A stretch of 64,000 bases of DNA from Escherichia phage vB_Eco_F25, in the sequence record OP870144.1. One strand, written 5' to 3'. The notes beneath the pieces are model-generated. The model did not search any database, was not told where the DNA came from, and saw only the letters and a program-made list of their open reading frames with translations. Positions 1-64,000 of this stretch are shown here, one piece after another (positions within the stretch are counted from its first letter, which is position 1; every line of letters begins with the position of its first letter). A program made the position numbers and the translations under genes.

Positions 1-617
<617 letters not shown>

Positions 618-1058
618 TTAAAAGAGGTTGTTCATTATTCGGTAAAGTGAAGGACCCATCACATATTGCCACTGGGTACGAGGAATAAGAGCAAAAGCAT
701 CCATCTCTGGAATCATAACGCCATCTTTATTTTCAAAATAAGACCCACAATGGCAATTTCTAAACATCTCATGCTCTACTGGAATCGTATAATAAAATAA
801 CTGAAGGTCTTTATTACTAGAATATTTAAATACACCTAGGTCTTCTAGAAGGTCTGGATTATAATTGCTAAAACCAGTCTCTTCTAAACATTCTCTTCGT
901 GCTGCATCTAGTGCGCTCAAATCAGAATTTTCTACACGGCCCTTTGGAATATCCCAGCGATGTGCCATCATTCCAGGCTTACGAGAACCAGTAACCCGTC
1001 CCATGAATAAATCTTTATCTTCTGTCATAAAGATAATACCAGCTGATAATGTTTTCAT
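618..1058 (-). CDS. nudE: Nudix hydrolase NudE
   Basis: Nudix box GRVENSDLSALDAARRECLEETGF; track start trimmed to the ATG at 1058 that has an AGGAAA SD and overlaps the upstream stop. Confidence 0.85.
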   Translation of the reverse strand: MKTLSAGIIFMTEDKDLFMGRVTGSRKPGMMAHRWDIPKGRVENSDLSALDAARRECLEETGFSNYNPDLLEDLGVFKYSSNKDLQLFYYTIPVEHEMFRNCHCGSYFENKDGVMIPEMDAFALIPRTQWQYVMGPSLYRIMNNLF

Positions 1059-1423
1059 TTTAATTTCCTGCATTCGGTGATAAAGTTATTTAAATTTTGA
1101 GTATATTTCTTTTCATCAAAAATCTTTTGTTGTCTGCGTAGCCGCCATGGCATTTCAATGAACGTGTACCATATCCCAGATAATATTGCTGCTGTAAAAA
1201 TATTAACAAGTATGGTTAAAAGAATCCAATCTTCTATTCTGTCCATTGGATTTTTTATGAAAAAGTAAAATACGAATGATGTCACAGGAAGACTAATAAT
1301 ATACCACAGAATCATAATTTTATCTGTGAACCAATCAGCGTTCGTTAACTTAGCGCTGCCATTTTGAATACATACAAACTTATCATCTGTTGCAGTAGAT
1401 GGCTTAACTGGTTGATATCCCAT
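1055..1423 (-). CDS. Small membrane protein (e.x accessory gene)
   Basis: About 122 aa from ATG with GGGAG SD; two hydrophobic helices (ILWYIISLPVTSFVFYFF, WILLTILVNIFTAAILSGIWY). Confidence 0.6.
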   Translation of the reverse strand: MGYQPVKPSTATDDKFVCIQNGSAKLTNADWFTDKIMILWYIISLPVTSFVFYFFIKNPMDRIEDWILLTILVNIFTAAILSGIWYTFIEMPWRLRRQQKIFDEKKYTQNLNNFITECRKLK

Positions 1424-1437
1424 TCTAAACTCCCTAA

Positions 1438-1542
1438 TCAACAAATTTTCATATCTTCGGAACAGCCATTCCAGTCAACTCTATCAACTGGAATGCCATC
1501 ATCCCCATCATCTAAATCATACCAGCGAGTTTTTAAAATCAT
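1438..1542 (-). CDS. Possible 34-aa acidic micro-ORF
   Basis: ATG overlaps stop of upstream gene (ATGA) with AGGAAA SD; MILKTRWYDLDDGDDGIPVDRVDWNGCSEDMKIC; below track size cutoff. Confidence 0.25.
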   Translation of the reverse strand: MILKTRWYDLDDGDDGIPVDRVDWNGCSEDMKIC

Positions 1543-1901
1543 TTAATTTTCCTACAATCACTCACAAACTCTTCCATTGATTCTTTTTCAATATAAGACA
1601 TGTAGTTATTATATTCCTTTAATTGTATTTTGTAATCCTTTTTTCTTTGCCAATTTATTTTAAAATTATCATAATGAAAATATAGCATGGTACCAAAGAA
1701 TGAAAATAATGAAATCGCTATAGTATAACGAAGTTCGCTCCAAACCTCTGTTATAATTGCTGAACTATCGACGTTTAAAATAAAACAGTCAATCATTAGT
1801 CCAATAAGACTACCCGCAAGAGCTGCAAATACTGATACGGCAAGAATTAATAGTGCCTCAAGAAACGAATATTTGACTTTATTTAGTTTTGGCTTTTGCA
1901 T
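1539..1901 (-). CDS. Small membrane protein (e.x accessory gene)
   Basis: 120 aa; AAGGAA SD; two hydrophobic helices; basic C-terminal tail. Confidence 0.6.
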   Translation of the reverse strand: MQKPKLNKVKYSFLEALLILAVSVFAALAGSLIGLMIDCFILNVDSSAIITEVWSELRYTIAISLFSFFGTMLYFHYDNFKINWQRKKDYKIQLKEYNNYMSYIEKESMEEFVSDCRKIK

Positions 1902-2275
1902 CGTGATTCCTTAACAAATTTCATAATTTCATCAAATTCATACGCAGCAAGTTTAAGCTGATGTTCCTTTTTAATCTTTTTACACTGAGCTTTCCATTCA
2001 CGTACGCGTTTACGATAATGTCTTCCTTGATACCAGTATCCTACCCAATTTACAGGTACTAATAAAAGCGGAATTATTAATGGAAGAATTAGCGTTGCTC
2101 CAAATATTACACCGGATTCAATATCAGTCATAACGTCTATAACCATTCCAGCAATCAGCAGAATCACAAATGATACAGCTACCACAGGACCCATTAATAC
2201 ATCAGTAGAAATTATCTGGCGCTTTGGCTCATACTTCAAAGGTTTACTCGGAAGGTATAGTGATGGCTTTGACAT
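1883..2275 (-). CDS. Small membrane protein (e.x accessory gene)
   Basis: Track ORF starts at TTG; ATG at 2273-2275 (MSKPSLYLP...) has AAGGAA SD; two hydrophobic helices then basic tail. Confidence 0.6.
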   Translation of the reverse strand: MSKPSLYLPSKPLKYEPKRQIISTDVLMGPVVAVSFVILLIAGMVIDVMTDIESGVIFGATLILPLIIPLLLVPVNWVGYWYQGRHYRKRVREWKAQCKKIKKEHQLKLAAYEFDEIMKFVKESRCKSQN

Positions 2276-2852
2276 ATTCTCTACATTCCTTAACAAATTT
2301 TTCTAATAATAAATCGCTTTCAAAATTAGGATTTTCTACGAATTTATCAAAAAGATCATCAACAATAGTAAAGATATTCTTTTTACTAAGAATACGCTTA
2401 TTTTCATATTTTGTTTCAGAGTCAACTATAAGAGTAAAGAAATATTTCTTTCCCTGAAATTTTACTGTAGTATCAATATAAAATAAATTTGACTTTTGTA
2501 AATTACGTCTAAACCCCGCGTCACTTAAACTATAAATGCCAAGATAGTCATAATCGTCGTTTAAATAACAAACTGTCCATTCAGGAGAAATGAAATCAGT
2601 AAATTCAACATCAAAATCACATGTCAATGAATGAATTGATTCAATACTGTTAATAAGTATTCCAGGACGTATTAAAGACTTTTTACCTCTATAAAATCTT
2701 CCAGAAAGACTTTCGTCAGTTTCATATGAAGACCCCCAATAGTAATTACGTCCTTCTGCCATACGTTTAAGAACATTTAGTAATTGGTCTGGAACATCAA
2801 CATGTCTTTGGAACTCTTCAAACATTGAATTGAAATCATTTTGCATTCTCAT
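2244..2852 (-). CDS. Hypothetical protein (e.x accessory gene)
   Basis: 202-aa ORF with GGAG-type SD; no motif recognised. Confidence 0.6.
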   Translation of the reverse strand: MRMQNDFNSMFEEFQRHVDVPDQLLNVLKRMAEGRNYYWGSSYETDESLSGRFYRGKKSLIRPGILINSIESIHSLTCDFDVEFTDFISPEWTVCYLNDDYDYLGIYSLSDAGFRRNLQKSNLFYIDTTVKFQGKKYFFTLIVDSETKYENKRILSKKNIFTIVDDLFDKFVENPNFESDLLLEKFVKECREYVKAITIPSE

Positions 2853-2892
2853 TCCTATTTACTCCAGTAATAGGGGCCGAAGCCCCTTATCA

Positions 2893-3486
2893 TTATTTCA
2901 GAGAATTAATGTATTCCTGAACATCGGCAGAAGTGGTTTCAACCCCAGAAATATTACCGTTAAAGGTTTCAACTCGAGCAAGAGTATCTTCAATATCAAC
3001 CTTAGTTAGCGCTGCGATTTCAACTACATCATCGGCAGTACTAATTCCAAGGGCATTTGCCGCACGAGTTTCACGGATATATTCCAATTTAACTGCAAGT
3101 TCTTGGCGAGCATCATCTAACTCAACTACTTTCTTGGCGATTTCAATTCGCATTTCAGCATAACCATCAGCCTTAGTAGTCAACTGTTCAGCTGTTCGAC
3201 GATATAGCAAACCGAGTTTAGCATGCATTGTTACATCTTGACCCTCGGAAAGAAGCTTGCGAATTTCACGCTCTTTTGATTCGGCTTGTCGATTCTTTTC
3301 GATAACAAGTTCACGAATACGTTTTTCTTCATTAATAGATTTAACAGAAGCAGTTTTTAGATCTTTAATTTTATCAAGCAGTTTTGCTGCTGCAGCAGTA
3401 TACTGTTCTTCAACAGATAGATTTTTAGCCATAGCAGAACCAAGTTTAGTGCGAATAAACTCAACAATTTTCTTCAGTGTGTTCAT
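2893..3486 (-). CDS. Alpha-helical coiled-coil protein (possibly PspA/IM30-like)
   Basis: 197 aa, AAGGAA SD; heptad-rich, charged, low-complexity helical composition; PspA resemblance is weak and by eye only. Confidence 0.55.
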
Positions 3487-3587
3487 AGTATTTCCTTAGG
3501 TTAATTGAGATTTAAAATCCGTAGGAGTATAATACTCTATCGTCAAATTATAGGCTCATAATATCTCAATCATGAGCCCGTGTAAAC

Positions 3588-3851
3588 TTATTTCATATTA
3601 TTGAAATATTCTTCTGCGATTTCATCGTTATCATGGTAAACTTTAGAAGACAGTTTAACATAACCTTCAGCAGTGAACATATTAATCACAACTTTTACAG
3701 TATACCACTGACCGTCTTCATTACCCATTACTGCGTAAGTTTCAAACATCGGATGGTCAGGACCGATGACTTTAATATCATTCACTGTACGACCGAAATC
3801 TTCTGAAACGCATTTCATAAAGAAGTTGAACAGTTCGCCGTAATTATCCAT
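3588..3851 (-). CDS. Hypothetical protein
   Basis: Track ORF begins at TTG; ATG (MDNYGELF...) 12 nt downstream with GGAG SD; early promoter upstream. Confidence 0.6.
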   Translation of the reverse strand: MDNYGELFNFFMKCVSEDFGRTVNDIKVIGPDHPMFETYAVMGNEDGQWYTVKVVINMFTAEGYVKLSSKVYHDNDEIAEEYFNNMK

Positions 3852-3894
3852 TTCATTCTCCAAGTTATTTTCTGTATCAGTAGTTGATAGTTGT

Positions 3895-3924
3895 ATAGTA
3901 CCATGGAAGAACGGGGATGTAAAC
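3895..3924 (-). promoter_or_regulatory. T4-type early promoter (GTTTAC-N17-GTACTAT)
   Basis: Minus-strand reading GTTTAC + 17 nt + GTACTAT with A/T-rich upstream region, about 45 nt before the ATG. Confidence 0.4.
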
Positions 3925-4057
3925 AGTTTTGTGAAAAAATTTTTTAAAAAGTTTTAGGGAATTCTAGGGAAGGGAGGGGCAATTAAAGGATAGGATAATA
4001 TATTATAAAGGGTAGAAACTAAATGATGCCTAGAGAGGTCCAGAAAGGCCTAGATAC

Positions 4058-4083
4058 CAAAAAGCCCTATCATTTAGATAGGG
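4058..4083 (-). terminator. Rho-independent terminator
   Basis: Minus-strand hairpin CCCTATC-UAAAU-GATAGGG followed by U5, just after the stop of 4092..4655. Confidence 0.55.
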
Positions 4084-4091
4084 ATTTAAAA

Positions 4092-4655
4092 TTATTTATC
4101 TAGTTTAGTTATTATAGCTTCTGCGGCAGCTTTTAGCTTAGATGCGGTGTTAATACGATTTTTAATTTCAGTATACGCATCGCCAAGAACATCAAGGCTA
4201 TCAGAATAAACGCTTACACTATTGCGTTCGCTATTTGAAATAGAACCTTTAGTTTTACGATCAAAATCGATGTACACGTCTTGAAGATCACGGGCTGCCT
4301 TCTTTGCATCATCCAATGCATCAAGAGCTTTATTCAAAGCATTAACGTATTTTTTAGTGTCGAACATATTCTTAGAAATTTTAACAGGCGCACGTTCAGG
4401 AGTAGCTAAGGCAGATTTAGGAACCTGAGCGCCAGATGCCAGTTTCTTAGAAATTTTGAAAAATGCTTTATTGAATTTATTTTCTTGACTCATCGTAAAA
4501 GAACTATTATCAATGTTATACATTTCAATAGCTTTAGCTTTCCACTTAAGAAAATCGCCACGGTCTTTTGGGTCCAATTGGAAGAATACTTTAGTAAGTT
4601 CTGCTTCAGATGGTAATTTTGCTGCTTCGGTTAAAAATTCGGCATAGGTTTTCAT
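4092..4655 (-). CDS. Internal (head-packaged) protein with capsid-targeting sequence
   Basis: 187 aa; N-terminus MKTYAEFLTE|AAK matches T4 IP CTS with gp21 (L/I)xE cleavage motif; AAGGA SD. Confidence 0.7.
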   Translation of the reverse strand: MKTYAEFLTEAAKLPSEAELTKVFFQLDPKDRGDFLKWKAKAIEMYNIDNSSFTMSQENKFNKAFFKISKKLASGAQVPKSALATPERAPVKISKNMFDTKKYVNALNKALDALDDAKKAARDLQDVYIDFDRKTKGSISNSERNSVSVYSDSLDVLGDAYTEIKNRINTASKLKAAAEAIITKLDK

Positions 4656-4744
4656 TTAAAATCCTTGAAATAATTTATCGGTCAGTTATTAATTATTTAT
4701 TACTTTGTTATTATCCGTAACAGCATTCTCTATGCGATTCAAAC

Positions 4745-4773
4745 TAAAAAGCCCCAACCTTTCGGTCGAGGCT
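4745..4773 (-). terminator. Rho-independent terminator
   Basis: 10-bp GC-rich stem with GAAA loop then U5 on minus strand; near-identical copy at 5300..5328. Confidence 0.55.
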
Positions 4774-4780
4774 AAGAATG

Positions 4781-5254
4781 TTATTTGATTTGTTTAGCAG
4801 ACCAAATGCGGTCTTTGATGATTTTTTGGAGATCTTCAACATACTCTAGGTCATGAGCATGTGGATTATCTTTGAAACTATAGGCACGGGCTAATTTTTG
4901 GCCTTCGGTTTTAATTACTAAAAGCTCTTTAAGGATAGCTTCATATTTAGCGATAATTCCTTTAACAATATTTTTTTCTTGTGCAGCTTTAGGATCTGCT
5001 TTAGGAGCAGGTTTACCGGAAGGTTTTTCGAAAGCCGCACCAGTAGCAACCAGACTTTTCCAGGCGGTGGTAACATAGTTACCCACAAAGCCTTCAGCTC
5101 TCATATCGTCGTAGAACTTGTACCGGGATTCGTCAGAAGCATCTTTATAAGAATATTTACCAGATTTAATAGCAGCAGTTGCTACAGCGCGAACATCTGA
5201 AGCGGATGCTTCATTTAACACCGCTTCATTTAAAAATTGAGCATATGATTTCAT
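4781..5254 (-). CDS. Internal (head-packaged) protein with capsid-targeting sequence
   Basis: 157 aa; N-terminus MKSYAQFLNE|AVL; AGGAAA SD; late promoter immediately upstream. Confidence 0.7.
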   Translation of the reverse strand: MKSYAQFLNEAVLNEASASDVRAVATAAIKSGKYSYKDASDESRYKFYDDMRAEGFVGNYVTTAWKSLVATGAAFEKPSGKPAPKADPKAAQEKNIVKGIIAKYEAILKELLVIKTEGQKLARAYSFKDNPHAHDLEYVEDLQKIIKDRIWSAKQIK

Positions 5255-5290
5255 CTTATTTCCTGTTTTAATTCGTGGTTTTAATATACT

Positions 5291-5298
5291 TATTTATA
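5291..5298 (-). promoter_or_regulatory. Late promoter TATAAATA
   Basis: Reverse complement reads TATAAATA about 35 nt upstream of the internal-protein gene start. Confidence 0.5.
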
Positions 5299-5299
5299 C

Positions 5300-5328
5300 T
5301 AAAAAGCCCCAACCTTTCGGTCGGGGCT
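5300..5328 (-). terminator. Rho-independent terminator after the tRNA/small-RNA cluster
   Basis: Minus-strand hairpin AGCCCCGACC-GAAA-GGUUGGGGCU followed by U5. Confidence 0.55.
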
Positions 5329-5379
5329 AAGCCTTGCGGCAACCTTGTCGGGGTTCCACCTGCTAAGGCAAGTGTTTGT

Positions 5380-5470
5380 ACGAAACGCCGGGATTCGAAC
5401 CCGGTTATTAAGCAGTTGACGCTACTCAATATTTTTAAAAGGCCATATCTCGACCATATCCGAACGTTCC
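5380..5470 (-). ncRNA. tRNA-like structured RNA (T-arm plus acceptor-like 3' end)
   Basis: Minus-strand CCGGG-TTCGAAT-CCCGG T-arm followed by 7-nt acceptor-like strand; no canonical cloverleaf found by eye; position matches where T4 carries small stable RNAs. Confidence 0.3.
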
Positions 5471-5644
5471 GTCAAAAACGCTACTCGGCTTACGGCAAAG
5501 ATATTTCCTCGAATCGATAATTCGGTGCGCCGTTTCTGCTGTGATATAAGGGGACATTAACAAAACATAAAGATTTATTAATGCCAGTCCTTAAACAGGG
5601 AACATCAGTCCGACGACTTGCCGGTAGCGACCCGGCTTCTTGTT

Positions 5645-5719
5645 TGGTATCCCGCCCTGGGATCGAACCAGGACCGCAAACTTAGAAGGATCGTATGCTA
5701 TCCATTACACCAGCGGGAC
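5645..5719 (-). tRNA. tRNA-Arg (anticodon TCT), CCA encoded
   Basis: Acceptor GTCCCGC/GCGGGAT, anticodon loop CTTCTAA, T-loop TTCGATC, 3' ACCA. Confidence 0.8.
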
Positions 5720-6341
5720 GTAATTTATTTAAAAGACAAGACAAATCGGAAATCTCATCTTTTTCTAAAACTACCAAATTTTCTAAAGCTTTCCATTTAC
5801 AAAGATCTCTATCTCTTTTATATCCTTTGACTTCTATATAAAAATCATAAGTGGGTAAATAAAAATCAGGAAAATAGAGATGTTCTGAACCTTCCCATTC
5901 GTAAGGAATTGGCTTTATTTTATTAGTATATTTGATATTGTGTTCTTTTAAAAACTTAGCAACTTTTAATTCCCAGGTCCCTTTAAATTTAAACCCGTCA
6001 AACTCATATGTTTTTACTCGACCAGAAACATTAGAAGCAGAATATGAATCAGGATTATCAAGAACAGCTTGCCGCATTCTTTTAGAATGTGCTTCTTTGC
6101 GTTCATTAGACCATACATATCCAGTATTGGCTTTTCTAAGTTTTTCTCTAGTTTTATCAGAGACTTTTATTTCTTTACCTAGTTCTTTGGCTTTGGTAAA
6201 TTGATTACTACCTTTAAGACCATAACGAGGGTTATTAGGGCCGCTCATATCTAATCTATTTGGGTTAGATTTGCACCGTTTTTCATGCTGCTTTAGTGAA
6301 TTTAAATTTTTACATTCTTTAGAACAATATTGACAAAGCAT
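5682..6341 (-). CDS. Free-standing putative homing endonuclease (Zn finger + NUMOD3-like repeats + PD-(D/E)XK-like motif)
   Basis: N-terminal CQYCSKEC...HEKRC; central SDKTREKLRKA / NERKEAHSKRMRQA; C-terminal FPDFYLP...YIEVKGY; second ATG has GGAG SD; last 12 codons and the stop lie inside tRNA-Arg. Confidence 0.65.
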   Translation of the reverse strand: MLCQYCSKECKNLNSLKQHEKRCKSNPNRLDMSGPNNPRYGLKGSNQFTKAKELGKEIKVSDKTREKLRKANTGYVWSNERKEAHSKRMRQAVLDNPDSYSASNVSGRVKTYEFDGFKFKGTWELKVAKFLKEHNIKYTNKIKPIPYEWEGSEHLYFPDFYLPTYDFYIEVKGYKRDRDLCKWKALENLVVLEKDEISDLSCLLNKLRPAGVMDSIRSF

Positions 6342-6410
6342 AATTTTCTCCATGAATTTTATATAGATATTTATTCATGGAGAAGTTGACTGCTCTACCT
6401 AATCAAAATA

Positions 6411-6484
6411 TGGCCCAGACCAGATTTGAACTGGTAACCTTTCCCTTATGAGGGGACTGCTGCTAACCATTGAGCTACAGGGCC
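6411..6484 (-). tRNA. tRNA with CAT anticodon (Ile2-type or Met)
   Basis: Acceptor GGCCCTG, D-arm GCTC/AATGGTT, anticodon loop CTCATAA, T-loop TTCAAAT; one acceptor mismatch in my reading. Confidence 0.6.
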
Positions 6485-6490
6485 TTGATA

Positions 6491-6548
6491 TGCTGATTGA
6501 CGGAATCGAACCGCAAGTGAGGTGCTCTACCTACTGAGCTAAATCAGC
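6491..6548 (-). pseudogene. Internally deleted tRNA-Thr-like remnant (about 57 nt)
   Basis: Perfect acceptor pair GCTGATT/AATCAGC, D-arm GCTC-AGTAGGTA-GAGC, anticodon 5' stem CCTCA + CTTG, then directly T-loop TTCGATT; only 72 nt lie between neighbouring tRNAs. Confidence 0.45.
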
Positions 6549-6556
6549 GAAATTAC

Positions 6557-6642
6557 GGAGGCGATAGGATTTGAACCTATGAGTCGCCGGAGCGACTGCC
6601 GGTTTTCAAGACCGGTGCATTAAACCACTCTGCCACGCCTCC
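6557..6642 (-). tRNA. tRNA-Ser (anticodon TGA)
   Basis: Acceptor GGAGGCG/CGCCTCC, anticodon stem CCGGT/ACCGG loop CTTGAAA, long variable arm, T-loop TTCAAAT. Confidence 0.85.
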
Positions 6643-6644
6643 AG

Positions 6645-6718
6645 TCTCCGCGGCAGGATTTGAACCTACGACATTCTGCTCCCAAAGCAGACGCTCTACC
6701 AAACTGAGCTACACGGAG
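6645..6718 (-). tRNA. tRNA-Pro (anticodon TGG)
   Basis: D-arm GCTC-AGTTTGGTA-GAGC, anticodon stem TCTGC/GCAGA loop TTTGGGA, T-loop TTCAAAT. Confidence 0.85.
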
Positions 6719-6730
6719 TAAATTAAATTT

Positions 6731-6802
<72 letters not shown>

Positions 6803-6811
6803 AAACTTTGG

Positions 6812-6895
6812 TACGAGAAGTGGGACTCGAACCCACAAGGAAATCATTCCGCAGCATTTTAAGTGCTGTGCCTTTACCAATTTGACCATTCTCGC
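6812..6895 (-). tRNA. tRNA-Leu (anticodon TAA), class II
   Basis: Anticodon stem CAGCA/TGCTG loop CTTAAAA, long variable arm, T-arm GTGGG-TTCGAGT-CCCAC. Confidence 0.85.
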
Positions 6896-6896
6896 G

Positions 6897-6969
6897 CTGG
6901 GAATAAAGGACTCGAACCTTTGCATCCTGGAATCAAAATCCAGTGCCTTACCAACTTGGCTAATTCCCA
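6897..6969 (-). tRNA. tRNA-Gln (anticodon TTG)
   Basis: Acceptor TGGGAAT/ATTCCCA, anticodon stem CTGGA/TCCAG loop TTTTGAT, T-arm AAAGG-TTCGAGT-CCTTT. Confidence 0.85.
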
Positions 6970-7038
6970 ATTATTAACAAAGGCTCTCAAGCAAGAACCC
7001 TTGATGATAGAGGGTATTAATCAGTGCGATATGAGTTA

Positions 7039-7064
7039 ATAATAACAAATAATTCTTAAAGCAT
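7039..7064 (-). promoter_or_regulatory. Possible MotA-dependent middle promoter for the tRNA cluster
   Basis: Minus strand: MotA-box-like ATGCTTTA, 12-nt spacer, TATTAT; about 70 nt upstream of tRNA-Gln. Confidence 0.3.
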
Positions 7065-7066
7065 AT

Positions 7067-7360
7067 TTACCATTTATGATAATACATGTTTACGATGCAT
7101 TCAAGACCCAAAGGATTCTTGAAAATATCATATTCAAGAGGACCTTTTTCTGTTTCGATAAAGAAATCAAAATTTACTGTATTAAATTTACGGTCTTCCT
7201 TTACTAATTTAACTTGAGAAGATGAACGGTCAATGTAAACCTTTTCAACTTCAAAACATGTTAAAATGCCATAATCATCAATCAAGGCTTTAGCTGCTTC
7301 TTGATCATATTTATATCCATTTTCAACGGATGATACTTTCGCATAAAGAATCATCATCAA
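7067..7360 (-). CDS. Hypothetical protein
   Basis: 97-aa ORF, overlaps upstream gene end (coupling). Confidence 0.55.
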   Translation of the reverse strand: MMMILYAKVSSVENGYKYDQEAAKALIDDYGILTCFEVEKVYIDRSSSQVKLVKEDRKFNTVNFDFFIETEKGPLEYDIFKNPLGLECIVNMYYHKW

Positions 7361-7767
7361 CCTCTATCAACAATAGCATGAGTATGGGCATTTACGATTT
7401 GCCACCAGTCGAAACGATTAGAACCATATTCTGGTTTATTTTCATTTTCTTTAATGATATCACGCAGTTTATCTTCTGTTTCAGCATACGCAATTAAATC
7501 ATCATATCCACCACAAGGGTAATAATTATCACCCGCGAATAAAAGAAAATTTACCTTAGATGGATTTACGTAATAATGGTCTTTAGGATATTTAGTTCCT
7601 CTCCAATCAGTTACTTCAACATAACGGTAAGAAAATCCATTTTTACTTTCAATCCAACTCCACGCTTCAAAAGGAGTATTAAAAACTTTATCAGGTATTA
7701 AATTACCTTCAAAATGAGAAGGATTTGCATAATCCCCAGCATAAACATAATATTCGTTAATATTCAT
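7357..7767 (-). CDS. Hypothetical protein
   Basis: 136-aa ORF, aromatic-rich, no recognised motif. Confidence 0.6.
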   Translation of the reverse strand: MNINEYYVYAGDYANPSHFEGNLIPDKVFNTPFEAWSWIESKNGFSYRYVEVTDWRGTKYPKDHYYVNPSKVNFLLFAGDNYYPCGGYDDLIAYAETEDKLRDIIKENENKPEYGSNRFDWWQIVNAHTHAIVDRG

Positions 7768-7953
7768 TTATTCACCTTTAGAAATTTTATCCATAACAAT
7801 AGCGATTAAACCAATTAAAAATGCTACTACAAGTGAAAAAACATTTTCTGCTGTAGTCAATAATCCACATATAAATCCAACAAACATTGAAAAACTAAAA
7901 GCGGAAGCAGAAATTGCAATAGCAGCATTTCGAATTAATTCACAGCGTTTCAT
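7768..7953 (-). CDS. Small two-helix membrane protein
   Basis: Track ORF starts at TTG; ATG (MKRCELIRN...) with GGAG SD; two hydrophobic helices. Confidence 0.55.
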   Translation of the reverse strand: MKRCELIRNAAIAISASAFSFSMFVGFICGLLTTAENVFSLVVAFLIGLIAIVMDKISKGE

Positions 7954-7998
7954 TTTATTCTCCAATCACTCATTTGTTTTGATAGGGTAATAGTATCA
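7951..7998 (-). repeat. 48-bp promoter/5'-UTR cassette, copy A
   Basis: Exact 48-mer cattttattctccaatcactcatttgttttgatagggtaatagtatca, identical to 8670..8717; includes SD and start codon. Confidence 0.6.
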
Positions 7999-8019
7999 CA
8001 CTACTACCCAGAAGTAAAC
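7990..8019 (-). promoter_or_regulatory. T4-type early promoter (GTTTAC-N17-ATACTAT)
   Basis: Minus-strand GTTTAC + 17 nt + ATACTAT upstream of 7768..7953. Confidence 0.4.
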
Positions 8020-8030
8020 TGTTTTATAAA

Positions 8031-8339
8031 CTATTTTATTCCGCGTGATGCAATTGTGTTCTGCCGTTTAACACCAGTTTGTTTAAAGTCATGATTGTCG
8101 ATTTGATCAGTACGAGCAACTCCGAATGATGATTTGATCTTAGCTTTAGATCCTTTAGTTATAGAAATAAACATCTCGGAAGCCCCTTTCTTAAAGTCCG
8201 AGGCGATTACTTCAACGCCGTTCTTAGCAAGTGACTTCAGAATTGCCTCTGCATACTCATCGTCAAGACTCGTCTGAGTATTAATAACGAATGTCTTTGG
8301 CGCAGCCGCTTCATTGATAAATTCTTTAAATGTTTTCAT
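8031..8339 (-). CDS. Internal-protein-like small protein with capsid-targeting N-terminus
   Basis: 102 aa; MKTFKEFINE|AAAP; at the position T4 uses for ipI (between tRNAs and 57B). Confidence 0.65.
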   Translation of the reverse strand: MKTFKEFINEAAAPKTFVINTQTSLDDEYAEAILKSLAKNGVEVIASDFKKGASEMFISITKGSKAKIKSSFGVARTDQIDNHDFKQTGVKRQNTIASRGIK

Positions 8340-8369
8340 TTTATTTTCCTAATTAATTTTGATGAGATA

Positions 8370-8399
8370 ATAGTACCACAACCCTATTTAAAAGTAAAC
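8370..8399 (-). promoter_or_regulatory. T4-type early promoter (GTTTAC-N17-GTACTAT)
   Basis: Minus-strand GTTTAC + 17 nt + GTACTAT upstream of 8031..8339. Confidence 0.4.
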
Positions 8400-8672
8400 T
8401 CATTTTAAATAAATTGCGTATTTTTTATAACCCGCTGACTCATGACGAAGACCCTTATCATTAGCAAAACGCTCAATGTTATTAATTTGATTCTGGTCAA
8501 GTTCAGAGATGTCAAACACGAAAAAGTTACGTTTGTTACCAACTGTTACATAGTCAGTTAAATCAATATCATATAGGTAATTGATGTCAGCAATCAAAGT
8601 CTTGACAGCTTTGCTAATTTTTACTTTTTCGTTAAAAGCAGCTTCATTGATAAATTCTTTAAATGTTTTCAT
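8400..8672 (-). CDS. Internal-protein-like small protein with capsid-targeting N-terminus
   Basis: Track ORF starts at TTG; ATG gives MKTFKEFINE|AAF; GGAG SD. Confidence 0.65.
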   Translation of the reverse strand: MKTFKEFINEAAFNEKVKISKAVKTLIADINYLYDIDLTDYVTVGNKRNFFVFDISELDQNQINNIERFANDKGLRHESAGYKKYAIYLK

Positions 8673-8717
8673 TTTATTCTCCAATCACTCATTTGTTTTG
8701 ATAGGGTAATAGTATCA
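8670..8717 (-). repeat. 48-bp promoter/5'-UTR cassette, copy B
   Basis: Exact copy of 7951..7998. Confidence 0.6.
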
Positions 8718-8739
8718 TAACTAAAACCCCGTGTAAATA
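8710..8739 (-). promoter_or_regulatory. T4-type early promoter (ATTTAC-N17-ATACTAT)
   Basis: Minus-strand ATTTAC + 17 nt + ATACTAT upstream of 8400..8672. Confidence 0.35.
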
Positions 8740-8750
8740 ACTTTGTGAAA

Positions 8751-9447
<697 letters not shown>

Positions 9448-9448
<1 letters not shown>

Positions 9449-10173
9449 TATAGTACCTTTAGTGTATTTTTAATTTTAGAAAAAAGTTCTTCAAGAGAAC
9501 CATCGTTTGTAATTACTAAATCACCATCACGAATTGGCAATCCAGCTTCTGTAATATGAGTATCATTGGATTTTTGACCAGGACGAACTACATGAATTAC
9601 TGTAGCACCCATCGCCCTAGCCGCATCCATTTCATGATCTTGACGAGTATCAGGAACGATATAATAATCATAACCTGAGTTAAATTTATCAAGATAATCT
9701 AAAGCAAATAATTTTACCCAATACATGCGGTCGAAGTTATTAACAATCAAATCCGTACCTAGGGCTTGCATCAGACGACGGACTGACCATTGATCTTCAA
9801 TATTATTTATAACGTCAATAATCTTGTTAAATGCTACGGAATTAACTGATTCTTGTCCTTCGTCATCAAAAACAAACACGCCTTTAATTGGGCTTTTACT
9901 ATTAAGATAGCAAAATGCTTGTTCCATAATCGTGATTACTTCTGATTTAGTCAGATTTAAATTAGTCTCACGATCATAGTCAATTCCTTCAAACTCTTTG
10001 CGAGTTAAGCAAGGATAGTCAGTGTTTTCTGCAAATACACCCCATGCATAAGCCAATGCATCTTTAATAGGACCAGCAAGTTGATATTTAACTGCAGAAT
10101 AATTATTCATGATAAAATCTGCAGTAGTATCTTTTCCACTGCGCTTTACACCACTTAAAAAGATTAGTTTCAT
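9448..10173 (-). CDS. 1: Deoxynucleoside monophosphate kinase gp1
   Basis: 241 aa; P-loop GVKRSGKDT; T4 gp1 length and order. Confidence 0.95.
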
Positions 10174-10222
10174 ATGTTTCTCCTCAAATTTAGTTAAGAT
10201 TATAACACATGAAACTGAAGCA

Positions 10223-10753
10223 TTAAACTTCTGCTATAATTTTGCCATCTTTTTCTACTTGAAAATACGTATAAGGAATCGTTGCTGTACATACTAAAGC
10301 TGGGTCTGAATCTTCAGTGTAGCTAAATTCTACTTCAGACAGGTCAGAAACCCAAGGCTTATAAAAATTTATTGACATCACGATTTCAGTTTTACTATTA
10401 TCTAAAATGTAAAGCGTAATGTATTCAGGACCTGTTTTTTGGGCAGTATTTTCGCCTGTGAGATAGTTGCTAGTTCCTAGCATCCATTCATACATTCCTA
10501 TCCACGACTTAAGCTCTTCATCAACTATAAATCTCACGATGAGTGGATCGTACTCAAATGTAACACCTGGACGTTGTGCTCGTCCTAGTCCAAACGGCCC
10601 AGTCACGGTATCAGTAACAGGTATCCTAATTCCTGGAATAGGAACTGACTGAGCATTTAAAGTAAAAGCAGATGTAGTATTACTATGCGGTATTGATACT
10701 ACAAAGTTAGTTGTATTTGCTTGGTTAAAAATTTGTTGTAGTGCTTGCGACAT
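10223..10753 (-). CDS. 3: Tail completion / sheath stabiliser gp3
   Basis: Track ORF 203 aa; ATG at 10753 (MSQALQQ...) gives 176 aa as in T4 gp3. Confidence 0.8.
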   Translation of the reverse strand: MSQALQQIFNQANTTNFVVSIPHSNTTSAFTLNAQSVPIPGIRIPVTDTVTGPFGLGRAQRPGVTFEYDPLIVRFIVDEELKSWIGMYEWMLGTSNYLTGENTAQKTGPEYITLYILDNSKTEIVMSINFYKPWVSDLSEVEFSYTEDSDPALVCTATIPYTYFQVEKDGKIIAEV

Positions 10754-10859
10754 ATATTCCTCATAATGCTTTATAAATGTTGGTGGTATAATGGGTCTAA
10801 GTCCCTTCCATTCAATTCCAATTAGAACAAACAATAGAAAAGAATGGAAGATAATAGAA

Positions 10860-11684
10860 TTAGATATTTGACCAGACTTTGTTTGCAGAGAAACGTTTTC
10901 CTTTTGAAACGAACTGCTGAAGTGGCATTAACACAACGTTCGCCCAGTCTTTCGGGGCGATTTCAACTAGGCTACCCATAATATTACCAGGTATATATGC
11001 CTTAATCATTTGGTCTGCACCCCTAAATCCTTTCACTTGACTCCAATCAATTTTTAATTTCGTTTTATTAGTAATAGTAGGTGTATTTGAATATTGCTTT
11101 AAAAGCTCTTCTAGAAACTGTTGACGAGCTTTAGGTGGAATATAGTGCAAGTTCAATCCGTACATTAAATTATGTTTACCTAAACCGAGGTAAATTATCA
11201 AAGGAAATTTATCCCAATAAGGAAGAGTTTCTTTGTGTTTAGCATCGTAAGCAAAAGCATATATTCGTCCCGGCTGAGGGCGAACAACTTTATGTCCTTT
11301 TACCTGCTTAATAGTTTCAGCAAACCACTTTCTGGTTTTATTATTAATTGCTGCACCTTCATTACGAATTTTATCACGCAATGTTTGCCTGAATGAATTT
11401 ATCATAAGCAGTTGTCTTTCTTGCTTATTGAGTTTATTCATTGGTTTTGATTCAAGCTTTTGAATCTTTTCAGCCGTTTTAATTCCTGAAGCATATTTTG
11501 ACATTGCTGAAGTAAACGTAGAGTATTTGATTCCTCTTTCTTCAGCAAATTGCTTTCCTGTCATTCCTTTTGCTTTGGCCTTTTTGTATTCAAGACCTAT
11601 CTGAATCCATTTCTTTTCGTTTAATGATTGCTTAACCTTTGGAACTTGGGGAGTGCTTTCATTAATTATTTGAAAAATAGCCAT
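10860..11684 (-). CDS. 2: DNA end protector gp2
   Basis: 274 aa, T4 gp2 length and position between genes 3 and 4. Confidence 0.85.
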
Positions 11685-12136
11685 TATGCCCCCTTAAAGC
11701 CAAGAGCTCGTAATCCATCTTCTGTTAAAATTCTAAATTTTATTCCACGCTTTTCAGCTAAAGCTTGAGCTGCTTTCCATTTGTCAGTATTAACTGAATA
11801 TGTATAAATTTCATTCATAAATCTTTTCTTCGCTGCGGTTGTTAGATGTGCTGGTTTAACTGGTGGTTGTGTTTCTTTTTTAGGCTTTATTTCAATAAAA
11901 AATTCTTGTCCAGAAGAATCTTTCATCCAAATATCCATGAAGTATCTACGTTTTTTCCCTTCTGCATTACAAAAATAAGGAATTACTGCTGTTTCACTAC
12001 CCCATGCAATAATTTCTGGATTTTTATCTAACCATTCAAAAAAGAATTTTTCCCAATTTGATCTATACGTAATTTTTTTAGGGTCACCTCTATATTTTGA
12101 TATATTTTTAGGAACCCATTTTCCAGAATATGCCAT
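11684..12136 (-). CDS. 4: Head completion protein gp4
   Basis: 150 aa, T4 gp4 length and position; late promoter upstream. Confidence 0.85.
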
Positions 12137-12147
12137 TGGATTCTCCT

Positions 12148-12170
12148 TATAAATAGATAATATATTTATA
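12148..12170. promoter_or_regulatory. Divergent late promoters for genes 53 (+) and 4 (-)
   Basis: TATAAATA on + strand at 12148-12155 and on - strand (tatttata) at 12163-12170. Confidence 0.55.
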
Positions 12171-12183
12171 AACAGGAGGGCCC

Positions 12184-12774
12184 ATGCTCTTTACATTTTT
12201 TGATCCGATTGAATATGCGGCCAAAACGGTGAATAAAAACGCGCCGACTATTCCTATGACAGATATTTTTAGAAACTATAAAGACTATTTCAAACGCGCT
12301 CTTGCGGGATATCGCTTACGTACTTATTATATTAAAGGTTCACCACGCCCGGAAGAATTAGCAAATGCTATATATGGAAATCCGCAGTTGTATTGGGTTT
12401 TATTGATGTGTAATGATAATTATGATCCGTATTATGGATGGATTACTTCGCAAGAAGCTGCTTATCAAGCATCTATACAAAAATACAAAAATGTAGGTGG
12501 AGACCAAATAGTATATCACGTGAATGAGAATGGTGAAAAATTTTATAATTTAATATCATACGATGATAATCCGTATGTTTGGTATGACAAAGGTGATAAA
12601 GCTAGAAAATATCCTCAATATGAAGGAGCTCTTGCTGCGGTCGATACGTATGAAGCTGCTGTTCTTGAAAATGAAAAACTTCGTCAAATAAAAATAATAG
12701 CAAAATCAGACATCAATTCATTTATGAACGACCTTATACGTATAATGGAGAAATCTTATGGAAATGATAAGTAA
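12184..12774 (+). CDS. 53: Baseplate wedge protein gp53
   Basis: 196 aa, T4 gp53 length and position before gene 5. Confidence 0.9.
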   Translation: MLFTFFDPIEYAAKTVNKNAPTIPMTDIFRNYKDYFKRALAGYRLRTYYIKGSPRPEELANAIYGNPQLYWVLLMCNDNYDPYYGWITSQEAAYQASIQKYKNVGGDQIVYHVNENGEKFYNLISYDDNPYVWYDKGDKARKYPQYEGALAAVDTYEAAVLENEKLRQIKIIAKSDINSFMNDLIRIMEKSYGNDK

Positions 12775-14485
12775 TAACCTCAATTGGTTTGTTGGTGTTG
12801 TTGAAGATAGAATGGACCCATTAAAATTAGGTCGTGTTCGTGTTCGCGTGGTTGGTCTGCATCCACCCCAAAGAGCGCAAGGCGACGTAATGGGTATTCC
12901 AACCGATAAATTACCATGGATGTCAGTTATTCAACCGATAACTTCTGCAGCAATGTCTGGAATTGGAGGTTCCGTTACTGGTCCGGTAGAAGGAACTAGA
13001 GTTTATGGTCATTTTTTAGACAAATGGAAAACTAACGGAATTGTCCTTGGCACTTATGGCGGAATAGTTCGCGAAAAGCCTAATAGACTTGAAGGATTTT
13101 CTGACCCGACTGGACAGTATCCTAGACGTCTAGGAAATGATACTAACGTATTAAACCAAGGCGGAGAAGTAGGATATGATTCGTCTTCTAATATTATTCA
13201 AGATAGTAATCTAGACACTGCGATAAATCCTGATGATAGACCGCTATCAGAGATTCCAACTGATGATAATCCAAATATGTCAATGGCTGAAATGCTTCGC
13301 CGTGATGAAGGATTAAGACTAAAAGTTTATTGGGATACCGAAGGATATCCGACAATTGGTATTGGTCATCTTATCATGAAGCAACCAGTTCGTGATATGA
13401 CCCAAATTAATAAAGTTTTATCAAAACAAGTTGGTCGTGAAATTACCGGAAATCCAGGTTCTATTACAATGGAAGAAGCGGTAACTTTATTTGAACGCGA
13501 TTTGGCTGATATGCAACGTGACATTAAATCACATTCTAAAGTTGGCCCAGTTTGGCAAGCAGTTAATCGTTCTCGTCAAATGGCGTTAGAAAATATGGCA
13601 TTCCAAATGGGTGTTGGCGGTGTAGCTAAATTTAACACAATGTTAACTGCTATGTTAGCCGGAGATTGGGAAAAAGCATATAAAGCCGGTCGTGATTCAT
13701 TGTGGTATCAACAAACAAAAGGCCGTGCATCCCGTGTTACCATGATTATTCTTACAGGTAATTTGGAATCATACGGTATTGAAGTTAAAACACCAGCTAG
13801 GTCTTTGTCAGCAATGGCTGCTACCGTAGCAAAGTCTTCTGACCCGGCCGATCCTCCTATTCCGAATGATTCGAGAATTTTATTCAAAGAACCTGTTTCT
13901 TCATATAAAGGTGAATATCCGTATGTTCACACAATGGAAACTGAAAGCGGTCATATTCAGGAATTTGATGATACCCCTGGACAAGAACGATACAGATTAG
14001 TTCATCCGACTGGAACGTATGAGGAAGTATCACCATCAGGAAGAAGAACGAGAAAAACTGTTGATAATTTGTATGATATAACAAATGCTGATGGTAATTT
14101 TTTAGTAGCCGGCGATAAAAAGACTAACGTCGGTGGATCAGAAATTTATTACAACATGGATAATCGTCTTCACCAAATAGATGGAAGCAACACAATATTT
14201 GTGCGTGGCGATGAAACTAAGACAGTTGAAGGTAATGGAACTATCCTAGTTAAAGGTAATGTTACTATTGTAGTTGAAGGTAATGCTGACATTACAGTTA
14301 AAGGGGATGCTACCACTTTGGTTGAAGGAAATCAAACTAATACAGTAAATGGAAATCTTTCTTGGAAAGTTGCTGGGACAGTTGATTGGGACGTTGGTGG
14401 TGATTGGACAGAAAAAATGGCATCTATGAGTTCTATTTCATCTGGTCAATACACAATTGATGGATCGAGGATTGACATTGGCTAA
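12758..14485 (+). CDS. 5: Baseplate hub / cell-puncturing spike with lysozyme domain gp5
   Basis: 575 aa; internal lysozyme domain MAEMLRRDEGLRLKVYWDTEGYPTIGIGHLI; C-terminal VxGxxxxx beta-helix repeats. Confidence 0.95.
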   Translation: MEMISNNLNWFVGVVEDRMDPLKLGRVRVRVVGLHPPQRAQGDVMGIPTDKLPWMSVIQPITSAAMSGIGGSVTGPVEGTRVYGHFLDKWKTNGIVLGTYGGIVREKPNRLEGFSDPTGQYPRRLGNDTNVLNQGGEVGYDSSSNIIQDSNLDTAINPDDRPLSEIPTDDNPNMSMAEMLRRDEGLRLKVYWDTEGYPTIGIGHLIMKQPVRDMTQINKVLSKQVGREITGNPGSITMEEAVTLFERDLADMQRDIKSHSKVGPVWQAVNRSRQMALENMAFQMGVGGVAKFNTMLTAMLAGDWEKAYKAGRDSLWYQQTKGRASRVTMIILTGNLESYGIEVKTPARSLSAMAATVAKSSDPADPPIPNDSRILFKEPVSSYKGEYPYVHTMETESGHIQEFDDTPGQERYRLVHPTGTYEEVSPSGRRTRKTVDNLYDITNADGNFLVAGDKKTNVGGSEIYYNMDNRLHQIDGSNTIFVRGDETKTVEGNGTILVKGNVTIVVEGNADITVKGDATTLVEGNQTNTVNGNLSWKVAGTVDWDVGGDWTEKMASMSSISSGQYTIDGSRIDIG

Positions 14486-15014
14486 TATACTTCCAATGAG
14501 CGCTGATTTAGGAGAATCCATGGAAGGTTCTTCTATCGACGTCACCTTTACCGCTCAATTAGAAACAGGTGAAACGTTAGTATCTATAAATATAACTAGT
14601 TACGAAGAAACTCCTGGGGTTTTAGTAGAAGAAAATCGTTTATATGGAACGTATGAATCTGTGTTTGGATTTGGAAATGACGCATTGAAATATCGTTTAG
14701 ATAATGAATTTAAAACTGCCGCTTCATGGGAAGACCTTCCAACTGATTCTAATACTCAGTTATATCTATGGAAAGCTCCTCAAAACCTCCAGAAGACATT
14801 CACTTATGAAGTAACATTAATATATGACTACCAAGAACAAAGTGAATCTGGAGGTTCTGGCAGTAATTCTAGGTCATCTTCTGATACTACTGAACCAACC
14901 GATCCTCCTGCTCCAATAAGAAAAACTCTTGTTAAAAATTACACAAAAACTATAGTTGGAAATTGGAGTCGTTGGGCTAATAAATTGAGAAGCTACGTAT
15001 ATGAGAGGCAATAA
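14460..15014 (+). CDS. 5.1: gp5.1-position protein
   Basis: ORF between 5 and 5.4; track start is TTG, ATG 3 nt downstream. Confidence 0.65.
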
Positions 15015-15307
15015 TGTCAGGATTAAGTTATGATAAGTGTGTTACTGCTGGCCATGAAGCATGGCCTCCAACAGTTGTGAATGCTACACAAAGTAAAGTA
15101 TTCACTGGAGGAATTGCTGTTCTCGTAGCAGGTGATCCAATTACAGAACATACAGAAATTAAAAAGCCATATGAAACACATGGCGGAGTGACACAACCTA
15201 GAACTTCTAAGGTATATGTCACTGGAAAGAAAGCTGTTCAAATGGCTGATCCAATATCATGTGGTGATACTGTGGCTCAGGCATCATCTAAAGTATTCAT
15301 TAAATAG
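15014..15307 (+). CDS. 5.4: PAAR-repeat spike tip protein gp5.4
   Basis: 97 aa as T4 gp5.4; Gly/Val-rich PAAR-like composition; position after gene 5. Confidence 0.8.
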
Positions 15308-15315
15308 GATTCAAA

Positions 15316-17298
15316 ATGGCAAATACCCCTGTAAATTATCAATTAACAAGAACAGCAAATGCTATTCCCGAGATATTCGTCGGGGGTACATTTGCTGAAA
15401 TAAAACAAAACCTCATTGAATGGCTTAATGGTCAAAATGAATTTTTGGATTATGATTTTGAAGGCTCAAGATTAAACGTTCTGTGTGACCTTTTAGCTTA
15501 TAATACATTATACATTCAGCAGTTTGGTAATGCTGCCGTATATGAAAGCTTTATGCGTACTGCTAACTTACGTAGTTCAGTAGTTCAAGCGGCGCAAGAT
15601 AATGGATATTTACCTACTTCAAAATCAGCTGCTCAAACTGAAATTATGCTAACTTGTACAGACGCATTGAATAGAAATTACATTACTATTCCTCGTGGTA
15701 CTCGCTTTTTAGCATATGCAAAAGATACTTCTGTTAATCCTTATAACTTTGTCTCTACCGAAGATGTTATTGCTATTCGTGATAAAAATAACCAGTATTT
15801 TCCACGTTTAAAATTAGCCCAGGGACGTATAGTAAGAACTGAAATCATTTATGATAAATTAACACCTATTATCATTTATGACAAAAATATAGATAGAAAC
15901 CAAGTTAAACTATACGTTGATGGAGCAGAATGGATTAACTGGACAAGAAAGTCAATGGTTCATGCTGGTTCTACATCAACAATTTACTACATGCGTGAAA
16001 CTATTGATGGAAATACTGAATTTTATTTTGGTGAAGGTGAGATTTCTGTTAACGCGGCAGAAGGAGCATTGACCGCTAATTATATTGGAGGTCTTAAACC
16101 TACCCAGAACTCTACGATTGTTATTGAGTACATCAGTACTAACGGTGCAGATGCGAATGGTGCAGTCGGATTTTCATACGCAGATACATTAACAAATATA
16201 ACTGTCATCAATATTAACGAAAATCCAAATGATGACCCAGATTTTGTTGGGGCAGATGGCGGCGGCGATCCAGAAGATATTGAGCGTATTCGCGAATTGG
16301 GTACTATTAAACGCGAAACCCAGCAACGCTGCGTAACTGCAACCGACTATGATACATTCGTCTCAGAAAGATTCGGTTCTATTATTCAAGCGGTTCAGAC
16401 TTTCACTGATTCTACTAAACCTGGTTATGCATTTATTGCTGCTAAACCTAAATCAGGACTATATTTAACTACTGTACAACGTGAAGATATTAAAAATTAT
16501 CTAAAAGATTATAATTTAGCTCCTATTACACCATCAATTATTTCTCCTAATTATCTTTTTGTTAAGACTAATTTAAAAGTCACATATGCTTTAAATAAGC
16601 TGCAAGAATCAGAACAGTGGCTAGAAGGTCAAATAATTGATAAAATTGATCGTTATTATACCGAAGACGTAGAAATTTTTAATTCATCTTTCGCTAAATC
16701 TAAGATGTTGACATATGTAGATGATGCAGATCATTCTATTATTGGCTCATCGGCGACAATTCAGATGGTACGTGAAGTACAAAACTTCTATAAAACGCCT
16801 GAAGCGGGTATTAAATACAATAATCAAATAAAAGATCGTTCTATGGAATCTAATACGTTTTCATTTAATTCCGGACGAAAGGTTGTAAATCCTGATACTG
16901 GCTTAGAAGAAGATGTATTATATGACGTTCGTATAGTATCAACAGACCGAGATTCTAAAGGAATTGGTAAAGTTATTATTGGTCCATTTGCTTCGGGTGA
17001 TGTTACAGAAAATGAAAACATTCAGCCATATACAGGCAATGATTTTAATAAATTAGCAAGTTCCGATGGACGTGACAAATACTATGTTATCGGTGAAATA
17101 AATTATCCAGCTGACATGATTTATTGGAATATCGCTAAAATTAATTTAACATCTGATAAATTTGAGGTTCAGACTATTGAGCTATATTCTGATCCAATAG
17201 ACGATGTTATTTTCACGCGCGATGGTTCACTGATTGTATTTGAAAATGATTTACGTCCACAATACTTAACTATCGATTTGGAGCCTATATCACAATGA
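15316..17298 (+). CDS. 6: Baseplate wedge protein gp6
   Basis: 660 aa, T4 gp6 length and order. Confidence 0.9.
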   Translation: MANTPVNYQLTRTANAIPEIFVGGTFAEIKQNLIEWLNGQNEFLDYDFEGSRLNVLCDLLAYNTLYIQQFGNAAVYESFMRTANLRSSVVQAAQDNGYLPTSKSAAQTEIMLTCTDALNRNYITIPRGTRFLAYAKDTSVNPYNFVSTEDVIAIRDKNNQYFPRLKLAQGRIVRTEIIYDKLTPIIIYDKNIDRNQVKLYVDGAEWINWTRKSMVHAGSTSTIYYMRETIDGNTEFYFGEGEISVNAAEGALTANYIGGLKPTQNSTIVIEYISTNGADANGAVGFSYADTLTNITVININENPNDDPDFVGADGGGDPEDIERIRELGTIKRETQQRCVTATDYDTFVSERFGSIIQAVQTFTDSTKPGYAFIAAKPKSGLYLTTVQREDIKNYLKDYNLAPITPSIISPNYLFVKTNLKVTYALNKLQESEQWLEGQIIDKIDRYYTEDVEIFNSSFAKSKMLTYVDDADHSIIGSSATIQMVREVQNFYKTPEAGIKYNNQIKDRSMESNTFSFNSGRKVVNPDTGLEEDVLYDVRIVSTDRDSKGIGKVIIGPFASGDVTENENIQPYTGNDFNKLASSDGRDKYYVIGEINYPADMIYWNIAKINLTSDKFEVQTIELYSDPIDDVIFTRDGSLIVFENDLRPQYLTIDLEPISQ

Positions 17299-20200
17299 CA
17301 GTAAAAGCACCTTCAGTCACTAGTCTCAGAATTTCCAAGTTATCCGCAAATCAGGTGCAAGTACGCTGGGATGACGTTGGTGCTAATTTCTACTATTTTG
17401 TAGAAATCGCTGAGACAAAAACAGACTCGGGGGAAAATCTCCCGAGTAATCAATACAGATGGATTAACTTAGGATATACTGCAAATAACAGCTTCTTTTT
17501 TGATGATGCTGACCCGTTGACATCATACATTATCAGAGTAGCTACTGCTGCGCAAGATTTTGAGCAGTCTGATTGGATTTATACCGAAGAGTTTGAAACT
17601 TTTGCTACAAATGCTTATACATTTCAAAACATGATTGAAATGCAATTAGCCAATAAATTCATTCAGGAAAAATTTACTCTTAATAATTCTGATTATGTTA
17701 ATTTTAACAATGACACTATAATGGCTGCGTTGATGAATGAATCATTTCAGTTCAGCCCATCATATGTTGACGTTTCATCAATAAGCAATTTTATTATTGG
17801 TGAAAATGAGTATCATGAAATACAAGGTTCTATTCAGCAAGTATGTAAGGATATTAACCGAGTTTATTTGATGGAATCAGAAGGGATTTTATACCTTTTT
17901 GAGCGTTATCAACCTGTAGTTAAAGTATCCAATGATAAAGGACAAACTTGGAAAGCTGTAAAGCTCTTCAATGACCGTGTAGGATATCCTTTATCTAAGA
18001 CAGTATATTACCAATCTGCGAACACAACATACGTTCTAGGATACGACAAGATTTTCTACGGCCGCAAATCTACTGATGTTAGATGGTCAGCTGATGATGT
18101 CAGATTTAGTTCGCAGGATATAACATTCGCTAAACTTGGCGACCAATTACATCTAGGATTTGATGTAGAAATTTTTGCCACTTACGCGACTTTGCCAGCT
18201 AATGTATACCGCATTGCAGAAGCTATTACTTGCACTGATGATTACATTTACGTTGTCGCCAGAGACAAAGTTAGATACATAAAAACGAGTAATGCACCTA
18301 TAGATTCTGACCCATTATCTCCAACATATTCGGAAAGACTTTTTGAACCTGATACTATGACTATAACTGGAAATCCTAAAGCAGTATGTTATAAAATGGA
18401 TTCTATTGGTGATAAAGTTTTTGCTCTTATTATTGGAGAAGTTGAAACATTAAATGCTAATCCTAGAACATCAAAAATAATTGATTCTGCTGATAAAGGA
18501 ATATATGTTTTAAATCATGACACGAAAACATGGAAAAGAGTTTTTGGCAACACTGAAGAAGAAAGAAGACGTATTCAACCGGGATATGCGAATATGTCAA
18601 CTGATGGTAAATTAGTTTCTCTATCTTCGAGTAATTTTAAATTTTTAAGTGATAATATTGTTAATGACCCTGAAACTGTGGTGAAGTATCAGTTAATCGG
18701 TGCTGTTAAATATGAATTTCCTCGTGAATGGCTAGCTGATAAGCATTATCATATGATGGCATTTATAGCAGATGAAAAATCTGATTGGGAAACTTTTACA
18801 CCTCAGCCGATGAAATACTATGCAGAACCATTCTTTAACTGGTCTAAAAAATCTAACACACGCTGTTGGATAAACAACTCTGATAGAGCTGTAGTAGTTT
18901 ATGCTGATTTAAAATACACCAAAGTTATAGAAAATATTCCGGAAACATCACCAGATAGATTAGTTCATGAATACTGGGATGATGGTGATTGTACGATAGT
19001 AATGCCAAATGTTAAATTCACGGGATTTAAAAAATACGCATCTGGGATGCTTTTTTATAAGTCTTCTGGTGAAATAATTTCTTACTATGATTTTAACTAT
19101 CGAGTGAGAGACACGGTTGAAATAATTTGGAAGCCAACTGGAATATTTTTAAAAGCATTTTTACAAAACCAAGAGCGTGAAACTCCTTGGTCCCCGGAAG
19201 AAGAGCATGGATTAGCTGATCCTGATTTAAGACCATTGATTGGCACAATGATGCCTGATTCTTATTTGCTACAGGATTCTAATTTTGAGGCATTCTGCGA
19301 AGCATATATTCAGTATCTTTCTGATGGATATGGAACTCAGTATAATAATTTACGAAATTTAATTCGTAACCAATATCCGCGAGAAGAGCACGCGTGGGAA
19401 TATTTGTGGTCAGAGATATATAAAAGAAACATTTATTTAAATGCTGATAAACGTGATGCTGTTGCAAGATTTTTTGAATCACGTAGCTATGATTTTTATT
19501 CTACTAAAGGAATTGAAGCATCATACAAGTTTCTTTTTAAAGTTCTTTATAATGAAGAAGTTGAAATTGAAATTGAATCTGGAGCTGGTACTGAATATGA
19601 TATAATCGTTCAATCTGATTCTTTGACCGAAGACTTAGTAGGACAAACGATTTATACAGCTACAGGAAGATGTAATGTTACTTATATAGAAAGAAGCTAT
19701 TCTAATGGTAAATTGCAATGGACCGTAACTATTCATAATCTTTTAGGAAGATTAATTGCCGGTCAAGAAGTTAAAGCAGAAAGACTCCCTAGTTTCGAAG
19801 GCGAAATTATTCGCGGGGTTAAAGGAAAGGATTTGCTTCAAAATAATATAGACTATATTAATAGAAGTAGATCATATTATGTAATGAAAATTAAATCCAA
19901 TTTACCTTCTTCCCGCTGGAAATCTGACGTTATTCGTTTTGTTCATCCAGTAGGATTTGGATTTATAGCAATTACTCTTTTAACAATGTTTATTAATGTT
20001 GGTTTAACTCTTAAACATACAGAGACTATAATTAATAAATACAAAAACTATAAATGGGATTCTGGATTGCCTACTGAATACGCTGATAGAGTAGCTAAAT
20101 TGACTCCAACCGGTGAAATTGAGCATGATTCAGTAACAGGCGAAGCAATTTATGAACCTGGCCCAATGGCTGGCGTAGAATATCCTCTTCCTGATGACTA

Positions 20201-20393
20201 TAATGCTGAAAATAATAATTCAATATTTCAAGGTCAATTGCCTTCTGAACGACGTAAATTAATGAGTCCTCTATTTGATGCATCTGGAACAACATTTGCA
20301 CAATTTAGGGATTTAGTTAATAAACGTCTAAAAGATAATATAGGAAATCCAAGAGACCCTGAAAATCCAACACAGGTTAAAATAGATGAATGA
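17295..20393 (+). CDS. 7: Baseplate wedge protein gp7
   Basis: 1032 aa, T4 gp7 length and order. Confidence 0.9.
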   Translation: MTVKAPSVTSLRISKLSANQVQVRWDDVGANFYYFVEIAETKTDSGENLPSNQYRWINLGYTANNSFFFDDADPLTSYIIRVATAAQDFEQSDWIYTEEFETFATNAYTFQNMIEMQLANKFIQEKFTLNNSDYVNFNNDTIMAALMNESFQFSPSYVDVSSISNFIIGENEYHEIQGSIQQVCKDINRVYLMESEGILYLFERYQPVVKVSNDKGQTWKAVKLFNDRVGYPLSKTVYYQSANTTYVLGYDKIFYGRKSTDVRWSADDVRFSSQDITFAKLGDQLHLGFDVEIFATYATLPANVYRIAEAITCTDDYIYVVARDKVRYIKTSNAPIDSDPLSPTYSERLFEPDTMTITGNPKAVCYKMDSIGDKVFALIIGEVETLNANPRTSKIIDSADKGIYVLNHDTKTWKRVFGNTEEERRRIQPGYANMSTDGKLVSLSSSNFKFLSDNIVNDPETVVKYQLIGAVKYEFPREWLADKHYHMMAFIADEKSDWETFTPQPMKYYAEPFFNWSKKSNTRCWINNSDRAVVVYADLKYTKVIENIPETSPDRLVHEYWDDGDCTIVMPNVKFTGFKKYASGMLFYKSSGEIISYYDFNYRVRDTVEIIWKPTGIFLKAFLQNQERETPWSPEEEHGLADPDLRPLIGTMMPDSYLLQDSNFEAFCEAYIQYLSDGYGTQYNNLRNLIRNQYPREEHAWEYLWSEIYKRNIYLNADKRDAVARFFESRSYDFYSTKGIEASYKFLFKVLYNEEVEIEIESGAGTEYDIIVQSDSLTEDLVGQTIYTATGRCNVTYIERSYSNGKLQWTVTIHNLLGRLIAGQEVKAERLPSFEGEIIRGVKGKDLLQNNIDYINRSRSYYVMKIKSNLPSSRWKSDVIRFVHPVGFGFIAITLLTMFINVGLTLKHTETIINKYKNYKWDSGLPTEYADRVAKLTPTGEIEHDSVTGEAIYEPGPMAGVEYPLPDDYNAENNNSIFQGQLPSERRKLMSPLFDASGTTFAQFRDLVNKRLKDNIGNPRDPENPTQVKIDE

Positions 20394-21390
20394 TTCAAGT
20401 GTTATCTATCGTGCGATAGTTACTTCAAAATTTAGAACAGAAAAAATGTTGAATTTTTATAATTCAATTGGAAGTGGTCCGGATAAAAACACTATCTTTA
20501 TTACATTTGGAAGATCAGAACCGTGGTCATCAAACGAAAATGAGGTGGGATTTGCCCCACCTTATCCCACCGATTCTGTGTTAGGTGTAACTGACATGTG
20601 GACTCATATGATGGGAACCGTGAAGGTTCTTCCATCTATGCTTGATGCAGTTATTCCTCGTCGTGATTGGGGAGATACTAGATATCCGGATCCATACACA
20701 TTTAGAATTAACGATATTGTAGTGTGTAACTCAGCTCCTTACAACGCTACCGAATCAGGCGCAGGCTGGTTAGTATATCGTTGTTTAGATGTTCCTGATA
20801 CCGGAATGTGTTCAATTGAGTCTTTAACTAATAAGGATGAATGCCTTAAGTTAGGTGGAAAATGGACTCCTTCTGTTAGGTCAATGACTCCTCCTGAAGG
20901 TCGAGGAGACGCGGAAGGAACAATCGAACCTGGAGACGGGTATGTATGGGAATATCTTTTTGAGATTCCGCCTGATGTATCTATAAACAGATGCACGAAT
21001 GAATATATCGTGGTTCCTTGGCCTGAGGAATTAAAAGAAGATCCGACTAGATGGGGGTATGAAGATAACCTCACTTGGCAGCAAGATGATTTTGGATTAA
21101 TTTACCGGGTTAAGGCAAATACTATTCGTTTTAAAGCATACTTAGATTCAGTTTATTTTCCTGAAGCTGCATTGCCAGGAAATAAAGGATTTAGACAAAT
21201 ATCGATAATCACGAATCCTCTTGAAGCTAAAGTTCATCCAAATGACCCAAACGTTAAAGCTGAAAAGGATTACTATGATCCGGAAGATTTAATGAGGCAT
21301 TCGGGCGAAATGATTTATATGGAAAATAGGCCACCTATTATTATGGCAATGGATCAAACGGAAGAAATCAATATTCTGTTTACATTTTAA
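20386..21390 (+). CDS. 8: Baseplate wedge protein gp8
   Basis: 334 aa, T4 gp8 length and order. Confidence 0.9.
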   Translation: MNDSSVIYRAIVTSKFRTEKMLNFYNSIGSGPDKNTIFITFGRSEPWSSNENEVGFAPPYPTDSVLGVTDMWTHMMGTVKVLPSMLDAVIPRRDWGDTRYPDPYTFRINDIVVCNSAPYNATESGAGWLVYRCLDVPDTGMCSIESLTNKDECLKLGGKWTPSVRSMTPPEGRGDAEGTIEPGDGYVWEYLFEIPPDVSINRCTNEYIVVPWPEELKEDPTRWGYEDNLTWQQDDFGLIYRVKANTIRFKAYLDSVYFPEAALPGNKGFRQISIITNPLEAKVHPNDPNVKAEKDYYDPEDLMRHSGEMIYMENRPPIIMAMDQTEEINILFTF

Positions 21391-21393
21391 ATT

Positions 21394-21420
21394 AAGGGAG
21401 CCCATGGGCTCCCTTTTTCT
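21394..21420 (+). terminator. Rho-independent terminator after gene 8
   Basis: Hairpin GGGAGCCC/GGGCTCCC followed by TTTTTCTTT. Confidence 0.5.
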
Positions 21421-21421
21421 T

Positions 21422-21429
21422 TATAAATA
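21422..21429 (+). promoter_or_regulatory. Late promoter TATAAATA for gene 9
   Basis: TATAAATA about 25 nt upstream of the gene 9 ATG. Confidence 0.5.
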
Positions 21430-21453
21430 CTATAAACTCATAAGGAAACCGCT

Positions 21454-22320
21454 ATGTTCATTCAAGAACCAAAGAAATTGATTGATACCGGCGAAATTGG
21501 TAACGCTTCTACTGGTGATATCTTATTCGACGGTGGTAATAAAATTAATAGTGATTTTAATGCAATTTATAACGCGTTTGGCGATCAGCGTAAAATGGCA
21601 GTAGCAAATGGTACTGGTGCTGACGGCCAAATTATCCATGCTACTGGATATTATCAAAAGCATTCTATCACAGAGTACGCAACTCCGGTGAAAGTTGGTA
21701 CTAGACATGATATTGATACCTCTGCTGTAGGTGTTAAAGTTATCATTGAAAGAGGCGAACTTGGTGATTGCGTTGAATTTATTAACTCAAATGGATCTAT
21801 ATCAGTTACCAATCCTTTAACGATTCAAGCGATTGATTCAATTAAAGGTGTTTCAGGTAATTTGGTAGTAACTAGCCCATATAGTAAAGTTACTTTACGT
21901 TGTATTTCATCTGATAATTCTACGTCAGTTTGGAATTATTCTATTGAAAGTATGTTTGGCCAAAAGGAATCACCGGCTGAAGGTACATGGAATATTTCTA
22001 CATCCGGATCAGTTGACATTCCATTATTTCATCGTACTGAATATAACATGGCTAAATTGTTAGTTACTTGCCAATCGGTAGATGGAAGAAAAATTAAAAC
22101 AGCAGAAATAAATATTCTTGTAGATACTGTTAATTCAACGGTCATTTCTTCTGAATATGCTGTCATGCGGGTTGGGAATGAAACCGAAGAAGACGAAATC
22201 GCTAATATTGCATTTAGTATTAAAGAAAATTATGTAACGGCGACTATAAGTTCTTCAACTGTCGGTATGAGAGCAGCAGTTAAAGTTATCGCTACGCAGA
22301 AAATCGGGGTGGCTCAATAA
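21454..22320 (+). CDS. 9: Baseplate protein gp9 (long tail fibre socket)
   Basis: 288 aa, T4 gp9 length and order. Confidence 0.9.
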   Translation: MFIQEPKKLIDTGEIGNASTGDILFDGGNKINSDFNAIYNAFGDQRKMAVANGTGADGQIIHATGYYQKHSITEYATPVKVGTRHDIDTSAVGVKVIIERGELGDCVEFINSNGSISVTNPLTIQAIDSIKGVSGNLVVTSPYSKVTLRCISSDNSTSVWNYSIESMFGQKESPAEGTWNISTSGSVDIPLFHRTEYNMAKLLVTCQSVDGRKIKTAEINILVDTVNSTVISSEYAVMRVGNETEEDEIANIAFSIKENYVTATISSSTVGMRAAVKVIATQKIGVAQ

Positions 22321-24125
22321 TGAAACAAAATATTAATATCGGTAATGTTGTTGATGATGGTACCGGTGACTACCTGCGTAAAGGTGGTATAAAAATAAAT
22401 GAAAACTTTGATGAACTTTATTATGAACTTGGTGATGGAGATGTTCCATATTCAGCCGGTGCCTGGAAAACTTATGATGCTTCATCTGGACAAACACTAA
22501 CGGCAGAATGGGGAAAATCATACGCTATTAATACCTCTTCTGGAAGAGTAACTCTACAACTTCCTAAAGGAACTGTTAATGATTACAACAAGGTAATTAG
22601 AGCTAGAGACGTATTCGCTACATGGAACATCAATCCAGTTACTTTAGTAGCTGCTTCCGGAGATACAATTAAAGGGTCGTCATCGTCAGTTGAAATTAAT
22701 ATTCAATTTAGTGATTTAGAGCTCGTTTATTGCGCTCCAGGACGTTGGGAATATGTCAAAAATAAACAAATTGACAAAATTATTAGTTCAGATATTAGTA
22801 ATGTAGCTCGCAAAGAATTTTTAGTCGAAGTTCAAGGGCAAACAGACTTTTTAGATGTTTTCAATGGAACTAGTTATAATGTCAATAACATCAGAGTAAA
22901 ACATCGTGGTAACGAATTGTATTACGGTGATGTATTTAGCGAAAATAGTGACTTTGGCTCTCCGGGCGAAAATGAAGGCGAATTAGTTCCTCTTGATGGA
23001 TTTAATATTCGATTAAGACAGCCTTGTAATATTGGTGACACCGTTCAAATTGAAACATTTATGGATGGTGTATCACAATGGAGAAGTTCATATACAAGAC
23101 GCCAAATAAAAGTACTAGATTCAAAACTAACATCAAAGACTTCTTTAGAAGGAAGCATTTATGTTACTGATTTATCGGCGATGAAATCAATTCCATTTTC
23201 TGCATTTGGATTAATTCCTGGTGAACCCATTAATCCTAATTCTCTTGAGGTTCGTTTTAATGGAATTTTACAGCAGCAGGCTGGAACCGCTGGATATCCT
23301 CTGTTTTTGTGTGAAGGCGCTAGTTCAGATACGCGAGAAGGTTGTATATCTCTTGGTGGTGAATGGAAAGAATCAAACACAGATTATTCTATAGAATATG
23401 AAGATGGAAAACCTACCAATCTTTTATTTGATAGAAAATTTGAATCAGGTGATATAATCGTTATAACGTGGTTCAATAATGATTTAGGAACTCTTTTAGA
23501 AAAAGATGACATTATTGAATTAACGGATGACCGTTATGTTAGCAAAGGATCATCTACCGAAGTTACTGGTGATGTAGCCTTAACAGATTTTGATAAAATC
23601 GGTTGGCCAAATGTTGAAAAAGTTGATTCTTATACTAGAATGTATAATTCAATATCATCTATTTTCGACAGCATTTATCCTGTTGGTTCAATTTATGAAA
23701 ATGCTATAAATCCAAATAATCCGGTGACTTATATGGGATTTGGTTCATGGAAATTATTTGGTAAAGGACAAGTTTTAGTAGGATGGAATGATGATGTTAC
23801 GGATCCAAACTTTGCTTTAAACAATAATGATTTAGATTCTAGCGGAAATCCTTCACATACTGCCGGTGGAACAGTTGGAACAACATCAGTAACACTTGAG
23901 AATGCAAATCTTCCTGCGACTAAAACCGATGAAAGAGTTTTAATTGAAGACGAAAACGGATCAGTTATTATTGGAGGTTGCCAATATGACCCAGATGAAA
24001 CTGGTCCTATATATACAAAATACCGTGAAGACTACGCAACAACAAACTCTTCACATACTCCTCCTGCTAATATTAGTAATATTCAACCGTCTATTACTGT
24101 ATACCGTTGGATAAGGATTGCATAA
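22320..24125 (+). CDS. 10: Baseplate wedge protein gp10
   Basis: 601 aa (T4 about 602), order 9-10-11. Confidence 0.9.
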
Positions 24126-24784
24126 TGAGTTTACTTAATAATAAAGCGGGAGTTATTTCCCGCTTAGCAGATTTTCTTGGTTTTAGAACTAAGAAAAATG
24201 ATATTTCGGTTATGAATAATCAGCCAGTAGGTGCTGTAACAATTTCACAAATAGCAAAAGGTTTTTATGACCCAAATGTAGAATCTGCTATCAATGATGT
24301 TAGAAATATGGCAGAGCAACAAGTTGGAGCTGTATTAGTTAATATAAGCGGTGTATCTCCTACTGGCGTGCAGCAAACAGACTATTGGTCATTTGAAGGA
24401 ACTGTCAATGATACTTCAGCCAAACCAGGTGACCCAGTTATTGTTAACATGTTTGGCATTCCTGTTAAAGCTACTAACGGAATGACTTCAATCGAATTTA
24501 CCAGTGCCGTTAGAACAGCTCTGCAGGAAATGGTTGCAAAATTTATTGCAATTGATTCATTTGAAGACCATCCTACCATAGGAAATAAAATACAAGTTAA
24601 GTATTTAGATAACCAAGAACATATCTTAGAACAATACTCTGATAAAGGAATTACTTTCAAACAAGAAATAATTTCTCCTTCTAAACCTGGATACGGAACT
24701 TGGCAATTATTAGGTGCGCAAACTGTCACGCTAGATAGTCACACACAACCTACGGTATTTTATTATTTTGAGAGAATAGCATGA
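24125..24784 (+). CDS. 11: Baseplate wedge / short-fibre attachment gp11
   Basis: Track ORF trimmed to ATG giving [20 protein letters not shown]..., 219 aa as T4 gp11. Confidence 0.85.
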
Positions 24785-26337
24785 GTAACAATACATATCA
24801 GCACGTATCAAATGAATCAAAATATGTTAAATTCGATCCAGTAGGATCGAATTTTCCTGACACTGTCACGACAGTGCAGTCTGCATTATCAAAAATAAGT
24901 AATATCGGCGTAAATGGTATTCCTGATGCAACTATGGAAGTTAAAGGAATAGCAATGATTGCGTCAGAGCAAGAAGTTTTAGATGGAACTAATAATTCTA
25001 AAATCGTTACGCCAGCTACATTAGCAACAAGATTACTATATCCAAATGCTACTGAAACTAAATATGGTTTAACGCGTTATTCAACAAATGAAGAAACATT
25101 AGAAGGCTCAGATAATAATTCATCAATAACGCCGCAAAAACTGAAATACCACACTGACGATGTGTTCCAAAATAGATATTCGTCTGAGTCATCAAACGGG
25201 GTTATTAAAATATCATCTACACCTGCAGCTTTAGCTGGAGTTGATGATACTACGGCAATGACTCCATTAAAAACACAAAAACTTGCAATAAAATTAATTT
25301 CACAAATAGCTCCTTCCGAAGATACTGCATCAGAATCTGTGAGAGGTGTAGTTCAATTATCTACTGTTGCGCAAACTCGTCAAGGAACTCTCCGCGAAGG
25401 ATATGCAATTTCTCCGTATACCTTTATGAATTCTGTTGCAACACAAGAATATAAGGGTGTTATACGTTTAGGAACACAATCGGAAATTAACAGTAATTTG
25501 GGAGATGTTGCAGTAACGGGCGAAACACTAAATGGTCGAGGAGCTACTGGTTCTATGCGTGGAGTAGTTAAATTAACGACGCAAGCCGGTATTGCCCCTG
25601 AAGGTGATAGCTCTGGAGCATTAGCATGGAACGCAGATGTAATTAATACTCGTGGTGGACAAACTATTAATGGTTCTTTAAATTTAGACCATCTTACAGC
25701 AAATGGAATTTGGTCACGCGGCGGTATGTGGAAAAATGGCGATCAACCTGTTGCCACTGAAAGATATGCGTCCGAAAGGGTTCCAGTTGGAACTATTATG
25801 ATGTTTGCGGGTGATTCAGCACCTCCGGGTTGGGTTATGTGCCACGGCGGAACCGTGTCAGGAGATCAATATCCTGATTATAGAAACACAGTTGGAACAA
25901 GATTTGGTGGTGATTGGAATAACCCTGGCATTCCTGATATGCGAGGTCTTTTCGTCAGAGGAGCTGGCACAGGAGGTCATATTTTAAATCAACGAGGACA
26001 AGATGGTTACGGGAAGGATAGACTTGGTGTAGGATGTGACGGAATGCATGTTGGTGGTGTTCAGGCACAACAAATGTCATACCATAAACATGTTGGTGCC
26101 TGGGGGGAAAATGGAAATAACAGAGGTTATGCACCGTTTGGCGCATCTAATGGCAGTGGATATTTAGGCAATGGTAGAAGCGCCGACTGGGACAACCATT
26201 TGTTCTTTACTAACGACGGATTTGAAATGGGTGGTGCTCGTGACTCGTTTGGCACGTTAAACCGTGAAGGATTAATTGGTTATGAAACTAGACCATGGAA
26301 TATATCATTAAACTATATTATTAAAATTCATTACTAA
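24781..26337 (+). CDS. 12: Short tail fibre gp12
   Basis: 518 aa; repetitive N-terminal region; C-terminal His-rich [11 protein letters not shown] segment; order 11-12-wac. Confidence 0.9.
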
Positions 26338-26346
26338 GGATTACAA

Positions 26347-27804
26347 ATGATTGAATTAAAAGAGTTACCTTTTGTTGATAGCGTTCCTGGCGAAGGCCAG
26401 GAACGTATTTCATGGATTAAAAACGGTGAAGAAATACTAGGAGCTAGTACTAAGTATGGAAGCGATGGGTCAATGAATAGACCAACTGTTTCCGTGTTTA
26501 AAAATGTCGAGGTTCTCGATGAAAATGTAGGAATTCTTAAAACTGCCATTGAAACATCTCAGGAAGATATTAAAACCATTCAAGGCATTTTAGATGTATC
26601 AGGAGATATAGAAGCGCTATCACAGATCAGTGTTAATAAAAATGATATATCAAATTTAAAGACACTCACGAATGAACATACTGATATATTAAATGGCACA
26701 AATACTACGGTTGATAATATTCTTTCTGATATTGGTCCATTTAATTCGCAAGCAAATTCAGTTTATAGAACGATTAGAAATGATTTATTATGGATTAAAA
26801 GGGAATTAGGACAATATGCTGGGCAAGACATTAATGGTCTTCCTGTTGTAGGAAATAGCAGCACGGGTATGAAGCACCGCATCATTAATAATACAGATGC
26901 TATAACTTCCCAAGGAATACGTCTAAGTGATTTGGAAGAAAAATTTATTGAATCTGATGTAGGTTCACTGACAATTGAAGTCGGAAATCTTAGACAAGAA
27001 CTTGGACAAAGACCATCTTCATTCAGTGAAAGCATATATTCACGTGTTCATAATTTAGATCAATCGCAGATTAATCTTAGTTCCGAAATTAAATCTATCA
27101 AAACTTCTATTGGATATCCAGGAAATACTTCAATAATCACAGATGTTAACACTAATACGCGAGAAATTTCAGCTTTAAATGATGAACTAAATAAAAGCGG
27201 AGGTATTAAACAACGATTGACTGTCATTGAAACATCAATTGGCTCAGATGATATTCCTTCTAGTATTAAAGGTCAAATTAAAGATAATACCACATCAATT
27301 GAGTTTTTAAATGGAATTGTTGGTGAAAACACTTCATCTGGACTACGAGCAAACGTTTCATGGCTAAACCAAATCGTTGGAACTGATTCTAGTGGAGGTC
27401 AGCCTTCTCCTCCTGGGTCTCTTTTAAATAGGGTTTCAACTGTTGAAACTTCAGTTAATAGACTGAACAATGATGTTCAAAACTTACAAGTTGAAATTGG
27501 TAATAACACTACTGGAATTAAAGGCCAAGTTGTTGCACTAAATAAACTAGTAAGCGGCACAAATCCAAATGGTTCAACGGTAGAAGAGCGCGGATTAACT
27601 AATTCAATAAAAGCTAATGAAACTAACATTTCTTCTATTAATCAAGAAATGCGTAGTATTAAAAGTAATGTATCTTCATTACAGGGGGATGTTCAGACTT
27701 TACAGGAAGCAGGTTATATCCCTGAAGCTCCAAAAGATGGCCAAGCTTACGTTCGTAAAGACGGCGAATGGGTACTACTTTCTACCTTTTTATCACCAGC
27801 ATAA
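26347..27804 (+). CDS. wac: Fibritin (whisker antigen control)
   Basis: 485 aa coiled-coil with C-terminal foldon [27 protein letters not shown]. Confidence 0.95.
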
Positions 27805-27836
27805 CATGGGGCCGCAAGGCCCCAAAGGATTTTTAA

Positions 27837-29538
<1,702 letters not shown>

Positions 29539-29579
29539 TAAATATTATAAACTAATTAAAGCCCAGATTAGGAGAAATC

Positions 29580-32717
<3,138 letters not shown>

Positions 32718-32748
32718 ATATATTAAAGCATATTAAAGAGGATTAAAA

Positions 32749-34728
32749 ATGACTTTATTATCTCCGGGCATTGAGCTCAAAGAAACTACGGTTCAAAGCA
32801 CCGTTGTTAATAACTCTACTGGTACAGCAGCTTTGGCCGGTAAATTCCAGTGGGGTCCTGCTTTTCAGATTAAACAGGTTACAAATGAAGTAGATTTAGT
32901 TAATACTTTTGGTCAACCTACAGCTGAAACTGCTGATTATTTTATGTCTGCAATGAATTTCTTACAATATGGAAATGATTTGCGAGTTGTGCGTGCTGTC
33001 GATAGAGATACCGCTAAAAACTCATCTCCGATTGCTGGTAATATTGAATACACTATTTCAGCCCCAGGTAGTAACTACGCGGTTGGAGATAAAATCACGG
33101 TTAAGTATGTTTCAGAAAATGTTGAAACAGAGGGTAAAATTACCGAAGTAGATGCTGATGGAAAAATTAAGAAAATTAATATTCCTACCGCAAAAATTAT
33201 CGCTAAAGCGAAAGAAGTCGGTGAATATCCAGCATTAGGTTCTAACTGGACCGCGGAAATTTCTTCGTCTTCCTCTGGTTTAGCTGCAGTAATAACTCTT
33301 GGAAAAATTATTACTGATTCCGGTATTTTATTAGCTGAAATTGAAAATGCTGAAGCTGCTATGACAGCGGTTGACTTTCAGGCAAATCTCGAAAAATATG
33401 GAATTCCAGGAGTAGTAGCTCTTTATCCAGGCGAGTTGGGCGATAAAATCGAAATTGAAATCGTATCTAAAGCTGACTACGCAAAAGGTGCTTCTGCATT
33501 ACTCCCAATTTATCCAGGTGGTGGAACACGCGCATCTACTGCCAAGGCAGTGTTTGGATATGGACCACAAACTGATTCACAATACGCTATTATAGTTCGT
33601 CGTAATGATGCTATTGTTCAAAGCGTTGTTCTTTCAACAAAGCGTGGTGAAAAAGATATTTACGATAGTAACATCTATATTGATGACTTTTTCGCAAAAG
33701 GTGGTTCAGAATATATTTTTGCAACTGCACAAAACTGGCCAGAAGGCTTCTCTGGAATTTTAACTCTGTCTGGTGGATTATCATCAAATGCTGAAGTAAC
33801 AGCAGGAGATTTGATGGAAGCCTGGGACTTCTTTGCTGACCGTGAATCCGTTGACGTTCAGTTGTTTATTGCGGGTTCTTGTGCCGGTGAATCTTTAGAA
33901 ACAGCATCTACTGTCCAAAAACACGTCGTTTCAATTGGGGATGCTCGCCAAGATTGCTTAGTATTGTGCTCACCACCGCGTGAAACTGTAGTTGGAATTC
34001 CTGTAACTCGTGCTGTCGATAACTTAGTCAATTGGAGAACTGCAACGGGTTCATACACTGATAATAACTTTAATATCAGTTCAACCTATGCAGCAATTGA
34101 TGGTAACTACAAATATCAGTATGACAAATATAATGATGTAAATCGCTGGGTTCCATTAGCAGCTGATATTGCCGGTTTATGTGCAAGAACCGATAACGTT
34201 TCTCAGACTTGGATGTCTCCAGCTGGTTATAATCGCGGTCAGATTCTTAACGTTATTAAACTTGCTATTGAAACTCGCCAAGCTCAGCGCGACCGTTTAT
34301 ACCAAGAAGCTATCAACCCAGTAACTGGTACAGGTGGTGATGGTTACGTATTATATGGTGATAAAACAGCTACTTCTGTTCCTTCTCCATTTGATCGTAT
34401 TAACGTTCGTCGTCTGTTTAATATGTTGAAAACGAATATCGGACGTAGTTCAAAATATCGTTTGTTCGAATTAAACAACGCGTTTACTCGTTCATCATTC
34501 CGCACAGAAACTGCCCAATACTTACAGGGAATTAAAGCTCTCGGTGGAATTTATGAATATCGTGTAGTTTGCGATACAACAAATAATACTCCGTCAGTAA
34601 TTGATAGAAATGAGTTTGTTGCAACATTCTACATCCAACCGGCTAGAAGCATTAACTACATTACCTTGAACTTCGTAGCAACTGCTACTGGTGCAGATTT
34701 CGATGAGTTAACTGGTCTTGCAGGTTAA
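32749..34728 (+). CDS. 18: Tail sheath protein gp18
   Basis: 659 aa, T4 gp18 length and order. Confidence 0.95.
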   Translation: MTLLSPGIELKETTVQSTVVNNSTGTAALAGKFQWGPAFQIKQVTNEVDLVNTFGQPTAETADYFMSAMNFLQYGNDLRVVRAVDRDTAKNSSPIAGNIEYTISAPGSNYAVGDKITVKYVSENVETEGKITEVDADGKIKKINIPTAKIIAKAKEVGEYPALGSNWTAEISSSSSGLAAVITLGKIITDSGILLAEIENAEAAMTAVDFQANLEKYGIPGVVALYPGELGDKIEIEIVSKADYAKGASALLPIYPGGGTRASTAKAVFGYGPQTDSQYAIIVRRNDAIVQSVVLSTKRGEKDIYDSNIYIDDFFAKGGSEYIFATAQNWPEGFSGILTLSGGLSSNAEVTAGDLMEAWDFFADRESVDVQLFIAGSCAGESLETASTVQKHVVSIGDARQDCLVLCSPPRETVVGIPVTRAVDNLVNWRTATGSYTDNNFNISSTYAAIDGNYKYQYDKYNDVNRWVPLAADIAGLCARTDNVSQTWMSPAGYNRGQILNVIKLAIETRQAQRDRLYQEAINPVTGTGGDGYVLYGDKTATSVPSPFDRINVRRLFNMLKTNIGRSSKYRLFELNNAFTRSSFRTETAQYLQGIKALGGIYEYRVVCDTTNNTPSVIDRNEFVATFYIQPARSINYITLNFVATATGADFDELTGLAG

Positions 34729-34763
34729 TACGGTGCATTCTAAAGGCCTGTTTCGGCAGGCCA

Positions 34764-34830
34764 TATAAATACACTATATCCTTAATTCTTTAATTCTATA
34801 TGCCCTAGGTTAAACATAGGGATATAAATA
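34764..34830 (+). promoter_or_regulatory. Two late promoters (TATAAATA at 34764-34771 and 34823-34830), each preceded by a hairpin
   Basis: Exact TATAAATA twice between genes 18 and 19; hairpins GGCCTG-TTTCGG-CAGGCC and CCCTA..TAGGG. Confidence 0.45.
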
Positions 34831-34844
34831 CTACAGAGGCTAAT

Positions 34845-35336
34845 ATGTTTGTAGATGATGTAACACGAGCGTTTGAATCTGGTGATTTTGCTCGACCTAA
34901 CTTATTCCAAGTAGAAATTTCTTATCTTGGACAAAATTTTACGTTTCAATGCAAAGCCACTGCTTTACCAGCTGGTATTGTAGAAAAAATTCCAGTCGGA
35001 TTTATGAACCGTAAAATTAACGTAGCAGGCGATCGTACATTCGATGACTGGACTATTACAGTAATGAATGATGAGGCACATGATGCACGCCAGAAGTTTG
35101 TTGACTGGCAAAGCATTGCTGCTGGGCAAGGAAACGAAATTACTGGTGGAAAACCAGCAGAGTATAAAAAGAGTGCTATTGTACGCCAATATGCTCGTGA
35201 CGCTAAAACTGTAACAAAAGAAGTCGAAATTAAAGGCCTGTGGCCTACTAACGTGGGTGAACTTCAGTTAGATTGGGATTCAAACAATGAAATCCAAACC
35301 TTTGAAGTAACTCTTGCTCTCGATTATTGGGAATAA
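34845..35336 (+). CDS. 19: Tail tube protein gp19
   Basis: 163 aa, T4 gp19 length and order. Confidence 0.95.
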   Translation: MFVDDVTRAFESGDFARPNLFQVEISYLGQNFTFQCKATALPAGIVEKIPVGFMNRKINVAGDRTFDDWTITVMNDEAHDARQKFVDWQSIAAGQGNEITGGKPAEYKKSAIVRQYARDAKTVTKEVEIKGLWPTNVGELQLDWDSNNEIQTFEVTLALDYWE

Positions 35337-35368
35337 AATGAATGGGGAGAAATCCCCATCCTGCTTAA

Positions 35369-36993
<1,625 letters not shown>

Positions 36994-36994
<1 letters not shown>

Positions 36995-37233
36995 TGGAAG
37001 GTTTAATTGAAGCTATTAAATCAAACGACCTCGTAGCCGCTCGTAAATTATTTGCTGAAGCCATGGCTGCAAGAACGACTGATTTAATCAAAGAAGAAAA
37101 AATCACTATCGCTCGTAATTTCTTAATCGAAGGTGAAGAACCTGAAGATGAAGATGAAGATGATGACGAAGATAGCGATGATAAAGACGACAAAAAAGAC
37201 AAAGACTCTGACGAAGACGAGGATGATGAATAA
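36994..37233 (+). CDS. 67: Prohead core protein gp67
   Basis: 79 aa with highly acidic C-terminus; order 20-67-68-21. Confidence 0.85.
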
Positions 37234-37658
37234 TGATTCTAATCCCTGAAACTCATGAATTAGTTCTCGAGAATGTCGAAGCACTTATTCCTGAAGCACA
37301 GGGTCGCTTTGACGAGTTGTCTTCTGCTTTAAATAAAGACGATATAAATAAAATTATCGAGAATATGCTTGATGATGAAACTGATTTAGCGGTTGCATTA
37401 GCTTCTATTAATGAAAATATGCCGTTAAATGAATTCATCGTTAAACATGTTTCTGCCCGTGGTGAAATTACTCGCACTAAAGATCGCAAAACCCGCGAAC
37501 GTAATGCATTTCAAACTACCGGGTTGTCTAAAGCAAAACGTAGACAAATTGCTCGTAAAGCTACCAAAACGAAGATTGCCAATCCAGCAGGTCAATCTCG
37601 TGCTCAGCGTAAGCGTAAAAAAGCTCTTAAACGCCGTAAAGCATTAGGATTAAGCTAA
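37233..37658 (+). CDS. 68: Prohead core protein gp68
   Basis: 141 aa, basic C-terminus; T4 gp68 length and order. Confidence 0.85.
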
Positions 37659-38296
37659 TGAATGAACCCCAATTACTAATTGAAACTTGGGGTCAACCTG
37701 GCGAAATTATTGATGGCGTACCAATGCTTGAATCTCATGATGGAAAAGACTTAGGTTTAAAACCTGGTTTATACATCGAAGGAATATTTATGCAAGCGGA
37801 AGTCGTCAATAGAAATAAACGTCTTTATCCAAAACGCATATTAGAAAAAGCGGTAAAAGACTATATTAATGAGCAAGTTTTAACTAAACAAGCTCTCGGA
37901 GAATTAAATCATCCTCCACGCGCTAATGTTGACCCGATGCAAGCCGCTATCATTATAGAAGATATGTGGTGGAAAGGAAATGACGTATACGGACGAGCTC
38001 GTGTTATTGAAGGTGACCATGGTCCTGGAGATAAATTAGCAGCTAATATTCGTGCCGGATGGATTCCAGGAGTTTCTTCTCGTGGATTAGGTTCATTGAC
38101 TGACACAAATAAAGGTTATCGTATCGTAAACGAAGGATTCAAATTAACTGTAGGTGTTGATGCAGTATGGGGTCCAAGTGCTCCAGATGCATGGGTAACT
38201 CCTAAGGAAATTACAGAATCACAGACGGCGGAAGCCGATACAAGTGCCGATGACGCCTATATGGCTCTCGCAGAGGCCATGAAAAAAGCGTTATAA
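37658..38296 (+). CDS. 21: Prohead core protease gp21
   Basis: 212 aa, T4 gp21 length and order. Confidence 0.9.
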   Translation: MNEPQLLIETWGQPGEIIDGVPMLESHDGKDLGLKPGLYIEGIFMQAEVVNRNKRLYPKRILEKAVKDYINEQVLTKQALGELNHPPRANVDPMQAAIIIEDMWWKGNDVYGRARVIEGDHGPGDKLAANIRAGWIPGVSSRGLGSLTDTNKGYRIVNEGFKLTVGVDAVWGPSAPDAWVTPKEITESQTAEADTSADDAYMALAEAMKKAL

Positions 38297-38326
38297 ATAT
38301 TATTATCTAAACAACAGGACTACAAA

Positions 38327-39136
38327 ATGCTTAAAGAACAACTGATTGCCGAAGCGCAGAAAATTGATGCTTCCGTTGCTCTTGATAGTATTTTCGAATC
38401 AGTTAATATTTCTCCGGAAGCAAAAGAAACTTTCGGCACTGTATTCGAAGCTACCGTCAAGCAGCACGCCGTTAAATTAGCTGAATCTCATATCGCTAAA
38501 ATTGCTGAAAAAGCAGAAGAAGAAGTAGAAAAAAATAAAGAAGAAGCAGAAGAAAAAGCTGAGAAGAAAATCGCTGAGCAAGCTTCTAAATTCCTTGACC
38601 ATCTTGCAAAAGAATGGCTCACTGAAAATAAATTAGCAGTAGATAAAGGTATCAAAGCCGAACTGTTTGAATCCATGCTTGGTGGATTGAAAGAGCTCTT
38701 CGTTGAACACAACGTTGTTGTTCCAGAAGAATCAGTTGATGTTGTAGCTGAAATGGAAGAAGAACTGCAAGAACATAAAGAAGAATCAGCTCGTCTGTTC
38801 GAAGAACTCAATAAGCGTGACGCATATATCAATTATGTGCAGCGTGAAGTGGCATTGAGCGAAAGTACTAAAGATCTGACTGAGTCTCAAAAAGAAAAAG
38901 TCTCTGCTCTGGTCGAAGGTATTGATTATTCAGATGCATTCTCAAGCAAATTGAGTGCCATCGTAGAAATGGTGAAGAAATCTAATAAAGATGAAAGCGC
39001 TATTACTGAGAGTATAAATACTCCTGATACTGAAGCAGCCGGACTGAATTTCGTCACTGAAGCTGTAGAAGATAAATCTGCGCAAGGTGCAGAAGATATT
39101 GTAAGTGTATATGCGAAAGTCGCATCTCGTTTCTAA
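38327..39136 (+). CDS. 22: Prohead core scaffold protein gp22
   Basis: 269 aa, acidic coiled-coil, T4 gp22 length. Confidence 0.9.
   Translation: MLKEQLIAEAQKIDASVALDSIFESVNISPEAKETFGTVFEATVKQHAVKLAESHIAKIAEKAEEEVEKNKEEAEEKAEKKIAEQASKFLDHLAKEWLTENKLAVDKGIKAELFESMLGGLKELFVEHNVVVPEESVDVVAEMEEELQEHKEESARLFEELNKRDAYINYVQREVALSESTKDLTESQKEKVSALVEGIDYSDAFSSKLSAIVEMVKKSNKDESAITESINTPDTEAAGLNFVTEAVEDKSAQGAEDIVSVYAKVASRF
39013..39020 (+). promoter_or_regulatory. Late promoter TATAAATA inside the 3' end of gene 22 (P23-like)
   Basis: Exact TATAAATA about 135 nt upstream of the gene 23 ATG. Confidence 0.4.
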
Positions 39137-39154
39137 TTTTAAAGGTTAACACAA

Positions 39155-40720
39155 ATGACTATCAAAACTAAAGCTGAACTTTTGAACAAATGGAAGCCAT
39201 TACTGGAAGGTGAAGGTTTACCGGAAATTGCTAATAGCAAACAAGCGATTATCGCTAAAATCTTTGAAAACCAGGAAAAAGATTTCCAGACAGCTCCGGA
39301 ATATAAAGACGAAAAAATTGCTCAGGCATTCGGTTCTTTCTTAACAGAAGCTGAAATCGGTGGTGACCACGGTTACAATGCCACCAACATCGCTGCAGGT
39401 CAGACTTCTGGCGCAGTAACTCAGATTGGCCCAGCTGTTATGGGTATGGTACGTCGTGCTATTCCTAACCTGATTGCTTTCGATATTTGCGGTGTTCAGC
39501 CGATGAACAGCCCGACTGGCCAGGTATTCGCGCTGCGCGCAGTATATGGTAAAGATCCAATCGCTTCCGGCGCTAAAGAAGCATTCCACCCAATGTATGG
39601 TCCAGATGCAATGTTCTCTGGTCAGGGTGCTGCTAAGAAATTCGCTGCTTTGAAAGCAAGTGATACTCTTGAAGTTGGAACTATTTACACCCACTTCTTC
39701 CAGGACACTGGTACTGTGTATCTGCAAGCTACAGAAGCTAAACAAATTGATTCAGGCGCATCTGACGCAGCTAAATTAGATGCTGAAATTAAGAAACAAA
39801 TGGAAGCAGGTGTACTGGTAGAAATCGCTGAAGGTATGGCTACTTCTATCGCTGAACTCCAGGAAGGTTTTAACGGTTCTACCGATAACCCATGGAATGA
39901 AATGGGCTTCCGTATCGATAAGCAAGTTATCGAAGCTAAATCTCGTCAGCTGAAAGCTGCTTACTCTATTGAATTAGCACAAGACCTCCGCGCTGTTCAT
40001 GGTATGGATGCTGATGCTGAACTGTCTGGTATTCTGGCTACCGAAATTATGCTGGAAATCAACCGCGAAGTTGTTGATTGGATTAACTACTCCGCTCAGG
40101 TTGGTAAATCTGGTATGACCCTGACTCCGGGTTCTAAAGCTGGTGTATTCGACTTCCAGGACCCAATCGATATTCGTGGTGCTCGCTGGGCGGGTGAATC
40201 CTTTAAAGCTCTGTTGTTCCAGATTGACAAAGAAGCAGTTGAAATTGCTCGTCAAACCGGTCGTGGTGAAGGTAACTTCATTATCGCTTCCCGTAACGTA
40301 GTTAACGTTCTGGCTTCAGTTGATACCGGCATTTCTTATGCTGCACAAGGTCTGGCTACCGGCTTTAACACTGATACTACCAAGTCAGTATTTGCTGGTG
40401 TTCTGGGTGGTAAATACCGTGTATATATCGACCAGTATGCTAAACAGGATTATTTCACTGTAGGTTATAAAGGTCCGAACGAAATGGATGCTGGTATTTA
40501 CTACGCTCCATATGTAGCTCTGACTCCACTGCGTGGTTCTGATCCGAAGAACTTCCAACCGGTAATGGGGTTCAAAACTCGTTACGGTATCGGTATCAAC
40601 CCATTTGCAGAATCCGCTGCTCAGGCTCCGGCTTCTCGCATTCAGAGTGGTATGCCTTCTATCCTGAACAGCCTTGGTAAGAACGCTTACTTCCGCCGTG
40701 TATATGTTAAAGGTATCTAA
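39155..40720 (+). CDS. 23: Major capsid protein gp23
   Basis: 521 aa, T4 gp23 length and order; strongly biased codon usage. Confidence 0.97.
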   Translation: MTIKTKAELLNKWKPLLEGEGLPEIANSKQAIIAKIFENQEKDFQTAPEYKDEKIAQAFGSFLTEAEIGGDHGYNATNIAAGQTSGAVTQIGPAVMGMVRRAIPNLIAFDICGVQPMNSPTGQVFALRAVYGKDPIASGAKEAFHPMYGPDAMFSGQGAAKKFAALKASDTLEVGTIYTHFFQDTGTVYLQATEAKQIDSGASDAAKLDAEIKKQMEAGVLVEIAEGMATSIAELQEGFNGSTDNPWNEMGFRIDKQVIEAKSRQLKAAYSIELAQDLRAVHGMDADAELSGILATEIMLEINREVVDWINYSAQVGKSGMTLTPGSKAGVFDFQDPIDIRGARWAGESFKALLFQIDKEAVEIARQTGRGEGNFIIASRNVVNVLASVDTGISYAAQGLATGFNTDTTKSVFAGVLGGKYRVYIDQYAKQDYFTVGYKGPNEMDAGIYYAPYVALTPLRGSDPKNFQPVMGFKTRYGIGINPFAESAAQAPASRIQSGMPSILNSLGKNAYFRRVYVKGI

Positions 40721-40734
40721 TCTTTGACGATTTA

Positions 40735-40765
40735 AGGGACCTTCGGGTCCCTTTAGTTGTTTTTA
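40735..40765 (+). terminator. Rho-independent terminator after gene 23
   Basis: Hairpin AGGGACC-TTCG-GGTCCCT followed by T-rich tract. Confidence 0.55.
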
Positions 40766-40768
40766 TGG

Positions 40769-40776
40769 TATAAATA
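40769..40776 (+). promoter_or_regulatory. Late promoter TATAAATA for gene 24
   Basis: TATAAATA about 28 nt upstream of the gene 24 ATG. Confidence 0.5.
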
Positions 40777-40803
40777 AATCATATAAACTGAAAGGAAAGC
40801 GCA

Positions 40804-42087
40804 ATGGCTAAAATCAACGAACTTCTGCGCGAATCAACCACAACGAATAGCAACTCAATCGGTCGCCCAAATCTCGTTGCTTTGACTCGCGCTACCACTA
40901 AATTAATATATTCTGACATTGTAGCAACGCAAAGAACTAATCAACCTGTTGCTGCTTTTTATGGTATCAAATACCTTAACCCAGACAACGAATTTACATT
41001 TAAAACTGGTGCTACTTATGCTGGCGAAGCTGGATATGTAGACCGAGAAAAAATCACAGAATTAACAGAAGAGTCTAAATTAACTCTCAATAAAGGCGAT
41101 TTATTCAAATATAATAATATCGTTTATAAAGTATTAGAAGATACACCATTTGCTGATATTGAAGAAAGTGATTTAGAATTAGCTCTTCAGATTGCAATTG
41201 TTCTTTTAAAGGTTCGTCTATTTTCTGACGCAGCGTCAACAAGCAAATTTGAAAGCTCTGATAGTGAAATTGCGGATGCTAGATTCCAGATTAATAAATG
41301 GCAAACCGCAGTTAAATCTCGTAAACTTAAAACTGGTATCACGGTTGAATTAGCACAAGATTTAGAAGCAAATGGATTCGATGCTCCTAATTTCTTAGAA
41401 GATTTGCTTGCAACTGAAATGGCAGATGAAATCAATAAAGATATTCTGCAGTCTTTGATTACAGTATCAAAACGTTATAAAGTTACAGGAATTACTGATA
41501 CTGGATTCATTGATTTGAGTTATGCATCTGCACCTGAAGCTGGTCGTTCATTATACCGAATGGTATGTGAAATGGTTTCGCATATCCAAAAAGAATCAAC
41601 TTATACAGCAACGTTCTGTGTTGCTTCAGCTCGTGCCGCTGCGATTCTTGCTGCATCTGGTTGGTTAAAACATAAACCAGAAGATGATAAATATCTTTCA
41701 CAAAATGCCTACGGGTTCTTAGCTAATGGTTTACCGCTTTATTGCGATACTAATAGCCCATTAGATTATGTAATCGTTGGCGTAGTAGAAAATATCGGTG
41801 AAAAAGAAATTGTTGGATCAATTTTCTATGCTCCGTATACAGAAGGTCTCGACTTAGATGACCCTGAACATGTAGGTGCATTTAAAGTTGTGGTTGATCC
41901 AGAAAGCTTACAACCGTCTATCGGTTTATTAGTTAGATATGCTTTATCTGCAAATCCTTACACCGTAGCAAAAGATGAAAAAGAAGCAAGAGTAATTGAT
42001 GGTGGAGACATGGATAAAATGGCGGGTCGTTCAGATTTGTCTGTTTTATTAGGTGTTAAGCTACCGAAAATTATCATTGATGAATAA
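40804..42087 (+). CDS. 24: Capsid vertex protein gp24
   Basis: 427 aa, T4 gp24 length; directly follows gene 23 (no segD between). Confidence 0.95.
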   Translation: MAKINELLRESTTTNSNSIGRPNLVALTRATTKLIYSDIVATQRTNQPVAAFYGIKYLNPDNEFTFKTGATYAGEAGYVDREKITELTEESKLTLNKGDLFKYNNIVYKVLEDTPFADIEESDLELALQIAIVLLKVRLFSDAASTSKFESSDSEIADARFQINKWQTAVKSRKLKTGITVELAQDLEANGFDAPNFLEDLLATEMADEINKDILQSLITVSKRYKVTGITDTGFIDLSYASAPEAGRSLYRMVCEMVSHIQKESTYTATFCVASARAAAILAASGWLKHKPEDDKYLSQNAYGFLANGLPLYCDTNSPLDYVIVGVVENIGEKEIVGSIFYAPYTEGLDLDDPEHVGAFKVVVDPESLQPSIGLLVRYALSANPYTVAKDEKEARVIDGGDMDKMAGRSDLSVLLGVKLPKIIIDE

Positions 42088-42092
42088 AACAA

Positions 42093-42115
42093 AGGGACCG
42101 AAAGGTCCCTTTTTA
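42093..42115. terminator. Bidirectional terminator between gene 24 and rnlB
   Basis: Hairpin AGGGACC-GAAA-GGTCCCT flanked by A-run and T-run. Confidence 0.55.
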
Positions 42116-42116
42116 T

Positions 42117-43121
42117 TTAGCTCACCAACTCAATCCAAGCCGGACGAAGTACATCTTGTACCATTTTAACTAATTCCTTTTTAACCAAAGAAGGATTATC
42201 CGCTTGAGTTAGAGTAATACCTTCACGAGAAGTTTCTTCCAAAATATCTTGAACAGTTAATCCCATCACCTTTCCAAAATCTTTTGGACCAATTTCGCCA
42301 ATTTTGGAAATAACGTTATTTACTCGGTTCAATGTAACATAACAAGCTAAAATTCCAACCAATTTATTATCAGCTTCTGACAATTCAACTTTAGCTTTAA
42401 TAGGCTTATCAGACTTTTTCTTTTCACTAAATTTAGAGTTCTTGCATTTAATCGCTACGCGATTGCCATTAGGCATCCAAGAAGGATAGCAAGGTTTCAA
42501 TACATATCCTTCAGCAGTAAATACTTCGCCTTTTGCTTCGGCATTCCAGACGCATTTATTTGCATCAACTAATCCAGCATGGTCTACTGTAAAATTATAA
42601 TCTTGGACGACAGAATCTAAATCATTTGGCAATTTAATAAGCTCTTCAAATTTACCGCGACCTAAAAGTGGAGCCATTTTAAATTTAAATGTATTACAGA
42701 ATGATTCCATCATATAATCATCGACATAAGTCACATCACCGCTTTCGGTAGTAACAATAATGTCAAATACATAAAAATCTTTATCGCCATAATCGACATT
42801 CTTCTGAATGCCAGGTCCAGCGAATTCGCCAAAAACTTGATAAGATACAACTGCTGAAGTTTCCATAATATCTTGTACTGCTTTAATGGAATCAGTGTAA
42901 TTCTTTAGAATAATTTCATACCCAAAGAAATCTTCAGCAGGAAGAATAGGACCAGTACGTTTAGCACAAGTTGCTTTATCGCGCTCAATAATCAACGAGA
43001 AATTTGTACCATGAATCTTTTCACGAGCTACCCATTCGCCGCCAGTCAATCCTAAACTGTAAAGTTTTTCAATGAATTTAGAATTGTAATGATTTTCAAG
43101 ACTGCTATACTTTTTAAACAT
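42117..43121 (-). CDS. rnlB: RNA ligase 2
   Basis: 334 aa; nucleotidyltransferase KxHG motif (REKIHGTN); T4 Rnl2 length and position. Confidence 0.9.
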
Positions 43122-43130
43122 AATTAATCC

Positions 43131-43409
43131 TCAGAATGTAATTTCTAACCAATCACCATCACGCTGGTCACTATTGACTTTAAAGCTAAATCCTTCTTTT
43201 CTCAGCCAATCACCAATTTCTTCAGTAATCAATTTATCACGAGCAGTACAATAATAACTAAAATATGTTTTACCTTGTTCAGCTGCTTTATTAGCAAGTT
43301 CCGAAAAATCTTTAATAAAACACTCTAGCTTAAACTGTTTGCTTTTAAGTGCTTTTTCGCGTAATTGATTAGCAAAAGATTCATTTTCATAAAGATCATA
43401 CTGTTCCAT
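43131..43409 (-). CDS. 24.2: Hypothetical protein (24.2 position)
   Basis: 92-aa ORF at the T4 24.2 position. Confidence 0.6.
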   Translation of the reverse strand: MEQYDLYENESFANQLREKALKSKQFKLECFIKDFSELANKAAEQGKTYFSYYCTARDKLITEEIGDWLRKEGFSFKVNSDQRDGDWLEITF

Positions 43410-43611
43410 TTTTCACCTTTTTATTAATATGTCTTTTTCTATAGACAACTTTTTCTCGAGTCTCAAATTTATTCTTAGCAGTCATAGCTCGAGCCCATAA
43501 TACAGCTACTTCCTTTGCCTGTAAGTTCAATTCACGAGCAATTTCAATGAATGACTTTCCAGACTCATGGAGTGTAAACACCACAACCTCAGTTCTCATA
43601 ATCAATCTCAT
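43396..43611 (-). CDS. 24.3: Small HTH-like protein (24.3 position)
   Basis: 71 aa; helix-turn-helix-like SFIEIARELNLQAKEV. Confidence 0.55.
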   Translation of the reverse strand: MRLIMRTEVVVFTLHESGKSFIEIARELNLQAKEVAVLWARAMTAKNKFETREKVVYRKRHINKKVKNGTV

Positions 43612-43667
43612 GTTATCGAGTTGGTGCCATTATATACATCGTTTTCTGATTGCGTTTTGTGTGCTTT

Positions 43668-43695
43668 CAAAATGAAGAAAGGGGCCGAAGCCCCT
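43668..43695 (-). terminator. Terminator after hoc
   Basis: Hairpin AGGGGC-CGAA-GCCCCT then U-rich tract on minus strand; same hairpin at 2872 and 63015. Confidence 0.45.
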
Positions 43696-43699
43696 GAGA

Positions 43700-44830
43700 T
43701 TATGGATAGGTATAGATGATACCAGTTTCTAAAGCAGTTTTATGAATGATGTATCCATTACGCGATTCTTGAACATCAACTTCTGGATAGTCTTTCATCA
43801 TCTTCTGAAGAGTGTAACGATGCAGATAGTATTTACTGTCTGGATCTTCAGTTTTCCAATCTTTACCTTCTTCAGTCATTTTTTGGATTTCATCCATAAC
43901 CCACCAACCGCACCAGATATAAGCTGAGCTACGATGTGGAAGAGGATGAACATAAGGTAATTCACCTTCTGGTTCCGGAGCAACTTTATCAGTTACCTGA
44001 ACTTGACCTTCTGCTGTAATAGTTTTGCTATCATAATCAGTGGCAGTAACAGTTGCAGTAACTTCAATAGTTTGACTTCCAATAGATGATGTATCAACGG
44101 TGTATACATTAGTTGACCCTTCTACAGGAGAAGAATCTTTCTTCCATGAATACGTAATTTGCGCTTCTTCCGGAGCATCAGTAACATTAGCAGTAAATGT
44201 AGCCGAAGCATCTTGCTGAACATTAATAGAAGGAGGAGTCAATGTAACCTGTGGATTCATTGTCTTCTTATTAACTGTCAATGATACTTCATTAGAAGTA
44301 ACTTCTTTTGCATCATAATCTGCCGCGGTTACTTGAGCTACGCATTTAATTCTTTTTACTCCACTTGTAGTTGGAGTGTAATTGAATGTAGCACTAGTTG
44401 CTTCGCCCACAGGAGAACCGTCAACGTACCATTGATATGTAGCAGTTGCGCCCGATGGCTGCGAAGCTAAAGCAGCAGTAAATTCAACAGCTGTTCCAAT
44501 TACTCCTTCTGGAGGACTATTAGGAGTTACAGCTAAAGTAGTTGTCTGTGTCTTATTTTGAACTGTGATAGTTGTAGTAGCTTCTGCTGTTTCAGCATCA
44601 GTATCTGGAACTGGGTTTGTTGCAACTACTTTAATAGTTTTTTGACCGGCAGGTCCTTTTAATACATAACTAAAAGTTGCAGATGTTTCTTCCTGTGGAA
44701 CATCATCTACAGTCCAAGCATATGTAATAGGTCCATCTCCAGTTTGACCACTGGGTGTAGCAGTAAACTGCTGAGTCTGATCTATAACTCCAGTAGGTGT
44801 TTTAGGAGTTATATCAACTGTAAAAGCCAT
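43700..44830 (-). CDS. hoc: Highly immunogenic outer capsid protein Hoc
   Basis: 376 aa; repeated Ig-like beta-rich modules; T4 Hoc length and position. Confidence 0.9.
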   Translation of the reverse strand: MAFTVDITPKTPTGVIDQTQQFTATPSGQTGDGPITYAWTVDDVPQEETSATFSYVLKGPAGQKTIKVVATNPVPDTDAETAEATTTITVQNKTQTTTLAVTPNSPPEGVIGTAVEFTAALASQPSGATATYQWYVDGSPVGEATSATFNYTPTTSGVKRIKCVAQVTAADYDAKEVTSNEVSLTVNKKTMNPQVTLTPPSINVQQDASATFTANVTDAPEEAQITYSWKKDSSPVEGSTNVYTVDTSSIGSQTIEVTATVTATDYDSKTITAEGQVQVTDKVAPEPEGELPYVHPLPHRSSAYIWCGWWVMDEIQKMTEEGKDWKTEDPDSKYYLHRYTLQKMMKDYPEVDVQESRNGYIIHKTALETGIIYTYP

Positions 44831-44839
44831 AAGTTATCC

Positions 44840-45520
44840 TTATTTTAATGTTACGAAAGAAGAGTTGCGTGTTTCACGAATTAAAACTGATCCGTCACGG
44901 TTAATGTAGTAAATTAAGCTAAATAAAGTTTGGTGTGCCGACGCATGCTCAAAACTTGTTGGGTGAGATTTCCAATCAGGAGTTTCAGCAATCCATTGAT
45001 AAATCCACCAAGGAACAGTGCAGAATCCTGGATTTTTTCCAATCAGCTGAAGATTCGGACTAAAGTTTTCCGGAAGAGTAAATACAGACGGCTTTTCAGA
45101 TTCAATAATCTCAGCTACAGCTTGTTCAAATTTTTCTTCAACAAAAGGAGTATCTTCAATCAAAACATCGGTATTTTCGGGAATTTTATCCGTTTCTACT
45201 ACTTCAATTTTAATATCAGATTTAACCGGAGAATCAATCAGAAGTGCTGCTTCTGGATTGACTTCTTCATCGTCATATTTTAATCCCTCTGCAGCATCAG
45301 CAGCATCAATTAAGTCTTTAATAGATAACCCATCAGTTTCTGGCATAGGTTCACTAGCGAGCTTCTGGAGGGCTTCTTCAATATCAGCAACGATATTATC
45401 AAAAGATTTATTCTTTTTGACCTTTATACCAAACTGTTCAGCGTATTCAGCTAATTTAGCTTTAGCTTCTTTATTATCATCAAGAGCCTTCAGCTCTGCA
45501 ATATAATCTTTATCTATCAT
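44840..45520 (-). CDS. inh: Inhibitor of prohead protease (inh position)
   Basis: 226 aa, T4 Inh length and position. Confidence 0.75.
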   Translation of the reverse strand: MIDKDYIAELKALDDNKEAKAKLAEYAEQFGIKVKKNKSFDNIVADIEEALQKLASEPMPETDGLSIKDLIDAADAAEGLKYDDEEVNPEAALLIDSPVKSDIKIEVVETDKIPENTDVLIEDTPFVEEKFEQAVAEIIESEKPSVFTLPENFSPNLQLIGKNPGFCTVPWWIYQWIAETPDWKSHPTSFEHASAHQTLFSLIYYINRDGSVLIRETRNSSFVTLK

Positions 45521-45533
45521 AATATTTCCTCAG

Positions 45534-45541
45534 TATAAATA
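45534..45541 (+). promoter_or_regulatory. Late promoter TATAAATA upstream of segE
   Basis: Exact TATAAATA about 28 nt upstream of the segE ATG. Confidence 0.4.
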
Positions 45542-45569
45542 TAGATATATTTATTACTCGGAAAATAGT

Positions 45570-46187
45570 ATGTACCACTTTGTATATGAAACAACAAATC
45601 TAATAAATGGTAAAAAGTATATAGGAAAACACTCTACTGATGACTTGAATGATGGTTACCTTGGTTCCGGTAAGGCAATTCAGCAGGCTATAAAGAAATA
45701 TGGTGAAAACAATTTCTCTAGAACAATACTAAAAGAGTTTAAAACTTCCGAAGAAGCGTACATGTATGAAGAAGAAATTATAACTCCTGAAATAATAAAA
45801 AGCAAAAATTATTATAATATGAAACCTGGTGGAATTGGTGGAATTGTTATGACTACAGAGGTTATAGCAAAGATGAAAGAATCTTCCGCTAAGAGATTTG
45901 AAAACTCACCGGGCACGGTATTAGGTACAACTTGTTACACTAATGGAACTAAAAATATTTTTATTAAACCTGGAGAACTTGTTCCAGAAGGATTTGTAAA
46001 AGGGATGGTTCATCCTAATAGAAAGTCCAGAAAAGGATGTAAAGTCAAACCGACTACCACAGGAACTTTTTGGGTCAATAATGGCGTAATAAATAAATTA
46101 ATACAACCAGACGGTATTATTCCCGACGGATTTATTAAAGGTCGTCTCATGAAAAGAGATTCTAAAGGCAAATTTAGTAAGGCATAA
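45570..46187 (+). CDS. segE: GIY-YIG homing endonuclease SegE
   Basis: 205 aa; GIY-YIG N-terminus (HFVYETTNL...KYIGKH); T4 segE position. Confidence 0.85.
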   Translation: MYHFVYETTNLINGKKYIGKHSTDDLNDGYLGSGKAIQQAIKKYGENNFSRTILKEFKTSEEAYMYEEEIITPEIIKSKNYYNMKPGGIGGIVMTTEVIAKMKESSAKRFENSPGTVLGTTCYTNGTKNIFIKPGELVPEGFVKGMVHPNRKSRKGCKVKPTTTGTFWVNNGVINKLIQPDGIIPDGFIKGRLMKRDSKGKFSKA

Positions 46188-46189
46188 TT

Positions 46190-47698
46190 ATGGATATTAA
46201 AGTACATTTTCACGACTTCAGTCATGTACGCATCGATTGTGAAGAGAGCACGTTCCACGAATTAAGAGATTTCTTTTCGTTTGAGGCCGATGGATATAGA
46301 TTTAACCCTCGCTTCAGATATGGCAACTGGGATGGAAGAATCCGTCTTTTAGATTATAATCGTCTTCTTCCATTCGGCTTAGTCGGGCAAATTAAAAAGT
46401 TCTGTGATAACTTTGGCTATAAAGCCTGGATTGACCCACAAATTAACGAAAAAGAAGAATTATCAAGAAAAGATTTTGATGAATGGCTTTCTAAATTAGA
46501 AATCTATTCAGGAAATAAAAGAATTGAACCACACTGGTATCAAAAAGATGCAGTGTTCGAAGGATTAGTTAATCGTCGTAGAATTCTTAATCTTCCAACA
46601 TCCGCCGGTAAATCATTAATTCAAGCTTTGCTTGCGCGATATTATTTGGAAAATTATGAAGGTAAAATTCTTATCATTGTTCCAACAACTGCCTTAACAA
46701 CTCAGATGGCTGATGACTTTGTTGACTATCGTTTATTCAGTCATGCAATGATAAAGAAAATTGGTGGCGGAGCATCAAAAGATGATAAATATAAAAATGA
46801 TGCACCAGTCGTTGTTGGTACATGGCAAACTGTAGTAAAACAACCAAAAGAATGGTTCTCACAGTTTGGAATGATGATGAATGATGAATGCCATCTTGCT
46901 ACAGGAAAAAGTATTTCATCTATCATATCAGGTTTAAATAACTGTATGTTTAAATTTGGTTTGTCTGGTTCATTACGTGACGGCAAAGCCAATATCATGC
47001 AGTATGTTGGAATGTTTGGTGAAATATTTAAGCCAGTAACGACCTCTAAATTAATGGAAGATGGACAAGTAACTGAGTTAAAAATTAATAGTATTTTTCT
47101 TCGCTATCCCGATGAGTTCACTACTAAATTAAAGGGAAAAACTTACCAAGAAGAAATAAAAATTATTACTGGGCTCAGTAAAAGAAATAAATGGATCGCT
47201 AAATTAGCTATTAAGCTTGCACAAAAAGATGAAAACGCTTTTGTCATGTTTAAACATGTATCGCATGGTAAAGCTATTTTCGATTTAATTAAAAATGAAT
47301 ACGATAAAGTTTATTACGTATCAGGGGAAGTTGATACCGAAACCCGCAATATAATGAAAACCTTAGCTGAAAATGGTAAAGGAATAATTATAGTAGCTAG
47401 TTATGGTGTATTTTCTACTGGTATTTCAGTTAAAAATCTACATCACGTTGTTTTAGCGCACGGTGTTAAATCAAAAATCATTGTATTACAAACAATCGGT
47501 CGTGTATTACGTAAGCATGGTTCTAAGACAATAGCAACAGTCTGGGATCTTATAGATGACGCGGGCGTTAAGCCAAAATCTGCTAATACGAAAAAGAAAT
47601 ATGTTCATTTGAACTATCTTTTAAAACACGGCATTGATCGTATTCAGCGCTACGCAGATGAAAAATTTAATTACGTAATGAAAACAGTTAATTTATAA
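46190..47698 (+). CDS. uvsW: UvsW DNA/RNA helicase
   Basis: 502 aa; Walker A PTSAGKS, DExH-like MMNDECH. Confidence 0.95.
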   Translation: MDIKVHFHDFSHVRIDCEESTFHELRDFFSFEADGYRFNPRFRYGNWDGRIRLLDYNRLLPFGLVGQIKKFCDNFGYKAWIDPQINEKEELSRKDFDEWLSKLEIYSGNKRIEPHWYQKDAVFEGLVNRRRILNLPTSAGKSLIQALLARYYLENYEGKILIIVPTTALTTQMADDFVDYRLFSHAMIKKIGGGASKDDKYKNDAPVVVGTWQTVVKQPKEWFSQFGMMMNDECHLATGKSISSIISGLNNCMFKFGLSGSLRDGKANIMQYVGMFGEIFKPVTTSKLMEDGQVTELKINSIFLRYPDEFTTKLKGKTYQEEIKIITGLSKRNKWIAKLAIKLAQKDENAFVMFKHVSHGKAIFDLIKNEYDKVYYVSGEVDTETRNIMKTLAENGKGIIIVASYGVFSTGISVKNLHHVVLAHGVKSKIIVLQTIGRVLRKHGSKTIATVWDLIDDAGVKPKSANTKKKYVHLNYLLKHGIDRIQRYADEKFNYVMKTVNL

Positions 47699-47723
47699 GG
47701 GCTTCGGCCCTTTGGAGAAAAAG

Positions 47724-47954
47724 ATGTTACTAGGATTTAAACAATTTCTTTATGAAGCTTCTATTGATGAATTTATGGGTAAAATTGCCTCTTGTCAAAC
47801 ATTAGAAGGTTTAGAAGAACTTGAAGCTTATTATAAGAAAAGAGTCAAAGAAACTGAATTAAAAGATACTGATGACATCTCTGTAAGAGATGCTTTGGCA
47901 GGAAAAAGAGCTGAATTAGAAGATTCAGACGATGAAGTAGAAGAAAGCTTTTAA
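47724..47954 (+). CDS. uvsW.1: UvsW.1
   Basis: Track ORF starts at TTG; ATG gives 76 aa as T4 UvsW.1; acidic C-terminus. Confidence 0.75.
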   Translation: MLLGFKQFLYEASIDEFMGKIASCQTLEGLEELEAYYKKRVKETELKDTDDISVRDALAGKRAELEDSDDEVEESF

Positions 47955-48009
47955 ATTAAAAAAGGCCCAACCAAAAAGGAAGGGCCAAAACTATAGACTA
48001 AAGGTCACA

Positions 48010-48177
48010 CTATAGCAAAAGTTGTGTTTCATTTAATTGTTCTTCCGAACTTTCTGAAACTGGTAGTTCTTTAATGTAATTATAGCAAGGCCCAGGATGT
48101 ACAGGACCTTTGTCTGTTTCAACAACCAATGCAGAATCGATTGGAGTTTTACAGACAACACAAATCTTATCTGACAT
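48010..48177 (-). CDS. Small Cys-containing protein (possible zinc ribbon), uvsY-downstream ORF
   Basis: 55-aa ORF missing from track: MSDKICVVCKTPIDS...HPGPCYNY; GGAG-type SD (AGGAGACAATC) before ATG. Confidence 0.45.
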   Translation of the reverse strand: MSDKICVVCKTPIDSALVVETDKGPVHPGPCYNYIKELPVSESSEEQLNETQLLL

Positions 48178-48205
48178 GATTGTCTCCTCTGAATTATATA
48201 TCTAT

Positions 48206-48430
48206 TTATACAACTCTCATATGCATATCAATGCCCATATCTTTAGAATAAAAATATTCATCAAGATATCCGGCAAATTTTCCTTTAATATAAAGGACAT
48301 CTTCACCACACGGGTGGTCGGCCAGGATACGAATATCCTGACGCTTAAGATTATGCTTTTTCATTAAGAATTGAATTTCCGTTTCAAATTCTTCTTCATA
48401 ATTAAAAGCATCATCAATGCTATATCTCAT
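48206..48430 (-). CDS. Hypothetical protein (uvsY-downstream)
   Basis: 74-aa ORF, start overlaps the uvsY stop. Confidence 0.6.
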   Translation of the reverse strand: MRYSIDDAFNYEEEFETEIQFLMKKHNLKRQDIRILADHPCGEDVLYIKGKFAGYLDEYFYSKDMGIDMHMRVV

Positions 48431-48843
48431 TATTTTCCAGCCTCAAATGCTCGCATGTCTTGAATATGCTTAATAGCAAATCCACGTGATTTAATAGCAT
48501 CAAGAGCTCCGCTACAGAAATCCAATAAAATCCCCCAATATTGTAACGAGGTATCAACCTTTAAAACATCCTTATCAGCTGATAGAACTGTTTTCATTTC
48601 TGATTTCTCGTAACGATCCATACTAAATTCATCACCATCTCCTCGTCCCGAGTAGTAGTCTAATCTAGCTTTAAGAGCAACTTTTTTCTGTGCGTCAATT
48701 CTAAGCATTTCCTTTTTAATACTTGAATGCTTATTAAGCCATTTACTATATAACATCACATTATTAGCTGCTTCATACTGTAATTTAGTCGAATCTATAA
48801 ACACATCTTTCTTCAATTCTTCTTGAAGATCTTCTAATCTCAT
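48430..48843 (-). CDS. uvsY: Recombination mediator UvsY
   Basis: 137 aa; MRLEDLQEELKKDVFIDSTKLQYEAANN... matches recalled T4 UvsY. Confidence 0.95.
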   Translation of the reverse strand: MRLEDLQEELKKDVFIDSTKLQYEAANNVMLYSKWLNKHSSIKKEMLRIDAQKKVALKARLDYYSGRGDGDEFSMDRYEKSEMKTVLSADKDVLKVDTSLQYWGILLDFCSGALDAIKSRGFAIKHIQDMRAFEAGK

Positions 48844-48883
48844 ATTGTTCTCTATTCAATTGTTATTGGATGGACTTAGATTC

Positions 48884-48911
48884 ATTATACCACGTTTTAA
48901 CGTGAAGCATT
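48884..48911 (-). promoter_or_regulatory. MotA-dependent middle promoter for uvsY
   Basis: Minus strand: MotA box AATGCTTCA, 13-nt spacer, TATAAT; about 40 nt upstream of the uvsY ATG. Confidence 0.45.
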
Positions 48912-49308
48912 ATACCCTATTACTGGAAGCCAGTTGCAGTTTTATCTGCTCAATATCATCAGGATTATCGATGACCGAAAAGCGTATTTCTACTATCAGA
49001 GTATAATCATCATAAACCGGTATTACATTAACTGCTAATTTATCAATACGTGGCTCATAGTTTCTTACTGCGCTTTCGATATTACGCTCAACCGTGTCAG
49101 CAGTAAGAGGAGTCATATTCTCAAAAAGCTGGTCAGATAAATCACATCCAAATTCCGGGTCAAACGGTCTCGACCCTTTTCTGGTTGTAATAATTCCCAA
49201 AAGGCTATTTTTAATTGACCTTAATCCAAGGGATCTGGAAACATCTTTGTTCCAATCCATTTTCATTTCCGGGTCAATATCAGAATAAAGCTTATTAATA
49301 TTTGCCAT
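48910..49308 (-). CDS. 25: Baseplate wedge protein gp25
   Basis: 132 aa, T4 gp25 length and order. Confidence 0.9.
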   Translation of the reverse strand: MANINKLYSDIDPEMKMDWNKDVSRSLGLRSIKNSLLGIITTRKGSRPFDPEFGCDLSDQLFENMTPLTADTVERNIESAVRNYEPRIDKLAVNVIPVYDDYTLIVEIRFSVIDNPDDIEQIKLQLASSNRV

Positions 49309-49934
49309 TATAGTAACTCAAAGAACTCTTTGAGGCCTCTTATTACGTGAGCATGGGTTTTTCCACACTCTGGACATTTAATTGGAACAGCCAAATAAAC
49401 GGTAGGCTTTAAAAGCATATCTTTTATAGCTACAATATCTGACTCTGTGATGATAGAATATAAATCTTCCAGTTCTTTTTCATTTAAGTCTTCAACTGGA
49501 ATGCTTTCCCCGTTAGCGTGAATCGTTTCTATGCATGATACTATCATATGGGCTATATTTTTATCATCAAAAATTTTAGGGTATCGGAATTTAATTTTAA
49601 TGTCACCCAGTGTATACCAGAGGTCTTCTGATGCATCTATTTGTGTATGTAATAGATTTATATGGGTTGGTATTTCAGTTCCACAGGTGCACTTCCAGGA
49701 GTTTTCGTGATTAACTTCGCCGAGAGAATGTGCCCATAAATGAATCAGCAGTAGTTCTGATTCTTGGCGGTTTAAATCTTTTGCATTTGTGCAGTCTTTG
49801 ATTAGCTTTTTAACAATTACTTCTACGGAACCATTATTTTTGGCAGTAATAAGTTCTAGATATTCTTTAAGCGTGAATGCGCGACAATTGATTATTTTAG
49901 AACCAACTCTCACATCAAATTTGTATTCATACAT
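49308..49934 (-). CDS. 26: Baseplate hub protein gp26
   Basis: 208 aa, T4 gp26 length and order. Confidence 0.85.
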
Positions 49935-49955
49935 ATTTAGCTCCTTTATTTATCA

Positions 49956-49967
49956 TATTTATAAATA
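49956..49967. promoter_or_regulatory. Overlapping divergent late promoters for genes 26 (-) and 51 (+)
   Basis: tatttataaata contains TATAAATA on both strands between divergent genes. Confidence 0.5.
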
Positions 49968-49984
49968 GAATAAAAGGAGCATCT

Positions 49985-50734
49985 ATGGCAAACATTATTC
50001 GTTGTAAATTACCAGATGGTGTTCATCGTTTTAAACCATTTACGGTAGAAGATTATCGAGATTTTTTGTTAGTTCGAAACGATATAGAACATCGGTCACC
50101 ACAAGAACAAAAAGAAGTAATTACTGATTTAATTGATGATTATTTTGGAGACTATCCGAAGACTTGGCAACCATTTATATTTTTACAGGTATTTGTAGGG
50201 TCAATAGGTAAAACTAAAGTACCGGTCACATTTGTATGTCCAAAATGTAAAAAAGAAAAGACAGTTCCATTTGAAATATATCAAAAAGAATTAAAGGAAC
50301 CTGTTTTTGATGTAGCTAATGTTAAAATTAAATTAAAGTTTCCTTCTGAGTTTTATGAAAATAAAGCAAAGATGATTACTGAAAATATTCATTCAGTCCA
50401 AGTAGATGAAATTTGGTATGATTGGAAGGAAATTAGTGAATCAAGTCAAATAGAACTTGTTGATGCCATCGAGATAGAAACATTAGAAAAAATTCTCGAT
50501 GCAATGAATCCTATTAATTTAACTCTACATATGTCATGCTGTAATAAGTATGTAAAAAAATACACTGATATAGTAGACGTATTTAAGCTATTAGTTAATC
50601 CAGATGAGATATTTACTTTTTATCAAATTAATCACACACTCGTAAAAAGTAATTATAGCTTAAATTCAATAATGAAAATGATTCCTGCTGAACGTGGATT
50701 CGTATTAAAACTGATTGAGAAGGATAAACAATAA
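49985..50734 (+). CDS. 51: Baseplate hub assembly protein gp51
   Basis: 249 aa, T4 gp51 length and order. Confidence 0.85.
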
Positions 50735-51906
50735 TGAGTATGTTGCAACGCCCCGGATATCCAAATCTCAGCGTTAAATTATTTGATAGCTACGACGCTT
50801 GGAGTAATAATAGATTTGTTGAATTAGCTGCTACTATTACTACATTAACTATGCGGGATTCTCTTTATGGCCGAAATGAAGGAATGCTACAGTTTTATGA
50901 TTCTAAAAACATCCATACAAAAATGGATGGAAATGAAATAATTCAGATTTCTGTAGCTAATGCAAATGATATTAATAATGTTAAAACACGAATTTATGGA
51001 TGTAAGCATTTTTCCGTGTCAGTAGATTCAAAAGGTGATAACATCATTGCTATTGAATTGGGAACTATTCATTCTATAGAAAATCTTAAATTTGGTAGAC
51101 CATTTTTCCCTGATGCAGGTGAATCTATAAAAGAAATGCTTGGCGTCATTTATCAGGATCGCACATTATTAACTCCAGCAATAAATGCTATAAATGCTTA
51201 TGTTCCTGATATTCCATGGACTAGCACATTTGAAAACTATTTGTCATATGTAAGAGAAGTTGCTCTAGCTGTAGGAAGCGACAAATTTGTATTTGTGTGG
51301 CAAGACATCATGGGAGTTAACATGATGGACTATGATATGATGATAAATCAAGAACCATATCCAATGATTGTCGGTGAGCCGTCTTTAATAGGTCAATTCA
51401 TCCAAGAATTAAAATATCCATTAGCATATGATTTCGTTTGGTTGACTAAATCGAATCCTCACAAACGCGACCCAATGAAAAATGCTACTATTTATGCTCA
51501 TTCATTTTTAGATTCTTCATTGCCAATGATTACTACAGGAAAGGGCGAAAACTCTATTGTAGTGTCAAGGTCAGGTGCTTATTCTGAAATGACTTATAGG
51601 AATGGCTATGAAGAAGCTATTCGTCTTCAAACTATGGCACAATATGACGGCTATGCTAAATGTTCTACTGTCGGTAATTTTAACTTGACTCCTGGCGTTA
51701 AAATTATTTTTAATGATAGTAAAAACCAATTTAAAACAGAATTTTACGTTGATGAAGTTATCCATGAATTATCCAATAATAATTCAGTAACTCATCTATA
51801 TATGTTCACTAATGCAACGAAACTGGAAACAATAGACCCAGTTAAGGTTAAAAATGAATTTAAATCTGATACTACCACTGAAGAAAGTAGTTCTTCCAAT
51901 AAGTAA
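50734..51906 (+). CDS. 27: Baseplate hub protein gp27
   Basis: 390 aa, T4 gp27 length and order. Confidence 0.9.
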
Positions 51907-52387
51907 TAAAGAAGTTTCTATTCCTAAAATGGGTCTTAAACATTATAACATTTTAAAAGATGTTAAAGGTCCTGATGAAAATTTAAAACTTCTTATTGAT
52001 TCTATTTGTCCGAATTTATCACCGGCAGAAGTTGATTTCGTTTCTATTCATTTATTGGAATTTAATGGAAAGATTAAATCTCGTAAAGAAATAGATGGTT
52101 ATACTTATGACATTAATGATGTTTATGTGTGCCAAAGATTAGAATTTCAATACCAAGGAAATACATTTTATTTTAGACCTCCTGGAAAATTTGAACAATT
52201 TTTAACGGTGAGCGATATGTTATCTAAATGCTTGCTTAAGGTCAATGATGAAGTTAAAGAAATTAATTTTCTTGAGATGCCAGCATTCGTTTTAAAATGG
52301 GCAAATGATATTTTTACAACTTTAGCAATTCCTGGCCCTAATGGTCCAATAACTGGAATTGGCAATATTATTGGATTATTTGAATGA
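51854..52387 (+). CDS. 28: Baseplate hub protein gp28
   Basis: 177 aa, overlaps the gp27 3' end; T4 gp28 length. Confidence 0.85.
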
Positions 52388-54156
52388 AAAAGCCACAAGA
52401 AATGCAAACGATGCGTAGAAAAGTTATTTCAGATAATAAACCAACACAGGAAGCGGCTAAATCCGCTTCCAACACTTTATCTGGACTTAATGATATATCT
52501 ACGAAATTGGATGATGCTCAAGCTGCTTCTGAATTAATAGCTCAAACTGTCGAAGAAAAATCGAATGAAATAGTTGGAGCAATTGGTAACGTAGAAAGCG
52601 CAGTGAGTGATACTACTGCCGGTTCTGAGTTAATTGCTGAAACTGTTGAAATTGGCAACAATATTAATAAAGAAATCGGTGAATCACTCGGGAGCAAATT
52701 AGATAAATTAACAAGTTTACTAGAGCAAAAAATTCAGACAGCTGGAATTCAACAGACTGGGACTAGTTTAGCCACAGTTGAAAGCGCTATTCCTGTTAAA
52801 GTCGTTGAGGATGATACTGCTGAATCTGTGGGTCCTTTATTACCGGCTCCCGAAGCAGTTAATAATGATCCTGACGCTGATTTTTTCCCTACCCCTCAAC
52901 CAGTTGAGCCAAAGCAAGAATCACCAGAAGAAAAACAGAAAAAAGAAGCATTTAACTTAAAATTATCTCAAGCTTTAGATAAATTAACAAAGACTGTTGA
53001 TTTTGGATTTAAGAAATCCATTTCAATTAGTGATAAAATATCAAGCATGTTATTTAAGTATACTGTCAGTGCTGCTATTGAAGCCGCTAAAATGACTGCA
53101 ATGATATTGGCTGTTGTTGTTGGAATAGACCTGTTGATGGTTCATTTTAAATACTGGTCAGATAAATTTTCAAAAGCCTGGGATTTATATAGTACTGATT
53201 TTACTAAATTCTCTAGCGAAACCGGAACATGGGGTCCTTTATTACAGAGCATCTTTGATTCTATTGATAAAATTAAACAACTTTGGGAAGCGGGAGATTG
53301 GGGTGGTTTGACTGTAGCTATCATAGAAGGACTTGGAAGTGTTCTTTTTAATTTAGGAGAGCTTATTCAATTAGGTATGGCTAAATTATCTGCAGCAATT
53401 CTTCGAGTCATTCCTGGTATGAAGGATACTGCTGATGAAGTAGAAGGAAGAGCATTGGAAAATTTCCAAAATTCTACTGGAGCATCTCTCAATAAAGAAG
53501 ACCAAGAAAAAGTTGCAAATTATCAAGATAAACGAATGAACGGAGACCTTGGTCCAATAGCAAAAGGATTAGATAAAATTGCTAATTGGAAAACTCGTGC
53601 ATCTAATTGGATTCGTGGGGTTGATAATAAAGAAGCACTAACTACCGACGAAGAACGCGCAGCAGAAGAAGAAAAATTAAAGCAACTTTCACCTGAAGAA
53701 AGAAAAAATGCTTTAATGAAGGCTAATGAAGCCCGTGCCGCAATGATTCGCTTTGAAAAATATGCTGATTCAGCTGATATGAGTAAAGACTCAACGGTTA
53801 AATCTGTTGAATCTGCCTATGAAGACCTTAAAAAACGGATGGATGACCCGGATTTAAACAATTCACCGGCAGTTAAAAAAGAACTTGCTGCTAGATTTTC
53901 TAAAATTGATGCTACTTATCAAGAGCTCAAGAAAAATCAGCCTAATGCCAAACCTGAAACTTCTGCTAAATCGCCAGAAGCAAAACAAGTCCAGGTAATA
54001 GAAAAGAACAAAGCACAGCAAGCTCCTGTTCAACAAGCATCTCCTTCGATCAATAATACTAATAACGTTGTTAAGAAAAATACTGTCGTTCATAATATGA
54101 CACCCGTAACGAGCACGACTGCTCCTGGTGTATTTGATGCGACTGGAGTTAATTAA
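52384..54156 (+). CDS. 29: Tail length tape-measure / hub protein gp29
   Basis: 590 aa, T4 gp29 length and order. Confidence 0.9.
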   Translation: MKKPQEMQTMRRKVISDNKPTQEAAKSASNTLSGLNDISTKLDDAQAASELIAQTVEEKSNEIVGAIGNVESAVSDTTAGSELIAETVEIGNNINKEIGESLGSKLDKLTSLLEQKIQTAGIQQTGTSLATVESAIPVKVVEDDTAESVGPLLPAPEAVNNDPDADFFPTPQPVEPKQESPEEKQKKEAFNLKLSQALDKLTKTVDFGFKKSISISDKISSMLFKYTVSAAIEAAKMTAMILAVVVGIDLLMVHFKYWSDKFSKAWDLYSTDFTKFSSETGTWGPLLQSIFDSIDKIKQLWEAGDWGGLTVAIIEGLGSVLFNLGELIQLGMAKLSAAILRVIPGMKDTADEVEGRALENFQNSTGASLNKEDQEKVANYQDKRMNGDLGPIAKGLDKIANWKTRASNWIRGVDNKEALTTDEERAAEEEKLKQLSPEERKNALMKANEARAAMIRFEKYADSADMSKDSTVKSVESAYEDLKKRMDDPDLNNSPAVKKELAARFSKIDATYQELKKNQPNAKPETSAKSPEAKQVQVIEKNKAQQAPVQQASPSINNTNNVVKKNTVVHNMTPVTSTTAPGVFDATGVN

Positions 54157-54164
54157 GGAATAAT

Positions 54165-55259
54165 ATGGCAATTGTTAAAGAAATAACTACTGATTTAATT
54201 AAAAAGTCCGGTGAGAAAATTTCAGCCGGACAGAGCACTAAATCAGAAGTAGTAACTAAAACATACACTGCCCAGTTTCCAACTGGGCGTGCTAGTGGTA
54301 ATGACACTACAGGGGACTTCCAGGTAACAGATCTATATAAGAATGGATTATTATTTACTGCATACAATATGTCATCTAGGGATTCTGGAAGTCTTAGATC
54401 GATGAGATCTAACTACTCTTCTTCATCTTCGAGTATTTTAAGTACAGCTAGAAACACTATTAGTAGTACAGTATCAAAATTATCAAATGGATTAATATCA
54501 AATAATAATTCAGGAACAATAAGTAAAGCTCCTGTCGCAAACATTCTTTTACCGAGATCTAAATCTGATGTTGACACATCATCACATAGATTTAATGATG
54601 TTCAAGAAAGCCTTATCAGTAGAGGCGGAGGTACTGCTACTGGTGTGCTAAGTAATGTTGCTTCAACCGCAGTATTTGGGGCACTGGAAAGTATAACACA
54701 AGGTATAATGGCTGATAATAATGAACAGATTTATACGACAGCCAGAAGTATGTATGGTGGTGCTGAAAATAGAACTAAAGTGTTTACATGGGATTTGACT
54801 CCACGTTCAACAGAAGATTTAATGGCTATTATTAATATCTATCAATATTTTAACTATTTTTCTTATGGTGAAACAGGTAAATCTCAATATGCTGCTGAAA
54901 TAAAGGGGTATTTAGATGATTGGTATCGTTCTACGTTAATTGAACCTTTATCTCCGGAAGACGCAGCTAAAAATAAAACACTATTTGAGAAAATGACAGC
55001 AAGTTTAACGAACGTTCTAGTAGTTTCAAACCCGACAGTTTGGATGGTGAAAAACTTTGGCGCAACATCTAAGTTTGATGGAAAAACGGAAATATTTGGT
55101 CCATGCCAAATACAGAGCATTAGATTTGATAAAACACCTAATGGTAACTTTAACGGATTAGCTATTGCTCCAAACCTCCCTAGTACATTTACTCTCGAGA
55201 TTACTATGAGAGAAATTATCACGTTAAACCGTGCTTCTTTATATGCGGGGACTTTTTAA
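54165..55259 (+). CDS. 48: Baseplate-tail tube initiator gp48
   Basis: 364 aa, T4 gp48 length and order. Confidence 0.9.
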   Translation: MAIVKEITTDLIKKSGEKISAGQSTKSEVVTKTYTAQFPTGRASGNDTTGDFQVTDLYKNGLLFTAYNMSSRDSGSLRSMRSNYSSSSSSILSTARNTISSTVSKLSNGLISNNNSGTISKAPVANILLPRSKSDVDTSSHRFNDVQESLISRGGGTATGVLSNVASTAVFGALESITQGIMADNNEQIYTTARSMYGGAENRTKVFTWDLTPRSTEDLMAIINIYQYFNYFSYGETGKSQYAAEIKGYLDDWYRSTLIEPLSPEDAAKNKTLFEKMTASLTNVLVVSNPTVWMVKNFGATSKFDGKTEIFGPCQIQSIRFDKTPNGNFNGLAIAPNLPSTFTLEITMREIITLNRASLYAGTF

Positions 55260-56224
55260 TGTATTCTTTAGAGGAATTTAATAATCAAGCAATAAACGCA
55301 GATTTCCAACGTAATAATATGTTTAGCTGCGTTTTTGCAACAACTCCATCAACTAAAAGCTCTTCGTTGATAAGTTCAATTAGCAACTTTTCTTATAATA
55401 ACTTGGGCCTAAATTCAAATTGGTTAGGATTAACTCAAGGTGATATTAATCAGGGAATTACCACGCTAATTACAGCTGGCACACAAAAACTAATAAGAAA
55501 ATCAGGAGTCAGTAAATATCTTATTGGTGCCATGAGTCAACGTACTGTCCAGAGTTTATTAGGCTCATTTACAGTTGGTACATATTTAATTGACTTCTTT
55601 AACATGGCATATAACTCATCTGGATTGATGATATACTCTGTAAAAATGCCAGAGAATAGATTATCCTATGAAACTGACTGGAACTATAATTCTCCTAATA
55701 TTCGTATAACTGGGAGAGAATTAGACCCTTTGGTTATTTCATTTAGAATGGATTCAGAAGCTTGTAACTATCGTGCAATGCAAGACTGGGTTAACTCCGT
55801 TCAAGACCCAGTAACTGGATTACGTGCTTTGCCACAAGATGTCGAGGCAGATATTCAGGTTAATCTTCATTCTCGTAATGGATTGCCTCATACTGCGGTG
55901 ATGTTCACCGGATGCATTCCAATATCAGTGAGCGCTCCTGAGTTATCATATGATGGAGATAACCAAATAACTACATTTGATGTTACTTTTGCGTATAGAG
56001 TGATGCAGGCTGGAGCAGTTGATAGACAAGCTGCGCTTGAATGGCTTGAATCTGCTACTATAAATGGTATTCAAAGCGTTCTCGGAAATAGTGGAGGTGT
56101 TACTGGACTATCTAATTCGCTTTCACGACTCAGTAGATTAGGTGGAACTGCAGGAAGCATTTCAAACATTAATACTATGACAGGAATTGTCAATTCGCAA
56201 AGTAAAATATTAGGAGCAATATAA
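55259..56224 (+). CDS. 54: Baseplate-tail tube initiator gp54
   Basis: 321 aa, T4 gp54 length and order. Confidence 0.9.
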   Translation: MYSLEEFNNQAINADFQRNNMFSCVFATTPSTKSSSLISSISNFSYNNLGLNSNWLGLTQGDINQGITTLITAGTQKLIRKSGVSKYLIGAMSQRTVQSLLGSFTVGTYLIDFFNMAYNSSGLMIYSVKMPENRLSYETDWNYNSPNIRITGRELDPLVISFRMDSEACNYRAMQDWVNSVQDPVTGLRALPQDVEADIQVNLHSRNGLPHTAVMFTGCIPISVSAPELSYDGDNQITTFDVTFAYRVMQAGAVDRQAALEWLESATINGIQSVLGNSGGVTGLSNSLSRLSRLGGTAGSISNINTMTGIVNSQSKILGAI

Positions 56225-56228
56225 CAAT

Positions 56229-56258
56229 GGGGACCGAAAGGTCCCCATATTTTTATTT
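56229..56258 (+). terminator. Terminator after gene 54
   Basis: Hairpin GGGGACC-GAAA-GGTCCCC followed by ATATTTTTATTT. Confidence 0.55.
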
Positions 56259-56543
56259 ACGGAATGAAATGAAAGCAGCAACTGAAGCAACTAAACTGTC
56301 TTCAATATAAACTTCAATTTTTACCGGAGCTTCTGACTCAAATTTACCTGTTACTACACCCTGAAAAATACTTTCAGTCTGTTCTGGCTTTGAAAAATTT
56401 TCAGAAGGAAAAATTCCAAATTTTTTATCTGTTCCGAAAATTTTGATAAATTCATCATAAACTGCTTCATTAAAAGCGTTATCAGCAGGAATAACGCCTT
56501 CAACTACAAGTTCTTGACCTAAAAAGCGTAAAGAAGATTTCAT
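56253..56543 (-). CDS. Hypothetical protein (alt-downstream)
   Basis: 96-aa ORF, last gene of the minus-strand alt transcription unit. Confidence 0.55.
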   Translation of the reverse strand: MKSSLRFLGQELVVEGVIPADNAFNEAVYDEFIKIFGTDKKFGIFPSENFSKPEQTESIFQGVVTGKFESEAPVKIEVYIEDSLVASVAAFISFRK

Positions 56544-56553
56544 TTTGTGTTCC

Positions 56554-56960
56554 TCATGTTATGTTAGTAAGACTACTATAACACAACACGAGGGACTTGT
56601 AAACTACATTTTGAACTTTTAGTACGCGTAATAGGCATGCGTCGATTTTATACTGTTTCATTGTTTGAAGAGCAGTATCAAAAACAGCATTAATGACACC
56701 AATTGGATTTCCACCCAAGTTTTTAAGCTTAACTAATGATAGTTTCTCATTAACACCTATCATTACGATATGCATCATTTTGTCGCCTGGTTTAACGTTT
56801 TATCTGTATCACCGCCAGAGGTGTATGTACAAAATCTAAATCCAGGAAGCACGCTTTCTTCGCCGGCTTGAATAGCAAAAATTTGTGGTATTTTATGCTT
56901 AGGATTTAAGTTAACAACCGGCGCCGAAGCGCCGTCAAATAATTCTGTAATAAGTTCCAT
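56554..56960 (-). pseudogene. Frameshifted partial duplicate of the alt N-terminal region (two small ORFs)
   Basis: ORF 56775..56960 and ORF 56554..56778 each align by eye to the Alt N-terminal region (about residues 1-60 and 64-120) but in different frames; SD precedes first ATG. Confidence 0.55.
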
Positions 56961-56963
56961 GAT

Positions 56964-59054
56964 TTATCCTTGAACGAACTTGTAAGGCATGTTTGCAATA
57001 TCTATGCAAGACGCAATAATTCCAAGAGATGATTCTACTTTCTGTTTAACATTTGATGAAACAAATGATGCAAAGTCAACTCTATCTTCTATATCACCTG
57101 TCATTGTAACCAATTCACCAGTTTCCATTAAATGGTCTCCGTCATAGATTACCGATTCGGTGAGTTCTTCTGTGGTCATAACTTCAGCTTGAATGAGTTT
57201 TGTATTATTAGATGTTGTTCCGTCATTATTAGAAGCATCAGTTATTTTATTAACTTTGACCATCAATCCGCGCGGTAGAATAACTTCAGCTTCTGTTGCT
57301 ATTCCGAGACTTCCTGGATATACAACATTAACTTTATGAGCTCCATCAATTGCCCATCCTATTTGAACTTTAACGTATTCAGGATTTTCTTTATACGCTC
57401 TTATTTCGCTTGGATTAATAGTTATTCCTTCTTCATTTTTATCAACTGTCAATTCATTACGAGCTTCTGGTTCTAAAAGACCAATACCAGCATGTGTAAT
57501 TCCAAAACGTCCAAAAATGATAGGAGTTAAAGAAGTAGATACAAAATTTCTGAAATAGAACACTTTATTTTTAACTAGTGCTTCGTATATAGGAGCAGTC
57601 ATGCTTTGAGCACGATAAACTGTAATGCCTTCTGGTATACGGTCACCATTTTCAAAAGCTGAATCTAAGTTATTTATAGCAGATTCAATTTCTTTTTCAC
57701 TCATTACATCATATCGTTCTGGATTGTAACGACCCAAAAGAAGATTATTGATGTCAGTATATCCTGAACCACAATACTCTCTAATGCCGCGCTTTTGTGA
57801 TGGAGTATATTTAGAACCATCACGGGCAATAGTAATATCAATCATTGGACCTGCACCAATTCCAGAAAAACTGTAAATCATTCGTTTGAGGAATTTAGTT
57901 TTTGCTGCGTTCCAGGAATTTTTAGTTATTTCTTCCCAGACTTCATCTGGTTGTCCTTTACGATTTTTATTATGATTAGCAAGCCATTTATCTTTATAAT
58001 CTTCAAAGAATTGATTTACAGCTGCTGCGTATTTCTCTAAACATTTTATTGAAGTAGTTGGTTCATTTTTAATTGCATTAAAAATTACTTCTTTAATTTT
58101 TTCTGAAACTTCATTAACCTCACTTTTTGAAAAGAATTTATAGTCATAGTGAAGTTCATCTGCGGTTCCTTCGGCAATAATTTTTGCTGCCTTAGTTTTA
58201 GAAGCTAATGAATTAATTCCAAGCTTCATTTCTTCTGCTTCGGGAATTAAAGGAGCTGTAGCAGGTTTATTGAAATTAGCTGCGGTAGATTCATATTTCT
58301 GGAATAATTCGCTTTCAAATCTAGAAGATTCTAATGACTGACTTTGCGCAATTGCTCTACGGGAAATTTTAACTTTAACGATTACAGCTTGGTCAGAACG
58401 TTTATCATTTTCTTGTGCAATAGATGCTGCAATTGCCTCATTTTTAGTTACTTGGGCTCCAGTATCTTTATTGATATAAACATCACCGACTTTTGATTCA
58501 ACTTTAGTAAAGAGCTCGGTACTAATTTCCGGAACTCCTGGAATGTCTTCTAGTGATACATTTTTGCGATGTATAAGAATATATGCGTACTTTTTATCAT
58601 AATCCCAGAGTTCCTTAAGAAGGACGTATCTACCACCTGAACGACTACGGATAAGTCTATCAGCAATAACTTGAATTTGTCGAGCTTGGCCAGCAGTTTT
58701 AGACTTAAGAATACGAAGCATACAAGCATCAATTTTATATTGACGCATTGTTTGCATTGCAACAGTAAAAACTGAATTGATATAATTAATTGGGCTTGGA
58801 CCAAGACCTTTTAATTTAGCAATTGAACCTTTAGCAGTTAATGTAAAAGGAACAATATGCATCATTTTATCGCCCATCTTTAAATCGCGATTAGTATCAC
58901 CTCCAGATGTATAGGTACATAAACGAAAGCCTGGTTGTTCAATTGCATCATCAACATGAACTGAAAAAATTTGTGGTATTTTCTTCTTTGGATTTAAGTT
59001 TGTAATCGGAAGAGTAGTATCTTCGTCAAATAATTCTGTAATGAGTTCCATCAT
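56964..59054 (-). CDS. alt: Alt ADP-ribosyltransferase (head-packaged)
   Basis: 696-aa ORF (T4 Alt about 682); late promoter and GAGAGGA SD upstream; position between gene 54 and gene 30. Confidence 0.85.
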   Translation of the reverse strand: MMELITELFDEDTTLPITNLNPKKKIPQIFSVHVDDAIEQPGFRLCTYTSGGDTNRDLKMGDKMMHIVPFTLTAKGSIAKLKGLGPSPINYINSVFTVAMQTMRQYKIDACMLRILKSKTAGQARQIQVIADRLIRSRSGGRYVLLKELWDYDKKYAYILIHRKNVSLEDIPGVPEISTELFTKVESKVGDVYINKDTGAQVTKNEAIAASIAQENDKRSDQAVIVKVKISRRAIAQSQSLESSRFESELFQKYESTAANFNKPATAPLIPEAEEMKLGINSLASKTKAAKIIAEGTADELHYDYKFFSKSEVNEVSEKIKEVIFNAIKNEPTTSIKCLEKYAAAVNQFFEDYKDKWLANHNKNRKGQPDEVWEEITKNSWNAAKTKFLKRMIYSFSGIGAGPMIDITIARDGSKYTPSQKRGIREYCGSGYTDINNLLLGRYNPERYDVMSEKEIESAINNLDSAFENGDRIPEGITVYRAQSMTAPIYEALVKNKVFYFRNFVSTSLTPIIFGRFGITHAGIGLLEPEARNELTVDKNEEGITINPSEIRAYKENPEYVKVQIGWAIDGAHKVNVVYPGSLGIATEAEVILPRGLMVKVNKITDASNNDGTTSNNTKLIQAEVMTTEELTESVIYDGDHLMETGELVTMTGDIEDRVDFASFVSSNVKQKVESSLGIIASCIDIANMPYKFVQG

Positions 59055-59074
59055 ATCCTCTCTAGTGTTTATTC

Positions 59075-59082
59075 TATTTATA
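59075..59082 (-). promoter_or_regulatory. Late promoter TATAAATA for alt
   Basis: Reverse complement reads TATAAATA about 25 nt upstream of the alt ATG. Confidence 0.5.
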
Positions 59083-59087
59083 AAATT

Positions 59088-59105
59088 AAAGGCCCGAAGG
59101 CCTTT
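59088..59105 (-). terminator. Hairpin/terminator between the gene 30 unit and alt
   Basis: AAAGGCC-CGAA-GGCCTTT hairpin followed by U-containing tract on minus strand. Confidence 0.4.
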
Positions 59106-59292
59106 AGTAATCTAGTGGTAAGAGAGTACGATATATTTCAAACTTTGGTCCTTTTTCATAGGCATCAAATGTTTCTGTAAATTTATTATAAGCGTATGCA
59201 TCTACAAATTCGAGAATGACTTGTGATACAGAAGTAGAAACATCTCCACCTTCTTTTTGAGCAATGACAATTGTTTCTAAGTAAGCTTTCAT
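59104..59292 (-). CDS. Hypothetical small protein
   Basis: 62-aa ORF; ATG overlaps the gene 30 stop (ATGA). Confidence 0.55.
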   Translation of the reverse strand: MKAYLETIVIAQKEGGDVSTSVSQVILEFVDAYAYNKFTETFDAYEKGPKFEIYRTLLPLDY

Positions 59293-60752
59293 AGACCAGT
59301 TACCTCATGAAAATCACCAAATACATCCTCGAATGTATTAGCTTTAGTTTTATCTTCACGTAAACGAATCGCAATCGGAAGAAATAATTTAACGTAATCA
59401 GTACGTCCATCTAATTTTACCCAGCCGTTGCATTCGCACTCTAGAATTTTTCCAATATAATAATTTTGGTTTTCCATAATGCGAGTACGGTCAAGTTCAT
59501 GCGATTTTACGCCGGCTTTATCTTTTAAGCCTGAACCAGCATTTACTTTAATTTTTCCACACTCTGACTCAAGAATAAATCCACCTGCTTTAGTAGGGTC
59601 TTTACGGTGAGGATAAATTCCTACAATTTTTAAATCAACATCAATTACTTCTTTAAATTTATAAAGATTTTTTGAACGAGCATTTTCCCATAATCCATCG
59701 ATATTTTTGAGAATAATACCTTCAAGACCTTGGTCAATATACTTTTTGTAAATTACCTTAGCTTCATCTAGGTTATTTACTACTTGGTTTTCAATTAAAA
59801 TTACTTTATCATAGCCTGATGTCATTTGTTCTAGTTTAGAAAAACGTACATCATATTTTAAACGAAACGCCGGAAGACCGTATATTTCTACCAACGGAAC
59901 ATAATCCCAGACCTGAAACTTCATGCATTGAGCTTCTTTTTCTGAAATAGTTCCCTTTAAAGATTTATTAGCGATTCCATTAGAAGTAGTACGTGATTCA
60001 GCTACTTCGGCGAATTCTTTAGCTTTACTAATTTCAGGATAAGCATCAAAAAGAAAATCTAGGCCTTCTGGCTCCTTTTCAACTTGCTCATGGTATACCA
60101 ATTCGCCATCAATTAACACACCTTCTGGATGAATCTGGCGAGCTTCTGCAGTCATTTTGATTAACTCTTCTTTGAGAAGATCTAATCCTAGATATTCATT
60201 ACCAGCTCGTGATAAAAGACGAACATCATCTAATTCATCACCTCTGACTTCAGCAAAGCACCGAGCTCCATCAGCTTTTAATTGGGCAAAGGCTGGAAAT
60301 TTGATATTCTTATTAATGCCTTTTTCATCATAAGAACTTGCCAGCATTTGAGGTTGTTCAGGAATTAAACCTGGCCAAACTTTGTTTGCAATAGATACTG
60401 ATGCACCACATTCAAGGTCTCGCATCATCACCCGACGCAAAACTTCAACATCATCTTTTTTACCGTCAGCAATATATCCAGTTAATTCCTCAATTGCCGC
60501 ATTTCCGGTCAATTTCCGAGTAGCTAACGTGAATTCAATGAAGTCAAGCATATCGGTAAGAGTCAACATTCCAAAACTCTGGGTAGCAATACCAGGTTTA
60601 GGCCATTTCTTGATATAATACTGTAACCCACGAGAATAAGTCAGACGATATACTCGTTTAAGCAATTCATTATCTTTATTCTTTTCAAGAATTGCTTGCT
60701 TCTGCTTAGTTGAACCAATAGATGCTATTTCGTTCAGAATTTTAAGAATCAT
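59289..60752 (-). CDS. 30: ATP-dependent DNA ligase gp30
   Basis: 487 aa; adenylation motif KADGARC; T4 ligase length. Confidence 0.95.
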   Translation of the reverse strand: MILKILNEIASIGSTKQKQAILEKNKDNELLKRVYRLTYSRGLQYYIKKWPKPGIATQSFGMLTLTDMLDFIEFTLATRKLTGNAAIEELTGYIADGKKDDVEVLRRVMMRDLECGASVSIANKVWPGLIPEQPQMLASSYDEKGINKNIKFPAFAQLKADGARCFAEVRGDELDDVRLLSRAGNEYLGLDLLKEELIKMTAEARQIHPEGVLIDGELVYHEQVEKEPEGLDFLFDAYPEISKAKEFAEVAESRTTSNGIANKSLKGTISEKEAQCMKFQVWDYVPLVEIYGLPAFRLKYDVRFSKLEQMTSGYDKVILIENQVVNNLDEAKVIYKKYIDQGLEGIILKNIDGLWENARSKNLYKFKEVIDVDLKIVGIYPHRKDPTKAGGFILESECGKIKVNAGSGLKDKAGVKSHELDRTRIMENQNYYIGKILECECNGWVKLDGRTDYVKLFLPIAIRLREDKTKANTFEDVFGDFHEVTGL

Positions 60753-61018
60753 TGTTCATCCTTTAGAGTTTGGTTTACAGCTCTATTATAAATCAATTCA
60801 TCATTAAGCTCAGTCAAAGACCTATGGTACGTGGTTCTAACTTTATTTCCTTGCATCCAGTGCTTGACGTAAATAAAACCTTGCTCTACACATTTTTTAA
60901 AAATTCGTTCGTCTTTTTGAGCTCGGAATTCTGGATTGCATCTAAAAAATTGATTTACGTGACCGTAATCACGTGTAGTATTACCTTCATTTTCATAAAT
61001 AGTGTGAACGACAAACAT
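60749..61018 (-). CDS. 30.1: Hypothetical protein (30.1 position)
   Basis: 89-aa ORF, start/stop overlaps with neighbours. Confidence 0.6.
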   Translation of the reverse strand: MFVVHTIYENEGNTTRDYGHVNQFFRCNPEFRAQKDERIFKKCVEQGFIYVKHWMQGNKVRTTYHRSLTELNDELIYNRAVNQTLKDEQ

Positions 61019-61860
61019 TAGAATGCTCCTTGGAAAATATTATCACCACTAGTAGGTCTATTATACAAATACTCTATGCCACCAGGTTTAATATAGTTCC
61101 ATGTATGAAATGGATGCACATGATATGGATGTGTATAATATGGATGGTATGGATTTAATCCAGGAGTTCTCCAGGTAGTATTCCAACGAAAAGAATCGTT
61201 TTTAATCATCTTTTCAATTACATCTTTTATAGCTTTTTCACTATCAAAACTTTCTTTATTTTCCTTCGATGGAAAAAGCTTATTCTCTACATCATTCCAT
61301 GTATAAACTCGCTGAGCGGTTTTTGGAATACTGTCACGCTCCCCTCGAGCCATCCAATAAACAGGAACATTTAATATTTCACTCGCATGATCGCAGTGGT
61401 GAGCGAGATCGTCAATATAACAAATTACGTTATATTTCTCTTTTGCCTTTTTGAACAACTCTTCTTTTGAAGAATCATGACCACACATCAATACTTCTGA
61501 GAAGGCACCAGGAAAAAGAGCATTCAAATTAAATTGACGATTCAGCAGAGCGTCAATAGAATCACCCAATGCTGTAACAGCTACAAAATTATAATCTTCT
61601 TTTAATTTGTTAATTACGCACAGGGCATCTTTATATGGAGACAAATAGCGAATAAAATCTGAACGATTATACTTTTCGATTAATTTAACACCGAGTTCTT
61701 CATCGCAATTAAAGAGCTTACCAGGAGAAATAAATTTTTCGTCCTGAATCATTTTTAAAATATGTTCCAACGGAAGATTATATTTTTGGGCAAAATAAGG
61801 AAGGCCCGATTGCCAGCTTAAACACACCCCGTCAATATCAGTCAAAATAGTAGGCTTCAT
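61018..61860 (-). CDS. 30.2: HAD-superfamily phosphatase-like protein with His/Pro/Tyr-rich C-terminal tail (30.2 position)
   Basis: 280 aa; HAD motif I ILTDIDGV, motif IV-like ICYIDD; tail PYHPYYTHPYHVHPFHTW. Confidence 0.6.
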   Translation of the reverse strand: MKPTILTDIDGVCLSWQSGLPYFAQKYNLPLEHILKMIQDEKFISPGKLFNCDEELGVKLIEKYNRSDFIRYLSPYKDALCVINKLKEDYNFVAVTALGDSIDALLNRQFNLNALFPGAFSEVLMCGHDSSKEELFKKAKEKYNVICYIDDLAHHCDHASEILNVPVYWMARGERDSIPKTAQRVYTWNDVENKLFPSKENKESFDSEKAIKDVIEKMIKNDSFRWNTTWRTPGLNPYHPYYTHPYHVHPFHTWNYIKPGGIEYLYNRPTSGDNIFQGAF

Positions 61861-62315
61861 AGAGAGTCTCTTAATAGGTTTAACACATCAATAAATTCAG
61901 CTTCGGTTAGTATTGTATCATCTTTTGTTAGACCACTAGCCATGCTGTGCTTCAAAACTTTTCCTTTCGAGGCTTGTAATGCATCACGAAAACCCCTGTT
62001 TTGGATCGCTGCTTCAAAATATGCATTTGTGTATAATTCTTTCCATGCTGGAGAGTATCTTGAAAATGGAACTCCAAGCCAGAACAACGTGCCACGGTCC
62101 TGAGCTCTAGCATAAGACCTTCCAGCTTGTTGGGCGGCAAGCCCGGATAACCCAAATATACGTCTTTGCTGTTCAACATTTTTCACCTTACATCCTTGGA
62201 GGAATCCTTCGAGACCTCCAAATTGGATACCATCCATAACAAAAGGCCATTGGGCGAAATTACTTAATGCACATGATGGCCATCTAAAATTGCTTCTAAT
62301 CTCTAGCTCAGACAT
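61857..62315 (-). CDS. 30.3: NADAR (YbiA/DUF1768)-like protein (30.3 position)
   Basis: Track ORF starts at TTG; ATG at 62313-62315; LSNFAQWPFVMDGIQFGGLEGFLQGCK resembles recalled YbiA/NADAR core. Confidence 0.5.
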   Translation of the reverse strand: MSELEIRSNFRWPSCALSNFAQWPFVMDGIQFGGLEGFLQGCKVKNVEQQRRIFGLSGLAAQQAGRSYARAQDRGTLFWLGVPFSRYSPAWKELYTNAYFEAAIQNRGFRDALQASKGKVLKHSMASGLTKDDTILTEAEFIDVLNLLRDSL

Positions 62316-62514
62316 TTTCAATACTTATAATTTCAACATCAGCCCAATGACCATAGCAAGGAAGACGAAATTCAATTGGCCAGTTAGGGTCCTTTTCTAA
62401 TATAATAGACTTAACTTGCGGTTCTTCATGTTCATCGGTATACGGACCTTTATATGTTACTTTATATGTGACCTTAATGTACTGAATTCCAAAAATCTTA
62501 TTAATTATATTCAT
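62308..62514 (-). CDS. Hypothetical small protein
   Basis: 68-aa ORF, ATG overlaps upstream stop. Confidence 0.55.
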   Translation of the reverse strand: MNIINKIFGIQYIKVTYKVTYKGPYTDEHEEPQVKSIILEKDPNWPIEFRLPCYGHWADVEIISIENV

Positions 62515-62707
62515 ACTAATTCCTTTAATCCATAGATAGGAGATAATTCATCGCCCATACGAAGGTCTTCATTTCCATCTACCCAGGAAACAATATAAGC
62601 CTCTTTTATTTAAATACCACTCCATTTAAATGGAGGTAGAACCTTAGAAATTAATCCAGGTATACCAACTCCCTTTAATTCAACAGTTTGACCTAAAAAG
62701 AATTTCA
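62515..62707 (-). pseudogene. Small ORF interrupted by an in-frame TAA (32 + 29 codons)
   Basis: ATG overlaps upstream stop (TAATG); frame reads MKFFLGQTVELKGVGIPGLISKVLPPFKWSGI-stop-IKEAYIVSWVDGNEDLRMGDELSPIYGLKELV; terminal TGA overlaps next ATG. Confidence 0.3.
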
Positions 62708-62995
62708 TTAGAACCTCATCTGAAAGCCATGTGATTTAACATTACCGCCGCCAATATCAGAAATATTAATTTCACGCGCAATTGAAGGGTCAATGTCAAT
62801 TTCACGATTGAGTTTAGTGATAGCTAAAGTATCGCGGCCATTTACAGTACGGAACTCTAAAGGGCAGACTATATTAACATAGTTTTTAATCGATTCACTA
62901 GTAGGTTGCAAATGAGCAGGAAGGTCTTTAGGCGCCTTTGAGAAAACCACTTCACAGAAATTTTTACGGGTATCAAAATAAGTAGTCATAAACAT
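62708..62995 (-). CDS. Hypothetical protein
   Basis: 95-aa track ORF; my hand reading near 62940 differed by one base, so the frame should be rechecked. Confidence 0.5.
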   Translation of the reverse strand: MFMTTYFDTRKNFCEVVFSKAPKDLPAHLQPTSESIKNYVNIVCPLEFRTVNGRDTLAITKLNREIDIDPSIAREINISDIGGGNVKSHGFQMRF

Positions 62996-63036
62996 AGTAT
63001 TTTCCTCAGTAAGGGGCCGAAGCCCCTCATTTTATT

Positions 63037-63402
63037 TTAAATATCAAATTCGTTAAGAACTACATCAAAGATTGCTTCAAGATGCTCAGGTTTAGCTCTG
63101 TTACTCAAAATATGACGAATCCAAGTTTTAACCAGAAGCTTACGATTAACGCCATTCCAGCAAGGATGAGTCCCTAAATCGCGTTGACGGAAATCATCAT
63201 CTAATGCGATTTTAAAAGAAGAACCTTCTTTCGTGATTGAAACCGTGATGCCATTTTCAAATCGCATATAAACGTAGTTAGGAGTCATATACTGTTCAAT
63301 TTCGCATACTGATCCATTTTGATGTTTCCAAAGGCAGATAGTATCAATAGAACCTGCAATACCATTAGAAACATATTTACGTTCAAAGTTGATGTAGTTC
63401 AT
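63037..63402 (-). CDS. Hypothetical protein
   Basis: 121-aa ORF with GGAG SD and early promoter upstream. Confidence 0.6.
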   Translation of the reverse strand: MNYINFERKYVSNGIAGSIDTICLWKHQNGSVCEIEQYMTPNYVYMRFENGITVSITKEGSSFKIALDDDFRQRDLGTHPCWNGVNRKLLVKTWIRHILSNRAKPEHLEAIFDVVLNEFDI

Positions 63403-63439
63403 TTTTATTCTCCGAGATGTTTAATTGCGGTACAGGTAT

Positions 63440-63468
63440 ATAATATCATATCCTGTACCAAAGTAAAC
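63440..63468 (-). promoter_or_regulatory. T4-type early promoter (GTTTAC-N17-TATTAT) embedded in an inverted repeat
   Basis: Minus strand GTTTAC + 17 nt + TATTAT; flanked by inverted repeat GGTACAGG (63428-63435) / CCTGTACC (63452-63459). Confidence 0.4.
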
Positions 63469-63470
63469 AA

Positions 63471-63803
63471 TTATTTTACTACTTTCCAATGTTGCATGTC
63501 AAGTTTACCAACTTTTTTCATCTTCTCAATTAAGCGTTCGGCACGTTGGCGGGCTGTAACATAATACCATTCACCTAATTCATTTTGTTCAATTTTTCCA
63601 ACGATTACTGTATTCAATTCATAAATCCAGCCAGTAAAGAAATTATGAACTTGGATTGTAAAGGTGAAATCTGTTCCCATACCTTCTGTTGTTTCTACTT
63701 CAATAATATCACCTTCAACTGCCATTAAGAACCACATAGTTTCATCATATTTACCATTGAAGCATTTAGTTTTAACCGCAGCGTTCAGATTAATCGTTTT
63801 CAT
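63471..63803 (-). CDS. Hypothetical protein
   Basis: 110-aa ORF, GGAG SD, early promoter upstream. Confidence 0.6.
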   Translation of the reverse strand: MKTINLNAAVKTKCFNGKYDETMWFLMAVEGDIIEVETTEGMGTDFTFTIQVHNFFTGWIYELNTVIVGKIEQNELGEWYYVTARQRAERLIEKMKKVGKLDMQHWKVVK

Positions 63804-63830
63804 TTTATTCTCCTTTGTTTGTGTAAGATA

Positions 63831-63860
63831 ATACTATCACAAAGGAACTATACTGTAAAC
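63831..63860 (-). promoter_or_regulatory. T4-type early promoter (GTTTAC-N17-ATAGTAT)
   Basis: Minus strand GTTTAC + 17 nt + ATAGTAT, directly after a terminator. Confidence 0.4.
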
Positions 63861-63879
63861 AACTTTGTGCAATCTTTGG

Positions 63880-63909
63880 AAAATAAAAAAGGACTCCCGA
63901 AGGAGTCCT
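63880..63909 (-). terminator. Rho-independent terminator
   Basis: Hairpin AGGACTCC-CGAA-GGAGTCCT followed by U-run on minus strand, just after the stop of the partial gene. Confidence 0.55.
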
Positions 63910-63913
63910 CAAC

Positions 63914-64000
63914 TTATGCTTTCTGCTTACCAAAACGAGAAGCATCATCTCGAAGAACCGCACGTGCTCGGCGCATGATCTTCTCAACAGTTTGATTGAT
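63914..64000 (-). CDS. C-terminal end of a gene extending beyond the window (unknown product)
   Basis: Open frame from window edge ...INQTVEKIMRRARAVLRDDASRFGKQKA then TAA, followed by terminator; preferred over overlapping track ORF 63805..63987. Confidence 0.5.
   Translation of the reverse strand: MNQTVEKIMRRARAVLRDDASRFGKQKA

Follow-up and report, generated by a model that had tools for sequence, protein, structure and literature searches.

A NADAR-fold counter-DarTG1 hydrolase and a predicted HAD-superfamily phosphatase encoded side by side near the DNA ligase gene of a T4-like phage

The 30.4-30 gene block

The window analysed here, 64,000 nucleotides of Escherichia phage vB_Eco_F25 (OP870144.1), comes from a Tequatrovirus closely related to T4. 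It carries the early gene block 30.4-30.3-30.2-30.1-30 of T4-like phages, within which genes 30.3 and 30.2 lie side by side. The initial annotation had placed two open reading frames here, at 61857..62315 and 61018..61860, and both were confirmed on the minus strand. The block and its surroundings contain the following features:

62308..62514, minus strand: gene 30.4, 68 aa, directly upstream of adfN, PHROG 2042
ATGTCTGA, minus strand: overlap of the 30.4 stop and the adfN start, checked by translation
61857..62315, minus strand: gene 30.3 (adfN), 152 aa, NADAR-fold DNA ADP-ribosylglycohydrolase, anti-DarTG1, the function taken from the T4 protein (PMC11257639)
61857..61860, minus strand: ATGA shared between the stop codon of adfN and the start codon of 30.2
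61018..61860, minus strand: gene 30.2, 280 aa, predicted HAD-superfamily phosphatase with a C1 cap and a disordered C-terminal tail
60749..61018, minus strand: gene 30.1 (DUF3045), Pfam PF11243 at E=2.9e-64, between 30.2 and the ligase gene
59289..60752, minus strand: gene 30, ATP-dependent DNA ligase, 98.6% identical to T4 gp30
56964-59054: alt

The ATG start of adfN at 62315 agrees with the T4 annotation and with the primers that cloned T4 adfN (MSELEIR...), and the alternative TTG start at 62321 in the list of open reading frames, two codons upstream of the ATG, is not needed. ATGA overlaps join all genes of the block from 30.4 to 30, as is typical of T4. A sigma-70 promoter and terminator scan of the 59-64 kb region, which is uninformative for T4 middle promoters, returned 19 promoter-like sites where 18.6 were expected, and hence no enrichment.

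AdfN, the product of gene 30.3

Neither window protein matched a NADAR, HAD or NT5C entry in direct sequence searches of Pfam, NCBIfam and the PDB. The Pfam matches to NADAR and HAD/NT5C foreseen in the initial annotation were absent for the single window sequences at E<=1, and both links emerged via family profiles, family members and structure prediction.

The window gp30.3 is identical to T4 AdfN at 150 of 152 residues (98.7%), and the two differences, K107R and I125M (T4-to-window order), are both conservative and neither is catalytic. The two proteins also agree in length, gene position (between 30.4 and 30.2), E36/K43, His123 and the C-terminal helix. Pfam PF08010 (Phage_30_3) matches gp30.3 over its full length (E=5.3e-70, 234.1 bits where the gathering score is 36). 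The Pfam NADAR model PF08719 (DUF1768) gave no match to the window protein at E<=1, and one homologue, P0173, carries PF08010 and PF08719 together. The AF2 model (pLDDT 93, pTM 0.88) has the NADAR alpha+beta fold, and its best three Foldseek matches, which are also the sole confident PDB matches, are YbiA (2b3w), PnNADAR (8bau) and the G. lovleyi NADAR (8bat). The SNF..WP..DG..F core occupies residues 18-32, a stretch that the family profile aligns to the same region of E. coli YbiA, with a match at the SNF..DG..EGFLQ..K motif. The proposal that 61857..62315 encodes a NADAR-like protein was thus borne out by PF08010, by the profile match to YbiA and by Foldseek, the kinship of gp30.3 with NADAR/YbiA being one at superfamily level. 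The following elements were located in the gene:

62256..62264, minus strand: S18-N19-F20, start of the NADAR core motif, invariant in 44 homologues and profile-aligned to YbiA 'SNFA'
62208..62210, minus strand: catalytic Glu36, invariant in 44 homologues
62187..62189, minus strand: catalytic Lys43, at least 90% conserved in 44 homologues
61947..61949, minus strand: His123 in the last beta-strand (120-123 in the model), invariant in the 44-homologue alignment
61860..61904, minus strand: C-terminal helix, residues 138-152 (138-151 in the model), with EAEFIDVLNLLRDSL intact and identical to T4

AdfN shares with DarG1/BC4488-type NADAR antitoxins and YbiA (8bat, 8bau, 2b3w) the fold (Foldseek probability 0.98-1.00, TM up to 0.68), the SNF...DG...E..F.Q..K core and the hydrolysis of ADP-ribosyl-guanine. 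In contrast to these proteins, AdfN is encoded by an orphan gene with no linked DarT, is without the DarG1 N-terminal extension and is only 15-18% identical to them. His123 marks the phage gp30.3 branch, the residue being Glu in the YbiA family and Asp in the BC4488/DarG1 family (PMC11125620, PMC11543638). The RB69 allele is truncated, is without the C-terminal helix and is inactive (PMC11257639).

T4 gp30.3/AdfN has been established as a guanine-specific DNA ADP-ribosylglycohydrolase directed against DarTG1 (PMC11257639, PMC11125620, bioRxiv 10.1101/2025.11.20.689424), for which it is both necessary and sufficient. Deletion of adfN from T4 caused a 4-log loss on DarTG1, while ectopic AdfN rescued RB69; the substitutions E36A and K43A abolished counter-defence, and the purified protein strips ADPr from DNA (PMC11257639). 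In the published T4 transposon screen (HIDEN-SEQ), 30.3 insertions were lost under DarTG1 (log2FC -7.25, adj p 0), and the mild depletion of 30.4 insertions is likely a polar effect. Unlike DarG1-type antitoxins, AdfN fails to neutralise DarT1 in E. coli cells that are not infected, and it only partly rescues non-T-even phages, a missing phage factor being one possible reason listed by the authors (PMC11257639). As for the window phage, its gp30.3 is AdfN and a predicted counter-DarTG1 protein, since 98.7% identity ties this allele to a T4 protein tested genetically and in vitro, and nothing substantial speaks against this identification. As a single-domain NADAR hydrolase, it would use Glu36 and Lys43 for catalysis, with His123 in place of the cellular Glu/Asp. 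The host toxin DarT1 would ADP-ribosylate guanine in phage DNA, AdfN would then cleave the N-glycosidic bond between ADP-ribose and guanine, and removal of the ADP-ribose would restore replication in DarTG1 hosts.

That a NADAR protein might counter a DarT-like toxin, as the initial annotation had suggested, is precisely what the published T4 work shows. Its mention of ADP-ribosylated guanine or thymine holds for guanine (PMC11257639, PMC11125620) and fails for thymine: the T4 NADAR hydrolysed G-ADPr and left thymidine-ADPr untouched in vitro (PMC11125620), and AdfN is inactive against DarTG2, which is dealt with by a separate macrodomain protein, Tk.4/AdfM. The suggested link to the ADP-ribosyltransferase Alt was not sustained either. 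AdfN acts on ADP-ribosyl-guanine in DNA, alt insertions were neutral under DarTG1 (log2FC -0.01), and no evidence was found that AdfN reverses or recycles the protein adducts of Alt. The NADAR and anti-DarT reading of gp30.3 is correct but already known, and its recovery is a confirmation, not a discovery. The erasure of DarT1 guanine ADP-ribosylation by an orphan, antitoxin-like NADAR of T-even phages, shown experimentally in 2024-2025, was here read from raw sequence.

gp30.2 as a HAD-superfamily phosphatase

The gp30.2 family comprises about 1,450 phage records and 1,384 family representatives, and its gene is usually found beside DNA ligase. The DxDGV and DD motifs first noticed in 61018..61860 correspond to DIDGV at residues 8-12 and to D150-D151, and are conserved well beyond chance. 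All four HAD motifs are kept across the 1384 family representatives and in alignments of 40 and 68 homologues; among the 68, which extend down to 22% identity, D8, D10 and K132 never vary and D151 hardly does. The window protein matches PHROG 420 (E=3.6e-92), and its model contains a Rossmannoid HAD core with a cap insertion. The Pfam HAD models PF00702 and PF13419 gave no match to it at E<=1, and weak PF00702 matches occur in 9 of the 40 closer relatives and in 6 of the 68 distant ones. By fold and catalytic residues, as seen in the alignments and the model, gp30.2 qualifies as a genuine HAD-fold phosphatase. Its predicted elements are as follows:

61825..61839, minus strand: HAD motif I, D8-I-D10-G-V, with the putative nucleophile Asp8 and acid/base Asp10, both invariant in both homologue alignments
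61603..61815, minus strand: C1 cap, residues 16-86, four helices (16-26, 32-40, 46-49 and 54-65 in the model), starting at the conserved Trp16
61573..61575, minus strand: HAD motif II, Thr96, at least 90% conserved
61465..61467, minus strand: HAD motif III, Lys132, invariant
61408..61413, minus strand: HAD motif IV, Asp150-Asp151, predicted Mg2+ ligands, at least 90% conserved
61021..61263, minus strand: C-terminal tail, residues 200-280, low-confidence, His/Pro/Tyr-rich and variable between phages, with pLDDT 38-54 past residue 220
61045-61077, minus strand: G-x-G-I-E-Y..R-P-T motif at the end of the tail, present in 14 of 65 long homologues

The tail is missing from many homologues. A resemblance of the tail to baseplate gp7 (G[IV]EY ... 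IFQG at about 20172) was taken as chance, the best BLASTP E-value being 0.92 and IFQG being unconserved in homologues. Fusion partners offered no functional clue, as most long homologues carry only unannotated extensions. The N-terminal domain of one homologue, P0243, matches a PHROG labelled 'DNA polymerase' and has no Pfam or PDB match; from its GDLD motif it looks like a Pol-beta-type nucleotidyltransferase, a likeness too thin to use.

Several comparisons point from the HAD fold to nucleotidases. The top Foldseek match of the gp30.2 model is a cytosolic deoxyribonucleotidase, and deoxyribonucleotidases have the best target-normalised TM-scores (0.64-0.70). Profiles of the family match 3bwv (E=1.7e-5) and 2jao (E=0.018), followed by other nucleotide phosphatases. 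Pfam NT5C (PF06941), which gave no match to the window gp30.2 at E<=1, is matched by 19 of 68 distant family members at E<=0.001, and at least one of these, P0336, passes its gathering score (37.3 against 24.8 bits). The 5'(3')-deoxyribonucleotidases (NT5C; cdN/mdN; S. epidermidis 3bwv) have the same HAD core, DxD/T/K/DD motifs and four-helix C1 cap as gp30.2, as well as an aromatic residue eight positions past the nucleophile: Trp16, at least 90% conserved among the 68 homologues, aligns with the Phe after motif I in the cytosolic deoxyribonucleotidase 2jao. They differ in that identity is 17-19%, that gp30.2 has an invariant Arg108/Asn111 helix, and that in T-even phages gp30.2 ends in a disordered tail of 80 residues, which carries a conserved motif at its terminus.

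In such an enzyme, catalysis would be Mg2+-dependent, with Asp8 forming a phospho-aspartyl intermediate and Asp10 serving as acid/base, while the phosphate would be bound by Thr96 and Lys132 and the metal by Asp150/Asp151. A small substrate may be enclosed by the four-helix C1 cap; by class it is most likely a (deoxy)nucleoside monophosphate, and its base would stack against Trp16, as against the equivalent Phe of 5'(3')-deoxyribonucleotidases. Our best guess is that gp30.2 is a small-molecule nucleotide phosphatase, an accessory enzyme of the nucleotide pool that is dispensable in the laboratory. A literature search for gp30.2 returned no report of an activity or phenotype, and one covering T4 genes 30.1 to 30.3 yielded nothing relevant.

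Some points sit less easily with a nucleotidase. The NT5C link of the window protein is indirect, given that no Pfam HAD/NT5C model matches it at E<=1, and the C-terminal motif, being conserved, hints that gp30.2 binds another protein, for which a nucleotidase would not account. In addition, T4 builds host dNMPs back into phage DNA. An enzyme dephosphorylating dNMPs in general would seem to work against the phage, which speaks for a substrate that is narrow or unusual. Taken as a whole, the locus probably encodes two independent enzymes: the NADAR hydrolase AdfN, and a HAD phosphatase likely to serve as a nucleotide-pool accessory.

Other roles considered for gp30.2

A different role for a nucleotidase would be counter-defence, that is, the destruction of a nucleotide which host immunity uses as trigger, precursor or signal. 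Such a role has a functional precedent in T5 Dmp, a deoxynucleoside-5'-monophosphatase that is phage-encoded, DxD-type and Mg-dependent, like the predicted gp30.2. This HAD-type dNMP phosphatase depletes dAMP and thereby blocks Kongming (bioRxiv 10.1101/2024.12.20.629578), and another defence is set off by dNMPs released when host DNA is degraded, m6-dAMP among them (PMC12871103). Moreover, gp30.2 is widely conserved although growth on K-12 does not require it, which is the usual profile of an anti-defence gene, and its block holds a proven one, adfN. However, gp30.2 has no homology to T5 Dmp beyond motif I: common descent was rejected at an hhalign probability of 1.5%, and T5 Dmp itself has no match in Pfam. 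T5 Dmp is encoded in the first-step-transfer DNA of T5, a context unlike the 30.2 block, and unlike T4-like phages, which reuse host dNMPs, T5 discards them. The screen data for RnlAB and DarTG1 likewise give no defence-dependent phenotype for 30.2, and in distant phages the family lies among replication genes and not in variable anti-defence islets. The PUA-Cal-HAD system also restricts T2, a close relative of T4, which presumably carries 30.2 as well. Counter-defence as the function of gp30.2 is, on balance, unlikely.

Alternatively, gp30.2 might be a DNA end-healing 3'-phosphatase working with the neighbouring ligase, clearing 3'-phosphates at nicks, left for example by nuclease damage or when abasic or ADP-ribosylated sites are processed, and readying these nicks for sealing. 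Across phages, no neighbour of the HAD gene is more conserved than DNA ligase (near it at loci L001, L002, L005 and L012), an adjacency that would suit end healing as well as it suits a nucleotidase. The HAD gene adjoins the ligase gene or lies no more than two genes away in Tequatrovirus (the window), Slopekvirus, Schizotequatrovirus and Biquartavirus, and in a rearranged metagenomic contig the ligase gene is upstream and still near. Outside Straboviridae, its neighbours encode clamp loader, RNase H, exonuclease and PhoH, which belong to replication and repair, and gp30.2 has a weak PHROG match to polynucleotide kinase/phosphatase (phrog_415, E=0.004). Against this, gene order is conserved among T4-like genomes, which confounds any argument from neighbourhood there, and T4-like phages already encode PseT. 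The nearest matches of gp30.2 in sequence and structure appear to be nucleotidases and not PNKP-type enzymes, and its model has a full four-helix C1 cap. In the HAD superfamily a C1 cap goes with small-molecule substrates, while the known DNA 3'-phosphatases (PNKP, T4 Pnk) are essentially capless. An end-healing function thus appears rather unlikely.

It can also be speculated, at a similarly low probability, that gp30.2 is a substrate-specific phosphatase for counter-defence or pool sanitising, which would remove one nucleotide (a modified host dNMP or an immune-signal precursor), while GIEY..RPT docks it to a protein of replication or repair, for example the neighbouring ligase. In that case it would parallel T5 Dmp against Kongming from an unrelated HAD lineage.

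The initial annotation had implied that the HAD and NADAR proteins are paired. Judged within +/-8 kb loci, Krischvirus MIZ5 has a NADAR gene adjoining the ligase gene and no HAD gene, while Schizotequatrovirus and Biquartavirus have the HAD gene by the ligase and no NADAR gene within 8 kb; the HAD gene stands alone in Paride and DLP_6, and the NADAR gene in Rhizobium, Ralstonia and Aeromonas AS-szw phages. T4 tolerated transposon insertions at 72 of 72 sites in 30.2, which is non-essential, and these insertions were neutral under DarTG1 (71 sites, log2FC -0.12, p 0.61, adj p 1.0), as they also were under RnlAB and M9. Since other phages carry either gene without the other nearby and resistance to DarTG1 does not require 30.2, 30.2 and 30.3 are independent, and gp30.2 is neither partner nor cofactor of AdfN. 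A functional pair, in which the HAD protein processes the released ADP-ribose or ribose-phosphate or is an additional T-even factor for full AdfN activity, could draw on the ATGA overlap as a sign of coupled translation, on the weakness of AdfN outside T-even infection with the missing factor considered by its authors (PMC11257639), and on the near-identical distribution of the two families across phage genera; but such overlaps join every gene of the block, the common distribution is simply that of Straboviridae, purified AdfN is active alone in vitro, several lineages have either gene without the other adjacent, and under DarTG1 only the 30.3 insertions were lost, so that the pairing is highly improbable and already largely refuted by the published screen.

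Once identified, the substrate of gp30.2 would close a gap in the picture of T4 nucleotide metabolism; it might also place a second phage nucleotidase among the anti-defence factors.

Gene organization around the DNA ligase gene

The region belongs to a T4-like phage. Searching with 1.9 kb of sequence centred on it gave matches in 713 phage records, for the most part Tequatrovirus of Escherichia and Shigella, with identities reaching 97.4%. The window proteins are 95–99% identical to T4 gp30, gp30.1, gp30.2, gp30.3 and gp30.4, and the coordinates and motifs given for 30.2 and 30.3 in the initial annotation are correct.

Genes of the block and alt, in minus-strand order
62308-62514, minus strand, gene 30.4, first in this order
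61857-62315, minus strand, gene 30.3 (adfN), after 30.4
61018-61860, minus strand, gene 30.2 (HAD), after 30.3
60749-61018, minus strand, gene 30.1, between 30.2 and gene 30
59289-60752, minus strand, gene 30 (DNA ligase), after 30.1
56964-59054, minus strand, alt, following alt.1, past the ligase gene

From 30.4 to 30, neighbouring genes overlap successively by ATGTCTGA, ATGA, TAATG and ATGA, which is the usual compact T4 arrangement. Window Alt is just 71% identical to T4 Alt (696 versus 682 aa), whereas the flanking genes reach 95–99%, and this suggests an alt allele that is either mosaic or fast-evolving. Downstream of alt (56554-56960, minus strand), two small ORFs duplicate the N-terminal part of Alt, much like the partial duplication annotated as alt.-1/alt.-2 in T4.

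Gene 30.3 and the anti-DarT factor AdfN

The product of gene 30.3 (152 aa) matches Pfam Phage_30_3 (E=5.3e-70) and shares 150 of 152 residues with T4 gp30.3. As a single sequence it matched neither Pfam NADAR nor solved structures, whereas a profile of 44 homologues reached E. coli YbiA (E=0.004) exactly over the SNF..P...DG....E.F.Q..K core on which the NADAR assignment had first been based. The AlphaFold model (pLDDT 93) bears out that assignment, as its top three PDB matches are the NADAR structures YbiA 2b3w, 8bau (from Phytophthora, with ADP-ribose) and 8bat (Geobacter lovleyi, DarT1-linked), the lower ones not being credible. Residues E36, K43 and H123 are conserved among homologues, and the C-terminal helix is complete in the window protein. 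Judged by sequence and predicted structure, window gene 30.3 is AdfN.

Resistance of T-even phages to DarTG1 was mapped to 30.3, renamed adfN, by Johannesman et al. (PMC11257639). In that study, T4 and T2 deleted for adfN fared about four logs worse on DarTG1 hosts. Ectopic AdfN rescued RB69, in which the native allele is missing the final 15 residues. The E36A and K43A mutations abolished activity, and purified AdfN stripped ADP-ribose from DarT1-modified DNA. Two other studies are in agreement. Assayed independently in vitro, T4 NADAR acted on guanosine-ADPr but had no activity on thymidine-ADPr (PMC11125620). In the published T4 transposon screen, 30.3 was dispensable on K-12 and lost under DarTG1 (log2FC -7.25, adj p 0), while alt insertions were neutral (log2FC -0.01); DarTG2 is countered in T4 by a separate gene, tk.4/adfM. 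The NADAR part of the initial annotation, including its proposal that the protein counters DarT-like toxins, was therefore largely right and already in the literature. Its suggested thymine activity was wrong, and its connection to the ADP-ribosyltransferase Alt finds no support, the substrate of AdfN being a DNA base.

At 62308-62315 (minus strand), the stop codon of 30.4 and the start codon of adfN overlap (ATGTCTGA). Insertions in 30.4 were also depleted under DarTG1 in the published T4 screen (log2FC -1.79, adj p 0.014), which is most simply explained by polarity on adfN or its translational coupling to 30.4, without invoking a second factor. The 30.3' gene, a T4-annotated 75-aa ORF in another frame inside adfN, is open in the window too (61952-62179, minus strand). 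Over this stretch, the codon differences between window and T4 are 12 synonymous and 1 non-synonymous when read as adfN, against 0 and 14 when read as 30.3', and so give no indication that 30.3' is under purifying selection.

Several T4-like phages (homologues P0114, P0139, P0186, P0115 and P0116) carry broken adfN alleles, unlike the intact window copy. In-frame deletions have fused the C-terminal part of AdfN to an N-terminus taken from gp30.7, gp30.8 or gp30.4, and frameshifts lead from one of the adfN and 30.3' frames into the other. Every such allele is missing either E36/K43 or the C-terminal portion of AdfN, and the phages are accordingly expected to be sensitive to DarTG1, as is RB69.

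Window segments matching the fusions
63037-63402, gene 30.7
63471-63803, gene 30.8
62308-62514, gene 30.4

Gene 30.2 and the deoxyribonucleotidase branch

The product of gene 30.2 matches PHROG 420 ('unknown function', E=3.6e-92), and no Pfam model matched the window protein. Its homologues (n=40) carry the full HAD signature (D8xD10G, T96, K132, D150-D151), with D8, D10, R108 and K132 invariant across 68 relatives down to 22% identity. The structural model, confident over residues 1-190 and with a tail disordered from about residue 200, has a Rossmannoid core and, straight after motif I, a cap insertion of four helices. The conserved motif set and modelled HAD core uphold the earlier HAD call and identify the predicted product as a HAD phosphatase.

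Three observations suggest that its nearest relatives are in the 5'(3')-deoxyribonucleotidase (NT5C) branch. The family profile reaches mouse cdN (2jao, E=0.018), and a broader profile reaches the S. epidermidis deoxyribonucleotidase-like 3bwv (E=1.7e-5), then SSM1/SDT1, XMP phosphatase, mdN and cdN. Within the family, which numbers 1,384 representatives by exhaustive profile search, 19/68 sampled members match Pfam NT5C at E<=0.001, and one (P0336) passes the gathering score. Foldseek ranks cdN first, the best target-normalised TM-scores (0.64-0.70) belonging to deoxyribonucleotidases. No Pfam NT5C match was obtained with the window protein itself, which is therefore classed as working like NT5C rather than as a member. 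In the profile alignment, conserved Trp16 aligns with the Phe after motif I of cdN, a residue that stacks on the base in deoxyribonucleotidases. T5 Dmp, the only phage dNMP phosphatase to have been studied well, shows no detectable relationship, and homology to it was rejected.

DNA ligase is the steadiest neighbour of the HAD gene, which keeps a role of gp30.2 in DNA end-healing as a less likely rival. With its complete C1 cap and its nucleotidase-like relatives, gp30.2 more probably acts on a small nucleotide. Near the C-terminus (61045-61077, minus strand) lies a G-x-G-[IVL]-E-Y-x(2-3)-[QR]-P-T motif, preceded by a variable, disordered, His/Pro/Tyr-rich linker. Among 65 long homologues, 14 conserve this motif, at identities to the query of 46-96%, and it looks like a docking peptide. 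In P0243 (591 aa), a gp30.2-type HAD (residues 386-586) is fused to an N-terminal domain that matches PHROG 24943 ('DNA polymerase', E=1.7e-34) and nothing in Pfam or PDB; the GDLD...VDL pattern of this domain is suggestive of a Pol-beta-like nucleotidyltransferase.

Independence of the two genes

Arrangements of HAD and NADAR genes (locus judged within 8 kb on either side)
Slopekvirus: NADAR, two ORFs, HAD, ligase
Krischvirus MIZ5: NADAR adjoins ligase; HAD absent there
Schizotequatrovirus and Biquartavirus: HAD beside ligase; no NADAR within 8 kb
Pseudomonas phage Paride and Stenotrophomonas DLP_6: HAD amid replication genes and PhoH
Rhizobium, Ralstonia and Aeromonas AS-szw phages: NADAR without HAD at the locus; in AS-szw near PRPP synthetase and NAMPT
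Metagenomic T4-like contig L012: PhoH, ligase, two ORFs, HAD, two ORFs, UvsY; no NADAR among the genes called
Temperate-phage-like contig: NADAR adjoins integrase; no HAD

In the T4 screen, 30.2 insertions were tolerated at 72/72 TA sites and were neutral under DarTG1 (log2FC -0.12, p 0.61), under RnlAB and in M9 versus LB. With the genes apart in other phages and their functions separated by the screen, the partnership implied initially does not hold, and gp30.2 and AdfN are not a functional pair. In AS-szw (L008, 8001-12509), two genes lie downstream of the gp30.3-type NADAR, a PRPP-synthetase-like one at about 400 bp and one for nicotinamide phosphoribosyltransferase at about 2.5 kb. This NAD-salvage setting is unlike that of T4-like coliphages, where the NADAR is found near ligase. 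Three distant loci, in Paride (L003), DLP_6 (L004) and L012, have a PhoH-like ATPase gene within a few genes of a gp30.2-type HAD. On present findings, gp30.2 is no more than an ordinary HAD nucleotidase-like enzyme, widespread, conserved and laboratory-dispensable.
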